Notes: a model not told the origin generated them from the sequence alone. DNA of 64,000 nucleotides from Alphaproteobacteria bacterium (GCA_965221125.1 CBDCRW010000004.1:256001-320000), one strand, 5' to 3'. Numbered from the stretch's first letter, positions 1 through 64,000 are shown. Translations and numbers: made by a program.

Positions 1-3
1 GCC

Positions 4-357
4 ATGATCACCTATCTCAAGATCATCGTCATCGTTCTCGGCGTGATGATTGCGGCGGGCCTCGTCGTGATCGGCCTCAAGCTGGTCGAGAAGGGCAACG
101 AGCTGGCCGAGCTCACCGGGGACGAGGACGCGGCGGCGACGGAGGAGGCGGACTGGAACGCCGTGCCCGAGGCGGCGGCGCTTCCCGCGCCTGGCGACCT
201 CGGGCTGCCGGCGGGCTCGCAGGTGCGCCGCATGACCGCGGCGGGCCACCGACTCATCCTCGTCGTCGCGGTGCCCGACGCCGGCGAGCGCATCGTGATC
301 GTCGATCTCCGCAGCGGCGGCACGGTCGCCAACATCGGCCTCGAGGGGACGCCGTGA
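4..357 (+). CDS. small membrane-anchored hypothetical protein (DUF6476-like)
   Basis: N-terminal hydrophobic helix LKIIVIVLGVMIAAGLVVIG; GTGA overlap with next gene. Confidence 0.65.
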   Translation: MITYLKIIVIVLGVMIAAGLVVIGLKLVEKGNELAELTGDEDAAATEEADWNAVPEAAALPAPGDLGLPAGSQVRRMTAAGHRLILVVAVPDAGERIVIVDLRSGGTVANIGLEGTP

Positions 358-812
358 GCGCCGCGGCGGTGCGCCTCACGCCCGAGCAGCTGCGGGTCAT
401 CGAGCGGGCGGCGGAAGAAGCCTACCCGGAGGAAGCCTGCGGCCTTCTCGTCGGCCGCTCTGCGCCGGGCGAGGCGTACCGCGTGAGCACGGTGGAAGCG
501 AGCGCCAACGTCGCCGAGCCGCCGCGCACCCGGCGCTTCGAGGTCGACCCCAAGCTCCGCCTGCGCCTGGAGCGCGCGTTGAGGGAAAGCCCGGATTCCG
601 TCATCGGCGTCTACCACTCCCACCCCGACGGCAGCGCCGCGCCCTCCGAGACGGATATTTCCATGATCTTCGAGCCCGACATGGTCTGGCTCATCACCGC
701 CGTCACGGACGGCAGGGCGGGCGCGACCACGGGCTGGCGGCCGGCGGAAGACCGCTCGGCTTTCCTGCCGCTCGAGCTCGATCTTGCTCGCGAAACGACC
801 GAACGCGGATAG
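354..812 (+). CDS. Mov34/MPN/JAB (M67) family metallopeptidase
   Basis: YPEEACGLL and JAMM motif YHSHPDGSAAPSETD. Confidence 0.9.
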   Translation: MSAAAVRLTPEQLRVIERAAEEAYPEEACGLLVGRSAPGEAYRVSTVEASANVAEPPRTRRFEVDPKLRLRLERALRESPDSVIGVYHSHPDGSAAPSETDISMIFEPDMVWLITAVTDGRAGATTGWRPAEDRSAFLPLELDLARETTERG

Positions 813-827
813 AGAGGACGGACAGGA

Positions 828-1877
828 ATGGATTTTCGCAGCGATAACGTCGCCTCCGCCGCGCCGGAGATCGTGGACGCCGTGGCGGAAGCGGCGCGCG
901 GCAGCGCCACGCCTTACGGCGGCGATCCCTGGACTCAAGGGCTGGATGCAGCGTTCTCGGCGCTCTTCGAGACCGAGGTGAGCGTCTTCCCGGTGCTGAC
1001 CGGGACCGCGGCGAACTCCGTGGCCGTCGCCACCTTCACACCGCCCTGGGGGGTGATCTACGCGGGCCGCGCCGCCCACGTGGAGAACGACGAGTGCGGC
1101 GCGCCGGAGTTCATGACCGGCGGCGCCAAGGTCGCGGGAATCGACGAGCGCTTCGGCAAGATCGTGCCCGACGCGCTGGAGGCGGCGCTCGCCGCCGCCG
1201 GCACGGGCGAGGTGCACTGGTCGCAGCCCGCCTGCCTCAGCGTCACGCAATCCACCGAGATGGGCCAGATCTACACGCCGGACGAGCTTGGCGTGCTCAC
1301 CGGGCTCGCGCGCGGCCACGGGCTCGCGGTCCACATGGACGGCGCGCGCTTCGCCAACGCCGTTGCAGGCAGCGGCCTGAGCCCGGCGGACCTCACCTGG
1401 CGGGCGGGAGTCGACGCGCTCTCCTTCGGCGCGACCAAGAACGGCGCGCTCGCGGCCGAGGCCATCGTCCTGTTCGCTCGCGAGCGCGCGGGCGACCTCG
1501 CCTTCCGCCACAAGCGGGCGGGGCAGCTTCTCTCCAAGATGCGCTTCGTCTCGGCCCAGCTCGCGGCCTACATCGCGGACGGCCTCTGGCTCCGGCTGGC
1601 CGCGCACGCCAACCGCCAGGCACAGCGTCTTGCCGCCGGGCTGGAAGCGGTGCCCGGCGCGTCGCTCGCGGCGCCGGCGGAGGCCAACGAGCTCTTCGTC
1701 ACCCTGCCGCGCCCGGTGATCGACGGGCTCGCCGAGGCCGGAGTCCTCTTCTACTCCTGGCCCGAGACCGATCCCGAAACCACCACGATCCGCCTCGTCA
1801 CCCGCCACGACACCGCGGATGACGACGTGGATGCGCTGATCGCGACCGCGCACCGGCTCGCCAGCGAGGCGGCGTAG
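828..1877 (+). CDS. ltaE: low-specificity L-threonine aldolase
   Basis: MDFRSDN start, TGTAAN, HMDGARFANA, SFGATKNG (PLP lysine). Confidence 0.9.
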   Translation: MDFRSDNVASAAPEIVDAVAEAARGSATPYGGDPWTQGLDAAFSALFETEVSVFPVLTGTAANSVAVATFTPPWGVIYAGRAAHVENDECGAPEFMTGGAKVAGIDERFGKIVPDALEAALAAAGTGEVHWSQPACLSVTQSTEMGQIYTPDELGVLTGLARGHGLAVHMDGARFANAVAGSGLSPADLTWRAGVDALSFGATKNGALAAEAIVLFARERAGDLAFRHKRAGQLLSKMRFVSAQLAAYIADGLWLRLAAHANRQAQRLAAGLEAVPGASLAAPAEANELFVTLPRPVIDGLAEAGVLFYSWPETDPETTTIRLVTRHDTADDDVDALIATAHRLASEAA

Positions 1878-1917
1878 CCCGCGCCGAGACCGTGACCGTG
1901 GCAAGAGATGCGGGCTA
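1875..1917. repeat. 43-bp internally deleted relative of the MITE at 10440-10704
   Basis: TAGCCCGC...GCGGGCTA ends; right part CCGTGACCGTGGCAAGAGATGCGGGCTAG resembles the MITE end CCGTGACCCTGGTGATAAATGCGGGCTAG. Confidence 0.65.
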
Positions 1918-1962
1918 GAGTGAGCGGACAACGCATCGCGGCCAGACAGAGGAGGAGGCACC

Positions 1963-2355
1963 ATGCTGAAGCGGCACAATCCGGCCACCGTCGTCGAGGC
2001 CTTCGGCGGCGGCTACAGCCAGGCGCTGGAGATTCAGCCGGGCGCCCGGCTGCTGTTCACCGCAGGCCAGGTGGGCGTGGCGCCCGACGGCACGACGGCA
2101 GACGGCTTCGCCGCCCAGGCCGATCAGACCTGGGCCAATATCCTGGCGCTGCTCGACGAGGGCGGCATGGGCGTGGACGACATCGTCAAGATCACCGGCT
2201 ACATCGTCGGCCACGAGAACTTCCCGGCCTACGCGGCGGCGCGGAAGAAGGCGCTCGGCGGCGTGCGCCCGGCATCGACCGCGATCATCGTGCCGGCGCT
2301 GGCGCTGCCCGAGTGGGTCGTCGAGATCGAGGCGGTGGCCGCGAAGGTCGACTGA
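1963..2355 (+). CDS. RidA/YjgF family protein
   Basis: YSQA, AGQVG, RPAST, VEIEAVA motifs; GGAGGAGG RBS. Confidence 0.9.
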   Translation: MLKRHNPATVVEAFGGGYSQALEIQPGARLLFTAGQVGVAPDGTTADGFAAQADQTWANILALLDEGGMGVDDIVKITGYIVGHENFPAYAAARKKALGGVRPASTAIIVPALALPEWVVEIEAVAAKVD

Positions 2356-2401
2356 GCGGGCCTATCGCCCGCGCGGCGGAGGCTGCCGGAGGAGAGGGAT
2401 C

Positions 2402-2776
2402 ATGGTAACGCCATCCATGCAACTGATCGGCGAGGCGCTGGCGGAGGTCGCCAGCGTCTCGGTGGACGACGCGCTGGCCCTTGCGGGCGGCGAGGACGCG
2501 CTCTTCGTCGACGTGCGCGAGCGGGCCGAGCAGAGCGCCGGCGCGATTACGGGCGCCGTCGCCGCGCCGCGCGGCTTCCTGGAGTTCGTCGCCGACCCCG
2601 CCTCGCCGATGCACAACCCGGCGCTCTCGTCCGGCAAGCGGCTGATCGTCTACTGCGCCTCGGGCGGGCGCTCCGCGCTCGCCGCCAAGACCCTGCAGGA
2701 CATGGGATACGCCGAGGTTGCCAACCTGACCGGCGGCTTCCAGGCCTGGAGCGAGGCCGGCGGCCCGACCGAATAA
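2402..2776 (+). CDS. single-domain rhodanese
   Basis: VDVRE, active-site loop YCASGGRS, LTGGFQAW. Confidence 0.9.
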   Translation: MVTPSMQLIGEALAEVASVSVDDALALAGGEDALFVDVRERAEQSAGAITGAVAAPRGFLEFVADPASPMHNPALSSGKRLIVYCASGGRSALAAKTLQDMGYAEVANLTGGFQAWSEAGGPTE

Positions 2777-2791
2777 CGGCGGCACGACCGC

Positions 2792-4036
2792 ATGACCGAA
2801 GGCGCGGCGGCGGCGCCCATCGATACCGCCTTCGCCCGCGCGCACTTCCCTGCGCTTTCCGGCCCCTGGGCGCTGTTCGAGAACGCGGGCGGCACCCTGG
2901 TCGCCGCGCATGCGTTGGACCGCATCCGCACCTACATGAGCGAGTGTCAGGTGCAGCCGGGCGCGGCGTATCCCGCCTCCGCCCGCGCCGCCGCGATGAT
3001 CGCGGAAAGCCACCAGGCGATGGCGGCGATGATGAACGCCAAGCCCGAGGAGGTGATGATCGGGCCGTCCACGTCCATGAACGTGTTCCTGCTCGCCCAG
3101 GCGCTCCGGCCCGGCCTGGCCGAGGGGGACGAGGTCGTCGTCACCAACCTCGACCACGAGGCGAACGTCGGCGCCTGGCGCAAGCTCGCGGCGGCAGGGG
3201 TCACGGTGCGCGAGTGGCGCTTCGATCCGGGCAGCGTGGCGCTGGAGCCAGAGGGGCTCGCCACGCTGCTGAACGAGCGCACACGCCTCGTCTGCTTCGG
3301 CCATTGCTCCAACATTACCGGCGGCTTCACCGACGTGGCGGCGCTGGTGCGCATGATCCATGACGCGGGCGCGCTCGCCTGCGTGGACGGCGTTGCCTAC
3401 GGCGCCCACCGCGCCATCGACGTGAAGGCATGGGACGTCGATTACTATCTCTGCTCCACCTACAAGCTCTACGGGCCGCATCTCGCGCTCCTCTACGGCA
3501 AGCGCGCGCACTTCGAGCAGGCGGCGCCGCTCAACCACTTCTTCCTCGACGACGCGCTGCCGCTGAAGCTCAACCCCGGCGGCCCCAACCACGAGCTGAG
3601 CGCCGGCCTCGCCGGGATCACCGCCTATCTCGACGCGCTCCACGCCCACCACGAGGGGGAGACCAACCTGCCGCTGCACGGCCGGCTGGCGGCGATCTTC
3701 GAGCGCATCGCGGCGCACGAGGAGGCGCTGGGCGCGCCGCTGCTGGAGTTCCTCACGGCGAAGCCCGGCGTCCGCCTCATCGGCAACCCGAGCGCCGACC
3801 GGAGCGTGCGGGCGCCCACGTTCTCCTTCGCGGTGGACGGCCGCGATGCCGGCGAGATCGCCCGCGCCGCGAGTGCCCACGAGATCGCCATCGGCGCCGG
3901 AGACTTTTATGCCGCGCGCTGCATCGAGGCCCTGGGCCTCGCGGAGAGGGGCGGCGTCGTTCGCGCGAGCATGGTCCACTACAACACGGCAGACGAGGTC
4001 GAACGCCTGATCCGCGCTCTCGACGAGGCGATTTAG
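2792..4036 (+). CDS. class V PLP aminotransferase, cysteine desulfurase-like (lacks the SufS catalytic Cys motif)
   Basis: ENAGG, DHEAN, STYKLYGPH, RASMVHYN; GDFYA where SufS has GHHCA. Confidence 0.85.
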   Translation: MTEGAAAAPIDTAFARAHFPALSGPWALFENAGGTLVAAHALDRIRTYMSECQVQPGAAYPASARAAAMIAESHQAMAAMMNAKPEEVMIGPSTSMNVFLLAQALRPGLAEGDEVVVTNLDHEANVGAWRKLAAAGVTVREWRFDPGSVALEPEGLATLLNERTRLVCFGHCSNITGGFTDVAALVRMIHDAGALACVDGVAYGAHRAIDVKAWDVDYYLCSTYKLYGPHLALLYGKRAHFEQAAPLNHFFLDDALPLKLNPGGPNHELSAGLAGITAYLDALHAHHEGETNLPLHGRLAAIFERIAAHEEALGAPLLEFLTAKPGVRLIGNPSADRSVRAPTFSFAVDGRDAGEIARAASAHEIAIGAGDFYAARCIEALGLAERGGVVRASMVHYNTADEVERLIRALDEAI

Positions 4037-4151
4037 GGCGTCTCCGTTGTCAGCGGCGGCCGCGGTGCTCCTTGTGCGCCGCGCCGCAATGCCGCACCCT
4101 GTGGACCATCGAATACTCCTGTTCAGTTCCGACAGCGAGGGGGACGCGGAC

Positions 4152-5006
4152 ATGGGGATCGTGACGGACGTCGTGCTGCCGATTGCGCTGGCGTTCATCA
4201 TGCTGTCGCTGGGGCTCGGCCTCACCGTCGGCGATTTCGTGCGGGTCGCGAAACAGCCCCGCGACTTTCTCGTGGGCGCCGTCTCGCAAGTGGTGCTACT
4301 GCCGGCGGTGGCTCTCGGCCTCGTCAGCATCTGGCCGCTCGCGCCGGAACTCGCGCTCGGCGTCATGATCATCGCCGCAGCGCCCGGCGGGGTGACCTCC
4401 AACCTGCTCACCGCCTTCGGGCGCGGCGACGTGGCGCTCTCCATCTCGCTCACCGCCGTCATGAGCCTGCTGAGCGTCGTCACGGTCCCGTTCATCGTCA
4501 TCTTCGCGTACGCGCACCTCGTGGGTGGCGATCTGGGCGATGTCTCCGTCGTCGAGACCGCGCTCGGCATCTTCCTGATCGTCACCCTGCCGGTGCTGAT
4601 CGGCATGGCGGTCCGGCGCTGGGCCGCGGGCTTCGCCACCAGGGTCCACGCCAACGCGCATCGGATCTCCGCGCTGCTCTTCGTGCTGGTGCTGGCCGCC
4701 GCGATCTACCAGGAGCACGAGAACGCGCTTGAGTACATGGGCCAGGCGGGGCCCGTGACGGCGGTGCTCAACGTCCTGATGATGGCGCTCGCGTACGTTC
4801 TCGCGCGCTTCCTCGCGAGCGGCCCGCGCCAGCGCATCGCCATCTCCCTCGAATGCGGGGTGCAGAACGGCACGCTCGCCATCGCCGTCGCGACGCTGCT
4901 GTTCGGCGGCGGCCTCGCCGTCGTGCCTGCGGCCACCTACAGCCTGATCATGTTCGGCTCGGCGCTCATCTTCATCGCCCTCTTGAGGCGACAGGCTATC
5001 GACTAG
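4152..5006 (+). CDS. bile acid:sodium symporter (SBF) family transporter
   Basis: multi-TM; PGGVTSN, GDVALS, ECGVQNG motifs; start moved to ATG 4152. Confidence 0.9.
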   Translation: MGIVTDVVLPIALAFIMLSLGLGLTVGDFVRVAKQPRDFLVGAVSQVVLLPAVALGLVSIWPLAPELALGVMIIAAAPGGVTSNLLTAFGRGDVALSISLTAVMSLLSVVTVPFIVIFAYAHLVGGDLGDVSVVETALGIFLIVTLPVLIGMAVRRWAAGFATRVHANAHRISALLFVLVLAAAIYQEHENALEYMGQAGPVTAVLNVLMMALAYVLARFLASGPRQRIAISLECGVQNGTLAIAVATLLFGGGLAVVPAATYSLIMFGSALIFIALLRRQAID

Positions 5007-5635
5007 AGCCTGCGCGCCTGGGCGATGGGGAGGTCGGAGATGCGGGCGTACTCGCCGGTGCTGAGGAGCGCCGGGTCGTTCAGATAGTCCAGCACCAGAT
5101 CGGTCGAATCGAGACCCCAGAAGAGCTCGTCGCCGATGGCGAAGGTGGGCACGCCGAAGACGCCGCGCTCCGCCGCTTCCTCCGTGCTCTTCCTCAGCCT
5201 GTCCTTGACCTCGGGCCGGGCGATGGCCGCGTCGGCGCCGGCGATGCCGAGGCGCTCCGTCAGCGCCTGCCACGCATCGTCGCGGGAGGGGTCGCGCCCC
5301 TCGGCCCATATGGCGTCGAAGACCGCGCGGACGAGCGCGGGGTCGCCATCGTGCGCGACGGCGAGGCGCAGCGGGCGCAGCGGGTTGAACGGATGCGCCG
5401 GCGGCATGCGGAAGGGGATGCCGTGGCGTGCCGCGTACCAGTGGCACCAGCGGTAGGTATGCACGCGCTTGGCCGGAATTTCTGCGGGCCCCTTGTGCCC
5501 CCAGTGACCGAGCAGGCCGGCGAAGAGGACCGGGCGGCAGGCGACGTCTACGTCCTGCGGCAGCCGGTCGAACTGGGTCAGTTGCAGATAGGAGAAGGGA
5601 GAGAGAAAATCGAAGTACCAGTCGGCGGCCCGCAT
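5003..5635 (-). CDS. 2-hydroxychromene-2-carboxylate isomerase / GST-kappa (DsbA-like) protein
   Basis: YFDFLSPFSY, GVFGVPTF, LFWG motifs. Confidence 0.88.
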   Translation of the reverse strand: MRAADWYFDFLSPFSYLQLTQFDRLPQDVDVACRPVLFAGLLGHWGHKGPAEIPAKRVHTYRWCHWYAARHGIPFRMPPAHPFNPLRPLRLAVAHDGDPALVRAVFDAIWAEGRDPSRDDAWQALTERLGIAGADAAIARPEVKDRLRKSTEEAAERGVFGVPTFAIGDELFWGLDSTDLVLDYLNDPALLSTGEYARISDLPIAQARRL

Positions 5636-5741
5636 CGGCCCGTCCTCCACGTTCCAGCATCCGGGTCGCCGGCCGATTGTGCCCGGTTCGGCCCGGCCGC
5701 GCGAGGGCAGGCGATGAGCGGGGCCAAGCAGCGGAGGGACG

Positions 5742-6476
5742 ATGAGCGAGACGGAGCGCGAGGCGCGGATCGATCTGGCGGCGGCCTACCGGATGGCCTG
5801 CCATCACGGGCTCAACGAGGGCGTCTGCAACCACTTCTCCCTCATGCTGCCGGGGAGCAGCGACCGCTTCCTGTTGATCGCTTACGGCACCCACTGGAGC
5901 GAGGTGCGCGCGAGCAGCCTCGTCGTCGTGGACTTCGACGGCCGCCTGATCGAGGGCGAGGGGGAGGTGGAGGAGACCGCGATCTGCCTTCACGCGCCCC
6001 TGCACAAGGCGCGGCCCGATCTCCGCTGCCTGATGCACACCCATCAGCCCAACGTGCTGGCGCTCGCCATGGTCGAGGACGGCCGCCTGGAGCCCGCGAG
6101 CCAGAACGCGCTTCGCTTCACCCATCGCATCGCCTACGACCGGGCGTATGGGGGCGTCGCCCTTGCCGAGCAGGAGGGCGACCGCGTGGCCCGCGCGATG
6201 GACGGCCACGACATCCTCTTCATGGGCAATCACGGCGTGATGGTGGGCGGCGGCGACGTCGCCAAGACCTACGACGATCTCTACTACCTGGAGCGCGCGG
6301 CGATGGTTCAGATCCTCGCCATGAGCACGGGCCGTCCGCTGCAGCCGATCCCGCCCGAGATGGTGGCGGAAACCGTGGGCCAGTTGACGCGGGACAACAG
6401 GCACCGCTACGCGCTCGAGCATTTTGCCGCGATCAAGCGGATCCTCGACCGCACCGAGCCCGATTACCGGGAGTGA
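5742..6476 (+). CDS. class II aldolase/adducin family protein
   Basis: RIDLAAAYR, NHFS, MHTH, NHGV metal-binding motifs. Confidence 0.9.
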   Translation: MSETEREARIDLAAAYRMACHHGLNEGVCNHFSLMLPGSSDRFLLIAYGTHWSEVRASSLVVVDFDGRLIEGEGEVEETAICLHAPLHKARPDLRCLMHTHQPNVLALAMVEDGRLEPASQNALRFTHRIAYDRAYGGVALAEQEGDRVARAMDGHDILFMGNHGVMVGGGDVAKTYDDLYYLERAAMVQILAMSTGRPLQPIPPEMVAETVGQLTRDNRHRYALEHFAAIKRILDRTEPDYRE

Positions 6477-6483
6477 GTTTTTC

Positions 6484-6513
6484 GGGCGCCCCCTCGTCAT
6501 CGAGGCGGCGCCC
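6484..6513. repeat. GC-rich intergenic hairpin between convergent genes
   Basis: GGGCGCC-C-CCTCG-TCAT-CGAGG-C-GGCGCCC; no U-tract after it on either strand. Confidence 0.55.
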
Positions 6514-6518
6514 AGGGA

Positions 6519-7211
6519 TTACCGATCCGGCGGCGTGCCGCGGTAGCCCGCGGCGAGCACGTAGGTCTCCGCCGAATCGCTGCGGCTCGCGGGCGGCTTG
6601 ACGTTCCGCACCCGCGCGAAGGCCTGGCGGAGGCGCACCTGAAGGTCGCTGTCGCCGCCCTGGCGCAGCTTGGCGAGGAAGCACCCGCCGGGGGCGAGCA
6701 GCGGCTCCGCGAGATCGAGCGCGGTCTCGCAGAGCGCCGAGACCCGCAGCCGGTCGGTCGGCGCGTGTCCCGTGGTCGGTGCCGCCATGTCGCTCATCAC
6801 AAGGTCCGCAGGCCCGCCCAGCGCGGCGCGAATCTCGTCGAGCGCGCCCGTGCCGCAGGCGTCGATGGTGAGCACGACCACGCCCTCGATGGGCTCGATC
6901 TCCGTGGTGTCGACCGCGACCACGCGGCCGCGTCTGCCCACCTGCGCCGCCGCCACCTGGCTCCAGCCGCCTGGCGCCGCGCCAAGGTCGACCACCCGGT
7001 GTCCGGGGCGCAGGATGTCTGCCGTCTCGGCGAGGCCGATCAGCTTGTAGGCGGCGCGGGAGCGGTAGCCGGCCTCGCGCGCCGCGCGGACGTAGGGGTC
7101 GTTGAGCTGGCGCTCCAGCCAGCGGGTGGACGACGGCTTGCGGCGGCGGGCGCGCTTGAGCTTGACCGGCGCCCGTCGCTTGCCTGGGCCACCGTCGCCC
7201 CTAGCGCTCAC
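6519..7211 (-). CDS. rlmE: 23S rRNA 2'-O-methyltransferase RlmE
   Basis: WLERQLNDPY, YRSRAAYKL, DLGAAPGGW, SDMA, KPPASR. Confidence 0.95.
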   Translation of the reverse strand: MSARGDGGPGKRRAPVKLKRARRRKPSSTRWLERQLNDPYVRAAREAGYRSRAAYKLIGLAETADILRPGHRVVDLGAAPGGWSQVAAAQVGRRGRVVAVDTTEIEPIEGVVVLTIDACGTGALDEIRAALGGPADLVMSDMAAPTTGHAPTDRLRVSALCETALDLAEPLLAPGGCFLAKLRQGGDSDLQVRLRQAFARVRNVKPPASRSDSAETYVLAAGYRGTPPDR

Positions 7212-8206
7212 CGGGCCGCGCTCTCCCGCCGCTCGGCGCGTGCCGCCCGCATCATCCTGAGCAGCATCCCCTCGCGGAGCCCCCGGTCGGCGACGTCGAG
7301 CTGTCCGGCCGGGCAGATGGCCATGACCGCATCGAGGATGGCGCAGCCGGCGATCATCACGTCGCCCCGCCCCGGCCCGATGCAGGGCTGGGCCGCGCGG
7401 GCGGCAAAGTCCTGATCGATGACCGTGTCGATCACGGCGCGCACGTCGTCGAACCGCAGCCGGAGGCCATCCACCCGCTGCCGGTCGTAGCGCGGGAGCC
7501 CGAGATGGATGCCCGCGATGGTGGTGACGGTGCCGGACGTGCCGAGGAGCTGAACCCTGTCGTTGCCGGCGCCCGCCGTGATGCCGTGCGCCGCGGCGAA
7601 GGGACCGATCTCGCCTTCGATCTCGGCGACCATGGCGTCATAGACCGCGCGCCCCACCCGGTCGCCGCCGTAGCGCTCGGCAAGCGAGACGACCCCGTGG
7701 GCGATCGAGGTCCACGCCGCGAGCTCGGGCCGCCGGCCGTCGTCGAGGCGCACCCATATGAGCTCGGTGCTGCCGCCCCCGATGTCGAGCACCAGCACGT
7801 GCCGCCGCGTCCCGTCGAAGAGCGGCGTGCAGCCCTCCAGGGCAAGTTGCACCTCCTCGGCTGGCGAAATGATCTCGATCGAGAGCCCGGTCTCGTCGTC
7901 GGCACGGTCGATGAACGCTTGCCGGTTCTCCGCCCGCCGGCAGGCCTCGGTGGCCACCGCGCGATAGTGGCTGACGCCGCCCCGCCGGAGCTTGCCGGCG
8001 CAGACCCGGAGCGCCCCGATGGTCCGCTCCATCGCCTGCTCGGAAAGCCGCCCCGATTGCGCCACGCCCTCGCCGAGCCGCACGATCCGCGAGAAGGCGT
8101 CGACGACGCGAAAACCCTTTCCCTTGGGCCGCGCGACGAGGAGCCGGCAGTTGTTCGTGCCGAGGTCGAGCGCGCCGAATGAAGGGCCGGGCCTTCCGTC
8201 CACCAT
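7208..8206 (-). CDS. ppx: Ppx/GppA exopolyphosphatase family
   Basis: DLGTNNCRLL, ATEACR, DIGGGSTE, DRGLREG. Confidence 0.93.
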   Translation of the reverse strand: MVDGRPGPSFGALDLGTNNCRLLVARPKGKGFRVVDAFSRIVRLGEGVAQSGRLSEQAMERTIGALRVCAGKLRRGGVSHYRAVATEACRRAENRQAFIDRADDETGLSIEIISPAEEVQLALEGCTPLFDGTRRHVLVLDIGGGSTELIWVRLDDGRRPELAAWTSIAHGVVSLAERYGGDRVGRAVYDAMVAEIEGEIGPFAAAHGITAGAGNDRVQLLGTSGTVTTIAGIHLGLPRYDRQRVDGLRLRFDDVRAVIDTVIDQDFAARAAQPCIGPGRGDVMIAGCAILDAVMAICPAGQLDVADRGLREGMLLRMMRAARAERRESAAR

Positions 8207-8378
8207 GCCTGCTCCGATTGCCGGGGCGCCCGCTCCCCGGCGCCGGCTCGGGCGCCATTACAACGCGTGCGCACGCGGCTGGCAACGCATCGGAGCACGC
8301 GGGTGCGACGCAGGCCGTGACCGGGGCGAGAGGCGCACGCTAGTCTGGCCGCATGATGACCCACGCAAGGGCCTGACC

Positions 8379-9476
8379 GTGCGGGACGCAGCTGCGCCAG
8401 TCCGTTCGCTGGACGCGCGCTACTACACCGATCCGGCCGTCTTCGAGAGAGAGCGCACGGGCCTCTTCTCCCGCACCTGGCAGTTTGCCGGGCACGAGAG
8501 CCTGCTCCGCAACGAGGGCGACTACTTTACCGTCGAGATCGCGGGCGAAAGCCTGTTCTGCGTTCGCGGTCGCGACGGGGTCCTGCGCAGCTTCTACAAC
8601 GTCTGCCAGCACCGCGCCCATCCGCTGCTGCAGGGCCGGGGCAGGGCGCGCGCCGTCGTCTGCCCCTATCACGCCTGGTCCTACGAGCTCGATGGCGCAT
8701 TCCGCAGCGGGCCGAACGTCGCGGCCGTTCCGGGCTTCGATGCGTCGGCCATCCGTCTCACGCCGGTGCGCACCGAGATTTTTCGCGGCTTCGTCTTCGT
8801 CAACCTGGACGATGACGCCCTGCCGATGGACGCGTGGTATCCCGGCGTCCGCGAGGAGCTGGCGGCCTACGTCCCCGACATCGGCGCGCTCGAGCCGCTC
8901 GAATGGCTCGAGGTGCCGGAGCGGTGCAACTGGAAGGTCTCGGTCGAGAACTATTCAGAGTGCTACCACTGCACGCTGAACCACCCGACGTTCGCGACCG
9001 GCGTCGTCCGGCCCGAGAGCTACGACATCCGGGCTTCGGAGCGGGGATACGTCCTGCGCCATGTCTCGGAGTGCCAGGACCTCGAACGGATGAGCTATCC
9101 GATCGACCCTTCGGTCCCCCACGCCGGCGCGTACCGCTCCTTCTTCCTCTGGCCCACGTTCTCGTTCCAGGTCTATCCGGGCAACCTGCTGAACACCTAC
9201 CACTGGCGAGCCGACGACGTGGACACCTGCACCGTCTGGCGCGGCTGGTACACGCCCGGCGGGGCCGAGAGCGAGACGGTCCGCCGGCTCGCCCGCCAGG
9301 ACCGCGAGACCACCGTGGCCGAGGACCTCCGCCTGGTCGAGAGCGTGGCGCAGGGCCTGAAGAGCCGCGGCTACCGTCCGGGGCCGCTCGTGCTCGACCC
9401 GAACGGCGGGCTCAACGCCGAGAACGCGATCCGGACGCTCCAGCAATGGATGCGCGAGGCGGCGGAGGAAGCGTGA
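8379..9476 (+). CDS. Rieske non-heme iron oxygenase alpha subunit, CntA/choline-monooxygenase-like
   Basis: Rieske motif CQHRAH...CPYHAW; NWK...ENYSECYHC..NH iron site; GTG start inferred. Confidence 0.88.
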   Translation: MRDAAAPVRSLDARYYTDPAVFERERTGLFSRTWQFAGHESLLRNEGDYFTVEIAGESLFCVRGRDGVLRSFYNVCQHRAHPLLQGRGRARAVVCPYHAWSYELDGAFRSGPNVAAVPGFDASAIRLTPVRTEIFRGFVFVNLDDDALPMDAWYPGVREELAAYVPDIGALEPLEWLEVPERCNWKVSVENYSECYHCTLNHPTFATGVVRPESYDIRASERGYVLRHVSECQDLERMSYPIDPSVPHAGAYRSFFLWPTFSFQVYPGNLLNTYHWRADDVDTCTVWRGWYTPGGAESETVRRLARQDRETTVAEDLRLVESVAQGLKSRGYRPGPLVLDPNGGLNAENAIRTLQQWMREAAEEA

Positions 9477-9490
9477 CGGCAGGCCAAGAT

Positions 9491-9515
9491 CGGTTGACAC
9501 GGCCGCCCCTTGCCA
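9491..9515 (+). repeat. direct repeat copy 1 (duplicated tRNA-Gln -35 region)
   Basis: CGGTTGACACGGCCGCCCCTTGCCA, 24/25 identical to 10792-10816. Confidence 0.85.
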
Positions 9516-9590
9516 CCCGCCGTACTCTCCGATTTGGATTCCGCTCCGTCCCGCTTGACGAACCGCGCCAACCCATCATATTGGTAAGTT

Positions 9591-9920
9591 GTGGCAGGCG
9601 GCTCCATCATTCCGTTTCCCAAGATGGGCCAGACACGTCCCACGACTCGGCAGCTGGTGCGGCACGTCCACGAGTTCTCCTCGGTGGACACCCATAACGT
9701 TCGTATGGACGAACCGCATTTCCAGCAGAGCATGAGTGAGCGGGATATCGACATGAGGTCGGTTCTGGAAGTCCTGCGGCACGGGAGAGGTATCGGAAGC
9801 CCAACGCTCGACGAATACGGAGATTGGCGGATCAGGATGGTTCGGAAGGTGGCCGGTCGCAGCGTCGAGGTGACCTTGGCGGTATGCGCAGACCACGTGG
9901 TGTGCATCACCGCCTGGTAA
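9591..9920 (+). CDS. DUF4258-family putative RNase toxin
   Basis: HFQQSMSERDIDMRSVLEVLRHG pattern, C-terminal ITAW; upstream of HTH gene; start uncertain. Confidence 0.7.
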   Translation: MAGGSIIPFPKMGQTRPTTRQLVRHVHEFSSVDTHNVRMDEPHFQQSMSERDIDMRSVLEVLRHGRGIGSPTLDEYGDWRIRMVRKVAGRSVEVTLAVCADHVVCITAW

Positions 9921-9945
9921 GCGACTGACGAACGGAGGGAGACCG

Positions 9946-10440
9946 ATGGATGGCGAGAGATACCACTACCGGGAGTGCGGACTGGACGACGTTTATCTTG
10001 TGAACGGGTTCACGCGCTTCAAGTCGGCCCGCGGAACAAGCGTCGCGATAAAGAATATCGACATGCTTCACCAGGCTATCGGCACGCATCTGTGCAATCA
10101 GACTGGGGAGCTGAGCGGCAAGGAGATCAAGTTCCTGCGGCGGGAATTGATGCTGTCCCAAGCGGCGCTGGCGCACCTCGTGGGCGTGAAAGAGCAAACC
10201 GTTCACAGATGGGAGGCGGACAAGAACAGTATGCCGAGAGCAACGGAGGCTCTGTTGAGGCGTCTCTACATGGAGCAGGTCGAGAGCGACAACGATAGCC
10301 TTCGAGACCTGCTGAAGCGGATTGCCGATCTCGAAGATGCGATTCACCACCGCCAGGAATTGATCTTCAAGCTCAAGACCACGAGGCGGAGAAAGACTTC
10401 AGCCGGGCAACAGCCGGTGCAATGGGCATTGGCTGCTTAG
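9946..10440 (+). CDS. MqsA-like XRE HTH antitoxin/regulator
   Basis: YHYRECGLDDVYLVNG N-terminus; HTH EIKFLRRELMLSQAALAHLVGVKEQTVHRWE. Confidence 0.8.
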   Translation: MDGERYHYRECGLDDVYLVNGFTRFKSARGTSVAIKNIDMLHQAIGTHLCNQTGELSGKEIKFLRRELMLSQAALAHLVGVKEQTVHRWEADKNSMPRATEALLRRLYMEQVESDNDSLRDLLKRIADLEDAIHHRQELIFKLKTTRRRKTSAGQQPVQWALAA

Positions 10441-10704
10441 CCCGCATTTCTCACCAGGGTCATGGTCTGCGCGGCGTTGTCCGGCCGTCAGGCAAGGAGA
10501 GGCGCGCAGCGCGATGTGGTGCATCGGGCAAGCGCATCGACGCAGCATGTCGGCCGGACAGCGTCGCCCTTCGGGTCGCGCCCAGGCGCCCGCCCGCGGC
10601 GTCGCGGGCCTCAACCGTATTCCCTGATACGCTTTTCGGCCCGCTCCTGGCGGATCGAACGCCTGGACGCGACGCAGGCCGTGACCCTGGTGATAAATGC
10701 GGGC
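10440..10704. mobile_element. MITE, 265 bp, ~32-bp imperfect terminal inverted repeats, TA-flanked
   Basis: left GCCCGCATTTCTCACCAGGGTCATGGTCTGCG vs reverse complement of right GCCCGCATTTATCACCAGGGTCACGGCCTGCG; TA at 10438-10439 and 10705-10706. Confidence 0.85.
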
Positions 10705-10791
10705 TAGGGACGCCAGAAGCTCCCCTGCCAAGCCAGGCGGCGATGAAGTCGTCGACAGCTCAAATTGCGCTATTGTGCTGCCTACCTGCGC

Positions 10792-10822
10792 CGGTTGACA
10801 CGGCCGCCCCATGCCATAAATT
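10792..10822 (+). promoter_or_regulatory. sigma70 promoter of tRNA-Gln (contains direct repeat copy 2, 10792-10816)
   Basis: TTGACA 10795-10800, TAAATT 10817-10822, just upstream of tRNA. Confidence 0.7.
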
Positions 10823-10838
10823 TCGGGCCACAGCCTGC

Positions 10839-10912
10839 TGGGGGATAGTCTAACGGTAGGACAGCGGACTCTGACTCCGTAGGTCCAGGTTCGAATCCTG
10901 GTCCCCCAGCCA
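10839..10912 (+). tRNA. tRNA-Gln(CTG)
   Basis: acceptor TGGGGGA/TCCCCCA, anticodon arm GCGGA-CT-CTG-AC-TCCGT, GGTTCGAATCC, encoded CCA. Confidence 0.97.
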
Positions 10913-10975
10913 CCTCTCCCGCCCGGCACGGCCCGATGGCCCGGCCGGGCGACGTGATTCTGGCGAGCGCCCAAA

Positions 10976-12073
10976 TCAGGCGTGGGTGCGGGTCTTATCC
11001 GGGTCGTAGAACGGAATCTGCGAGACCGTGGCCTGGCACTGCATGGTCTCGCTTTCCAGCATCAGCTCCGTGCCCTCGGCGGCCGCGTTCGGCGAGACGT
11101 GGCAGAGCGCGAGTGACTTCTGGAGCCGGTGCGACCAGGCCGGGCTGTTGACGATGCCGACCTTGTCGCCGTCGAGGGTGAGCGTGGCGCCCGCCTCCGC
11201 CGCGTCGTCGTGATCGGCGACGATGCCGACCATCAGTATCTTCTCCTGCCCCTCGCGGGCGAACACCGCGTCCCTGCCGCGAAAATCGCCCTTCTTGCGC
11301 GAGACCGACCAGCCCATGGTCACCTCCCAGGGCGTGTTCTCCTCGGTCATGTCGTAGGGATAGAAGAGGAGCGCCGCCTCCACCCTGATCTTGTCGAGGC
11401 AGGTGAAGGAGCAGGGAACGATGCCGGCGCCCGCGCCGGTCGCGAGGATCTCCTCCCAGAGCGGCACCACGTGCTCGGCGGTGGCGAAGATCTCGTAGCC
11501 GCGCTCGCCGGAATAGCCGGTCCGCGAGATCAGCACCGGGCGGCCGAAGAGCGTGGTCTCCGCCTGGTGGAAGTAGCCGAGCGCGGGCAGGTCGATGGGC
11601 GTGTGCGCATCGAGGAAGCCCACCGATGCCGGCCCCTGCAGCGAGATGTCGTGCAGGTCGTCGTCGAAGACGATGCTCGCGTCGCGGCCCGCCGCGCTCT
11701 CCTGCAGCTTCTCCATGCAGGCGCCTGCGCCGTGGACGACGAGGAAGTCGTCGTCGCCCAGGGTGAAGATGATGGCATCGTCGCAGATGCCGCCGTCATC
11801 CTGGAGGATCGGCCCGTAGGCCGAGCGCCCGATGGGGATCCGGGTCATGTCGCGGGTGATGATGTGATCGCAGACGGCGGCGGCGTCGCTGCCGCGCACG
11901 CGGACCTTCTTGAGGCCTGAGACGTCGAAGAGGCCGGCGCGCTCCCGCACCGCGTCGTGCTCGTCGCAGGGGTCCGAGTCGTAGGTCCATGGCGCGCCCA
12001 TGCCGTTCCAGTCCTCGAGGTTGGAGCCGAGCGCCCGGTGGTGCGCGGCCAGCGCCGATTCACGTGTGCTCAT
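10976..12073 (-). CDS. stand-alone GcvT-type aminomethyltransferase (THF-binding) protein
   Basis: AVRERAGLFDVS, LQGP, SRTGYSGERGYE, RVEA, PFYDP. Confidence 0.9.
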   Translation of the reverse strand: MSTRESALAAHHRALGSNLEDWNGMGAPWTYDSDPCDEHDAVRERAGLFDVSGLKKVRVRGSDAAAVCDHIITRDMTRIPIGRSAYGPILQDDGGICDDAIIFTLGDDDFLVVHGAGACMEKLQESAAGRDASIVFDDDLHDISLQGPASVGFLDAHTPIDLPALGYFHQAETTLFGRPVLISRTGYSGERGYEIFATAEHVVPLWEEILATGAGAGIVPCSFTCLDKIRVEAALLFYPYDMTEENTPWEVTMGWSVSRKKGDFRGRDAVFAREGQEKILMVGIVADHDDAAEAGATLTLDGDKVGIVNSPAWSHRLQKSLALCHVSPNAAAEGTELMLESETMQCQATVSQIPFYDPDKTRTHA

Positions 12074-12125
12074 GCTCCCTCTCCCTTGTCGTATCCCTCA
12101 GTCGCCGGGCAGGGTTGCTCCCGCT

Positions 12126-14423
<2,298 letters not shown>

Positions 14424-14505
14424 CTACGGCGCAGGATAGCATAGTGGACGCGGGGCCGGTAGACGCTCGACTATCAGTGGCGGCATCAATTTACCTAACA
14501 CTCGA

Positions 14506-14555
14506 TTGGTAGAACCAAAATGGTCGCATGGCGATACTCTGATTGGTCCAACCAA
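14506..14555. promoter_or_regulatory. two FadR/GntR-type operators TTGGT-N3-ACCAA
   Basis: TTGGTAGAACCAA 14506-14518 and TTGGTCCAACCAA 14543-14555 in divergent intergenic region. Confidence 0.75.
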
Positions 14556-14590
14556 CAACTCGTATTTGTGCCCTAATTTGTCGCGCGGTC

Positions 14591-14620
14591 TTGACTCGGA
14601 TCAATGACACCGAATACGAT
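14591..14620 (+). promoter_or_regulatory. putative sigma70 promoter of ABC operon
   Basis: TTGACT-18 bp-TACGAT. Confidence 0.5.
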
Positions 14621-14726
14621 TTTGTCTGACGATTTCGCGACAGGAGCGTAATCGATCTGGCTGCCTCGGCAGATCGCGCCGCGCCACGGCGCTCCGCGCA
14701 GCCGCACCCAACAGGGAGACCAAGTC

Positions 14727-15998
14727 ATGGGCAAGAAGGGACTTACACGCAGGCAATTCACCGGCACCGCCGCAGCCGCGGCCGGCGCCGTTGCCGCGTC
14801 GTCGTTCGGCGCCCCCTATGTTGCACAGGGCGCCGAGAAGGTCGTCAAGCTCGGCTTTCTGGGGCCGCTCACCGGTGAAGTGGCGGGCTGGGCCCTGCCG
14901 GGCCGCAATGCTTGCCTGATCTGGGCCGACCAGGTCAACGCGGGCGGCGGCATCAAGATCGGCGACGACAACTACATGGTCGAGATCGTCTCCTACGACA
15001 ACGAGTACCTGGCGGACAAGTCGTTGATCGGTGCGAAGAAGCTGGTGCTCGAGGACGACGTCAAGTTGGTCTTGATGCTGGGCGGCACCGACGCGCCGGC
15101 GGCCGTGCAGTTCTTCACCAAGCAGAAGATGCTGTCGACCACCCTGCTGCCGAGCGATCTCACCCCCGACACGCTCTATCACCTGGCGCCCGCCGAGGTG
15201 CATCCGCTCTACAACGTGACCGGCGTCGAGTGGCTCGCTGAGAACCGGCCGGAGCTCAAGACCGCTGCGATCTGCGCCCAGGACGACGAGCTCGGGTGGC
15301 CCTCGGTCGCGACCTATCTCGCTGCGTTCGAGGCGGCAGGCATCGACGTCGTCTACAACAAGTACTTCGACATCGGGACCACCGACTTCGCGCCGGTGGT
15401 GACCGCGATGCTGGCCGAGAATCCTGACATCGTCTGCCTCGACACGGCCTATCCGGACTTCGTCAACCTGCTCTGCGAGCAACTCTTCCTGCAGGACTAC
15501 AAGGGGCAGATCATCTCCTGCACCCTCGATTTCTACGGGCGGATTATCGAGAAAACGAGCACGGAGTTCCTCGAGGGTCTGATCTTCCAGTTCCCGGATT
15601 TCGACGACCCGGCGATGAACGAGCCGCACATTAACTTCGAAAACCCCAACGAGTTCTTCGTCAACTACAACGAGCGCTTCCCCGACGCCTGGAGCGCGGT
15701 GACCTGGGAATATCCCGCCATCGCCGAGATGTGGAGACTGGCGGCCGAGAAGGCCGGCAGCGTCGAGCCGATGGCCGTGTTCGCGTCGCTGAAGGAAGGC
15801 GGGCGCGGCCCCCACGTCTTCGGCGACGCCGACTGGTGGGGCGAAGAGCTGTGGGGCATCGACAACGCCCTGGTCGGCAACTGGCCGGTGGTGCAGATCC
15901 AGAACGGCAAGGCCACGATCGTCGAGTACCGCAACATCATCGACTGGTGGAACAAGCACGGCGAGCTGTTGAAGAAGCATACCGCGGAGCAAGGCTGA
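14727..15998 (+). CDS. Liv/HAAT-type ABC substrate-binding protein with Tat signal
   Basis: LTRRQF Tat motif; LGFLGPLTG, NAGGGI, TTDFAPVVT. Confidence 0.9.
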   Translation: MGKKGLTRRQFTGTAAAAAGAVAASSFGAPYVAQGAEKVVKLGFLGPLTGEVAGWALPGRNACLIWADQVNAGGGIKIGDDNYMVEIVSYDNEYLADKSLIGAKKLVLEDDVKLVLMLGGTDAPAAVQFFTKQKMLSTTLLPSDLTPDTLYHLAPAEVHPLYNVTGVEWLAENRPELKTAAICAQDDELGWPSVATYLAAFEAAGIDVVYNKYFDIGTTDFAPVVTAMLAENPDIVCLDTAYPDFVNLLCEQLFLQDYKGQIISCTLDFYGRIIEKTSTEFLEGLIFQFPDFDDPAMNEPHINFENPNEFFVNYNERFPDAWSAVTWEYPAIAEMWRLAAEKAGSVEPMAVFASLKEGGRGPHVFGDADWWGEELWGIDNALVGNWPVVQIQNGKATIVEYRNIIDWWNKHGELLKKHTAEQG

Positions 15999-16070
15999 CC
16001 CTGCAGCCTGCGGTAACCACCACGTTATGACGCGGCGGGTCCGTCGTCAGCACGGACCGCCGCACAGGCG

Positions 16071-16102
16071 AGCCGGGGCAGTGCAGCCCCGGCTTTTCCT
16101 TT
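16071..16102 (+). terminator. intrinsic terminator/stabilising hairpin after SBP gene
   Basis: AGCCGGGGC-AGTGCA-GCCCCGGCT followed by TTTCCTTT. Confidence 0.65.
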
Positions 16103-16203
16103 GTAGTATTCGTGACCGGGCGAGTGGATGCACCGCTCGGCCCGGCGCGGCTTTTCCGCCGGCAGGCCGCGGCTTGATACGTCGCTGATCCGCACGAGGG
16201 ACC

Positions 16204-17079
16204 GTGGATACTGTCGTTCAGACGCTGGTGAACGCTCTGATGCAGAGCAGCTTCGTCGCGCTGATGGCGGTGGGCCTGGTTCTCATCTTCGGCGTCATGC
16301 GGGTCATCAACTTCGCCCACGGCGAGTTCTACATGGCCGGCGCCTACGTCGTGTTCTGGCTCTACGCCCAGCACGAGCTGCCCTTCTTCGCTGCCGTGGT
16401 TGCGGCCATGATCATCGTCGGCATCATCGGACTGATCATCGAGCAGCTTCTGTTCAAGCCGATGCGGGACAACCCGCTCGGCGGGCTGATCATGTCCATC
16501 GGCGTGCTCTTCATCCTCCAGGTGCTCGCCGCGGTCATTTTCGGCGTCGGCCTGATGAAGCACATCCCGCCGCTCTATCCCGGGGCAACGCCGCTCTTCG
16601 GCATGGACGGCGTCTCGGTGCCGTGGCAGCGGCTCGTCGCCTTCGGCATTGCGGTCGTGCTACTGATCGGGTTCTGGCTCTTTCTCAAGCGCACACGGCT
16701 CGGCTGGGCGCTCCGCGCCTGTGCGCAGGACCGCGAGGCGGCGGCGCTCCAGGGCATGTCGATCAACAAGCTGGCGCTGCTGGCCATGGGGCTCGGCGCC
16801 GGCATGGCGGGCGCCGCCGGCGCGATCATGGCGCCGCTGGTCCGCGTCTATCCCTATATCGGCGGCCCGGTGATCGTGACCGCCTTTATCGTCATCGTCG
16901 TGGGCGGCATCGGCAGCCTCGAAGGCGCGGTGCTGGCCGCGGTGCTCTACACCTTCTTCCACACCTTCGTCGCAACCTACCTCGACGGGACCATCGCGAG
17001 CATCCTCGGCCTGCTGCTGATGCTGCTCGTGCTCATCGTGCGGCCCGCCGGACTGCTGGGTAAAGGTGAGAAGGTCTAA
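16204..17079 (+). CDS. Liv-type ABC permease (LivH-like)
   Basis: GLVLIFGVMRVINFAHGE, GWALRACAQD, VGGIGSL. Confidence 0.92.
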   Translation: MDTVVQTLVNALMQSSFVALMAVGLVLIFGVMRVINFAHGEFYMAGAYVVFWLYAQHELPFFAAVVAAMIIVGIIGLIIEQLLFKPMRDNPLGGLIMSIGVLFILQVLAAVIFGVGLMKHIPPLYPGATPLFGMDGVSVPWQRLVAFGIAVVLLIGFWLFLKRTRLGWALRACAQDREAAALQGMSINKLALLAMGLGAGMAGAAGAIMAPLVRVYPYIGGPVIVTAFIVIVVGGIGSLEGAVLAAVLYTFFHTFVATYLDGTIASILGLLLMLLVLIVRPAGLLGKGEKV

Positions 17080-18109
17080 CCGCCTCATCGCGACAGGCGG
17101 CGGGCTGGCCCTCGTGCTGGCCGTCTTCTGCGCGCTGCCGTTCCTGGTCGCGATCTACCGCATCGACATCCTGATCTTCCTGCTGATCAACGTGATCCTG
17201 GCGATCAGCTACCGGTTCCTCACGCTTGCCGGCGAGTTCTCGCTCGCCCACGTGGTGATGATGGGGGTGGGCGCCTACGGCAGCGCGCTCGCGACCAAGG
17301 AGGCCGGCCTCTCGGTCTGGCTGGCGGCGCCGCTGGCGGCGGCCTTCACGGGCCTGCTGGCGCTGGTGCTCGCCTTCCCGCTGTTCCGGATGAAGGGCTT
17401 CTACTTCCTGATCGGCTCCTTCGCCGCCGGCGAGGCGATCCGGCTGACCTGGAACCGCTTCCGCGATCCCTTCGGCGGCCCCGGCGGCCTGGTGTTCATC
17501 CCCTCGCCCGAAATTCCGCTCCCCGTCCTCGGCATGTTCGACGTCGCGGCGGACCCCATCGCCTACTACTTCCTGTGCCTCGCGATCGTGGTCATCACGA
17601 TCTTCATCTTCTACCGGCTGGAGCACTCCCGCTTCGGCCTCACGCTGCACGCGATCCACTGGCAGGACGTGCTCGCCGAATCGGTCGGCGTGCACATCTG
17701 GTGGTACAAGACCTTCGCCCTGGTGCTCGCGTCCGGCTTCGCCGGGCTCGCGGGCGGGCTCCTCGGCCACTACCTCGGCACCGTCAACCCGGTCCAGTTC
17801 AACCTGCACATCATGCTGTTCGTGCTGGTATGGGTGATCGTGGGCGGCACGCGGACCATCGCCGGCCCCATCATCGGCGTCATCGTGCTGACGGTCGTCG
17901 ACCAGGGCCTGCGCGGCTTCGACGAATGGCGGCCGCTGTTCTACGGCGCGATCCTGATCCTCACCGTGATGTTCCTGCCCGACGGGCTGGAGAGCCTGCC
18001 GCGTCGCCTGAAGGAGTGGTACGAGCTGGCGCGGCACGGGCGCCACCCGCAGGTCAGCGACGACGAAGAACCACCGGAGTCAGATAAACCGCCGCCTCGA
18101 GACGCCTGA
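17066..18109 (+). CDS. Liv-type ABC permease (LivM-like)
   Basis: GEFSLAH, GGPGG, IVGGTRTIAGPIIG, FLPDGL. Confidence 0.9.
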   Translation: MRRSNRLIATGGGLALVLAVFCALPFLVAIYRIDILIFLLINVILAISYRFLTLAGEFSLAHVVMMGVGAYGSALATKEAGLSVWLAAPLAAAFTGLLALVLAFPLFRMKGFYFLIGSFAAGEAIRLTWNRFRDPFGGPGGLVFIPSPEIPLPVLGMFDVAADPIAYYFLCLAIVVITIFIFYRLEHSRFGLTLHAIHWQDVLAESVGVHIWWYKTFALVLASGFAGLAGGLLGHYLGTVNPVQFNLHIMLFVLVWVIVGGTRTIAGPIIGVIVLTVVDQGLRGFDEWRPLFYGAILILTVMFLPDGLESLPRRLKEWYELARHGRHPQVSDDEEPPESDKPPPRDA

Positions 18110-18758
18110 GATCGCTCATCGTCTGGTCCTCCGATGCGGCCGCGAGGCGATCTGGTCCGAAGCTCACCGGGTCGCGCTCGATCGCCTCGGCCCGCTGTCG
18201 CGCGTCCTGAGCCGCCGTCTCGTCTCCCGCTTGTGCCTTCAGCGCCGCGAGGACGCGGCAGATCGGCGCCTGGTCGCTGTCGCGCCAGCCGAGGCCCGAC
18301 AACCGCAGCTCTTGCGCTTCCTCCAGAGCGGCCGCCGGATTGCGCGCGAGGTGGGCACCGCCGGCGAGCGCCGCCCCCCGGCCGGCACCGAGAAGCTTGG
18401 CGAACTCGACACGGGCGAGCGCGTCGTAGCGCCGCCGATGCTTCGCCTCCAGCCGAAGGTGGAAGCCCGAGCTGCGCGCGCGCTGGGGGAGCGCCATGCG
18501 CGCGATCCAGGCCTCTGCTGCCTCCCAAGCACGAAGCGCCCGGCGGAAGGCCCGGCGCGCGCTCGCGGCGTTGCCTTGCGCGGCGTGGCAGAGAGCGAGG
18601 TGGGTCCGGCTTGCGGCCCGGCGCGGGTCGTCCGTATCGAAGGCCCGGCCGATGGCGGCGGCGGAGCGCCAGGCGGCGTACGCCTCCTCGATACGGCCCT
18701 CCTGAAAGGCCGCGAGGCCCTCCAGCGTGCGTGCTTCCCAGCGCCGGTCGGCCGACAT
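18054..18758 (-). CDS. TPR-like hypothetical protein
   Basis: helical repeats, DDPRRAASRTHLA; 3 bp downstream of LytTR gene; 3' end overlaps livM-like gene. Confidence 0.6.
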   Translation of the reverse strand: MSADRRWEARTLEGLAAFQEGRIEEAYAAWRSAAAIGRAFDTDDPRRAASRTHLALCHAAQGNAASARRAFRRALRAWEAAEAWIARMALPQRARSSGFHLRLEAKHRRRYDALARVEFAKLLGAGRGAALAGGAHLARNPAAALEEAQELRLSGLGWRDSDQAPICRVLAALKAQAGDETAAQDARQRAEAIERDPVSFGPDRLAAASEDQTMSDLRRLEAAVYLTPVVLRRR

Positions 18759-18761
18759 CGT

Positions 18762-19568
18762 TCAGACCAGGCCGGCGGCGCGGACGGCGGCCATGTAGGT
18801 GCGGCTTACCGGCACCTCGTGTCCGCCGGTGAGCCGCAGCGTCGTGCGGCCGTCCCGCCGCGCAGCCCCCTGGACGTGCTGGCGCGCGACCCAGTAGGAG
18901 CGATGCACCCGGAGCCCGCCTGCGTCGTCGAGCTCGGCGACGGCGTCGACGAAGCGCATGAGCACCAGGGTCGAGCCCGCCGTGGTGACTGCTTCGACGT
19001 AGTGGTCGGCGGTCTTGAGATAGACGAGGTCGCGGCCGAGTTTTTCGGGCAGGCGGTCGAGGAAACGCGCCCCGGGCGCAGGGCCGGCGGTTGACGCCTC
19101 GGCCGGATCGGCCACGGCGTCGGCGCTTCCCGCCGTCAGCCGGCGCCGGACTTCGATGACGGAGACGACGGACATCCCGATCACCAGCATCAGCACGGCC
19201 ACCGAGAGATAAATCGTGGGGACGGAGACTCCGGTGGTGTAGCCGGGCCGGAAGAGCGCTTCAGCGCCGTACACGAGCCCGGTACCGGGCGCAGCCGCGA
19301 GCGGTGCCGCGCACGCGGCCACGAGGACGCGCCGGCGCATCGATTCGCCGCCGACGGTGACCAGCGCCGCCATCATGATGCCGCCGCAGACGAGCCAGTT
19401 GCCGCCCATCGCCACCGCCCAGTAGCCGAGTCGGCCGCCCAGCCCGAGGGAATCGTAGGTGCCGAAGGGGCCGATGAAGGCGAAGAGCAGCACCAGGCCG
19501 ACGAGCGCCGCCCCCTGACCGGCCAGCGAGCGGCGCAGTTCGCGAAGCGTGAACGGCGATTCCTGCAA
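18762..19568 (-). CDS. membrane-anchored LytTR family transcriptional regulator
   Basis: N-terminal TM helices; C-terminal DHYVE, GLRVHRSYWVA, VPVSRTY. Confidence 0.9.
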   Translation of the reverse strand: MQESPFTLRELRRSLAGQGAALVGLVLLFAFIGPFGTYDSLGLGGRLGYWAVAMGGNWLVCGGIMMAALVTVGGESMRRRVLVAACAAPLAAAPGTGLVYGAEALFRPGYTTGVSVPTIYLSVAVLMLVIGMSVVSVIEVRRRLTAGSADAVADPAEASTAGPAPGARFLDRLPEKLGRDLVYLKTADHYVEAVTTAGSTLVLMRFVDAVAELDDAGGLRVHRSYWVARQHVQGAARRDGRTTLRLTGGHEVPVSRTYMAAVRAAGLV

Positions 19569-19671
19569 CTCGCGAATAATCCCGTGGCGTTTGCGTATCG
19601 GACGATGACGCGCGGCGTCGGCCTGCTCACCCTGCCCCGGTCAGCCAACCCCACGCTCAGGAGAATATGTG

Positions 19672-20151
19672 ATGACCATTCGAACCGCATCCATCAAGGG
19701 CTTCGCTCTGGCCGCCGCGATCGCCTGCACGGCCTCGCTCGCGTCCGGGGCTGCGGCGGCCGATCTCGAGGTCCGTGTCGACGGCCTGCGCTCGTCCGAC
19801 GGCGACGTGCGCGTGGCACTCCACCGGCAGGTATCGGACGACAGCTTCCCCGGCGATGCCGGCGTGGTCGGCGCGTCCTTCCGTCGGGCCGCCGAGGGTA
19901 CCGTGCGCTTCGTCTTCGCGGACGTGACGCCCGGTGCCTACGCGGTGGCCGCGTTCCACGACGCCGATGGCGACGGCGCGCTCAACCAGAACCTCGTCGG
20001 CATGCCGACCGAGGGCCACGGCTTCTCCAACGGCGCGCGCGGCTTCATGGGCCCGCCCAGCTTCGAGGACGCGGCCGTGACCGTGGACGAGAGCGAGGCT
20101 GTGGTCTCCATCACCGTCTCCATCGACTATCCGATCGGGGCGCAGCAATGA
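19672..20151 (+). CDS. DUF2141 family exported protein
   Basis: signal peptide; PGAYAVAAFHDADGDG, GMPTEGHGFSN, GPPSFEDA. Confidence 0.88.
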   Translation: MTIRTASIKGFALAAAIACTASLASGAAAADLEVRVDGLRSSDGDVRVALHRQVSDDSFPGDAGVVGASFRRAAEGTVRFVFADVTPGAYAVAAFHDADGDGALNQNLVGMPTEGHGFSNGARGFMGPPSFEDAAVTVDESEAVVSITVSIDYPIGAQQ

Positions 20152-21656
20152 CCGGCGCACCCTCCCGCCGGGCGGTGTTGCAGGCGCTCGGCGCTCTGCC
20201 GGTCCTCGTGGCGGCCGGCAGGGCAGGGGCGGCCAGCAGCGATGCGGCCGAACCCGGCCTCTCCGCCGAACAGCGCATGCTGGCCTTCGCCACTGCGCCG
20301 GCCGAGACCCTTGCCGCGCCGCTCGCGACGCGTGCCGGCCGTCTGCCACTCGATCTCACGGGCGTTCTCTGGCGCAACGGCCCGGCGGAGCACGAGCGCT
20401 TCGGCCATCGCTACGGCCACTGGTTCGACGGCGACGGCATGGTGCAGGCCTTCACCTTCTCGGGCGACGGCGTGAGCCACCGCGCCCGCATCCTGGAGAC
20501 GCCGAAGCGCCGCCGCGAGACGGAAGCGGGCAGGCGCCTCCTGCCCACGTTCGCCACGCTGCCTCCGGAGGTCGAGCCGATCCTCTCGCCGGACGACATG
20601 AACGCCGCCAACACCTCCGTGCTCGCCCACGGCGGGCGGCTCATGGCGCTCTGGGAAGGGGGCTCGGCGCTCGCGGTCGATCCCGAGACGCTGGACGCCG
20701 ACGGCTTCGTCTCCTGGCGCGCGGACCTCGCAGGCCTGCCCTTCTCGGCCCATCCCAAGGTGGAGGCCGACGGCACCTGCTGGAACATCGGCTGCGCCAC
20801 GGCGCCCCGGCCGATGCTGCTCTTCTACCGCATCGACCCGCAAGGCCGGCTCGCCGCCTTCAACGCGCTCCCCCTCGACCCCCTCGGCATGGTGCACGAC
20901 TACGTCGTGACCCGGCGCCACCTGGTGCTTGTCGTACCCCCCTTCGTGGTGGAGCCGGAGCGTTTCGCGGCCGGTCCCATCAGCTTTCTCGACGCCCACG
21001 TCTGGCGGCCGGAGCTCGGCACCCGCGTGATCGTGGTGGAGAAGGAGACCCTCACCCCCATTCGCCGCTACGCGCTGCCGGCGGGCTTCCACTTCCACCA
21101 CGGCAACGGGTGGGAGGAGGCGGACGGCACCATTCACCTCGACCTCTGCCGGGCGGCCGACCCGATGTTCGCGGTCCACGACCTCCGCGCGGTCATGGCG
21201 GGGGACTGGCGCTTCCCGTCGGCGCAGCCGCACTACAGCCGCATGGTGCTCGGGCCCGGCAGTGCGGCCACGGTCGAGCAGGTGGTGCCGGCGGAGGCGG
21301 ACTTTCCCCGCATAGACCCGCGTCGCACGGGGCTGCGGCACCGTGCGCTCTTCGCGCTCACCGGCTCGGGCGACGGCGGCTGGCCGCTCTCGCGCATCGA
21401 CCGGATCGACCCCGACCGAGGTTCCGTCGACGGCTGGTCCTACCCGCGTCACGTGATCCCGGAGGAGCACGTGTTCGTGCCGCGCGGCGGGACGGAAGGC
21501 GACGGCTGGCTGGTGGGTCCCTCCCTCGACCTGGAGCGCCGCGCTGCCGGGCTCAGCGTCTTCGACGCCCGGCACCTCGCCGACGGGCCGCTCTGGCAAG
21601 GCCTCCTGCCCTACCCGCTCCCCCTCGCTCTGCACGGGACCTTCGTCCCGGCGTAA
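20148..21656 (+). CDS. carotenoid cleavage oxygenase family (RPE65/CCD/LSD) with Tat-like signal
   Basis: RNGP, HWFDGDGM, AHPK, MVHDY, FHHGN, LHG; ATGA coupling to DUF2141; SRRAVL. Confidence 0.9.
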   Translation: MTGAPSRRAVLQALGALPVLVAAGRAGAASSDAAEPGLSAEQRMLAFATAPAETLAAPLATRAGRLPLDLTGVLWRNGPAEHERFGHRYGHWFDGDGMVQAFTFSGDGVSHRARILETPKRRRETEAGRRLLPTFATLPPEVEPILSPDDMNAANTSVLAHGGRLMALWEGGSALAVDPETLDADGFVSWRADLAGLPFSAHPKVEADGTCWNIGCATAPRPMLLFYRIDPQGRLAAFNALPLDPLGMVHDYVVTRRHLVLVVPPFVVEPERFAAGPISFLDAHVWRPELGTRVIVVEKETLTPIRRYALPAGFHFHHGNGWEEADGTIHLDLCRAADPMFAVHDLRAVMAGDWRFPSAQPHYSRMVLGPGSAATVEQVVPAEADFPRIDPRRTGLRHRALFALTGSGDGGWPLSRIDRIDPDRGSVDGWSYPRHVIPEEHVFVPRGGTEGDGWLVGPSLDLERRAAGLSVFDARHLADGPLWQGLLPYPLPLALHGTFVPA

Positions 21657-21666
21657 CGCGAGAACC

Positions 21667-21793
21667 GGGCGTCGGGCGACGAGTAGGGAACCGGGCCGCA
21701 GGCCCGGACGGCGCGACAGCGCCGCGCGCCGAAGGCGCGTAGCCAAGCGAGCGGAGCGAGCGCCCGGCGCCTGAGGGATTACAAAAAGATCCC
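21667..21793. repeat. multi-hairpin REP-like intergenic element
   Basis: outer arms 21667-21678/21761-21772 enclose three hairpins (21691-21707, 21710-21723, 21725-21739). Confidence 0.65.
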
Positions 21794-21795
21794 GC

Positions 21796-22995
21796 TCAAA
21801 GAGCGGGATCAGCCGAGGGGAGGCCCAGCAGCACGCGGCCGTGGTTGGACGCGTTCACGTCCCAGTTCTGGGTGATGTGACCACGGATGCAGTTGAGATC
21901 GCGCATCGCCCGCGAGATCGGGTTGCGGTCATAGAGCCCCGCCCCGCCCGAGAGGTGGAAGAGCAGGTCAACCGCCTCCGCCGCGAGCCTGCCCGCCATG
22001 GTCGCCTTGGCGCGAAGCTCCGTCTTGAGCGGCATCGGCGCGACCTCGCCCCGCGCGGCCACCGCCATGCCTGCATCGCAGCAGTGGTGCAGCAGCAGCC
22101 GCGCGGTCTCGATCGCGGTGTGGGCCTCGGCGACCTTGACCTGGGCGGTGGCGTAGTCGGCCATGCTCTTGCCCGACATCCGCGCGATGCGGTCGCGGGT
22201 GCGCGCGATGAAATCGTCGTAGGTGGCCTGGGCGACGCCCACCGCGACGATGCTCTGGTTGATGGAGAACATGGCGAAGGCCGGCAGCTTGTAGAGTGCC
22301 GCGCCGTTCACCGCGCAGCCCGGCGCGCTGCCGCCGCCCTTGGTCTCGTCGATGGCGAGCGCGCGCCGGTCCGGCACGAAGACGTCGTCCACGGCGACAT
22401 CGGCGCTGCCGGTGCCGCGCAGGCCCGCGGTGTGCCAGGTGTCGATGATCTCGAACTGGCCGAGGGGGACGGCGTGCATCTGCGCGCGCTTGGGCACGCC
22501 GTCCCCCTCGGTGAACGCCGTCGCGATGAACCAGTCCGCGCCGTAGACGCCGCTCGCGAACGGCCAGCGCCCGCTGATGCGCCAGCCGCCGTCCACCCGC
22601 ACCGCCCGGCCGCAGCTAGGGATCAGCACGCCCGCCACCATGGCGTCCGGCACCGCCTCCCAGATTTCGTCCTGCCCCTCCGGCGGCCAGTAGCCCAGCA
22701 GGCAGTTGTGCGAGCAGTACTGGGTCAGGCACCAGCCGGCGGCGCTGCAGGCGATGGAGATGGTCTCGACGATGTCGGCCATGCCCGAGAAATGCGCCTC
22801 GGCCCCGCCGTGCCGCGCGGGCTGGAGGATGCGCTGGATGCCGGACTCGCGCATCGCCTGCATGGTCTCGGGCGCGAGCCGGCGGGTCTCCTCGGTCTCG
22901 TCGGTCCGCGCGCGCACCGTCTCCATGAGCCCCCTGGCCCGCGCGAGAAGATTTTCGCGGGTCCGCGCCGTGTCCACGCCTGCCGTCTCGTTCAT
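21796..22995 (-). CDS. acyl-CoA dehydrogenase-fold flavin-dependent monooxygenase (HsaA/HpaH-like)
   Basis: SGRWPFASG, DTWHTAGLRGTGS, VFVP, RAMRD. Confidence 0.85.
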   Translation of the reverse strand: MNETAGVDTARTRENLLARARGLMETVRARTDETEETRRLAPETMQAMRESGIQRILQPARHGGAEAHFSGMADIVETISIACSAAGWCLTQYCSHNCLLGYWPPEGQDEIWEAVPDAMVAGVLIPSCGRAVRVDGGWRISGRWPFASGVYGADWFIATAFTEGDGVPKRAQMHAVPLGQFEIIDTWHTAGLRGTGSADVAVDDVFVPDRRALAIDETKGGGSAPGCAVNGAALYKLPAFAMFSINQSIVAVGVAQATYDDFIARTRDRIARMSGKSMADYATAQVKVAEAHTAIETARLLLHHCCDAGMAVAARGEVAPMPLKTELRAKATMAGRLAAEAVDLLFHLSGGAGLYDRNPISRAMRDLNCIRGHITQNWDVNASNHGRVLLGLPSADPAL

Positions 22996-23001
22996 GGCGC
23001 T

Positions 23002-23646
23002 TCAACCTTCCATCAGCACGTCGTGGGCGAGGTGGTCCGCCACTCTCCCCAGGCCCTCGCCGGTGCGGCAGTTGGTCAACAGCACGGGCCGGCCGTTCCG
23101 CACCTCCTCCGCTTCCTGCCGCATGAGCGCGAGATCGACGCCCACGTGGGGCGCGAGGTCCGACTTGTTGATGATGAGCAGGTCGGCCCGGATGATGCCG
23201 GGCCCCCGCTTGCGCGGGATGTCGCCGCCGCCCGAGACGTCGATCACGAACATCCAGTAGTCCACCAGGTCGAGGGAGAAGGTGGAGGCGAGGTTGTCGC
23301 CGCCGCTCTCGATCAGGATGAGGTCGAGGGGGCGGAGCTGGTCTTCCAGCATGTCGGCGGCCTCGATGTTGAGCGTCGGGTCCTCGCGGATCACGGTGTG
23401 GGGGCAGGCGCCCGCCTCGACGCCCACCACGCGCTCCGGCGAGATCAGGCCGCTCCGCTGCAGCCGCTCCGCGTCCTCCTGCGTCACCAGGTCGTTGGTG
23501 ACGATGGCGAGCGAGGTGCCGCGCGCCGCAAAGAGCGGCAGCAGGCCCTCGATGAGCGCCGTCTTGCCCGAGCCCACCGGCCCGCCGATGCCGACCCGCG
23601 CCGCGCTCGGCGCGGCTGCGGCCGGGGCCTCCGCCGTCTCCGCCAT
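23002..23646 (-). CDS. ureG: urease accessory GTPase UreG
   Basis: [28 protein letters not shown]. Confidence 0.93.
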
Positions 23647-24104
23647 CACCTGCCCTCCCGCTCGTCCACGAGGCGCGCCCTGCCGTCGGCCAGGTGCTGA
23701 GCGAGCCGCGCCATGTAGCTCTCGCGCGGGCCGTCCAGCGCGACCTTGAGCACCGCGCCCTCGAAGCGCACCCGCCAGTGCAGATTGCCGCAGAAATAGC
23801 CGAGGTCCAGAGCCGCCGCTAGGTCCCGGGGCTCCAGCGCGAGCCACACCGTCTCCCGCATGCGGACGACGACGGCGCGGTCTTCCTCCAGCAAGAGAAC
23901 CGCGCCGTTGGCGAGGCTGTCGGAGCGCGCCAGCGCAATCGCGCAGTCCGTCCCCTTGTCGGTCGCCACGCGCAGCCGCTTGCGCGCCGTGTCGGCCGCA
24001 TCCAGCGTGATGGACTCGACCCGGCCGTCGTGTTCCAGCGCGTGCAGCCGCTCCGCGATGTCAGGCTCGGTCGCGTTGCCGAGGATCCGGGTCAACCGCA
24101 ACAT
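23646..24104 (-). CDS. ureE: urease accessory protein UreE (no His-rich tail)
   Basis: [21 protein letters not shown]. Confidence 0.85.
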
Positions 24105-24227
24105 GGCGGGCAGCTTACGAGGATGGTGCGTGCTGGCAAGGGAGGGCGCGCCGGCGCGGCGCGTGTCGATTGAAGGCCGGCCGGGCCTTCGGCATCATGC
24201 GGGCACGGCGCCACGCGGAGGAACGTT

Positions 24228-25856
24228 ATGCGCGCGACGATGATGGACTACCCGCTCACGCTGACCCAATACCTGGAGCGGGCCGGCACGCTGTTCAGAG
24301 ACAGCGAGATCGTCACCCGGCTGCCGGACAAGTCGCTGCACCGCTACCGCTACGGCGACTTCCACCGGCGCGCCCGGCAACTCGCCTCGGCGCTCAGGCG
24401 CGCAGGCCTCGAGCGGGGCGATCCCGTCGCCACCATGATGTGGAACAACTTCCCGCACGAGGAGTGCTACTTCGGCGTTCCCTGCGCCGGCGGCGTGCTG
24501 CACACGCTGAACTTCCGCCTGCACCCGAACGACATCGCCTATATCGCGAACCACGCGGGCGACCGCTTCGTGATCGTGGACGACGTGCTGCTGCCGCTCT
24601 TCGAGAAGGTCCGGGCCGAGATCGCGCCGGAGCGGGTGTTCGTCGTAGCCCTCTCCGGCCATCCGGTGTCGGACGGCTACGAGAGCTACGAGGACCTGCT
24701 GGCCACCGGCGATGCCGATGACGACCTGCCGGAGCTCGACGAGCGCGACGCCTGCGGCGTCTGCTACACCTCCGGCACCACCGGCCGGCCCAAGGGCGTC
24801 GTCTACTCGCACCGCGCCATGGTGCTGCACACCATGACGATGTGCATGACCGAGCCCTTCGGCATCAGCCAGCACGATTCCGTCATGCCGGTGGTGCCGA
24901 TGTTCCACGCCAACGGCTGGGGTCTCCCTTTCGCGGCGGCGGCGAGCGGCGCCCGCATCGTCCTGCCCGGCCCGCACCTCGACCCGGTGAGCCTGCTCGA
25001 CCTCTGCGCGGCCGAGGAGGTCACGTTCACCGCCGGCGTGCCGACGATCTGGAACGGGATCCTCCAGGCGCTCGATGCCGAGCCCGAGCGCTGGTCGCTC
25101 GACCCCCGGTTCCGCACCGCGGTCGGCGGCTCGGCGGCGAGCGAGGCGATGATCCGGGGCTTCGACCGTCACGGGGTCCGCACCATCCACGCCTGGGGCA
25201 TGACCGAGATGACGCCGCTCGGCACCGCCGCGCTGCTCAAGGCGACCATGCAGGGGCTGGACGAGGACGCCGCGTACGGCTACCGCGCGAAGCAGGGGAC
25301 CGCTCTGCCCTTCGTCGACATGCGGCTGATCAACGATGCCGGGACCGTGCCCTGGGACGGCGAGACCATGGGCGAGGTGCAGGTGCGCGGGCCCTGGATC
25401 GCCGCCGCCTATCACGATTCGGAAGAGCTCGGCGACAAGTGGTCGGAGGACGGCTGGCTGCGCACCGGCGACGTCGCCACCGTCGACTCCGAGGGCTACA
25501 TGAAGATCACCGACCGCACCAAGGACCTGATCAAGTCCGGCGGCGAGTGGATCAGCTCGGTCGATCTGGAGAACGCGCTCATGGGGCATCCCGCCGTGAG
25601 CGAGGCCGCGGTGATCGCGGCGCGCCACGAGAAGTGGGAGGAGCGCCCGCTCGCCGTCATCGTCCTGAAGGAGGGGGCGGAGGCGGATTCGGACGCGCTC
25701 CAGAGCCACCTCGCAGCGGGCTTCGCCAAGTGGTGGCTGCCCGACGACTACGTCTTCGTGGACGAGATTCCGCGCACGTCCACCGGCAAGTTCCTCAAGT
25801 CGGCGCTCCGCGAGCGCTTCGAGGGGCTGCTGGTGGACGAGGGCGGCGGGGGTTAG
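24228..25856 (+). CDS. AMP-forming acyl-CoA ligase (DmdB/medium-long chain type)
   Basis: YTSGTTGRPKG, PMFHANGWG, WGMTE, TGD, KSGGEWISS, TGK. Confidence 0.92.
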   Translation: MRATMMDYPLTLTQYLERAGTLFRDSEIVTRLPDKSLHRYRYGDFHRRARQLASALRRAGLERGDPVATMMWNNFPHEECYFGVPCAGGVLHTLNFRLHPNDIAYIANHAGDRFVIVDDVLLPLFEKVRAEIAPERVFVVALSGHPVSDGYESYEDLLATGDADDDLPELDERDACGVCYTSGTTGRPKGVVYSHRAMVLHTMTMCMTEPFGISQHDSVMPVVPMFHANGWGLPFAAAASGARIVLPGPHLDPVSLLDLCAAEEVTFTAGVPTIWNGILQALDAEPERWSLDPRFRTAVGGSAASEAMIRGFDRHGVRTIHAWGMTEMTPLGTAALLKATMQGLDEDAAYGYRAKQGTALPFVDMRLINDAGTVPWDGETMGEVQVRGPWIAAAYHDSEELGDKWSEDGWLRTGDVATVDSEGYMKITDRTKDLIKSGGEWISSVDLENALMGHPAVSEAAVIAARHEKWEERPLAVIVLKEGAEADSDALQSHLAAGFAKWWLPDDYVFVDEIPRTSTGKFLKSALRERFEGLLVDEGGGG

Positions 25857-27604
25857 CCGCCCCTGCCGCAGGGCCCGGCCTGGCGGCGCGCGGCGGTGGC
25901 GGCCTCGTCGACCTCGGGCGGGTCGCCGGTCAGCACGACGCCGAAGCGCGTCTCCGCTTCCTCCGCCGTGTAGTAGCCGCGCATGACGTCGCGCGCGACC
26001 GCTGCAGGATCGCGTGCCCAGGCATCGCCGTAACCGCCTCCGCCCGGCGTGGACACGCGCACGGTATCGCCGGGGCGGAGCGGGATTTCCTGGTCCTTGG
26101 AGAGGTGCGGCGGCTTGTAGCGGGAGCCGTCGACGCGGATCACGTCCACGCTGTTGACGCCGCCGGGCGCGCCGCCGAGCGCGCCGTTGGGCCCAGCACG
26201 CCCGTGGTCCATCACCATGGAGGCGGAGGCCGCGCCCCGCCGGAGCGTACACGCGTAGGTGACGCCGAAGCCGCCGCGCCAGCGCCCGGCGCCGCCCGAG
26301 CCCTCGTGCAAGGAGTATTCCTGGAAGAGCACCGGGTACTTTTGCTCCATCACCTCGATGGGCTGTGACTTGGAGATGCCGATGGTGGAGCAGCCGTTGG
26401 TGAGACCGTCGCCCGATGGCGAGCCGCCGTAGCCGCCGCCGGTGAAGAGGTACATCACGAAATCGCGCCCGCGCGCGGGGTCGGCGCCGCCCACGGCGAA
26501 GTTGCCCGACGTGCCGGCGGGCGCCGCGAAGAGGCGGTCCGGTATTGCCTGGGCGAGCGCGTCGAACACGGCTTCGGCGATGCGCTGGCTCACCTCCGCC
26601 GCGCAGCCCGAGACCGGGCGCGGGTACTCGGCATGGAGGAAGGTGCCCCTGGGCTCCGTGATGTGCAGCGGCTCGAACATGCCGGCGTTGATCGGCACGT
26701 CGGGGAAGATGTGGCGGATCGCGAGGTAGACCGAGGACTTGGTGGTCGCCGCCACGCTGTTCATCGGCCCGGCGCAGGGCGGGCTCGAGTTCGCCATGTC
26801 GAAGTGCAGCTCGCTGCCGTCCACCCGAATACGCATGTCGATGGTGAGCGGCTCGTTCACCACACCGTCTGAATCGACCTGGGCGAGGCCGCGGTAGGTG
26901 CCGTCCGGAATGGTCTCGATCTTGGCCCGCATCTGCCGTGCGGCGCGCTGGCGCATCTCCCGGATCACGTCTTCGACCAGGGCCTGGCCGTACTTGTCGA
27001 GCAGCGCCGTCATCCGCCGCGCGCCCACCAGCAGCGCCGCCGACTGCGCCTCGATGTCGCCGATGCGCTGCTCGGGCACGCGGATGTTGGAGAGGATGAT
27101 CGAGAGGATCTCCTCGTCGATCGTCCCCTCCTTGTAGAGCTTGACCGGCGGGAAGCGCAGGCCCTCCTGCACCACCTCGGTGGCGCGCGCCGAGAAGCCG
27201 CCCGGCACCATGCCGCCGGTGTCCGGCCAGTGGCCGGTATTCGACAGCCAGGCGAAGTGCGCGCCCTTGTAGAAGAAGGGGAGCGCGAAGCGCACGTCCA
27301 TCAGGTGCGTGCCGCCGAGGTAGGGGTCGTTGACGGCGAAGATGTCGCCCTCGCGCACGTCGGGCTTTGTGGCGATCAGGTGCTCGGTCGAGAACTGCAT
27401 GGTGCCGACGAAGACCGGCAGCCCCAGCTCGCCTTGCGCGATGAGCTTGCCGTCCTCCTTCGCGTAGATGCCGTCCGAGCGGTCCAGGCCCTCGGAGATC
27501 ACGGGGCTAAAGGCCGAGCGCACGAAGGCGAGATCCATCTCGTTGCAGACCTGCTGCAGGCCGCTCTGCACCACGCCGAGGGTGATGGGATCGAGCGCGC
27601 TCAT
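25853..27604 (-). CDS. hydantoinase B/oxoprolinase family subunit
   Basis: SAFSPVISE, NDPYLGGTHLMD, GHWPDTGG, TPGGGGYG; start ATG 27604. Confidence 0.92.
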   Translation of the reverse strand: MSALDPITLGVVQSGLQQVCNEMDLAFVRSAFSPVISEGLDRSDGIYAKEDGKLIAQGELGLPVFVGTMQFSTEHLIATKPDVREGDIFAVNDPYLGGTHLMDVRFALPFFYKGAHFAWLSNTGHWPDTGGMVPGGFSARATEVVQEGLRFPPVKLYKEGTIDEEILSIILSNIRVPEQRIGDIEAQSAALLVGARRMTALLDKYGQALVEDVIREMRQRAARQMRAKIETIPDGTYRGLAQVDSDGVVNEPLTIDMRIRVDGSELHFDMANSSPPCAGPMNSVAATTKSSVYLAIRHIFPDVPINAGMFEPLHITEPRGTFLHAEYPRPVSGCAAEVSQRIAEAVFDALAQAIPDRLFAAPAGTSGNFAVGGADPARGRDFVMYLFTGGGYGGSPSGDGLTNGCSTIGISKSQPIEVMEQKYPVLFQEYSLHEGSGGAGRWRGGFGVTYACTLRRGAASASMVMDHGRAGPNGALGGAPGGVNSVDVIRVDGSRYKPPHLSKDQEIPLRPGDTVRVSTPGGGGYGDAWARDPAAVARDVMRGYYTAEEAETRFGVVLTGDPPEVDEAATAARRQAGPCGRGG

Positions 27605-29640
27605 CCGCGCACCTCCAGGATCAGGTTGCCGATGGCGTCGAGGGAGGCGCGGTTGCCGGGCTCGACCACGCTCGTGGTGTCGATCTGGCGGACGATCGCG
27701 GGCCCCTCGAAGCGGGCGCCGGCGGGCAGGCGCGCGCGGTCGTAAATGGGTGTCTCCGCCCAGCCCGAGGGGAACCACACGCGGCGCGTGCCTGCGAGCG
27801 CGTCGTCGAGGGCTGTGGCCTGTTCTGCGCCGGCGAGCGCTGCGAGCGGCACCTGGGGCCGCGCGCCGATCACCGCGGTGTGCAGGTTGACGAGGACCGC
27901 CGGGATCGCGTCGAGCGCGACCGCGAAGCGCTCCCAGTAGGCGGCCTCGAACGCCTCCTGCAGCTCCTCGCGCGTGACCTCGGCCCCTTCCAGCGGCACG
28001 GTGAGCAGGTGGGTCTGGCCCTCGAACTGCATGTCGGCGGCGTGCAGGTACGCGATCTCGCCGACCGCAACGCCCTCCTGCTCGATGGTCGCGCGGCCTT
28101 CCGCCGCCTGGCGCTCCAGGATCGCGCGGACGCTCCCCATGTCCGCCTCCGCCAGCGGCGCGTTCACCGTGTTCACGTGGTCGTGGCGGATGTCGGCGGT
28201 GATGCAGCCGACGGCGCTGGTGATGCCCGGCCGCGCCGGGATCATCACGCGCGGGATGCCCAACTCGGCGGCGAGCGCTGCGGCGTGCATGGGGCCCGCA
28301 CCGCCGAAGGCGAAGAGCACGAAGTCGCGCGGATCGTGGCCGCGCGCGAGCGTCGCCATGCGGATCGCGCCGGCCATGCGGTCGTTGGCGATGCGAATCA
28401 CCGCCGCCGCCGCACCGTCCACGTCGAGGCCGAGCGGCGCGCCGATGGCCTCGGCGAACACGCAACGCACGTCGCCGGGTCCAACCGGGTCTTCCACCGC
28501 CAGCAGCCGCTTGGGATCGAGCCGGCCGAGGATCAGGTTGGCGTCGGTGAGCGTCGGCCGCGCGCCGCCCCGGCCGTAGCAGATCGGCCCCGGCTCGGCG
28601 CCTGCGCTCTCCGGCCCTACTTGCAGCAAGCCGGCCTCGTCGATCCGCGCGATGCTACCGCCGCCGGCGCCGACGGTGTGCACGTCCACCATGGGCACGT
28701 GGATCGGCATGCCGTGCTCCAGCTCCATCTCGGCCGTCACCGCCGGCACGCCGGCCAGCACGAGGCCCACGTCGGCGCTGGTGCCGCCGGTGTCGAAGGT
28801 GATGAGGTCCTGGGCGCCGGCCGCGCGGCCGATCGCGGCGGCGGCCATGACGCCGGACGCCGGGCCCGAGAGCACCGTGTTGACCGCCTTCGCCGCCGCC
28901 GAGCGGGCCGAGACGCTGCCGCCGTTTCCCTGGATCACCAGCAGCTCGCGCCCGTAGCCGCGGCCTGCGAGCTTGCCCTGCAGCCGGTCGAGATAACGGT
29001 GCAGCAGCGGCTGCACGCAGGCGTTCACCGCCGCCGCGACGCCGCGCTCGTACTCGCGGAACTCGGCGAGGATCGCGTGCCCGGCGGTCACGTAGCCCTC
29101 CGGCCAGCATTCGCGGGCGATGGCAAGCGCCCGCTCCTCGTGCGCGGGGTTCTTGTAGCTGTGCAGGAAGTGGACAACGAGCGAATCGCAGCCGGCGGCA
29201 CAGAGCCGCTCCACGGCGTTGCGCACCGCCGCCTCGTCGAGCGGTGTCAGCACCTCGCCGGCCGCGTCCATGCGCTCCGGCACCTCGATGCGAAGCTCGC
29301 GCGGGATCAGCGGCGTGAAGCTGCCGGTGAGGCCGTAAGGCTGGGGTCGCGTGCGCCGCCCGAGCTCCAAAACGTCGCGGAAGCCCTTGGTCGTGATCAG
29401 CCCGCAGCGGCTGAGCTTGCGCTCCAGCAGCGCGTTGGTGGTGACCGTCGTGCCGTGGATGATCGCCGCGACGTCCGCGAGCGATGCCGACGCCCCGTCG
29501 AGCGCGGCGAGCACGCCCGCCGCCTGGTTCGCGGGCGTGGACGGCACCTTGGCGAGTCTCACGGCGCCGGTCTCCGGCTCCATCAGGATGAGATCGGTGA
29601 AGGTTCCGCCGACATCCACGCCGACGACCGCGCCGCTCAT
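27601..29640 (-). CDS. hydantoinase A/oxoprolinase family subunit
   Basis: DVGGTFTD, HGTTVTTNALLER, SGPASG, GAGGGS, FGGAGPMH. Confidence 0.93.
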   Translation of the reverse strand: MSGAVVGVDVGGTFTDLILMEPETGAVRLAKVPSTPANQAAGVLAALDGASASLADVAAIIHGTTVTTNALLERKLSRCGLITTKGFRDVLELGRRTRPQPYGLTGSFTPLIPRELRIEVPERMDAAGEVLTPLDEAAVRNAVERLCAAGCDSLVVHFLHSYKNPAHEERALAIARECWPEGYVTAGHAILAEFREYERGVAAAVNACVQPLLHRYLDRLQGKLAGRGYGRELLVIQGNGGSVSARSAAAKAVNTVLSGPASGVMAAAAIGRAAGAQDLITFDTGGTSADVGLVLAGVPAVTAEMELEHGMPIHVPMVDVHTVGAGGGSIARIDEAGLLQVGPESAGAEPGPICYGRGGARPTLTDANLILGRLDPKRLLAVEDPVGPGDVRCVFAEAIGAPLGLDVDGAAAAVIRIANDRMAGAIRMATLARGHDPRDFVLFAFGGAGPMHAAALAAELGIPRVMIPARPGITSAVGCITADIRHDHVNTVNAPLAEADMGSVRAILERQAAEGRATIEQEGVAVGEIAYLHAADMQFEGQTHLLTVPLEGAEVTREELQEAFEAAYWERFAVALDAIPAVLVNLHTAVIGARPQVPLAALAGAEQATALDDALAGTRRVWFPSGWAETPIYDRARLPAGARFEGPAIVRQIDTTSVVEPGNRASLDAIGNLILEVRG

Positions 29641-29647
29641 GAAACGC

Positions 29648-30508
29648 TCATGCGGCGACGGCTCCGGGTTCCGGCGTTGCCAGCGTGCGGCTCTCGCCCT
29701 GGAGCGCCAAACGAGCCGAGACGATCAGACCCGCCCGCTGCATCGCCCGCGCTTCGGCGAGCCCGGCGTCCAGCGCCGCCGCCCTGGCGTCGGCGGGGAG
29801 CGGCCCGACTGCGACGGTGACCGGGCGCGCGCCGAGATCGCTCTCCTCGCGGCGCGTATCGGCCGGTGCCCGCTCGATGGCGGGATGGTCCACGGTGACG
29901 GCATTGGCGATCAGCGTCGCCGCGGCGTCGGCCGCTGCCGCGCTCCCGGCCAGCACCGTGACCGCATCAGCGATGCCGAAGGAGAGGGAGCGCCCGCGCC
30001 AGCCCGAGGTTGCCATGCCCCGCGCGGGCCCGTCCGCACCGAGGACGATCCGCTCGTCGAAGCCCGGCCGGTCGGGGTCGTTCACCACGCCGGCCGAAAG
30101 CGAGGTTCCGGGGCTGAGGTGAACCGCGATGTCGCCGCCGTTGTTGACGTAGGCGCGCGCGAGCCTGCGCCCCGCCGTCATGGCGGCCAGCGCCTCGTCG
30201 GCGACGGAGCCCGCCACCGCCGCCATCGGCGTGATGAACTGCGTCCGGTGCGGCCAGCAGGCGCCCAGCATGCGCCGCGCCACCGGGCCTTTCAGCGCGG
30301 GACGGGTCTCGCCCAGGGGGCGGCGCAGAAGGGCCAGCTCGGCGACCAGACCGTCGAGGACGGTTGCGAAGCACGCGCCGGCCTGGCGGTAGGCGGCGCG
30401 CACTTCCGCGTCCTCGCCGAAGGCCTCGGCCACGATGTCGATGGGCCCGTGCTGCAGGTGCAGCCGGCGGCCGTCGGGCAGCATCGCCATGCGCGCTGCG
30501 CCCGGCAT
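29648..30508 (-). CDS. UPF0280/ApbE-like protein
   Basis: LHLQHGPID, TPMAAVAG, NNGGDIA, ATSGWRGRSLSFGIADAVTV. Confidence 0.88.
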   Translation of the reverse strand: MPGAARMAMLPDGRRLHLQHGPIDIVAEAFGEDAEVRAAYRQAGACFATVLDGLVAELALLRRPLGETRPALKGPVARRMLGACWPHRTQFITPMAAVAGSVADEALAAMTAGRRLARAYVNNGGDIAVHLSPGTSLSAGVVNDPDRPGFDERIVLGADGPARGMATSGWRGRSLSFGIADAVTVLAGSAAAADAAATLIANAVTVDHPAIERAPADTRREESDLGARPVTVAVGPLPADARAAALDAGLAEARAMQRAGLIVSARLALQGESRTLATPEPGAVAA

Positions 30509-31980
30509 CAGGGGGTGCGCTCCGGCAGCGGCCAGGGATTGGCGCGCGGCCACGGCTCCGCTCGGTGGTCCGCATCCTCCAGCGCCTGCTCCAGCGGCAC
30601 GACGCGATCCACGTGGCCGCCGAGCGCCGCGAACTCTGTGCGGCCCAGCGTGAACTCGATGGGCGCCACCAGGGCGGGCGTCGGCACGTAGCCGAAGGCG
30701 TCGGCGGGCATGCGGGTCACGTCCACCATGAAGGTAATGCCGCCGCCGGGCCAGACGTGGACCGGCGCGCCGCCAGCGGTGACGCGGGTGAGCGCGTCCT
30801 TGATCGAGCGGGTGAGGCGCACCGGGTTCTCGGTGACGCCTGCGCGCAAGGAGCCGCCCGCGCCCGCCATGAAGAGCACGGTGCAGAGCGCGGGCTCGCA
30901 GTTCTCCGCGATGCGGCCCACCACCGTCTCGATCTCCGCCGGCATGGGGGCGGGCCGGGGCGTCAGCGTCTCGTCGAGCTCGAACCAGGCGGCGTCCTCG
31001 CCGGTGGTGGAGACCATGTGAAGCCGGAGCCCCGGCCAGGCCTTCTTGGGGTCGATCCGCTCGATGATCTCCAGCGGGTCGGCGATCTCGGTGGCGGCCC
31101 AGCCGCGCCCCTTGCGCGCCACCTGGAAGTAACGCCCCGGCGTCGACCGCCGGCCACGGATTCGGATGCCGGAATGCGGCATGTCGAGGAAGCGCCCGGC
31201 CTGGTGCTCGGTGAGCACGCCGGTGATCTGGTCGTCCACGACGATCACCTCGTCGGCGTGGCCGTGCCACTGGCGCGCGAACATGCCCATGGCGGCCGAG
31301 CCGCAGCCGGCCCGCATGCGCTCCTCGCGCTGGCCGTCCACCACCGGCGCTGCACCCGCCTGCACCACCAGCTCGGCCCCGTCGTCCACGGTGAGCGTCG
31401 CGGGCTTGCCGTTGCAGAGGTCGAGCAGGGTGCTGCAGGTGACCGTGCCCTCGCGCTTGGTGCCGCCGGTGAAGTGGCGCACGCCGCCGAGCGAGAGCAT
31501 CTGCGAGCCATATTCCGCTGTGGTCACGTGGCCGATGGGCTCGCCGTCCGCGCGCACCGAGGCCTGCTCGGGGCCCACGTGGCGGTCGGTGTCGATCTTC
31601 ACCTTCACGCCGCAGTAGCTGAAGATCCCTTCCGAGACGACGGTCACCATGTCCACGCCCGCCGCCTCGCTCGCGATGATGAAGGGCGCGGGCTTGTAGT
31701 CGGGATAGGTGGTGCCGGAGCCGATCCCGGTGACGAAGCGCTCAGGCTTAGCCACCATGCCGCCGTCCCAGTCCTCCGCGCCGCCGAGGAACGGCACCAC
31801 GGTCTCGGCCCGCTCGGTCACCAGCAGCGGGTCGACGCGGGTGAGCGTGCCGCCGACGTTGGCGTAGCGGTCGCAGGCGCCGACCTTGCCCTCGCGGATG
31901 CGGCACAGCACGGGGCAGGCGTCGCAGCGGATGATCGACGCGTCGTCCTTGACCCCGCGCTCAGGCCTAGGCTCGCTCAC
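30508..31980 (-). CDS. 6-hydroxynicotinate reductase-like Fe-S flavoprotein
   Basis: CDACPVLC..GACDRYAN, GTTYPDYKPAPFI, MRAGCGSA, GGSLRAGVTENP, VWPGGGIT; GTG start inferred. Confidence 0.8.
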   Translation of the reverse strand: MSEPRPERGVKDDASIIRCDACPVLCRIREGKVGACDRYANVGGTLTRVDPLLVTERAETVVPFLGGAEDWDGGMVAKPERFVTGIGSGTTYPDYKPAPFIIASEAAGVDMVTVVSEGIFSYCGVKVKIDTDRHVGPEQASVRADGEPIGHVTTAEYGSQMLSLGGVRHFTGGTKREGTVTCSTLLDLCNGKPATLTVDDGAELVVQAGAAPVVDGQREERMRAGCGSAAMGMFARQWHGHADEVIVVDDQITGVLTEHQAGRFLDMPHSGIRIRGRRSTPGRYFQVARKGRGWAATEIADPLEIIERIDPKKAWPGLRLHMVSTTGEDAAWFELDETLTPRPAPMPAEIETVVGRIAENCEPALCTVLFMAGAGGSLRAGVTENPVRLTRSIKDALTRVTAGGAPVHVWPGGGITFMVDVTRMPADAFGYVPTPALVAPIEFTLGRTEFAALGGHVDRVVPLEQALEDADHRAEPWPRANPWPLPERTP

Positions 31981-34772
31981 GGGCGGGCCTCCCGCTCGCG
32001 GAGCGCCGCGCGCAGGCGGTGGGGAAGGGCTGGCACCCTGGTGACGCGCACGCCGGTCGCATGGCGGATGGCGCCGAGGATCGCCGGCGCGGTCGGCACC
32101 AGGCCGGGCTCGCCCACGCCCTTGGCGCCGAAGGGGCCCAGAGGCTCCGGGTCCTCGACGATGATCACCTCGATCTCCGGCACGTCGCCCACGGTCGGGA
32201 TCAGGTAGTCGTGCAGGTTCTCGGTCCGGCCCGGCAGGTATTCCTCCATCAGCGCAAGGCCGATGCCCTGCGCGATGCCGCCCTCGATCTGCCCTTCGAC
32301 CTGGGTCGGGTTGATGGCGCGGCCGACGTCGTGCGCGGCGTGGATGCGGACGGGGGTCACGGTGCCGAGTTCGGTATCCACGTCGACGACCGCGACCTGG
32401 GCGCCGAAGGCATAGGTGGCGTAGGGCGAGCCCTGACCCCTGGCGTCGAGCGGCGTGGACGGCGGATCGAATGTGCCGGCGCCTTCCAGCACGACGCCCC
32501 TCTCGTTGGCCTTCAGCCGGGAGAGGTCGATCTCCACTCGGCGCTCGCCGTCCCGGATCACCACGCACCCGCCCGCGAGTTCGATGGTGGCGTCGTCCGC
32601 GGCATTGGCCTCACGCAGGATCGCGGCGCGGAGGGCGGCGCCGGCCCGCTCCGCCGCCTTGCCGGAGACGAAGGTCTGTCGCGAGGCGGAGGTCTTGCCC
32701 GCGTCTTCGGTCCAGTCGGTGTCGCCGACGATCTGGGCGATTCTGTTTGCCGCTACGCCCAGCGCGTCGGCGCAGATCTGGGCGAGGATGGTGGTCGAGC
32801 CCTGGCCGATATCGACGGCGCCGTTGTAGAGCGTGAGTCGACCCTCCCGGTCGAGGGTGATGCGCATGGCGGACGGGTTGCTGAGCGCGGTGTTGCCGAT
32901 GCCGTACCACATGCAGCCGATGCCGACGCCCCGCCGCACCGGGCCGTCCTCCGCGTTGGCGCGGGCGGCGTCCTCAAGCGCGCGCTGCCAGCGGGGCTTT
33001 AGCGCCTCCAGGCAGGGGGCGAGACCGGCGCTCGCTTCCAGCACCTGGCCGGTCGCCGTCGCATCGCCCACGCAGAGCGCGTTCTTCAGGCGCATCTCCA
33101 GCCGGTCCATGCCGAGCCCGGCGGCGAGGTCGTCCATCAGCGCCTCGTGGGCGATGGCGGCTTGCGGCACGCCGAAGCCTCGGAAGGCGCCGGCCGGCGG
33201 CCCGTTGGTGTAGAGGGCCCGGCCCCGCGCCGAGACCGTCGGCACGGCATAGGGGCCCGTCGCGTGGACCGGCACGCGGCCCGCGACGGTCGGCCCCCAC
33301 GAGGCGTAGGCGCCGGTATCGAAGGTCGCGTCGAACGCCACCGCCTGCAGCGTGCCGTCGCCATCGCAGCCCATGCGTGCCTCGATCGTCGCGGGATGGC
33401 GCTTGGGGCTCGCCATCATGCTTTCGGGCCGCTCGTAGACGCAGGCCACCGGCTTGCCCGTGAGCCAGGCGGCGAGCGCTGCGAGAGGCTGGACCGAGAC
33501 GTCGAGCTTGCCGCCGAAGCCGCCGCCGCAGGCGCTCGGCACGATCCGCACCTGCGTCGGCGCAAGGCCCAGCACCTCGGCCGTCATGTCGCGGTCCATG
33601 ACCGGCGTCTGGGTCGAGACGAAGAGCTCGACGCGCTCGCCGATGCGCCGCGCCCAGCCGGCCTCCGGCTCGATATAGGCGTGCTCGACGAAGGCGGTCT
33701 CGAAGCGCCCTTGCGCCGTCACGGCGCAGTCCGCCAGCGCCGCTTGCGCCTCGCCGCGCTCGACCCCGCCCTCGATCAGGCGGTTGTCCGCCATGTCGTC
33801 GTGGACCAGCGGCGCGTTCGGGGCCCCGGCCTCGCCTGCGTCGTGGACCGCAGGCAGGGGCTCGTAGCGGATCGGCAGGTCGTCGTCCCGCACCGCGACG
33901 ACCGCCTCGCGCGTGCCGACCAGGGCCACCACGGGATCGCCCCGGTAGCGCACGATGCCCTCGGCCAGCACCGGCTGGTCACGCAGGTCGGGATAGATGC
34001 CGATGCGGTTCGACGGCACGTCGTCGGCGGTGAGGACCCGTTCCACGCCGGGCCAGCCGGCAGCGGCAGCCTCAAGGTCGCCGAGCACGACCCTGGCCGA
34101 GTCATGAGGCGAGCGGACGATGCGGAGCCAGAGCGCGTCGGCCGGCACGGCGTCGGCGCCGTAGCGCTCCGCGCCGGTGAGCTTGGCCACGCCGTCGAGC
34201 TTGGCGAGCCGAGCGCCGACGGCAGCGCCTGGCGGGGGCGTGCCGAGCGGCTGCGGGGCGTCGCCTGCCGCGTCGAGCACCGCGGCCACGATCTTGCGAT
34301 AGCCGGTGCAGCGGCAGAGCACGCCGCCGAGGCCGTCCATCACCTCCGCCTCGCTGGGGCGGGGAGAGGCGCGCAGCACCTCGGTCGCGGCGACCAGCAT
34401 GCCGGGCGTGCACGCGCCGCACTGCGCCGCGCCGTGACGCAGGAAGGCCCGCTGCAGGCGGTTGAGCCGGCCGTCCCGCGCGAGGCCCTCCACCGTTTCC
34501 ACCGAGCGTCCGGCGGTCTGGGCCAACGGCACCATGCAGCTGCACATCTGTTCGCCGTCGAGCAGCACCGTGCAGGCGCCGCAGTCGCCGGCGTTGCAGC
34601 CCACCTTGGTCCCGGTGAGGCCGAGATCGTCGCGGAGCGCGTCGGCGAGACGGCGGAGCGGCGGCGCCGTGACCGAGACCGGCTTCCCGTTCACCGTGAA
34701 AGCGACGGCGCCGGCAGCCGACGCCCCGCATGCGGGATCGCTGCTGCCGCCGTCGAGGCCGCGCGCGCTCAC
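31977..34772 (-). CDS. xanthine oxidase-family molybdo-hydroxylase, fused 2x[2Fe-2S] + molybdopterin subunit
   Basis: GCNAGDCGACT, QCGACTPG, LCRCTGY, GGGFGGK, AFRGFG, AKGVGE. Confidence 0.92.
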   Translation of the reverse strand: MSARGLDGGSSDPACGASAAGAVAFTVNGKPVSVTAPPLRRLADALRDDLGLTGTKVGCNAGDCGACTVLLDGEQMCSCMVPLAQTAGRSVETVEGLARDGRLNRLQRAFLRHGAAQCGACTPGMLVAATEVLRASPRPSEAEVMDGLGGVLCRCTGYRKIVAAVLDAAGDAPQPLGTPPPGAAVGARLAKLDGVAKLTGAERYGADAVPADALWLRIVRSPHDSARVVLGDLEAAAAGWPGVERVLTADDVPSNRIGIYPDLRDQPVLAEGIVRYRGDPVVALVGTREAVVAVRDDDLPIRYEPLPAVHDAGEAGAPNAPLVHDDMADNRLIEGGVERGEAQAALADCAVTAQGRFETAFVEHAYIEPEAGWARRIGERVELFVSTQTPVMDRDMTAEVLGLAPTQVRIVPSACGGGFGGKLDVSVQPLAALAAWLTGKPVACVYERPESMMASPKRHPATIEARMGCDGDGTLQAVAFDATFDTGAYASWGPTVAGRVPVHATGPYAVPTVSARGRALYTNGPPAGAFRGFGVPQAAIAHEALMDDLAAGLGMDRLEMRLKNALCVGDATATGQVLEASAGLAPCLEALKPRWQRALEDAARANAEDGPVRRGVGIGCMWYGIGNTALSNPSAMRITLDREGRLTLYNGAVDIGQGSTTILAQICADALGVAANRIAQIVGDTDWTEDAGKTSASRQTFVSGKAAERAGAALRAAILREANAADDATIELAGGCVVIRDGERRVEIDLSRLKANERGVVLEGAGTFDPPSTPLDARGQGSPYATYAFGAQVAVVDVDTELGTVTPVRIHAAHDVGRAINPTQVEGQIEGGIAQGIGLALMEEYLPGRTENLHDYLIPTVGDVPEIEVIIVEDPEPLGPFGAKGVGEPGLVPTAPAILGAIRHATGVRVTRVPALPHRLRAALREREARP

Positions 34773-35614
34773 ATCATGCTCCCGAGCTCAGAAAGCGTGC
34801 GCGCCGTCAGCGTGCGCGCGGCATCCAGGCGGTAGTTGGCGGAGCCCCGCGCGTCGTCGAGCGGCGCGAGAGGAGCCATGTGCGCGCCCGTCACGGCGTC
34901 GCCCAGGGCGGCATCGCACGGGCGCCCGAGCAACGCCTTCTCCAGTGTTGGTAGCCGCCGCGCCACCGGGGAGCAGGCGCCGACCGCCACCGCGGCGCAC
35001 ACAACGCGGCCGTCGGCGCCCGCCTCCAGCGCGGCCGCCACCATCACGATGGAGATCACCAGGTAGCGCCGCGCGCCGAGCTTGAGAAAGTGCCCGCACG
35101 CCCGCTCGGCGCGGGGCTTGGGGACGCGGACCGCGACCATGAGCTGGTCCGGCGCGAGCGCGGTCTTGCGATTGCCGCGCACGAAGTCGGCGAGCGGCAT
35201 GGTCTCCCGCCGCTCCAGCGAGGCGAGCTCCACCTCGGCATCGAGGCTGAGCAGCACCGGCACCCCGTCCGCCGCAGGCGAGGCGTTGCAGAGATTGCCG
35301 CAGAGCGTGCCCGCGTTCTGCACCTGGCGGCCGCCGATCTCGCGCGCAGCCAGCTTGAGCCCGTCGAACCAGGGAGGCAGATCGGCGCGGACGATATCCG
35401 TCCAGGTCGCGAGCCCAGGGATGCGCCAGTGATCGTCCCGCTCCTCGATCGCGCGAAGCGAGGGCAGCGCGGTGATGTCCAGCACGTCGTCGTCGAGCGG
35501 CGCGCCCACCCGCGCCGGATAGAAGTCCGTGCCGCCGGCCAGCACCGTCAGCCGGCGGTGGCTCAGCGCCGCGAGCGCATCGTCGAGCGCGGTGGGTCGC
35601 AGGTAGTCCGGCAT
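34769..35614 (-). CDS. molybdo-hydroxylase FAD-binding (medium) subunit
   Basis: LAGGTD, QVQNAGTLCGNLCNASPAAD; start ATG 35614. Confidence 0.9.
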   Translation of the reverse strand: MPDYLRPTALDDALAALSHRRLTVLAGGTDFYPARVGAPLDDDVLDITALPSLRAIEERDDHWRIPGLATWTDIVRADLPPWFDGLKLAAREIGGRQVQNAGTLCGNLCNASPAADGVPVLLSLDAEVELASLERRETMPLADFVRGNRKTALAPDQLMVAVRVPKPRAERACGHFLKLGARRYLVISIVMVAAALEAGADGRVVCAAVAVGACSPVARRLPTLEKALLGRPCDAALGDAVTGAHMAPLAPLDDARGSANYRLDAARTLTARTLSELGSMM

Positions 35615-35678
35615 CACGGCAACCTCATGTCCCGACCCATGATACCGGAGCGGCCCACGCAGGGCGCGGGTGCTCGCG

Positions 35679-36314
35679 TCAGCCGGCGGGGTCGAGGGGC
35701 GCACCCCCGTAGAGCCACGGCTGGGCGGCCTTCTGCTTCGCCTCGAAGGCGTCGATCTCGGCGGCCTTGGTCATCGTGATGCCGATGTCGTCGAGGCCGT
35801 TCAGCAGCCGGTGCTTGCGGAAGGGCTCGATCTTGAAGCCGATGGTCTCGCCGTTCGACCGCGTGATGGTCTGCGCCTCCAGGTCCACCGACATCCGGCA
35901 GGTCTGGGAGTTCCCGGCGTCGGCCATCAGCGTGTTCGCGTCATCCTCGGGCAACGGAATGAGGAGAATGCCGTTCTTCACGCAGTTGTTGAAGAAGATG
36001 TCCGCGAAGCTCGGTGCGATCACGCAGCGGATGCCGAAATCCTCCAGCGCCCAGGGGGCGTGCTCGCGGCTCGACCCGCAGCCGAAGTTGTTGCCGGCCA
36101 CCAGGATGCAGGCCTCGCGCCAGGGCGCCTGGTTGAGGACGAAGTCCGGAAGCTCCTCGTCCTCCATGTCGTAGCGAAAGTCGTGGAAGAGCCCCTTGCC
36201 GAGGCCGGCGCGGCTGATCGCGGTGAGGTACTGCTTGGGAATCAGCTGGTCGGTATCGACGTTGATCATCGGCAGCGCCGCCGCCGGGCCGGAGAGGGTC
36301 GTGAAGGTCCGCAT
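35679..36314 (-). CDS. leuD: 3-isopropylmalate dehydratase small subunit
   Basis: [31 protein letters not shown]. Confidence 0.97.
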
Positions 36315-36326
36315 GGCGATCCCTCC

Positions 36327-37745
36327 TCAGGCCAGCAGTTCGCGGACGTCGACGAAGCGTCCGCTGACCGCGGCTGCCGCGGCCATCGCCGGGCTCACCA
36401 GGTGGGTGCGCCCGGCGCGGCCTTGCCGGCCCTTGAAGTTGCGGTTCGACGTCGACGCGCAACGCTCGCCCGGCGCGAGCTTGTCGTCGTTCATGGCGAT
36501 GCACATGGAGCAACCGGGGTCGCGCCACTCGAAGCCGGCTTCGAGGAAGATGCGGTCGAGCCCTTCCTCCTCGGCCTGCTGTTTCACGAGGCCGGAGCCC
36601 GGCACGACCATGGCACCCACGCCCGCCGGCACCCTGCGCCCCCTGGCGACGGCGGCGGCGGCGCGCAGGTCCTCGATCCTGCCGTTGGTGCACGAGCCGA
36701 TGAAGACGCGGTTCACTGCCACGCCCTCGATGGGCGCATCGGGCTCGAGCGCCATGTAGTCGAGCGCCTGGGCGATCGCCTCGCGGTGCATCTCGTCGGT
36801 CGCTTTGGCGGGGTCCGGGGTGCGCCCCGTCACCGGGATCACGTCCTCGGGGCTCGTGCCCCAGGTGATCTGCGGCGCGATGTCGGAGGCCTGGATCGTG
36901 GCTTCCTTGTCGTAGGCGGCACCTTCGTCGGAGGCGAGCGTCCGCCAGTGGGCCATGGCCTGGTCCCAGGCCGCGCCGGAGGGCGCCATGGGCCGGCCCT
37001 CGAGATAGGCGAAGGTGGTCTCATCCGGCGCGATGAGGCCCGCGCGCGCGCCGCCCTCGATGGTCATGTTGCAGACCGTCATCCGCCCTTCCATGGAGAG
37101 CGCGTGGATCGCGGGGCCCGCGTACTCGACCACGTGGCCGGTGCCGCCGGCGGTGCCGATCTCGCCGATGATGGCGAGGATCATGTCCTTGCCGGTGATG
37201 CCTGCGGGCAGGTCGCCGGCCACCGTGATACGCATGTTGCGCGGGCGCTTCTGGTTCAGCGTCTGGGTCGCGAGCACGTGCTCGACCTCGCTCGAGCCGA
37301 TGCCGAAGGCGAGGCAGCCGAAGGCGCCGTGCGTCGCGGTGTGGCTGTCGCCGCAGACGAGCGTGGCACCCGGCAAAGTCAGCCCCTGCTCCGGCCCGAT
37401 GATGTGAACGATGCCCTGGCGCACGTCGGTGAGCGGAATGAGGGGAACGCCGAACGCCGCGCAGTTCTCGATCAGCGCTTCCACCTGGCCGCGGCCGAGC
37501 GGGTCGCCGATGCCTGCGACGCCGGCGGCGCGGTTCCTGGTGGGGATCGAATGGTCCGGCACGCCGAGGGTGGCATCGGGGCGGCGCACCGGGCGCCCGT
37601 CCTCGGCCATCTTCTCGAAGCCGGTCCAGCTCGTCACCTCGTGGATGAGGTGCTTGTCGATATAGAGGAGCGTGGTGCCGTCGTCGTTCTCGGCCACCAC
37701 GTGGCTCTCCCAGATCTTGTCGAACAGGGTCTTGGGGCCACTCAT
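36327..37745 (-). CDS. leuC: 3-isopropylmalate dehydratase large subunit
   Basis: [43 protein letters not shown]. Confidence 0.97.
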
Positions 37746-37776
37746 GGGTGTCCTCCCGCGGCGATGGCGAGGCCGG

Positions 37777-38193
37777 TCAATCGGCGGGCGCGGCGCTTTC
37801 CCGGGTCTTGGCGGCGGCCTTCCTCGCGCCGCGGTCGTCGCGCTTCTCGCGGATGCGCGCCGACTTGCCGCGCCGGCCGCGCAGGTAATAGAGCTTGGCG
37901 CGGCGTACCGCGCCGCGCTTCATCACCTCGATCTTCGCGATGCGCGGCGAATGCAGCGGAAAGACGCGCTCGACCCCTTCACCGTAGGAGATCTTGCGGA
38001 CCGTGAAGGAGGAATTGAGGCTGCGGTTCCGCCTTGCGATGCACACGCCCTCGAACACCTGCACCCGCTCGCGGGAGCCCTCCACCACCTTGACGTGGAC
38101 GCGGAGCGTATCGCCAGGGCCGAACTCCGGGACTTCCCGCTCGTCCACGAGCTTCTCCACGGCTTCCGCGTTCAGCTGCTCGATCATGTTCAC
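37777..38193 (-). CDS. rplS: 50S ribosomal protein L19
   Basis: [36 protein letters not shown]. Confidence 0.97.
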
Positions 38194-38243
38194 GGCACTA
38201 TCCTCACGGTTTCAGGCGTGTGTCGCGCCTCGCGGCGCGCGAC

Positions 38244-38981
38244 TCATCGACGCGCCTGGTGGCGTGCCCAGAGATCGGCACGCCGCGTTCTCGTCACATG
38301 TTCCGCCTGCGCGCGGCGCCAGGCCTCGATGGCGGCGTGGTCGCCGGAGAGCAGGACCTCCGGCACGGCGCGGCCTTCGAAGAGGCGAGGCCGCGTGTAC
38401 TGCGGGTACTCCAGCAGGTCGTCCTCGAAGCTCTCGTCCACCAGCGAGGAGGGCCGGCCGACCACGCCGGGCAGCAGGCGCACGCAGGCGTCGATCACCG
38501 CCATTGCAGCGATCTCCCCGCCCGAGAGCACATAGTCGCCGACGCTGAGCTCGGCAACGCCACGGCCTTCCAGAACACGCTCGTCAACCCCCTCGAAACG
38601 GCCGCAGATCAACGTAATGCCGGGGCCGCTCGCCAACGTCTTCACCTGCTCCTGGGTCAGCGGGGCACCGCGCGGCGAGAGCAGGAAGCGCGGAGCGCCC
38701 CCCTCTGTCGGCCCAACGGAATCGATGGCCGCTGCCAGGACGTCGGGGCGCATGACCATTCCCGCCCCGCCGCCGAACGGGTGATCGTCGACGGAGCCGT
38801 GTTTATCGCTTGCGAAGCGGCGGATGTCCACCGTTTCCAGCCGCCAGAGGTCGGATTCGAGGCCGCGGCCCGCGAGCGCCGCGCCGAGCGGTCCGGGAAA
38901 GATTTCCGGGTAGAGCGTGAGGACCCGCGCACACCAGGCCGCCGCGTTCGCCTGTCCGTCATCGTGCGGGCCGGCCGTCAC
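38244..38981 (-). CDS. trmD: tRNA (guanine37-N1)-methyltransferase
   Basis: [41 protein letters not shown]. Confidence 0.97.
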
Positions 38982-39553
38982 GGGCCTTCCTCCGCCGGGG
39001 CGACGACCATGCGGCCGCCTTCGATATCGACGGTGGGCACATGCTCCCGCGTGAAGGGGACGAGGGCAGACGGGCCGTCCGGCGGCTGAATCTCGACGAT
39101 CGGGCCGGCGCCGTGGTCGTGAATGGCGCTCACCCGGCCGAGGGTATCGCCGTCCGGGCTCTCTGCCCGGAGGCCGAGGAGGTCGACGTGGTAGTACTCC
39201 TCGCCCTCGGTCGGCGGGAGCGCCGCTCGGGCGATGTGGAGGTCGGTGCCGCGCAGCGCCTCCGCCGCGTTGCGGTCGTCCACGCCGTCGATGCGGGCGA
39301 GCAGCAGGCCCTTCACGCGCCCGGTGACCGAGAGGGCGAAGCGCCGGGCGCCGGCTTCGTCGCAGAGCGGGCCGTAGGCGGTGAGATCGTCCGGGTTCGC
39401 CGTGTGGCTTTGTACGCGCACGATGCCGCGCACGCCGTGGGCGCCCACTATTCGCCCGAGGCAGACCGTCTGCGCCCGCGCCGCCGCTGCGGGGGCGGGC
39501 GCAGGTGCGCCGGGCGCGGCGTCAGTCCGCGGCGTTCTCTTCGCCCTCGCCAT
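38978..39553 (-). CDS. rimM: ribosome maturation factor RimM
   Basis: [27 protein letters not shown]; start uncertain (ATG 39553 overlaps rpsP end). Confidence 0.9.
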
Positions 39554-40094
39554 CGCCGGCTTCGTCGGCCGTGGCCTCTTCAGGGGCAGCTTCCTCAGCG
39601 GCGGCCTCTGCGGGCGCTTCAGCCTCGGCCTCTTCCGGGGCGCTTCCCTCCGGGGCCGCTTCCTCGGGAGCAGCCTCTTCAGCGGCAGCTTCCTCAGGTG
39701 CGGCCTCTTCGGGCGCGGCCTCTGCGGCGGCGCTGGCTTCGGCCTCGGCAGCTGCCGCCGCCTTCTCGGCCCGTGCCGCCGCGCGTTCCACCGCCTTCGC
39801 CTTGGGCTTGGCCTTCTGCGGGTTGTTGCGCTGCGCCGGCATCGGGATGATCTCGGCAGCGCCGAGGAAGCGGGCCACGCGCTCCGACGGCAGCGCGCCG
39901 ACATCGAGCCAGTGGCGAATGCGCTCCTCGTTGAGGCGCACGCGCTCCGGATGGTCCTTGGGCAGCATCGGGTCGTAGGTCCCGAGCCGCTCCAGGAAGC
40001 GCCCGTCGCGGGGGTAGCGGCTGTCGGCCACGACCACACGGTAGAACGGGCGCTTCTTGGCGCCCGCGCGGGATAGGCGAATCTTCAGTGCCAT
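39522..40094 (-). CDS. rpsP: 30S ribosomal protein S16 with long acidic Ala/Glu/Pro tail
   Basis: [29 protein letters not shown]. Confidence 0.96.
39570..39735 (-). repeat. degenerate 15-bp tandem repeat encoding [10 protein letters not shown] units in the S16 tail
   Basis: [24 protein letters not shown] in the translation. Confidence 0.7.
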
Positions 40095-40127
40095 GCTTTC
40101 TCCACTCTCTTCGTCCGGGTTGCAGGG

Positions 40128-41483
40128 TCAGCGGGGCGGCATCAGGCCGGGAATTCCGTGCCGCATGAGGCCCTTCTCGCCCAGCTTGTTGGCCCGCTTC
40201 ATCACGATGTTCATCTGCTTCACCTGCTTGAGCACGCGGTTCACGTCCTGCACCGTGGTGCCGGAGCCGCCGGCAATGCGCCGCTTGCGCGAGCTGTTCA
40301 GCAGTTTGGGGTTGCGCCGCTCCGTGGGCGTCATCGAGCTGATGATGGCCTGCTGGCGTTCGAGCATCTTGACGTCGATATTGGCTTCGGCGAGCTGGCG
40401 CTTGACCTTGCCGACGCCCGGCAGCATGCCGAGCAGCCCTTCCATGCCGCCCATCTTCCGTACCTGATCGATCTGCTTGGAGAGATCGTCGAGGTCGAAG
40501 CCGCCCTTCCGGGCCTTCCGCGCGAGGCGCTCGGCCTCTTCGCGTTCGATGGTCTCCTGTGCCCGCTCGACCAGCGAGACCACGTCGCCCATGTCGAGGA
40601 TGCGGGACGCGATGCGGTCCGGATGAAACGGCTCGATGGCGTCGAGCTTCTCGCCGACGCCGATCAGCTTGATCGGGCAGCCGGTCACCGCGCGCATGCT
40701 GAGCGCAGCGCCACCGCGTCCGTCGCCGTCGACACGGGTGAGCGCGATGCCGGTCAGCCCGATCCGCTCGTGGAAGGAGCTTGCGATGGTGACGGCGTCC
40801 TGGCCGGTCAGCGCGTCGGCGACCAGCAGGGTCTCGGCCGGCATGGCGATGTCGCGCACCGCCGCGCACTCGGCCATCAGCTCGTCGTCCACGTGGAGGC
40901 GGCCGGCGGTATCCAGCAGGACCACGTCGTGGCCCTCTTGCGCGCCGGCCTTCATCGCGCGCCGCGCGATGGCGACCGCGCGCTCACCGGGGATCACCGG
41001 CAGCACGTCGACTTCCGCCTGCACGGCAAGCGTCGCGAGCTGCTCCATGGCCGCCGGCCGGCTGGTGTCGAGCGAGGCCATCAGCACACGCTTCTTTTGG
41101 GTCACGCGGAGGAAGCGGCCGAGCTTGGCGGTCGTCGTGGTCTTGCCGGAGCCTTGCAGGCCCACCATGAGCACGGCGGCGGGCGGGGTCGCGGCGGCGA
41201 TGCTGATCTCCGCAGTCTCGCCGCCTAGCATCTCGATCAGGTGATCGTTCACGATCTTGATCACCTGCTGGCCGGGCGCGACGCTCTTCAGCACGTCGGC
41301 GCCGACCGCCTTCGCGCTCACGCCGGCAACAAAATCCTTGACCACCGGGAGCGCCACGTCCGCCTCGAGCAGGGCGATCCGCACGTCGCGGAGCGCAGCG
41401 TTCACGTCCGCCTCGCTCAGCGCGCCGCGCTTGGTCAGGGTCTCGAAGACCCCGTTCAGCCTGGTGGACAGACTATCGAACAC
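40128..41483 (-). CDS. ffh: signal recognition particle protein Ffh
   Basis: ALLEADV, GLQGSGKTTT, DTAGR, DGDGRGGAALS, IISSMT..ER. Confidence 0.97.
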   Translation of the reverse strand: MFDSLSTRLNGVFETLTKRGALSEADVNAALRDVRIALLEADVALPVVKDFVAGVSAKAVGADVLKSVAPGQQVIKIVNDHLIEMLGGETAEISIAAATPPAAVLMVGLQGSGKTTTTAKLGRFLRVTQKKRVLMASLDTSRPAAMEQLATLAVQAEVDVLPVIPGERAVAIARRAMKAGAQEGHDVVLLDTAGRLHVDDELMAECAAVRDIAMPAETLLVADALTGQDAVTIASSFHERIGLTGIALTRVDGDGRGGAALSMRAVTGCPIKLIGVGEKLDAIEPFHPDRIASRILDMGDVVSLVERAQETIEREEAERLARKARKGGFDLDDLSKQIDQVRKMGGMEGLLGMLPGVGKVKRQLAEANIDVKMLERQQAIISSMTPTERRNPKLLNSSRKRRIAGGSGTTVQDVNRVLKQVKQMNIVMKRANKLGEKGLMRHGIPGLMPPR

Positions 41484-41504
41484 GCGCTACTCCCGCCCCA
41501 ACGG

Positions 41505-41572
41505 GGCCTGCGCCGGCGCGCGAAACTCGCGGACCGGCGTCCCTCCTCGAAGGGTGGCCTGTTACAACCTCT
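41505..41572 (-). ncRNA. putative alphaproteobacterial ffh leader RNA
   Basis: 5' of ffh; minus-strand CCGGTCCGCGAGTTTCGCGC resembles the ffh motif as recalled; boundaries approximate. Confidence 0.5.
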
Positions 41573-41609
41573 CGAAGCGGGCGGACCCTAAGCCCGCTCT
41601 CGCACCGGG

Positions 41610-42455
41610 TCAAGGTGCGGGATTGGTCGGATCGGCCGTGCATCTCAACGGCATGCGCAACGGCGTGGCGGCGGTCTCCTCCCGCCGGCGGGTCACACGA
41701 TCGAAGGCCTCGCGGTAGTCCGGGTGCTCCGTGCCGGCCAGGCGGTCCCACCAGGTGAAGTAGAGGCCGTAATTGGAGCCTGAGGAGCTGTGGTGAAGGT
41801 CGTGGTGCGTGTTCGTGGTCAGGACGCCGAACACCGCATGCTCCGGCATGCCCCGTGGAAACAGCTCGAAGCCGGAGTGGCCGATGACGTTGCGGACGAT
41901 CATGTGAAGCATGAACAGGTAGATGACCGTGACGTGCAGCGGCAGGACGAATATGAGGATTGTCAGGAACAGCGCCTGAATCACGGCCTCCAGGGGGGCG
42001 AAGGCGTAGGCCGCCCAGGGCGACGGGCTGTGCGATTCATGGTGCAGCCGGTGGAAGCGCTCGAACAGGCGCGGATGGTGCATCAGCCGATGCGTCCAGT
42101 AGAAATAGGCGTCGTGAAGCACAATGGTCGCCGCCAGGCTGAAGGCGGCGTAAAGCCAGCCGTAATCCGCAAAATCCGTGTATATGAGCGACCAGCCGTT
42201 CGCCATCGCGACGTAGATGAAGACCCCGTTGAGCGCGAAGATGAACGCCGTGATAAGCGAATAGACCACCTCGCGCCGGATCGCGTGGGGCGGCGCAAAG
42301 CCAGGCTGGATCTTGCGCCCGCGGAAGGGATTGCCCTTCCAAACGTAGAGAGCGAGGAACGCGCCCCCCGCCGGCACGACGATGAGCAGCATGTGCGCAC
42401 CGAGAATGGTCGGCCAAGCCGGCCAGGCCGCGATCAGATCGTCGAAAGCGGCCAT
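41610..42455 (-). CDS. sterol desaturase/fatty acid hydroxylase family
   Basis: His boxes YWTHRLMH, HRLHH, GHSG, HHDLHH, NYG. Confidence 0.9.
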   Translation of the reverse strand: MAAFDDLIAAWPAWPTILGAHMLLIVVPAGGAFLALYVWKGNPFRGRKIQPGFAPPHAIRREVVYSLITAFIFALNGVFIYVAMANGWSLIYTDFADYGWLYAAFSLAATIVLHDAYFYWTHRLMHHPRLFERFHRLHHESHSPSPWAAYAFAPLEAVIQALFLTILIFVLPLHVTVIYLFMLHMIVRNVIGHSGFELFPRGMPEHAVFGVLTTNTHHDLHHSSSGSNYGLYFTWWDRLAGTEHPDYREAFDRVTRRREETAATPLRMPLRCTADPTNPAP

Positions 42456-42608
42456 GGCTGTCCTGCTTCTCGGGGGCTGGAAACCGCATCGGGCGCGATG
42501 TGGGCGGCGGACGTGCCGTCCTCGGTGGCGAGGGCGGCCGGGGGGACCTTAGCTCACGCGGCGATGGTTAGCCATGCGCCGCCAACGCGGGTGACGCGCC
42601 TCGTCGCC

Positions 42609-43469
42609 TTATGCGCCGAGGAAGAGGCGGCCCACTTCCGGGTCTTCGAGCAGGGCGTCGCCGGGGCCGGCCATGGCGAGGCGACCGGAGACGAGGACGT
42701 AGCCGATATCGGCGAACTCGAGCCCTTTCTTCGCGTTCTGCTCCACCATCACGATGGTCTTGCCGTCGCGGCGCTGCAGGTCCGCCAGGATTTCGAAAAC
42801 CATGTCGATGAAACGGGGCTCCAGCCCGATGGAGGGCTCGTCCACCAGCAGCACGTCCGGCTCCATGATGAGCGCGCGGGAGATTTCCAGCAGCCGCCGC
42901 TCGCCGCCGGAGAGCACGCCGGCCTTGCGGTGCCGGCGCCGGGCGAGCCTCTCGTAGCGGTCGAACACGCGCTCGGCCGCCTGTTTCGCGGCCGCCCGCC
43001 GGTCGAGCAGGAAGCCCCCCATGAGCAGGTTTTCTTCGACCGTCATGTCGGGGAAGACCGAGTTGTCCTGCAGCACGTAGGCGACGCCGGCGTCGGCGAG
43101 GCGGCGGCTGGAGGCGAGGCGGGTCACGTCGCGCCCGCCCACGTGGATACTGCCGGCCATCACGTCGGCGAAACCGAAGACGGCGTGGAGCACGGTGGAC
43201 TTGCCGGCGCCGTTCGGGCCGATGAGGCAGAGCGACTGGCCTTGCCCTGCCACGAGGTCGATGCCGTGCAGGATCTCCATGCGGCCGTAGCCCGCGCTCA
43301 AGGCCCGGATGTCGATCGCGGGCTCGCCCTGGCAGAGCGCCTCCAGGTCTTCCCGCGACGGCCCGTCGCCCGCAAGCTCCCGCGCAGCCTCCTCCACCGC
43401 GTCCACCGAGAGCGCGGTCTCGAAGTCCATCGGCACGTCGGGGTCGGTGCCGGGCGGCGTCGCGGTCAT
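42609..43469 (-). CDS. Liv-type ABC ATP-binding protein (LivF-like)
   Basis: GPNGAGKST, LSGGE, VDEPSIGL, VEQNA. Confidence 0.92.
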   Translation of the reverse strand: MTATPPGTDPDVPMDFETALSVDAVEEAARELAGDGPSREDLEALCQGEPAIDIRALSAGYGRMEILHGIDLVAGQGQSLCLIGPNGAGKSTVLHAVFGFADVMAGSIHVGGRDVTRLASSRRLADAGVAYVLQDNSVFPDMTVEENLLMGGFLLDRRAAAKQAAERVFDRYERLARRRHRKAGVLSGGERRLLEISRALIMEPDVLLVDEPSIGLEPRFIDMVFEILADLQRRDGKTIVMVEQNAKKGLEFADIGYVLVSGRLAMAGPGDALLEDPEVGRLFLGA

Positions 43470-44212
43470 CAGCGCGCCCCCAGGTAGGCGTCGATCACGC
43501 GCCGGTCGTTGCGCAGCGCCTCGGGCGGGCCGCTCGCGAGCAGGCGGCCGTGGGCCAGGCAATGGATGTGCTCGGCCAGGCTCATGATCACGCGCATGTT
43601 GTGCTCGATGACGAAGAGCGTGACGCCGAACTCCCGGTTGGCGCGCTGCAGCCGCTCGATCACGCCGTTGATGAGCGTGGGGTTGATGCCCGCCGTGGGC
43701 TCGTCGAGCAGCAGCATGCGCGGGCGTACCATCAGCGCCATCGCAAGCTCCAGCAGCTTGCGCTGGCCGAAGGAGAGCTCGCCCGCTATCAGGTGGCGCT
43801 TGCCGTAGAGGCCGCAGAAGGCGAGCAGCGCCTCCGCCCGCTCGCGCGTCTCGGCGGAGACCGGCCGCATGAGCTGGAAGAGCCCGTGCCCTGCCTCGGC
43901 ATCGCTGATCGCCATGTTCTGCAGGCCCGTCATCTGCACGAAGACGTGGGTCTGCTGGAAGGTGCGAATCAGCCCGAGGCGGGCGATCTCGGCGGTGCGC
44001 AGGCGCGTGATCTCGCGCCCCTCGAAGCGGATCGAGCCGCCGTCCACCGGGTGATAGCCGACGATGGAGTTGAAGAGGGTGGACTTGCCGGAGCCGTTCG
44101 GCCCGATCAGGCCCACCACCCGGCCCTCCGGTACTTCCAGCGATATGTCCTCGTTGGCGGTGATGCCGCCGAAGCGCTTGGTGGCACCCCGGATCGCGAG
44201 CTGCGCGCTCAT
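43469..44212 (-). CDS. Liv-type ABC ATP-binding protein (LivG-like)
   Basis: GPNGSGKST, LSFGQ, LDEPTAG, IEHNM, AYLG. Confidence 0.92.
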   Translation of the reverse strand: MSAQLAIRGATKRFGGITANEDISLEVPEGRVVGLIGPNGSGKSTLFNSIVGYHPVDGGSIRFEGREITRLRTAEIARLGLIRTFQQTHVFVQMTGLQNMAISDAEAGHGLFQLMRPVSAETRERAEALLAFCGLYGKRHLIAGELSFGQRKLLELAMALMVRPRMLLLDEPTAGINPTLINGVIERLQRANREFGVTLFVIEHNMRVIMSLAEHIHCLAHGRLLASGPPEALRNDRRVIDAYLGAR

Positions 44213-45183
44213 GCCCGCTCGCTCCCGTGGCCGCGGTGCTCGTGGCGCGCGGGCCAGCGGGTCCGCGCCCAGCCGAGGATGCCTTGCGGGAAGAACACCA
44301 CGATGGCGACGATGATGACGCCGAGCGCCACGCGCTGCCAGCCGAGCAGGTGGGTCCAGAGCAGCTCCTGCGTGATGTGGAAGATGGTGGCGCCGAGCAC
44401 CGGGCCCCAGAGCGTCCCCTTGCCGCCGAGGATCGCCATCAGCACCATCCAGACGCCGAAGGTGGCGCCGGCGAAGGCGGTATCGCGCGGGTCGACGAAG
44501 CCCAGCATATTTCCCATAGCCCCGCCCACGAGGCCCAGCACGAAGGCCGCCAAGGTCCAGGCCGTGATCTTGTAGAGGCCGGTGTGGAGCCCCATCGCCT
44601 CGGCCTTGTCCTCGTTGTCGCGAATGGCGTTCAAAGCGAGGCCGAAGCGGGTGCGGTAGAGCAGGGCGAGCGCGGCGAAAAGGAGCGCGGCCAGGCCGAA
44701 GTAGAGATAGGCGAAGAAGAGGTTGGCGCTCGCCGGCGCCGCGGGGAAGAGGGGCGGCGAAAGGCCGGAGCCCGCGCCCACGAACTCCCACCCGCCCGCG
44801 ATCTCGCCTGCGGCGATGCCGAGGCCCAGCGTCGCGATGGCGAAGTAGTGGCCCCGCATGCGGAGGATCATGGAGCCCAGCACGATGGCGAGCGCGGCCG
44901 CGATCCCGGCGCCCGTGACCATGCCGAGCACGAGGCCGGGGAAGTAATCGAGCCCTGCGTCCCGCTGCACGACGACCGAGGCGTACATGCCGACGCCGAA
45001 GAAGAGGATGTTGCCGAAGCTGTTGTAGCCGGTCTGCCCGCCGGTGATGTCCCAGGTCTGGGCCATGATGACGAGCGCCCAGAGCATCGCGATCTGCGCC
45101 CGGTAGTCGGGGATCGTGAAGGGGAGCGCCAGGCCTGCGGCGGCGACGCCCAGCATGAGCAGCGGCTGGCGGCGGAGCGTCAC
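44209..45183 (-). CDS. Liv-type ABC permease (LivM-like)
   Basis: GYNSFG, RGHYFAIATL, ILGGKGTLWGP. Confidence 0.92.
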   Translation of the reverse strand: MTLRRQPLLMLGVAAAGLALPFTIPDYRAQIAMLWALVIMAQTWDITGGQTGYNSFGNILFFGVGMYASVVVQRDAGLDYFPGLVLGMVTGAGIAAALAIVLGSMILRMRGHYFAIATLGLGIAAGEIAGGWEFVGAGSGLSPPLFPAAPASANLFFAYLYFGLAALLFAALALLYRTRFGLALNAIRDNEDKAEAMGLHTGLYKITAWTLAAFVLGLVGGAMGNMLGFVDPRDTAFAGATFGVWMVLMAILGGKGTLWGPVLGATIFHITQELLWTHLLGWQRVALGVIIVAIVVFFPQGILGWARTRWPARHEHRGHGSERA

Positions 45184-46082
45184 TTGAGGAACTGCCTGCG
45201 CCGCTGCAGCAGCGTGCTACGGATGACGAGGATCACCACGAGGAGGATGAAGACGAAGGCCACCTGGTACTGCACGCCCAGGATGAAGCCCGCGAAATTC
45301 TCCGCCGCGCCGAGGCCCAGGCCTGCCACGATCACGCCCGGCAGATTGCCGAGCCCCGCCACGATCACGATCATGAAGGAGCGCACGGTGTAGGGCAGCC
45401 CGATGTAGGGGTGGACCGAGTAGGCCATCACGACGAGCGCGCCGGCGGCGCCGCAGAGCGCGGCGTTGATGCCGTAGGTGGCGGCGAAGACGCGGTTCGT
45501 GTCGATGCCGAGGATGCGCGCAGCCCGCGGGTTTTGCGCGGTGGCGCGGATCGCCTGGCCCAGCCTGCTCCTCTTGAGGAAGAGGATGAGCACGCCGCCG
45601 ATGGCGATGGCGCCGCCGAAGGCCGCGACCTTCATCTGCGAGACGGTCACCGTGTAGTCGAGCAGGAACCACGTGCCGAGGCCCGACTGGGCCGTCTTCA
45701 CGTCGCCGCCCCAGATCTGGTTCATGAGCTGCTGCAGCAGGATGGAGAGCCCGAACGTCGCCAGCAGCGAGATGAACATGTCGCGGTCCGCCACCCGCCG
45801 GATCACCGCATGATGCAGGCCGGCGCCGACGAAGTAGAGGACGATGGCGGCCACGGGCACGCCCCAGAGCGGGCTCAGCCCCCAGAGGGTGAGCTGGTAC
45901 GTGATGAAGCCGCCCAGCATGACCAACTCGCCCTGGACGACGTTGATGACGTTCATCACGCCCCAGACCAGCGCCATGCCGTAGGCTGCCACGGCGAAGA
46001 TCGCGCCGATCATCAGCCCGTCCAGCAGGAGCTGGAGGATGAGGAACGGTGCGTCGCCCAGGAGTGCGACGTTTGCAGCCAT
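45180..46082 (-). CDS. Liv-type ABC permease (LivH-like)
   Basis: GMALVWGVMNVIN, GQAIRATAQN, AGLGNL. Confidence 0.92.
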   Translation of the reverse strand: MAANVALLGDAPFLILQLLLDGLMIGAIFAVAAYGMALVWGVMNVINVVQGELVMLGGFITYQLTLWGLSPLWGVPVAAIVLYFVGAGLHHAVIRRVADRDMFISLLATFGLSILLQQLMNQIWGGDVKTAQSGLGTWFLLDYTVTVSQMKVAAFGGAIAIGGVLILFLKRSRLGQAIRATAQNPRAARILGIDTNRVFAATYGINAALCGAAGALVVMAYSVHPYIGLPYTVRSFMIVIVAGLGNLPGVIVAGLGLGAAENFAGFILGVQYQVAFVFILLVVILVIRSTLLQRRRQFLK

Positions 46083-46162
46083 GACGTCTCGGCCGGGTGG
46101 GTCTCGCGGCCGTTAGCGCGGGCCGGTCGGGTCTCTGGGCGAGCGGTGCGTGCGGGCCCCGC

Positions 46163-47401
46163 CTACCGCTCGGACCATGGCGGCGTCGGGTGGCGGACCT
46201 CCGAGGCCGCCCATCTGGTCGGCGCGACCACGACGTAGGCGCCGTCCTGAATCTGGTAGAGCACCATCGGCTTGGCGATGTTCTTGCCGGTCTCGTCGAA
46301 CCTGATGTTGCCGTAGAAGGTCTGCATCTCGGTCGCCGCCAGCGCATCGCGCACCGCGTCCTTGCCGAAGCCGCCGGCACGCGCGAAGGCGTCGGCGAAG
46401 ACCAGCACCGCAGCCGCGGACTCGGCGGCCTGGTAGGGCGGCGCGTAGCCGTATTCCGCCTCGAAGGTCGCGGCGAAATCGGCCGCCGAGCCGAACACGT
46501 CGTCCTGGTACGAAAGCGTCGGCGCCCACTGGCTCGCGCAGAGCGTGTATTCCGAGGCCGCGCCGAACTTGCCGATCACGTCGGCGCTGTCGCAATGGGT
46601 GATCGCCAGCATCGGCACGTCGACCCGCATCTCCTCGACCTGCCTGACCGCAAGCGCCGCACCCTTGGAGTGGCCGGAGATGACGAGGATGTCGGGCTTC
46701 ACCGCCTTCGCCTTGGCGAGCGTCGCCGCCATGTCGTTGAGCTCGGGCGGGAGCTGGTCGTCGATCACGACCTGGATGCCGAATTTCGCGGCATCGGCGA
46801 GCACGCCCGCGCGGATGTCCTGGCTGAAGGGATCGTTCTCGAAGGCACCCGCGAGCTTCAGCGTCGCCGGGTCGCGCCCCTCGCGCTCGGCAAGCTCGGC
46901 CGCGAGCGCGACCGCGCTGGCCAGGTACTGCTCCGTGGTCGACAGCACCGCGAAGAGGTAGCGATAGCCCTTGTTGAAGAGCTGGAGCGAGGCGCCGTTC
47001 GCCTCCACCATGGGCACGCCGTACTGCTCGGTGACCGGCGCGATGGCCTTGGTGAGCCCGGAGCTGTAGGGGCCCAGCATGAAGTCCACGCCGTCCTGGT
47101 TGATCAGCCGCTCGGCGAGCTGCGCGCCGCGCGCGGGCGTCGATTCGTCGTCGTAGTAGATGACTTCGAGGCGGTAATCCTTGCCGCCGACCGCGATGCC
47201 GCCGGCAGCGTTGATCGTCTTGATCGCAAGATCGTAGCCCCGCTGGGTGTGCTCGCCGGCGGTGGTGTACTTGCCCGTGAGCGACACCGCGGCGCCGAGG
47301 TAGACGGTATCGCCCTCCACCTTCGCCTGCGCCGCGCCGGCCGCGAGCATGCTCAGGCCGAGCGCTGCGATAGCGGCCGTCGCGGCCCATCCTTTCCACA
47401 T
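46163..47401 (-). CDS. Liv-type ABC substrate-binding protein
   Basis: signal peptide; SLTGKY, YYDDES, GPYSSG, TFYGNIRFD; start ATG 47401 with GGAGGG RBS. Confidence 0.92.
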   Translation of the reverse strand: MWKGWAATAAIAALGLSMLAAGAAQAKVEGDTVYLGAAVSLTGKYTTAGEHTQRGYDLAIKTINAAGGIAVGGKDYRLEVIYYDDESTPARGAQLAERLINQDGVDFMLGPYSSGLTKAIAPVTEQYGVPMVEANGASLQLFNKGYRYLFAVLSTTEQYLASAVALAAELAEREGRDPATLKLAGAFENDPFSQDIRAGVLADAAKFGIQVVIDDQLPPELNDMAATLAKAKAVKPDILVISGHSKGAALAVRQVEEMRVDVPMLAITHCDSADVIGKFGAASEYTLCASQWAPTLSYQDDVFGSAADFAATFEAEYGYAPPYQAAESAAAVLVFADAFARAGGFGKDAVRDALAATEMQTFYGNIRFDETGKNIAKPMVLYQIQDGAYVVVAPTRWAASEVRHPTPPWSER

Positions 47402-47487
47402 GACCACCCTCCATGAGCGATTGGCTGGCGTTTTCGGCATGGTGGCGAAGGCCGGCTGCACTGTCCACCGCCCGCCGCCATGCCGAA

Positions 47488-48264
47488 CTAGAATAAGTGA
47501 CGCAGGGAGACCCGAAGCCCGTGGCTTCGCAGCGGCGCCTCGCTCGCGGCCTGATCGAGCGGGCGCGGCTCCCTGCTCCCGTCGCGCCAGACCACCCGGC
47601 CGCCGCCCGTCGCGGTTTCGGCGACGCCGAGATCGCAGTACCTCCACGCCAGGTCCAGCGTCGTGCTCTCGCTCAGCGCAGTTGCGACGCCCGCCGTCAC
47701 CATCCAGGCGAAACCGCTCCGGCTCTCGCCGGGCACACGTGTCGTCGTCGTGGGGAACATCATCCGCGTCTCGTCTGTCGCGATCCGGGCGGCGCCGATC
47801 CCGGCTCCGAGGAAAGGGTCGAACGGGCCGAGCCTCGGCAGGCCCAGTGCCGGGAGGTCCGCGTAAGCGGCGATCATTCCCGTCAGGACGGAGAGGTCGA
47901 CCGACACCGACTGCCGGCGCGCCGGCGCCAGGAAGTTAGCGCGGCCCGAAAAAGCAAGGCGAGGACGGTACTCGACGAGAGCCTCGATCCTCACGGCCGG
48001 AACGAGGGTGCCGCCGATCCCGACTTCGAATGCAGCCCCCGTCCCGAAGTCGCCCACCGAGCGATACGGCGCGCCGTCTGGGGCAGGGCCGCAGCCGTAC
48101 AGCGGGACCGGCGCTTCCATTTCACAGTTCTTGTCGCGGAACTCCGTCCCTGTCGGGCGGTCGAGGCCGATTCCGGCCCGCAGATAAACGTCCTCCGCCG
48201 CCGCGGCCCCAGTGCTTATTGCTGCCGCGAGCGCAACGCAGGCGCCGACGAGATGCTGCCGCAC
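47488..48264 (-). CDS. outer-membrane beta-barrel protein (opacity/OmpA-like family)
   Basis: signal peptide, YLRAGIG, PFLGAGIG, FAWMVTAG, DLAWRY.DLG, C-terminal Phe; GTG start with GGAGGAG RBS. Confidence 0.8.
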   Translation of the reverse strand: MRQHLVGACVALAAAISTGAAAAEDVYLRAGIGLDRPTGTEFRDKNCEMEAPVPLYGCGPAPDGAPYRSVGDFGTGAAFEVGIGGTLVPAVRIEALVEYRPRLAFSGRANFLAPARRQSVSVDLSVLTGMIAAYADLPALGLPRLGPFDPFLGAGIGAARIATDETRMMFPTTTTRVPGESRSGFAWMVTAGVATALSESTTLDLAWRYCDLGVAETATGGGRVVWRDGSREPRPLDQAASEAPLRSHGLRVSLRHLF

Positions 48265-48329
48265 GGACCGCGCTCTCCTCCGCCGCGGCACGTTGGAATC
48301 GGGAGGGAGCAACCCGGTCGGGCCTCGCC

Positions 48330-49475
48330 CTACCACTGGGAGCGCGCCTGGATAGGCCAGATGTCCACCAGCGTGTCGCCACGCACGCAGTGATAGACGT
48401 CGTAGAGCAGGAGCGTCTGGTAGCAGTGCGGCACGATGCACTCCAGCGCGTCGCCCACCTGCGGCTGCGACGCGCCCTCCGGCACGGTGACGCGGCCCAT
48501 GTCGTCGCCCACCAGCTCGTAGAGCGAGTCCGGGTGCGCGCCCGAGGCCACGCGGGGCGGGAACTCCTCGCGCTGCAGCTCCTTGATCCCGGCGTCGGTG
48601 ACAACGAATTCGTCCCGCGCGCTGATCACCGTGGTGCGCACGAAGAGCGATGTCTCGAAGGGATGCGGGTTGTCGGGCTCGAATGGCGTGTCGGCGTAGT
48701 TCACGTCCATGAAGATGTAGCTGCCGGCCTGGCACTCGGTGAAGAGCCCGGCGGCCGCGTCGATCGCGTAGGTGCCGGTGCCGCCGCCGGAGACGATCTC
48801 GGGCGCGAGCCCCTCGGCCGCGAGACGCTCGCAGAGCGTGACCAGCGGCGCCGTGCAGCGCTCCTGCTCCGCGCGGCGGGCGGCGAAGTCGGGCTCGCGC
48901 TGAAAGGAGCCGTTGTAGCCCTGTATACCGGCGTAGACAGCGCCCTCTGTCCCGGCGATGTGGCGGGCCAGCGCCAGCGCATCGTCTGCCGAGACGAGGC
49001 CGGTGCGCCGGCCGCCCACCTCGAAGTCCACCAGCATGCGGAGCGGCTTGCCGTGCGCCTTCGCCGCCTGTGCGAGGCGGTCCACCACCGCCGCATCGTC
49101 GACGGCGACGAGCAGCCCGTCCGCGCGGGCATTGAGCCGGGCGAGGCGCGCGATCTTGGGCTCGGTCACGACCTGGGAGAAGAGCAGCACGCCCGGGATG
49201 CCGGCATCGGCCATCACCTCGGCCTCGGCCAGCGTGGCGCAGCACTGGCCGAGCGCGCCGGCCGCGATCTGGCGCTTCGCCACCTCCACGGACTTGTGGA
49301 TCTTGGCGACCGGGCGGACCCCGTGGCCCTCCCTGCCCAGGTAGTTGGCGAGGTAGGCGATGTTGCGCTCCAGCCGGTCGAGGTCGAGCACCAGCGCCGG
49401 CGTGGACAGCATCGTGCGCGAGCCCTGCCGGCCGATCAGGGGTTCGTTGGGGCCGCGCTCTCCGATAGCGCTCAT
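48330..49475 (-). CDS. DSD1/D-threonine aldolase family (fold III PLP) enzyme
   Basis: TPALVLD, RPVAKIHK, RRTG, SGGGTGT, QAGSYIFMD, PHC. Confidence 0.88.
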   Translation of the reverse strand: MSAIGERGPNEPLIGRQGSRTMLSTPALVLDLDRLERNIAYLANYLGREGHGVRPVAKIHKSVEVAKRQIAAGALGQCCATLAEAEVMADAGIPGVLLFSQVVTEPKIARLARLNARADGLLVAVDDAAVVDRLAQAAKAHGKPLRMLVDFEVGGRRTGLVSADDALALARHIAGTEGAVYAGIQGYNGSFQREPDFAARRAEQERCTAPLVTLCERLAAEGLAPEIVSGGGTGTYAIDAAAGLFTECQAGSYIFMDVNYADTPFEPDNPHPFETSLFVRTTVISARDEFVVTDAGIKELQREEFPPRVASGAHPDSLYELVGDDMGRVTVPEGASQPQVGDALECIVPHCYQTLLLYDVYHCVRGDTLVDIWPIQARSQW

Positions 49476-49623
49476 GTGAGTTCCTCGCTCTTGGTTGATT
49501 GCCGTCTGCTCGCGGACGGAGCCGTGTCGCACCATGCTTGTCGCGCGGCCATCGTGGCGACCGGATCAGTGGGGACCGAGCATATCGATTGTTCGGGTTT
49601 CGTCAGATGGGATCGTGACTTGA

Positions 49624-51715
49624 CAGGAACATTTTTTAGTCATGGCTGAGAGGGCGGGATGACCGAGAGCGGGCAGGCTTGGGCCGATGAAGGTCCTGGC
49701 CGAGCTTGGCTGGGCGGCTGCATGGGGTCCGCGGGGGCCGGTAGGGCTCGGTTTTCGGGCTCGCCGGGCAAAGCGATCCCGCCGCGCCGTTCGACGGCGC
49801 GTCCCGTCGCGCTCTGCGACGCGGTTACGCCCGCAGGATCATGCAGCGGGCGCGATCAGGATCGCGTCGAGAGCCTCCTGGGCGCGGGCGGCATAATGCC
49901 GGTTGGCCTCGGGCAGGAAGCGGAAGCGCCCGTCGCAGCGCACGATGGCGATGGCCGCGTTGGTCAGGCAGGAGAGATTGCGCGGCAGGTGGCGCACGTA
50001 CGCCCGGCAGCGGTCTTCGTCATAGGTGAAGTCGCGCACGTAGTGCAGCCGGTTCTCGATGTGCCAGTGATTGCGGACCAGAGCCAGAAGCTCCTCGGGC
50101 CCGGCGCGGTCTGCGCCGAGCGAGGTCAGGCTCCAGGTCACCTCGACGCTGCGCTCGCCGGTCTTGAGGATCTCGCGCTCGCGTTCGATGCGCATCGCCT
50201 GGCGGCGTCCGTGAAGGTTGGCGTAGCCGTCCCATTCGGCAGCGGAGAGGTCGACGACGGCGCAGCGGCGGCGCTCGATGCGGCCATGGCCCTTGTCGAC
50301 GGTTTCGTGCCAGGGCGCGTCGGAGAAGTCGATCGCCTTGAGGTCTTCGAGGATGGTCTCCTGATTGTCCTTCACCGCGGTGACCACGTAGTCGGCGCGA
50401 CGCCCGAGCAGGCAGCGCGCGGTCTCGTGCTGGGCGTGCATCGCATCGAGGGTGACGGTCCGGCCTGCGAGGTCGAGACTGCTGGAGAGTTCGCGCACGG
50501 CGGGGATCTCGTTGCTCTTTCTATCGACCTCGACCTGTCCCAGGACCATGCCGGTCTTGTGCACCAGCGCCGCGACCATCATGCGCCGCCCGTCTTCGGT
50601 CTGCTTCGAGGCGCCGCGCAGGTCCTTTCCGTCCATGGCGACCGGGGCGTGCGCGCCGTCGTGCTGGCCGGTCCACCGGCCGATGGCGTTGTCCAGCGTC
50701 TCCGGCGGCAGGGCGGCGAGGATGTTGTGGAAGGTGGTGATCGCGGGCGCGGTGTAGCGCTTCTTCGAAGGGCTCCAGAACGCGCCGACCGCCTCGAGCT
50801 GCTCCTGCGAGAGCAGGGCGGCGAACTGGGCGAAGGCTGTCGAGCCCCGGTAGCCGGCAAGGCGGGCGGCGACGGCAACCGCCAGCACGGTCTTCAAGGG
50901 ATAGCGCTTGCCCCGGGCATGGCGGCACTCGGGCACCTCGCCCAGGCACTCGAACAGGCTGCGCAGCCGGGGCGCCGTCATCGGCTCGCTGTGTTGCTCG
51001 GCGTTCCAGTTCGCCGGGATCTCGGCCCGGCTCAGCGCTTCGGCGGCGCCATCGCTAAGTTCGAACACGAAGACCTCCTTGGGCTGGCCGTGGTGGCGCC
51101 AGCGCGGAGCAGCTCCGGGGTCACGGGCAAAGCCGCGCGTCATCCCCAGCGAGCGCCAGTTCGACGCGCGGTAGCAGGTGCCGGCGAAGCGCGCGGGATC
51201 GACGAAGGTCTCGGCCAGGAGCGCCGGGTATCCATGCACCGCCTGGGTGTCCGCAGACAGCCGCCGCAGGCTCAGCCCCAGAACCCGCGAGGCCAGGTTG
51301 GGAACCCGCTCAGGCGTCAGGATCACGAAGCGCGAGTTGTTCGCGATCAGATGCAGGCGCCGGAACTGCTGCTCCGCCGACCAGCCGATCCAGCGGTCGC
51401 GCGCGGCCAGCTTGAACGCGCCCGGCTGCCAGCCGATCAGGGCGAGCCAGGTCTCGCCATGCACCGCGACATGGCGCAGCCCCTTGCCGACGACGCCGTG
51501 GAATCGCAGGTAGTGGTGCTCCTCCACCAGCCGGTCCCAGCGCCGGTGCTCCCGCGCGCCCCAGGTCGGGCGCACCGTGACCGCACGCAGATCAATGGAC
51601 GAATCCAGGCCCGGCAACGTCGCCATGGCCGCTACACTGCCACAGCGAAAACGAAATGACCAGCGCCGCGATCACCTCACGCCGCTCGCCGGGCGGACAA
51701 AAAACGAGCCCTGGG
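49624..51715 (-). mobile_element. ISAs1-family insertion sequence carrying DUF4338-transposase fusion
   Basis: imperfect ends CAGGAACATTTTTTAGTC (49624) and GACAAAAAACGAGCCCTG (to 51713); GTGACTTGA repeated at 49615-49623 and 51716-51724. Confidence 0.75.
49839..51626 (-). CDS. DUF4338 (Druantia DruA-like) domain fused to ISAs1 DDE transposase
   Basis: N-term HHYL, WIGWS, NNSRFVIL, NLASRVL, ETFVD, GTCYRASNW; C-term DGKDLRG, KSNEIPA, DAMHAQ, KDNQ, HGRIERR, RNHWHIENRLHYVRD...EDR. Confidence 0.9.
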   Translation of the reverse strand: MATLPGLDSSIDLRAVTVRPTWGAREHRRWDRLVEEHHYLRFHGVVGKGLRHVAVHGETWLALIGWQPGAFKLAARDRWIGWSAEQQFRRLHLIANNSRFVILTPERVPNLASRVLGLSLRRLSADTQAVHGYPALLAETFVDPARFAGTCYRASNWRSLGMTRGFARDPGAAPRWRHHGQPKEVFVFELSDGAAEALSRAEIPANWNAEQHSEPMTAPRLRSLFECLGEVPECRHARGKRYPLKTVLAVAVAARLAGYRGSTAFAQFAALLSQEQLEAVGAFWSPSKKRYTAPAITTFHNILAALPPETLDNAIGRWTGQHDGAHAPVAMDGKDLRGASKQTEDGRRMMVAALVHKTGMVLGQVEVDRKSNEIPAVRELSSSLDLAGRTVTLDAMHAQHETARCLLGRRADYVVTAVKDNQETILEDLKAIDFSDAPWHETVDKGHGRIERRRCAVVDLSAAEWDGYANLHGRRQAMRIEREREILKTGERSVEVTWSLTSLGADRAGPEELLALVRNHWHIENRLHYVRDFTYDEDRCRAYVRHLPRNLSCLTNAAIAIVRCDGRFRFLPEANRHYAARAQEALDAILIAPAA

Positions 51716-51720
51716 GTGAC

Positions 51721-51750
51721 TTGACGAGTCGATACCCGGACCAATATCGT
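51721..51750 (+). promoter_or_regulatory. putative sigma70 promoter for leader RNA/NYN unit
   Basis: TTGACG-18 bp-TATCGT. Confidence 0.45.
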
Positions 51751-51756
51751 GTCCAC

Positions 51757-51830
51757 CTTCTATGGACCCCATCGTTCCCTCGGGCACGGTGGGTATTGAA
51801 TGGGGCCGGCATTCGCCGGCCCATTTTTTT
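51757..51830 (+). ncRNA. putative small structured RNA / attenuating leader upstream of NYN RNase
   Basis: hairpin 51766-51794 followed by terminator hairpin and T7; 5' end inferred from promoter. Confidence 0.5.
51799..51830 (+). terminator. intrinsic terminator upstream of the NYN start codon
   Basis: AATGGGGCCGGC-ATTC-GCCGGCCCATT-TTTTT, ending 13 nt before ATG 51844. Confidence 0.8.
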
Positions 51831-51843
51831 CGAAGGGGCGTCG

Positions 51844-52403
51844 ATGTCGGTTACGGCGGTCTTCATTGACGGCGGATACCTCGACAAGGTCCTGTACCAC
51901 GACCACGCCAACAGGCGAATCGACTACGCGCGTCTCGCCGGTACCATGACGGGAGACGGCGAGCTCTTGCGTGCCTACTATTACCATTGCCTGCCGTATC
52001 AAAGCAGCCCGCCCACCGAGGAGGAGAAGCGACGCTACGCGGCGAAGCACCGGTTCATCACCGCTCTCCTCCATCTCCCCCGATTCGACGTGCGATTGGG
52101 CAAGCTCGCATACAGAGGGCGAGATGAGCGCGGCAGGCAGATCTTTCAGCAAAAGCGGGTCGACCTCATGCTAGGAGTCGACATGGCTCTCCTGGCTGGA
52201 AAGGGCCGGATAGCCAGAGTCGCCTTGTTGGCCGGTGACAGCGATTTCACGCCGGCGATCGAAGCCGTCAAGCGCGAGGGGTCCTTACCACTCTCTGGCA
52301 CGGGAGTCGTTCGGATCAGACGACACCCAGCCGCGAGCTGGTAGAGATATGCGATGAACGCCGCGAGCTCACGGCGGCGCTTGTTGATTCGATAGGCCGG
52401 TAG
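51844..52403 (+). pseudogene. NYN (LabA/DUF88, PIN-like) RNase with -1 frameshift at GGGG 52278-52281
   Basis: VFIDGGYL, QKRVDLMLGVD, AGDSDF; one extra G restores GVLTTLWHG...SRELVEICDER to TAG 52403; could be a sequencing error. Confidence 0.8.
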
Positions 52404-52454
52404 TCCAGTCAGCGAAGATTTATCGCCCGACGCCGGTGCCTAGGGAGAACGGAC

Positions 52455-53009
52455 ATGGCAGACGACAAGAACCAGATGGAAGGGCAACAGGGGCCGACGG
52501 CGCCGGCGGCGGGGCCAGCGCGGGCGCTCGATCACGTGGGAATCTCGGTGCCCGACATCGATGCGGCCGTCGCCTGGTACCGCGACATCCTCGGCTGCTA
52601 CGTGCTGATGGAGCCGGTCGAGGGCTACGCCGACGAAAGCTACTTCGGCCAGATCGTCGCCGACATCTTCGGCGCCGACTTCCAGGGCATGAAGATCGCG
52701 CACCTGGCGACCGCGGACGGCGTCGGCATCGAGCTCTTCCAGTTCGTCGCCAACGCGCCGCAGGAGGAGCACTTCGCCTACTGGAAGACTGGCATCTATC
52801 ACATCTGCATCCTCGACCCCGACATCGAGGGCCTGGCGAAGCGGATCGACGAGAGCGGCGGCAAGCAGCGCAGCAAGGTGTGGAAGCTCTGGCAGGACAA
52901 GCCCTACAAGGTCTGCTACTGCGAGGACCCGTGGGGCACCATCATCGAGGTGAGCTCCCACCCCTACGTCATGGCCTGGTCCAACTTCATCCCCCGCCAC
53001 GCGGACTGA
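52455..53009 (+). CDS. VOC/glyoxalase family protein
   Basis: DHVGISVPD, GIELFQF, GIYHIC, EDPWGTIIE. Confidence 0.9.
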   Translation: MADDKNQMEGQQGPTAPAAGPARALDHVGISVPDIDAAVAWYRDILGCYVLMEPVEGYADESYFGQIVADIFGADFQGMKIAHLATADGVGIELFQFVANAPQEEHFAYWKTGIYHICILDPDIEGLAKRIDESGGKQRSKVWKLWQDKPYKVCYCEDPWGTIIEVSSHPYVMAWSNFIPRHAD

Positions 53010-53117
53010 GGGCCGGCGTCGGGCGGTGACAACGGACTCGCGCCCGCCGGCCCCTGCGATATACTCCGCACGCGAAATTCCGCCTCCCGCCCCGCAATCA
53101 CCGAGACGCGCCCGGCG

Positions 53118-53399
53118 ATGAACGCGTTTGCCGACCTCATCCACGCCGTCTTCTCGATCTACATCTATCTGCTGATCGCATCCGCGCTCTTCAGCTGGCT
53201 GGTGGCGTTCAACGTGGTGAACACGAGCAACCGCTTCGTGTTCACGCTGCTGAGCTTCCTCCACCGCATCACGGAGCCGGCGCTCCGGCCCATCCGGCGC
53301 ATCATCCCCAATCTCGGCGGGATCGACATATCGCCGATCATCCTGATCCTGATCCTCTACTTCGTCCGCGATCTCATCGTGGACAACATCGTCCAGTGA
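53118..53399 (+). CDS. yggT: YggT family membrane protein
   Basis: [31 protein letters not shown]. Confidence 0.92.
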
Positions 53400-53469
53400 T
53401 CCGTCCGCCGCCGGCGCGCGAGGGCGACCGCCGAGCCGGACGACGCTCAGCCTTACGCGAGGTAAACCC

Positions 53470-54351
53470 ATGAGCGACGCGGTCATCATCGACGGCAAGG
53501 CATTCGCGGCCGATCTCAGGGCCGAGGTCGGGCGCAAGGCGGCGCTCTTGAAGGAGAGCCACGGCCTCGTTCCGGGCCTCTCGGTCGTGCTGGTGGGCGA
53601 CGACCCCGCGAGCCACGTCTACGTCCGCAACAAGGGCAAGGCGACCGTCGCCGCCGGCATGGAGTCGCAGGAGTATCGCCTGCCCGCGACCGCGAGCCAC
53701 GCCGAGGTGCTGGAGACGGTCGAGCGGCTGAACGCCGACGATGCCGTGCACGGCATCCTGGTGCAGCTCCCCCTGCCCGATCAGGTGGATTCCAACGCGA
53801 TCATCAACGCCATCGACCCGGACAAGGACGTGGACGGCTTCCACACCGTCAACGTGGGCCGGCTCACCACGGGGCAGGACAGCCTCGTGCCCTGCACGCC
53901 TTTGGGTTGCCTGCTGATGCTGCGCCACTTCGTGGGCGCGCTGAAGGGCAAGCGGGCGATGATCGTCGGCCGCTCCAACATCGTCGGCAAGCCGATGGCG
54001 TCGCTGCTGCTGCGCGAGCACTGCACCGTGACCATCGGCCACTCGCGCACCCAGGACCTGCCCGGCGAGTGCCGCCGCGCCGACGTCCTCATCGCGGCCG
54101 TGGGGCGCGCCGAGATGATCCGGGGCGACTGGGTGAAGCCCGGCGCTGCCGTCATCGATGTCGGCATCAACCGCGTGCCGGCGGGCGAGAAAACGAGGCT
54201 CGTGGGCGACGTCTGCTTCGAGGAGGCGGTGGAGAACGCGGGCTGGATCACGCCCGTGCCCGGCGGCGTCGGCCCCATGACCATCGCGTGCCTCTTGAAG
54301 AACACGCTCACCGCCGCCTGCCGCCGCCACGGCATCGAAGAGCCGACGTGA
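53470..54351 (+). CDS. folD: methylenetetrahydrofolate dehydrogenase/cyclohydrolase
   Basis: [42 protein letters not shown]. Confidence 0.97.
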
Positions 54352-54423
54352 GGCGCTGCTGCGCGCTCCGGTCTAACCACGCGGGGACTGCTCGACGGCT
54401 TAATCGAAGGCTTACGTGAGTCG

Positions 54424-55026
54424 TTACCTCCCTGTATAGCTCGTGCTGCTCTGGTTAGCTTCGGAGGTTGAATTATAGACAACTACGGGAAGCGCTCGAT
54501 TTCCAAGGCAGAGATCAACTACATATCTTCTGATTAGTTCCTGTTGCATTTCAATGTCGGCCCAACCCTGAGGTGAGTAGCCACCTTCAAAAATCTCCAA
54601 CGCTTCGACTTTATAATTTAGACTGCGAGCTATTGCGTGAAGAAGTGTGGCGAGGAGCTTCTCTCGCTCTTGACATACTCTTATGTTGTAGCGCTCCTCC
54701 CTTATTCTCTGTTCATCATTGCCCAAATATTCAGATACGACTTCATCGTCCCGTCTAGGCTGCTCAGAACCAAGATTTTGGAAGTATGCTCTCCATGCGG
54801 TTAGTACATTGGAATTGTTTCGAAACTCAATTTCTACCAAATTCAAGGCGGAAACGTGATCGGGCAATAGTCGAGTACGACGCGTCTTCATTAGAGTGCG
54901 AAAAATATCCATGCGGCGCTCTCGTTTGGCGCGCCTATACTCCATCCACCTTGCAATGAGCACGGCGACTGCTGGTCCCAGAAACAGCGCAACAATCGTC
55001 ACAATTTCGCTCATAGACCAAGTCAT
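54424..55026 (-). CDS. AT-rich hypothetical protein with N-terminal TM helix (DUF6680-like)
   Basis: LGPAVAVLI...RMDIFRTLMKTR...HVSALNLVEIEF, GYSPQGW; purine-rich RBS; composition unlike flanks. Confidence 0.75.
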   Translation of the reverse strand: MTWSMSEIVTIVALFLGPAVAVLIARWMEYRRAKRERRMDIFRTLMKTRRTRLLPDHVSALNLVEIEFRNNSNVLTAWRAYFQNLGSEQPRRDDEVVSEYLGNDEQRIREERYNIRVCQEREKLLATLLHAIARSLNYKVEALEIFEGGYSPQGWADIEMQQELIRRYVVDLCLGNRALPVVVYNSTSEANQSSTSYTGR

Positions 55027-55257
55027 CTTTCCTCTACTCTCCTCTCGTGGATCCCCATGCTGTGGTTAGACATGGTCACGTGCGGACAAACGACAGAGCA
55101 AAATCCGATCACGCGGGATCACTTGTCCTATCGGGAACTCTTTCGCTGACCAAGCTCATCATACCTAAGAACCCGACGTCTATAGGCAACGGCTCCCAAA
55201 CCGAAAGCCCAAATCACTTTGAGATTCGTTATCGATTCAATCAGATAGGATCGCGCG

Positions 55258-56461
<1,204 letters not shown>

Positions 56462-56469
<8 letters not shown>

Positions 56470-56839
56470 CGTCGTCTCTCCTCTTCGGCCGCCGCGTGAT
56501 GCCTCGGCCTCTGCGGCCGCCCGCCTCGCTCGGCCGCGTGAATCGCCTGAACCGGCCCCTGAAGCGCTCGGGCGCGGGCGGATCGTAGCCCGGTCCCTCG
56601 GCAAGCTCGTGCTCGGTGTCGATCGCGGGCCAGCGGACGAAGGCGAACACCCAGATCATGACCACCGGCAGGCCGATCAGGAGGCCGAGCCCGACCGAGA
56701 CCGGCGGAATGAAGAGGCCCAGGATCGGGAGCAGCATGAGATAGGCCCACCACGGCGACTGCCCGGCCTTGTTGAAGATGCGCCAGAACATCCACAGCAT
56801 GATGACCGTGACCGCGAGGTACTGGAGGACGCCGACCAC
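56462..56839 (-). CDS. small membrane protein ([13 protein letters not shown] family)
   Basis: three hydrophobic segments plus basic tail; coupled to argG. Confidence 0.75.
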
Positions 56840-56842
56840 GGT

Positions 56843-57034
56843 TCAGCGCCGCCCCATCGGGTCGGCAGGCCAGATCATGAAGGCGAGCAGCGCCAGCAGG
56901 AGCAGCGGCCCGACGAGGGGAATGAACACCACCAGCGCAAGCGGCCAGCGCAGGCCCGCGCGCCGGCAGATGCGCAGCGCCGGATAGAAGATCACGGCCC
57001 CGAGCACGAGGCCGACGACGATCTGGATCGGCAC
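56843..57034 (-). CDS. small membrane protein, paralogue of downstream gene
   Basis: LRICRRAG.RWPLALVVFIPLVG...AFMIWP. Confidence 0.65.
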   Translation of the reverse strand: MPIQIVVGLVLGAVIFYPALRICRRAGLRWPLALVVFIPLVGPLLLLALLAFMIWPADPMGRR

Positions 57035-57106
57035 GGCCGCCCGGCGGTCGCGATCGCTCAGGAAGGCGCGGCGCGGCCGGCGCCGAGCGTCGTCCGCGCC
57101 CGCCGC

Positions 57107-58516
57107 TCAGACCGAGTAGTACATCTCGAACTCGATGGGATGCGGGGCCATGAGGAAGGCCGTCTGCTCCTCCCGCTTGAGCTCGAGATAGCCGTCGATC
57201 AGGTCGTCGGTAAAGACGTCGCCCTTCTTCAGGAAGTCGCGGTCGGCGTCGAGCGCGTCCAGCGCCTGGCCCAGGCTGCCGCACACGGTGGGCACGTCCT
57301 TCAGCTCCTCCGGCGGCAGGTCATAGAGGTTCTTGTCCATCGCATCGCCCGGATGGATCTTGTTCTCGATGCCGTCGATGCCCGCCATGAGCATCGCCGC
57401 AAAGGACAGGTACGGGTTCGCCGAGGGATCGGGGAAGCGCACCTCCACCCGCTTGCCGTTGGGGCTCGCCGCGTAGGGAATGCGGCAGGAGGCCGAGCGG
57501 TTGCGCGCCGAGTACGCGAGCAGCACCGGCGCCTCGTAACCCGGCACGAGCCGCTTGTAGCTGTTCGTCGACGGGTTGGTGAAGGCGTTGATCGCCCGCG
57601 CGTGGCGGATCACGCCGCCGATGTAGTAGAGCGCCGCATCCGACAGGTCGGCGTAGCCGGAGCCTGCGAACAGGGGCCGCCCGTCCTTCCAGATCGACTG
57701 GTGCACGTGCATGCCGGAGCCGTTGTCGCCGACGATGGGCTTCGGCATGTAGGTCGCGCTCTTGCCGTAGCTGTGGGCGGTCATGTGCACCACGTACTTC
57801 TGGATCTGGAGCTGGTCCGCCGCCTGTAGCAGGGTGCCGAACTCGACGCCCAGCTCGTTCTGGCTGGGGGCGACCTCGTGGTGGTGCTTCTCCACCTTGA
57901 CGCCCATGCCGGCCAGGTGGGTGACCATCTCGGCCCGCATGTCGTTCATCGAATCGACCGGCGGCACCGGCACGTAGCCGCCCTTGCCCACCGGGCGGTG
58001 CCCCATGTTGCCCTCTTCGTAGGCGCGGCCGCTGTTGTACGGCCCTTCCTCCTGGTCGAGCATGTAGTAGGTCTCGTTCATCGAGACCCTGAAGCGCACG
58101 TCGTCGAACACGAAGAACTCGGCCTCCGGCCCGAAGTAGGCCGTGTCTCCGATGCCGGAATAGGCCAGATAGATCTCCGCCTTCTTGGCGACGCTGCGGG
58201 GGCAGCGGTCATAGGCCTGTCCGGTGGACGGCTCGATCACGTCGCAGGTCAGGATCATCTGCGGCAGCGCCGAGAACGGGTCCATCACCGCGCTCGCCGG
58301 GTCCGGCATGAGCACCATGTCAGACTGGTGAATCTCCTTCCAGCCGGCGATCGAGGAGCCGTCGAACATGATCCCGTCGGTGAGCATGTCCTCGTCGACC
58401 GTGCGGACCGCCTGGGTCATGTGCTGCCACTTGCCCCGCGGGTCGGTGAACCGGAAGTCCACGAACTGGACCTCGTTCTTCTCGATCATCTCCAAGACGC
58501 CGTCCACATCGCTCAT
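57107..58516 (-). CDS. glnA: glutamine synthetase type I
   Basis: [43 protein letters not shown] adenylylation motif. Confidence 0.97.
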
Positions 58517-58588
58517 CGCACTGCTCCATCGCCCGCTGGGTCTGTCCTCTGCGCGCCTGCTGCATTCCGCGGCGACGCGCTGGCGCGC

Positions 58589-58936
<348 letters not shown>

Positions 58937-59074
58937 CTAAGCGTGCCAGGCCGCCAGGCCGGCACGGTCCTCGCACATTTCGGCGGCGCATGATAGCGCA
59001 CGTCCGGTTCCGCGCCGCATGCTTTGGTGGCATCATGCGCGGCCTTGAGATTCGGATGGGACAGGGAGGCGCAC

Positions 59075-60256
59075 GTGCAGATTGCCGAGCGCATGGGGCG
59101 GCTCGGGACCGAGACCGCCTTCGACGTACTGGCCCGCGCCGGTGCCTTGCAGGCGGCCGGGCGCAGCATCATCAACCTCGGCATCGGGCAGCCCGATTTC
59201 CGCACGCCTGACCACATCGTCGAGGCGGGCCGCAAGGCGCTGGCGGACGGCCACCACGGCTATACGCCGGCCAACGGCATCCCCGCGCTGCGCGAGGCGG
59301 TGGCGGCGGACATCGCCAGGTACCGCCGCGTCGAGGTCGATCCCGACAACGTCGTGGTCGTGCCCGGCGGCAAGGTCACGATGTTCTTCGCCGCGCTGAT
59401 GTTCGGCGAGCCGGGGGCCGAGATCCTCTACCCCAACCCGGGCTTCCCCATCTACGAATCGGCGATCAAGTTCTCCGGCGCGACGGCGGTTCCGATCCCG
59501 CTCTACGAGGAGACCGGATTCTCCTTCGATGCCGACGAGGTGCTCTCCAAGATAACGCCGCGCACCCGGCTCGTCATGCTCAACAGCCCGGCCAACCCGA
59601 CGGGAGGCGTCGTCCCCAGAGAAACCTTCGACCGCCTGGCCGAGGGGCTCGAGGCTCATCCCCACGTCACCATCATGAGCGACGAGATTTACAGCCGCCT
59701 GCTCTACGAGGGCCGCGAGCACGTCACGCTGCTCGACTATCCGGCCATCCGGGACCGGGTGATCGTGCTCGACGGCTGGAGCAAGACCTATGCCATGACC
59801 GGCTGGCGCATTGGCTACGGGGTCTGGCCCGCCGCGCTCGCGCCGCAGGCGACCCGGCTCGCGATCAACTGCAACTCCTGCGTCAACGCGCCGACCCAGC
59901 ACGCGGCGCTGGCGGCGCTTACCGGCCCGCAGGAGTCGGTCGAGACCATGCGGCGCACCTTCGACGAGCGCCGCAAGCTCATCGTCGCCGCGCTCAACCG
60001 CGTCGACGGCGTCACCTGCGTCGATTCCGCCGGCGCCTTCTACGCCATGCCCAACATCACCGGCACCGGCCTCGATGCGGGCACGATGCAGGACGGCCTG
60101 CTGGAGGAAGCCGGCGTCGCCGCCATCGCCGGCACCAGCTTCGGCGCCTACGGCGAGGGCTATCTCCGCCTCTCCTACGCCGCGAGCACGGAAGAGATCG
60201 AGGAGGCCATAGCCCGCATCGAGGGCTGGCTCGCCGAGCGTGCGGCCGCCGCGTGA
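59075..60256 (+). CDS. class I/II PLP aminotransferase (aspartate aminotransferase-like)
   Basis: LGIGQPDF, NSPANPTG, SDEIY, SKTYAMTGWRIG; GTG start with GGGAGG RBS. Confidence 0.92.
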   Translation: MQIAERMGRLGTETAFDVLARAGALQAAGRSIINLGIGQPDFRTPDHIVEAGRKALADGHHGYTPANGIPALREAVAADIARYRRVEVDPDNVVVVPGGKVTMFFAALMFGEPGAEILYPNPGFPIYESAIKFSGATAVPIPLYEETGFSFDADEVLSKITPRTRLVMLNSPANPTGGVVPRETFDRLAEGLEAHPHVTIMSDEIYSRLLYEGREHVTLLDYPAIRDRVIVLDGWSKTYAMTGWRIGYGVWPAALAPQATRLAINCNSCVNAPTQHAALAALTGPQESVETMRRTFDERRKLIVAALNRVDGVTCVDSAGAFYAMPNITGTGLDAGTMQDGLLEEAGVAAIAGTSFGAYGEGYLRLSYAASTEEIEEAIARIEGWLAERAAAA

Positions 60257-60334
60257 AGGGGCGGCCAGCGCGCCGTATCCGCGCCCGCCGATGGCCGGTC
60301 ACATTTCACGGCGTTCGTGATAGGAACGGGGTCG

Positions 60335-60411
60335 GCGCCCGTAGCTCAGCCGGATAGAGCACGAGCCTTCTAAGCTTGGGGTCGCAGGTTCGAGTCCTGC
60401 CGGGCGCGCCA
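60335..60411 (+). tRNA. tRNA-Arg(TCT)
   Basis: GCGCCCG/CGGGCGC acceptor, CGAGC-CT-TCT-AA-GCTTG anticodon arm, GGTTCGAGTCC, CCA. Confidence 0.97.
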
Positions 60412-60437
60412 TTTCGCCGAACCGCGCCAGACACAAC

Positions 60438-60479
60438 TGTAAGGCAACACTTGACAAGACCCCCGGCGTCCATCACGTT
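60438..60479 (+). promoter_or_regulatory. higBA promoter with operator-like palindrome overlapping -35
   Basis: TGTAAG-GCAACA-CTTGACA; TTGACA 60451-60456, CACGTT 17 bp later. Confidence 0.5.
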
Positions 60480-60482
60480 GCG

Positions 60483-60764
60483 GTGGTGATCGGCAGCATT
60501 CGACACAAGGCGCTGCGACAGTACTGGACCAGGGGGCAGACGAAGGGTCTGAATGCCCAGTGGGTTGGGAAGCTGCGCAGGATACTCTCGGCGCTCGATG
60601 CAGCCGACCGACCGGAAGAAATGAACTATCCGGGATCGCACTATCACTCTCTGATCGGCAACCGCGCTGGCCGCTACTCGGTCCGCCTGACGGCCAATGT
60701 CCGCGTCACCTTCGGGTGGGATGACGACGGCGCCTCCGACGTAGACATCGAGGACTATCACTGA
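60483..60764 (+). CDS. higB: HigB (RelE/ParE superfamily) toxin
   Basis: SIRHKAL, PGSHYHSLIGNRAGRYSVRLTANVRVTF, DIEDYH. Confidence 0.9.
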   Translation: MVIGSIRHKALRQYWTRGQTKGLNAQWVGKLRRILSALDAADRPEEMNYPGSHYHSLIGNRAGRYSVRLTANVRVTFGWDDDGASDVDIEDYH

Positions 60765-61069
60765 TGACCAAGAGGCACCCGTCCCTGGTTCCGGCGCATC
60801 CCGGAGAGATTCTGCGGGAGGATGTCCTGCCGGCGCTTGCGATGACCAAGACGGCCGTTGCCCGAGCCCTCGGAATATCCCGCCAGACGCTCTACGACAT
60901 CATCAACGAGAAGCAGCCGGTCACGGCCGAGATGGCGGTTCGCTTCGGCAAGATGTTCGGTAACGGCGCGGCCTTCTGGCTCAACCTGCAGCGCGCTCAC
61001 GATCTGGCGATCGCCGAACGCACGGTGGATGTGTCCGGGATACCGACGCTCGAGGTGCGTCCTGATTGA
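60764..61069 (+). CDS. higA: HigA antitoxin
   Basis: HPGEILRED, ALGISRQTL, VTAEMAVR, FWLNLQ. Confidence 0.92.
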   Translation: MTKRHPSLVPAHPGEILREDVLPALAMTKTAVARALGISRQTLYDIINEKQPVTAEMAVRFGKMFGNGAAFWLNLQRAHDLAIAERTVDVSGIPTLEVRPD

Positions 61070-61126
61070 GTGACGCGGACGCGCCTCATATTCCGCGCGC
61101 GCCAGGCTACACGGGCGCGCGACGTC

Positions 61127-61864
61127 TCAGACGTGCTCGCCGCCGTTCACGTGCAGCTCGCCGCCGGTGATGTAGGCGGCGGTGTCCGAGCAGAGGAAGT
61201 AGATCGCCGACGCGACTTCCGACGGCTTGCCGAGGCGCGCCATCGGGATGTTCGGGAGCAGATCGTCGATGCCGGGGGACAGGATGGGCGTGTCGATCTC
61301 GCCCGGCGCGATGGCGTTGACGCGGATGCCGAGCGGCCCGAAATCCGCCGCCATCTCGCGCGTGAGCGCCGCCAGCGCCGCCTTGGAGGTCGAATAGGCG
61401 CTGCCGGCGAAGCGGTGGACCCTGCCGCCCGCAATCGAGGTCACGTTGACGACGCTGCCTTGCCCCTGCTTCAGCTCCTCGAAGAGGCCGCGCGCCAGCG
61501 CCAGCGGCGCGTAGAAGTTGACCTGGAAGACCTCGCGCCAGAGCTCGAGATCGGTGTTCAGGCTGTCGAGCCGGATGCCGTTCTCGCCCTTGGGCGAGAT
61601 GCCCGCGTTGTTCACCAGCGCGCTCAGCGGCGCACCGCCCAACCGGGCGCGCATCTCCTCGATACCGCGCCGCACGTCCTCGGGGTCGGACAGGTCGATC
61701 CTGATGTGGTCCTCGGGCCCTGCCTCCCACGGGCAATCCTCCGAGAAGGCCCGGCGCGAGGCGGTGATCACCCGCCAGCCCGCCGCGCTGAAGCGCTTGA
61801 CCGTCGCGTGCCCGATCCCCTGGCTCGCGCCGGTGAGGATCAGGGTCCTTCGCTCGTCCGCCAT
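61127..61864 (-). CDS. SDR family oxidoreductase
   Basis: TGASQGIG, NNAG, YSTSK, NAIAPG. Confidence 0.92.
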   Translation of the reverse strand: MADERRTLILTGASQGIGHATVKRFSAAGWRVITASRRAFSEDCPWEAGPEDHIRIDLSDPEDVRRGIEEMRARLGGAPLSALVNNAGISPKGENGIRLDSLNTDLELWREVFQVNFYAPLALARGLFEELKQGQGSVVNVTSIAGGRVHRFAGSAYSTSKAALAALTREMAADFGPLGIRVNAIAPGEIDTPILSPGIDDLLPNIPMARLGKPSEVASAIYFLCSDTAAYITGGELHVNGGEHV

Positions 61865-61875
61865 GGCCGCGCTCC

Positions 61876-62655
61876 CTATCCGTCGCCGTCGACGGGCATG
61901 GTGTAGTTGAGCCGCATGCGCCCGCCGTCAGCATAGATCACCTGGCCGGTGACGTAGGAGGAATCGTCGCTCGCGAGGAAGACCGCGATGCCCGCGATCT
62001 CCTCCGGCTGGCCGACGCGGCCCATCGGGGTGCGGGAGAGGATCCGCCGCCACGCGGCCTCGTCGGTGATCACCGACTTCGCCATCTCGGTGAGGATCGT
62101 GCCCGGGCCGATGGCGTTCACGCGCACGCCCTTAGGTGCCAGCGCCAGCGCCATGACCGAGGTGAGCTGGTTGACCCCGCCCTTGCTGACCACGTAGGGG
62201 GCGATCGAATCGATCGCCAGCTCGCCGTTGACCGACGACATGTTGACGATGCTGCCCGCGCCTGCGGCCGCCATCTCCCGCGCCGCCGCCTGGCCCACCA
62301 GGAAGTAGCCCCGCAGGTTGACGCGGAGCACGCGGTCGAAGTCCTCCTCCGTCACGTCGAGGAAGTCCGCGATCGAGGAGACGGCGGCGTTGTTCACCAG
62401 CACGTCGATGCGCCTGTGGCGCGCGACCGTCTGCGCGATGAGCGCGCGCGCCTGCGGGCCGTCGCCCGTATCGCAGGGCGCGAAGGCGGCGCTGCCGCCC
62501 TCGTCGCGGATCGCTTGTGCGGTCGCTTCGCCTTGCTCCTCCAGGATGTCGGCGATCACGACGTGCGCGCCCTCGTCGGCGAAGCGCCGGGCGCAGGCGG
62601 CGCCGATGCCGCGGGCCGCGCCGGTCACCACCGCGATCTTGCCTTCGAGCCGCAT
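61876..62655 (-). CDS. SDR family oxidoreductase
   Basis: TGAARGIG, NNAA, YVVSK, NAIGPG. Confidence 0.92.
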   Translation of the reverse strand: MRLEGKIAVVTGAARGIGAACARRFADEGAHVVIADILEEQGEATAQAIRDEGGSAAFAPCDTGDGPQARALIAQTVARHRRIDVLVNNAAVSSIADFLDVTEEDFDRVLRVNLRGYFLVGQAAAREMAAAGAGSIVNMSSVNGELAIDSIAPYVVSKGGVNQLTSVMALALAPKGVRVNAIGPGTILTEMAKSVITDEAAWRRILSRTPMGRVGQPEEIAGIAVFLASDDSSYVTGQVIYADGGRMRLNYTMPVDGDG

Positions 62656-63236
62656 CACGGTTGCTCCGCCGGGCGGAACAGGTTGACGATCTGCCGCCCG
62701 ATCTCCTCCGCCGTGTCCTCGCCCGGCTTGTACCAGGCGATCGACCAGGCCATGGCGCCGATCAGCGCGAGGCGGAAGTACTTGCGGCTCGTGCCCGGCG
62801 GCAGCGGCAGGTCGTCGATCAGGCGGCGGAAGACGTTCTCGTAGTCGTCCCGCTCCTCGATCATGCGCGCGCGGAGCTTCGGCGAATGCCGGTGCGGGAA
62901 CTCGGTGGCGATGACCGAGCCGTAGTCCTTGGTCTGGTGCAGGGTCTCGACGTGGGCCGCGCAGGCGGCCTCCAGCCGGCCCCAGGGGTCGTTCGCGGTC
63001 TCGATGGCCGCGAGCACGCGCTCCTTGATCCGCTGGATCCCGGTCGCGTGAACCGCCGCCAGCAGGTCCTCCTTGGAGGCGAAGTGGTAGTACATCGAGC
63101 CGGGGAGAATTCCCGCAGCCGCGGCGATGTCACGGACCGAGGTGGCGCTGTAGCCCGCCCGCGCGAACTCGACCGCGGCCGCGTCGAGGATGCGGCCCCG
63201 CCGATTGTCCCTGCGCTTTGCGTCGGACGTCGCCAC
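62655..63236 (-). CDS. TetR/AcrR family regulator
   Basis: ILDAA..FARAGY..TSVRDIA..AG....SMYYHFASKEDL. Confidence 0.92.
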   Translation of the reverse strand: MATSDAKRRDNRRGRILDAAAVEFARAGYSATSVRDIAAAAGILPGSMYYHFASKEDLLAAVHATGIQRIKERVLAAIETANDPWGRLEAACAAHVETLHQTKDYGSVIATEFPHRHSPKLRARMIEERDDYENVFRRLIDDLPLPPGTSRKYFRLALIGAMAWSIAWYKPGEDTAEEIGRQIVNLFRPAEQP

Positions 63237-63270
63237 GGCAGACGATCATTCAGGACAGAGGCCCTTTGGG

Positions 63271-63284
63271 CAAGCGTTCGTTTG
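63271..63284. promoter_or_regulatory. candidate TetR operator
   Basis: near-palindrome CAAGCG-TT-CGTTTG 35 bp upstream of tetR start. Confidence 0.4.
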
Positions 63285-63439
63285 ATTCCTTCCGACCCTC
63301 GGTTGGCTGCGGCGTGGGCGGATTGTGGCGGGTGATGAAGCTGGCTACGATCCTTTCAGTCGCGCCGGCCGACGACGCCGGCGCCCGGCCGCGCCGCGTC
63401 CGGCACGGACGGCAGGATGCAACCAAAGGGAGGATAACG

Positions 63440-64000
63440 ATGAGCAAGGTCAATCGTCGCACGCTGCTCAAGGCGGCCGGGATCGGCGGCGCGGCAGTGG
63501 TTGCGGCGCCCACCATCATCGTCAAGCCCGCGCGTGCCGACACCATCAAGGTCGGCGGACTGCACGACCGCACCGGCGTGATCGGCATCTACGGCAACGA
63601 GATGGCCGATGCGCTCGTGTTCGCGGTGGACGAGATCAACGGCGCCGGCGGGGTGCTCGGCCAGCAGCTCGAACTCATCGAGTACGACGCCCAGTCGACC
63701 ATGGCCAACTACTCGCAGTACGCCCAGCGGCTGGCGACGGCCGACAGGGCCGACGTGATCTTCGGCGGCATCACCAGCGCCTCGCGCGAGTCCATCCGCC
63801 CGGTCTTCGACCGCTTCCGCAAGCTCTACTTCTACAGCACCTTCTACGAGGGCGGCGTCTGCGACCGCACCGTCTTCTGCAACGCGGAGACGCCGGCGCA
63901 GATCAACGGCCCGCTGCTGAAGTACGCGATGGACAAGTTCGGCGCAAAGACCGTCTACACCATCGCCGCCGACTACATCTACGGGCAGATCACCGCCGAC
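63440..64000 (+). CDS. UrtA/AmiC-like urea/amide ABC substrate-binding protein, Tat signal (partial, runs off window)
   Basis: VNRRTLL, EINGAGGVLG, FGGITSASRESIRP, FYEGGVCDR; GGGAGG RBS; not in ORF track. Confidence 0.85.
   Translation, partial: MSKVNRRTLLKAAGIGGAAVVAAPTIIVKPARADTIKVGGLHDRTGVIGIYGNEMADALVFAVDEINGAGGVLGQQLELIEYDAQSTMANYSQYAQRLATADRADVIFGGITSASRESIRPVFDRFRKLYFYSTFYEGGVCDRTVFCNAETPAQINGPLLKYAMDKFGAKTVYTIAADYIYGQITAD

Follow-up and report, generated by a model that had tools for sequence, protein, structure and literature searches.

A conserved hairpin RNA ahead of a NYN ribonuclease gene and its candidate role as a partner of the nuclease

The window analyzed here is a stretch of 64,000 nucleotides from an Alphaproteobacteria bacterium (GCA_965221125.1, CBDCRW010000004.1:256001-320000), and the locus under study lies at positions 51,721 to 52,403. 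It opens with a sigma-70-type promoter on the + strand (51721..51750) that consists of TTGACG (51721-51726), an 18-nt spacer and TATCGT (51745-51750). This pair was the sole promoter-like match when 49000-54000 was scanned, it lies where the original prediction had placed it, and it is kept in three same-genus orthologues. A short RNA of ~75-80 nt is predicted to follow on the + strand (51757..51832), its 5' end inferred from the -10 element and its 3' end from the U tract. Within this RNA, an AU that is invariant in our alignment A2 (51762..51763, +) precedes by 4 nt the stem of a 26-nt hairpin, hp1 (51768..51793, +), which is supported by covariation and by its score with the covariance model R1. 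The original prediction had drawn an imperfect hairpin at 51766-51794; the hairpin is present, but the pairing was one base off, and the comparative register is 51768-51793 with a C68-G93 pair.

Behind hp1 come an A/U-rich linker of 9 nt, UAUUGAAUG, which contains a second AU(G) (51794..51802, +), and an intrinsic terminator of 8 G-C pairs with the loop AUUC followed by A plus U7 (51803..51830, +). The terminator, with its stem at 51803-51822 (loop ATTC in the DNA) and A plus T7 at 51823-51830, was the top-scoring match in the scan of 49000-54000. The T7 ends 13 nt before the ATG of a NYN gene, so that both the scan and the sequence bear out the strong terminator that had been predicted there; the ATG itself is at 51844 and not at 51845 as first placed. 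A Shine-Dalgarno-like GAAGGGG can be read from the sequence between the two (51832..51838, +). The segment 51745-51845 folds with -48.9 kcal/mol compared to -35.1 +/- 3.6 kcal/mol for shuffled sequence (z = -3.84), and 0 of 200 shuffles were as good. In three same-genus species the DNA is conserved from the -35 element to the ATG, with invariant hp1 and terminator stems and a variable terminator loop, and the DNA upstream of the -35 element is not conserved.

The N-terminal part of the NYN gene comprises 146 codons in frame 0 (51844..52281, +) and matches Pfam PF01936 (E = 5.1e-13, 50.2 bits with a cut-off of 24.2); frame 0 continues to a stop at 52342-52344. The encoded protein is 86-94% identical to intact 186-aa orthologues in the three same-genus species. 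Aligned with these orthologues, which read REGVLTTLWHG across the site, the window gene has lost one G in GGGG (52278..52281, +), and its C-terminal part (VLTTLWHGS...DER..., 52278..52403, +, stop 52401-52403) follows in the -1 frame and matches the orthologue C-termini. Three runs of one sample yielded contigs (depth 15-23) that did not differ from the window over 51686-52450; the 1-nt deletion is therefore present in the reads, and these runs may be the assembly's own source. Residues D9, D107, D113, D132, S133, D171 and R173 are invariant in 38 orthologues, and in the window gene the segment with D171 and R173 is out of frame.

An AlphaFold2 model of the NYN protein (pLDDT 95.6) is closest to 2qip (E = 5.4e-8, TM 0.60/0.67) and to the NYN domain of MARF1. 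Pfam match and modelled fold thus agree with the stand-alone NYN/PIN-like RNase gene that had been predicted, and the protein resembles the LabA-like NYN proteins (PF01936, NYN.COG1432; 2qip; MARF1) in its Pfam match, its fold and its conserved acidic residues. A profile search for solved structures returned no sequence relative at E <= 0.01. Plasmid and phage collections contained only NYN relatives with 32% identity or less across most of the protein, and one 46-residue piece had 48%. PADLOC gave weak NYN and HEC-09 matches only, and NCBIfam gave nothing for the orthologue. A survey of the PIN superfamily lists the function of PF01936 proteins as unknown (PMC5499597).

An ISAs1-family element of 2,090 bp lies immediately upstream (49624..51713, -, NF033564), and its 12 copies in the genome define both ends, which read CAGG...TTTTTT. 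Its transposase (49839-51626) has a DruA-like N-terminal domain and matches Pfam DruA, DDE_Tnp_1_assoc and DDE_Tnp_1, as well as NCBIfam NF033564 with 205.6 bits (cut-off 70). The element is flanked by a 9-bp target duplication, GTGACTTGA (49615..49623 and 51716..51724, unstranded), the right copy of which overlaps the -35 hexamer. Read depth left of 51713-51715 rises from ~17-23 to 200-650. The three same-genus species have no IS here, and in the two that were checked the same PLP-enzyme gene lies divergently upstream. The module is decaying in this genome, with a 1-nt deletion in NYN, an IS in the -35 region and an intact RNA gene.

In the window, hp1 is formed by 8 bp, a U.C mismatch, 2 bp and a CUCG loop. 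The conserved core is GUUC / GNAC with the closing pairs CC / GG, and the AU 4 nt before the stem is found in 44 of 44 rows of A2. Across the 44 sequences of this alignment, 96.4% of the cells in hp1 pairing positions are paired, and 6 of the 10 pairs change on both sides (73 cells). The covariation score is 0.561, compared to 0.183 after shuffling (0 of 500 shuffles reach 0.561), and partners slid out of register score at most 0.107. As the A2 rows had been preselected by a filter that demands a hairpin, pairing was tested independently on metagenome sequences with a pattern that left three stem pairs free. Among the 28 distinct sequences returned, all three free pairs were complementary in 23, compared to ~5% expected by chance. 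Covariation of the first hairpin among NYN homologues, which had been set as a check, was therefore found, and the leader is conserved. Collectively, these results show that the conserved hp1 hairpin is real and occurs far beyond the window.

Many hp1 pairs in A2 are G.U, and R1 gives the minus strand ~15 bits compared to 46-49 bits for the plus strand; the structure is therefore that of a + strand RNA. A DNA operator was rejected on the same two observations. A leader peptide starting at the AUG at 51762 was rejected since the following stem positions change in compensating pairs and no Shine-Dalgarno sequence precedes it; additionally, type-B hairpins read AUC, AUA or AUU at this place, not AUG. 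An N-terminal extension of NYN through the leader was also discarded, as orthologues differ by 2 nt in the U tract and the open frame of the leader is not conserved. No tRNA or tmRNA lies in 51000-53000. Searches against Rfam 15 returned no family match for 50500-53500 of the window (best AniS, 21.1 bits with a cut-off of 50), nothing at the motif in 19 further loci (RsmY on L078, 27.6 bits with a cut-off of 57), and only tRNA-clan and weak below-threshold matches in seven viral loci.

To describe the module outside the genus, a search with one genome per species returned 191 NYN relatives, of which the best 80 were kept, including the G006 query (100% to itself). The query aside, these best 80 are 49-73% identical, and they come from Acidobacteriota, Gemmatimonadota, Chloroflexota, Planctomycetota, Nitrospinota, Firmicutes, Armatimonadota and Proteobacteria. 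With the NYN gene intact in 76 of the 80 loci, toxin decay is not seen as a general feature, and the notion that the toxin decays first as a general trend is not supported. With R1, hp1 was found on the NYN strand and upstream of NYN in 49 of the 80 loci. At most loci the upstream fold consists of a conserved 5' tail, a hairpin of 24-28 nt, an A/U-rich linker and a GC-rich terminator, and the hairpin follows a common plan, starting with CC(C), ending with (G)GG and having a GUUC / G(G)NA(C/U) core and a stable tetraloop. By eye, a second arrangement of the form 'AU + N3-6 + hairpin' was noticed at the linker.

In a set of 42 loci with hp1, terminator and start codon, which counts the window and two same-genus loci, the linker from hp1 to the terminator measures 3-30 nt (median 10), there are 17-50 nt (median 25.5) between the end of the terminator stem and the start codon, and the predicted RNA is 71-99 nt long. 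The gap between terminator and start codon is too short for a promoter, and NYN transcription must therefore arise by read-through of the terminator. At 34 of 50 hp1 loci, a promoter with a score of 8 or more out of 12 lies upstream, its end 14-22 nt (median 17) away from the stem, and many of these promoters have a perfect TTGACA; this fixed distance places the predicted start site ~10 nt before hp1. No conserved alternative pairing of the terminator/antiterminator kind was seen by eye. Since hp1 and the terminator are 3-30 nt apart and both are found in the minimum-energy folds, no alternative-structure switch is visible.

The association is not universal. Two weak matches aside, 25 of the 80 orthologue loci (~30%) had no hp1 recognisable by R1 at E <= 0.05. 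Some of these loci bear other hairpins with a terminator, and in L074 and L077 a promoter runs straight into the NYN gene, with no downstream RNA unit. Additionally, the NYN orthologue of G125 (207.7 bits), from the phylum sample, had no hp1 in its 3.5-kb locus even with filters off. Some NYN genes therefore occur with no recognisable hp1, and this would not be expected of an obligatory antitoxin. More distant NYN paralogues at 40% identity carry a hairpin and a terminator-like hairpin before the start codon, and a compensatory change separates L013 from L014.

In line with the absence of an adjacent protein antitoxin that was originally claimed, no protein family recurred among the 125 longest flanking ORFs (66 loci, ORFs of at least 80 aa). 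These flanking ORFs are housekeeping genes together with some IS, recombinase, reverse-transcriptase, AbiU2, Uma2 and SNF2/HIRAN genes.

The hairpin-terminator unit is located downstream of NYN in six Firmicutes loci: L078, L090, L058, L059, L060 and, as judged by eye, L057. These units have their own TTGACA-17-TA(T/C)AAT promoter and their own terminator, and NYN has a separate promoter. In L078 and L057, no gene follows the RNA unit on its strand. Linkage to NYN is also tight in the hosts related to the window. The genome of the window has a single strong R1 match (46.6 bits; the next has 17.9 bits), and among 61 relatives, R1 scores of at least 44.9 bits were confined to four genomes with a NYN orthologue, always just upstream of NYN. 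A further 150 genomes of the phylum gave only three R1 matches, of 25-26 bits and none near NYN. A dispersed regulon was rejected, since these matches in other genomes (25-26 bits) are terminators of convergent genes or coding DNA.

The search was also run from the RNA side. The type-A pattern returned 38 metagenome loci, one of which had too little 3' sequence, and NYN was directly downstream on the same strand in 30 of the 37 that were assessable. Six type-A loci in phage-like DNA, with R1 scores of 42.6-51.5 bits, carried the RNA only. Of these, L147 adjoins a tail-completion/Neck1 gene, L132 an HNH endonuclease and L138 a DnaD-like loader; L141 has its hp1 in common with L132 and no annotated neighbour; L119 has a DNA methyltransferase after a breakpoint inside the terminator; and L136 is apparently the same element as the IMG/VR contig L153. 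The 35-kb record of L153 contains no NYN; its hp1, together with a large terminator hairpin, comes after a gene that weakly resembles a head-protein gene. One further match, L146, was discarded as an RNA locus, being antisense within a 488-aa open frame (a kinase gene by eye) with an AU that the pattern itself had fixed.

Altogether, eight viral contigs with phage-like DNA carry the RNA without an intact NYN gene. The type-B patterns gave nine matches in viral contigs, seven intergenic and two coding (L175 and L199), and the latter two, which lack the AU, were rejected as RNA loci. The AU at -6/-5 was present in all seven intergenic matches, and the pattern had not demanded it. In L176 the RNA lies beside a NYN gene shortened to the first 42 profile positions. 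No NYN was found in the viral records of L174 and L194-L198. The viral records, that of L153 among them, are fragments with an estimated completeness of 7-72%, so that the lack of NYN in them is weak evidence. Phage tRNA arrays are headed by hp1 (33.6-38.8 bits) in L194, L196 and L198, with the first tRNA 9, 167 and 276 nt downstream, respectively. In L195, a TATAAT promoter and hp1 are followed by a longer RNA with a terminator and then by replication genes. The full module is found on some viral contigs as well (L155, L158, L159 and L160).

The original prediction compared the locus with the type III toxin-antitoxin systems ToxIN, CptIN and TenpIN. As described in PMC5086642, type III loci are ordered promoter, RNA, terminator and toxin, by which the antitoxin exceeds the toxin. 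The order that this source uses as a definition (PMC5086642) was found in the window and in the 42 loci with hp1, terminator and start codon. The module shares with these systems a single promoter, a small RNA, a Rho-independent terminator, an endoribonuclease gene and the lack of a protein antitoxin. It also shares a patchy distribution, a proneness to horizontal transfer, and phages with RNA look-alikes; one study reports that a phage escapes ToxIN through RNA mimicry (PMC3475682), of which the RNA-only phage copies are reminiscent.

Type III antitoxins are tandem repeat arrays, whereas hp1 RNA is a single hairpin: Tandem Repeats Finder found no tandem repeats in 51600-52450 at a minimum score of 30, and the alignments show one hairpin. 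No pseudoknot is predicted for hp1 RNA, which can also be a separate unit downstream of the nuclease gene, and ~30% of the NYN orthologues have no recognisable RNA. The nuclease has a NYN/PIN-like fold and not a ToxN-like one. As only PF01936 was matched and the nearest folds are 2qip and MARF1, the statement that NYN is outside the type III toxin families was correct. The type III-like arrangement that had been proposed therefore stands for the conserved gene order and fails for the tandem repeats and the ToxN-type toxin, which are absent. With no repeats and a different fold, the module is outside the ToxIN, CptIN and TenpIN families.

Other ribonuclease genes also have structured leaders. 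The genes rnc, rne and pnp of E. coli have autoregulatory 5' leaders, and the hp1 leader is like them in that a structured hairpin heads the nuclease's own messenger. Unlike these leaders, hp1 is followed by a full terminator, and the unit is also found away from the gene, as well as in phages that lack it. The pemK RNA motif sits upstream of PemK toxin genes and likewise places a conserved hairpin ahead of an RNase toxin gene, but it differs from hp1 in structure and in gene family. The portions of the literature consulted contained no description of hp1 RNA or of a NYN-RNA pair, and the supplements of motif surveys could hold it as an unnamed motif.

Stand-alone units, linkage to NYN and RNA-only phage copies favour a trans-acting RNA over a mere leader. 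Our preferred reading, to which we give somewhat less than an even chance, is that hp1 RNA is a trans-acting partner of NYN, probably an inhibitor that is made in excess and that phages have copied as a decoy. The strong promoter would yield an abundant RNA, predicted at ~80 nt and made up of the 5' tail with AU, hp1, the linker and the terminator, and the NYN nuclease would be made at a low level by read-through of the leader terminator. The RNA would then bind NYN and inhibit it in trans, and free NYN would presumably be harmful to the cell. Such a role would be like that of a type III RNA antitoxin, except that the RNA has one hairpin in place of repeats and the nuclease a different fold. 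In phages with the RNA and no NYN, it would serve as a decoy. The short RNA had been proposed as either an antitoxin or a leader, and of this the conserved, covarying leader is borne out, while ~25 of the 80 orthologue loci have no hp1. As these loci and G125 lack a recognisable hp1, we use 'RNA antitoxin' as a putative description; the intact NYN genes at 76 of the 80 loci also weigh against an obligatory antidote. A broader reading is possible but doubtful, namely that the pair represents a new class of toxin-antitoxin or abortive-infection system made of RNA and protein, in which NYN is a PIN-like toxin, hp1 RNA is its single-hairpin antidote, and the phage hp1 copies, including the tRNA-array leaders of large phages, are decoys that disarm it. 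On this broader reading, the place of the decoy on tRNA operons suggests that tRNAs may be a target of the nuclease.

Among the alternatives, the one that survives best, although we consider it unlikely, is a leader that acts only in cis, in which the NYN messenger is both throttled and stabilised by hp1 at its 5' end together with the terminator, and in which the leader may be bound or cut by NYN itself. The position of hp1 and terminator as the NYN leader in 49 of 80 loci with no room for a promoter after the terminator agrees with this, as do the single strong R1 match in the genome of the window, where no other host target is thus seen, and the hairpin with terminator-like hairpin in the 40%-identity paralogues. 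However, the Firmicutes units are separate, lie downstream of NYN and lead into no gene, the RNA-only phage copies would be unexplained, and no switch between alternative structures of hp1 and terminator is visible.

Less probable still is that hp1 serves as a recognition tag, by which a defensive NYN cuts phage transcripts that bear hp1, such as tRNA-array leaders and late messengers; hp1 in NYN's own leader would give negative feedback that is relieved by competing phage RNA. This would account for the presence of hp1 in late or replication regions of phages and ahead of three of their tRNA arrays, and for a single host copy in NYN's own leader, and NYN orthologues without hp1 could recognise other tags. 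Phages would however be expected to lose a mark for cleavage unless hp1 serves the phage, and the stand-alone Firmicutes units would have no clear role except as a buffer, which is inhibition again.

Phage nut or put sites are promoter-proximal antitermination elements, and hp1 might act in the same manner, allowing polymerase, alone or with a phage factor, to read through the next terminator and thereby making NYN conditional. We regard this as improbable. Its appeal is that hp1 always lies ~10 nt after the predicted start and before a terminator, that phage copies stand ahead of terminators, tRNA arrays and operons, and that a universal target, RNA polymerase for instance, would be consistent with a sequence that is conserved across phyla. 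The Firmicutes units, however, have nothing downstream to read into, no conserved factor gene is found nearby, and hp1 in hosts is tied to NYN (30 of 37; one strong match) and not to varied operons. Finally, we give practically no credence to the view that nothing special is present and that a promoter-like site arisen by chance merely coincides with a GC-rich hairpin and with a terminator that belongs to another transcript. High-GC DNA does fold readily, and the neighbouring IS could bring sequence. However, none of the elements is within the IS, both their conservation and their covariation reach across phyla, and no upstream + strand gene is there for the terminator to end.

A conserved and covarying RNA tied to one family of the PF01936 NYN proteins, which number in the thousands, provides a testable handle on that family. 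If the RNA inhibits the nuclease, RNA-antitoxin systems would no longer be confined to the three known ToxN-like families but would include another fold and another design of the RNA, and the RNA-only phage copies would be a natural record of counter-defence. Cultured holders of the module, Caulobacter vibrioides OR37 (L050) and Anoxybacillus pushchinoensis K1 (L097), make bench work practical. Against the preferred reading, hp1 in phages heads tRNA arrays and sits inside operons, and it may have a function of its own there.

The hairpin RNA element hp1 also occurs on viral contigs whose records hold no NYN gene, and on three of these (L194, L196 and L198) it heads a tRNA array; inside 5 kb there are 15 tRNA genes in L194 (1-5025), nine in L196 and three in L198. 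As CheckV completeness is only 7-18% for these 39-92-kb records, the contigs are suggested to derive from very large phages. On a further viral contig, L174, a tmRNA-like match (2746-2819, minus strand; 43.9 bits against a gathering score of 47) lies immediately upstream of the phage hp1 unit.

The Longimicrobium-type NYN orthologues (loci L065, L071, L073, L075, L080, L081, L085-L087, L091, L092, L094 and L098-L101) carry long GC-rich hairpins in place of hp1, and these may represent a second RNA class. The CCCGCCGC...GCGGCGGG terminator is retained, 22-32 nt upstream of the start codon. In two Firmicutes loci, the interval from NYN to the downstream RNA unit contains tandem copies of a ~50-nt element (...CATTGAAATAAAATGAGCAG...; L059 2047-2250, L060 779-930).

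The genome of the window encodes a second NYN gene of ~40% identity (locus L017, G000:C4:13037-16507, at 1495-2079). The hairpin upstream of this paralogue includes a GGAGGG ribosome-binding site within its 3' arm, and the TTG start codon is located in its U-rich tail. In the paralogue loci L013 and L014, the corresponding hairpin shows a compensatory change, and its 3' arm recurs at the ribosome-binding site.

The ISAs1-family element abutting the NYN promoter in the window (49624-51713, minus strand) encodes a transposase with a DruA-like (Druantia) N-terminal domain, and is present in 12 copies in the 4.6-Mb genome. At its left junction a TTGACA hexamer is re-formed, directed into the element. 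The DUF6680 gene at 54424-55026 (minus strand; E = 4.3e-50) looks like foreign DNA by composition, being A/T-rich against high-GC surroundings, with a product rich in Lys, Glu and Asn. In Anoxybacillus pushchinoensis (L097), SNF2 and HIRAN genes flank the NYN locus, and NYN is followed by a small ORF (~2120-2410) which, judged by eye, we take to be HicB-antitoxin-like.
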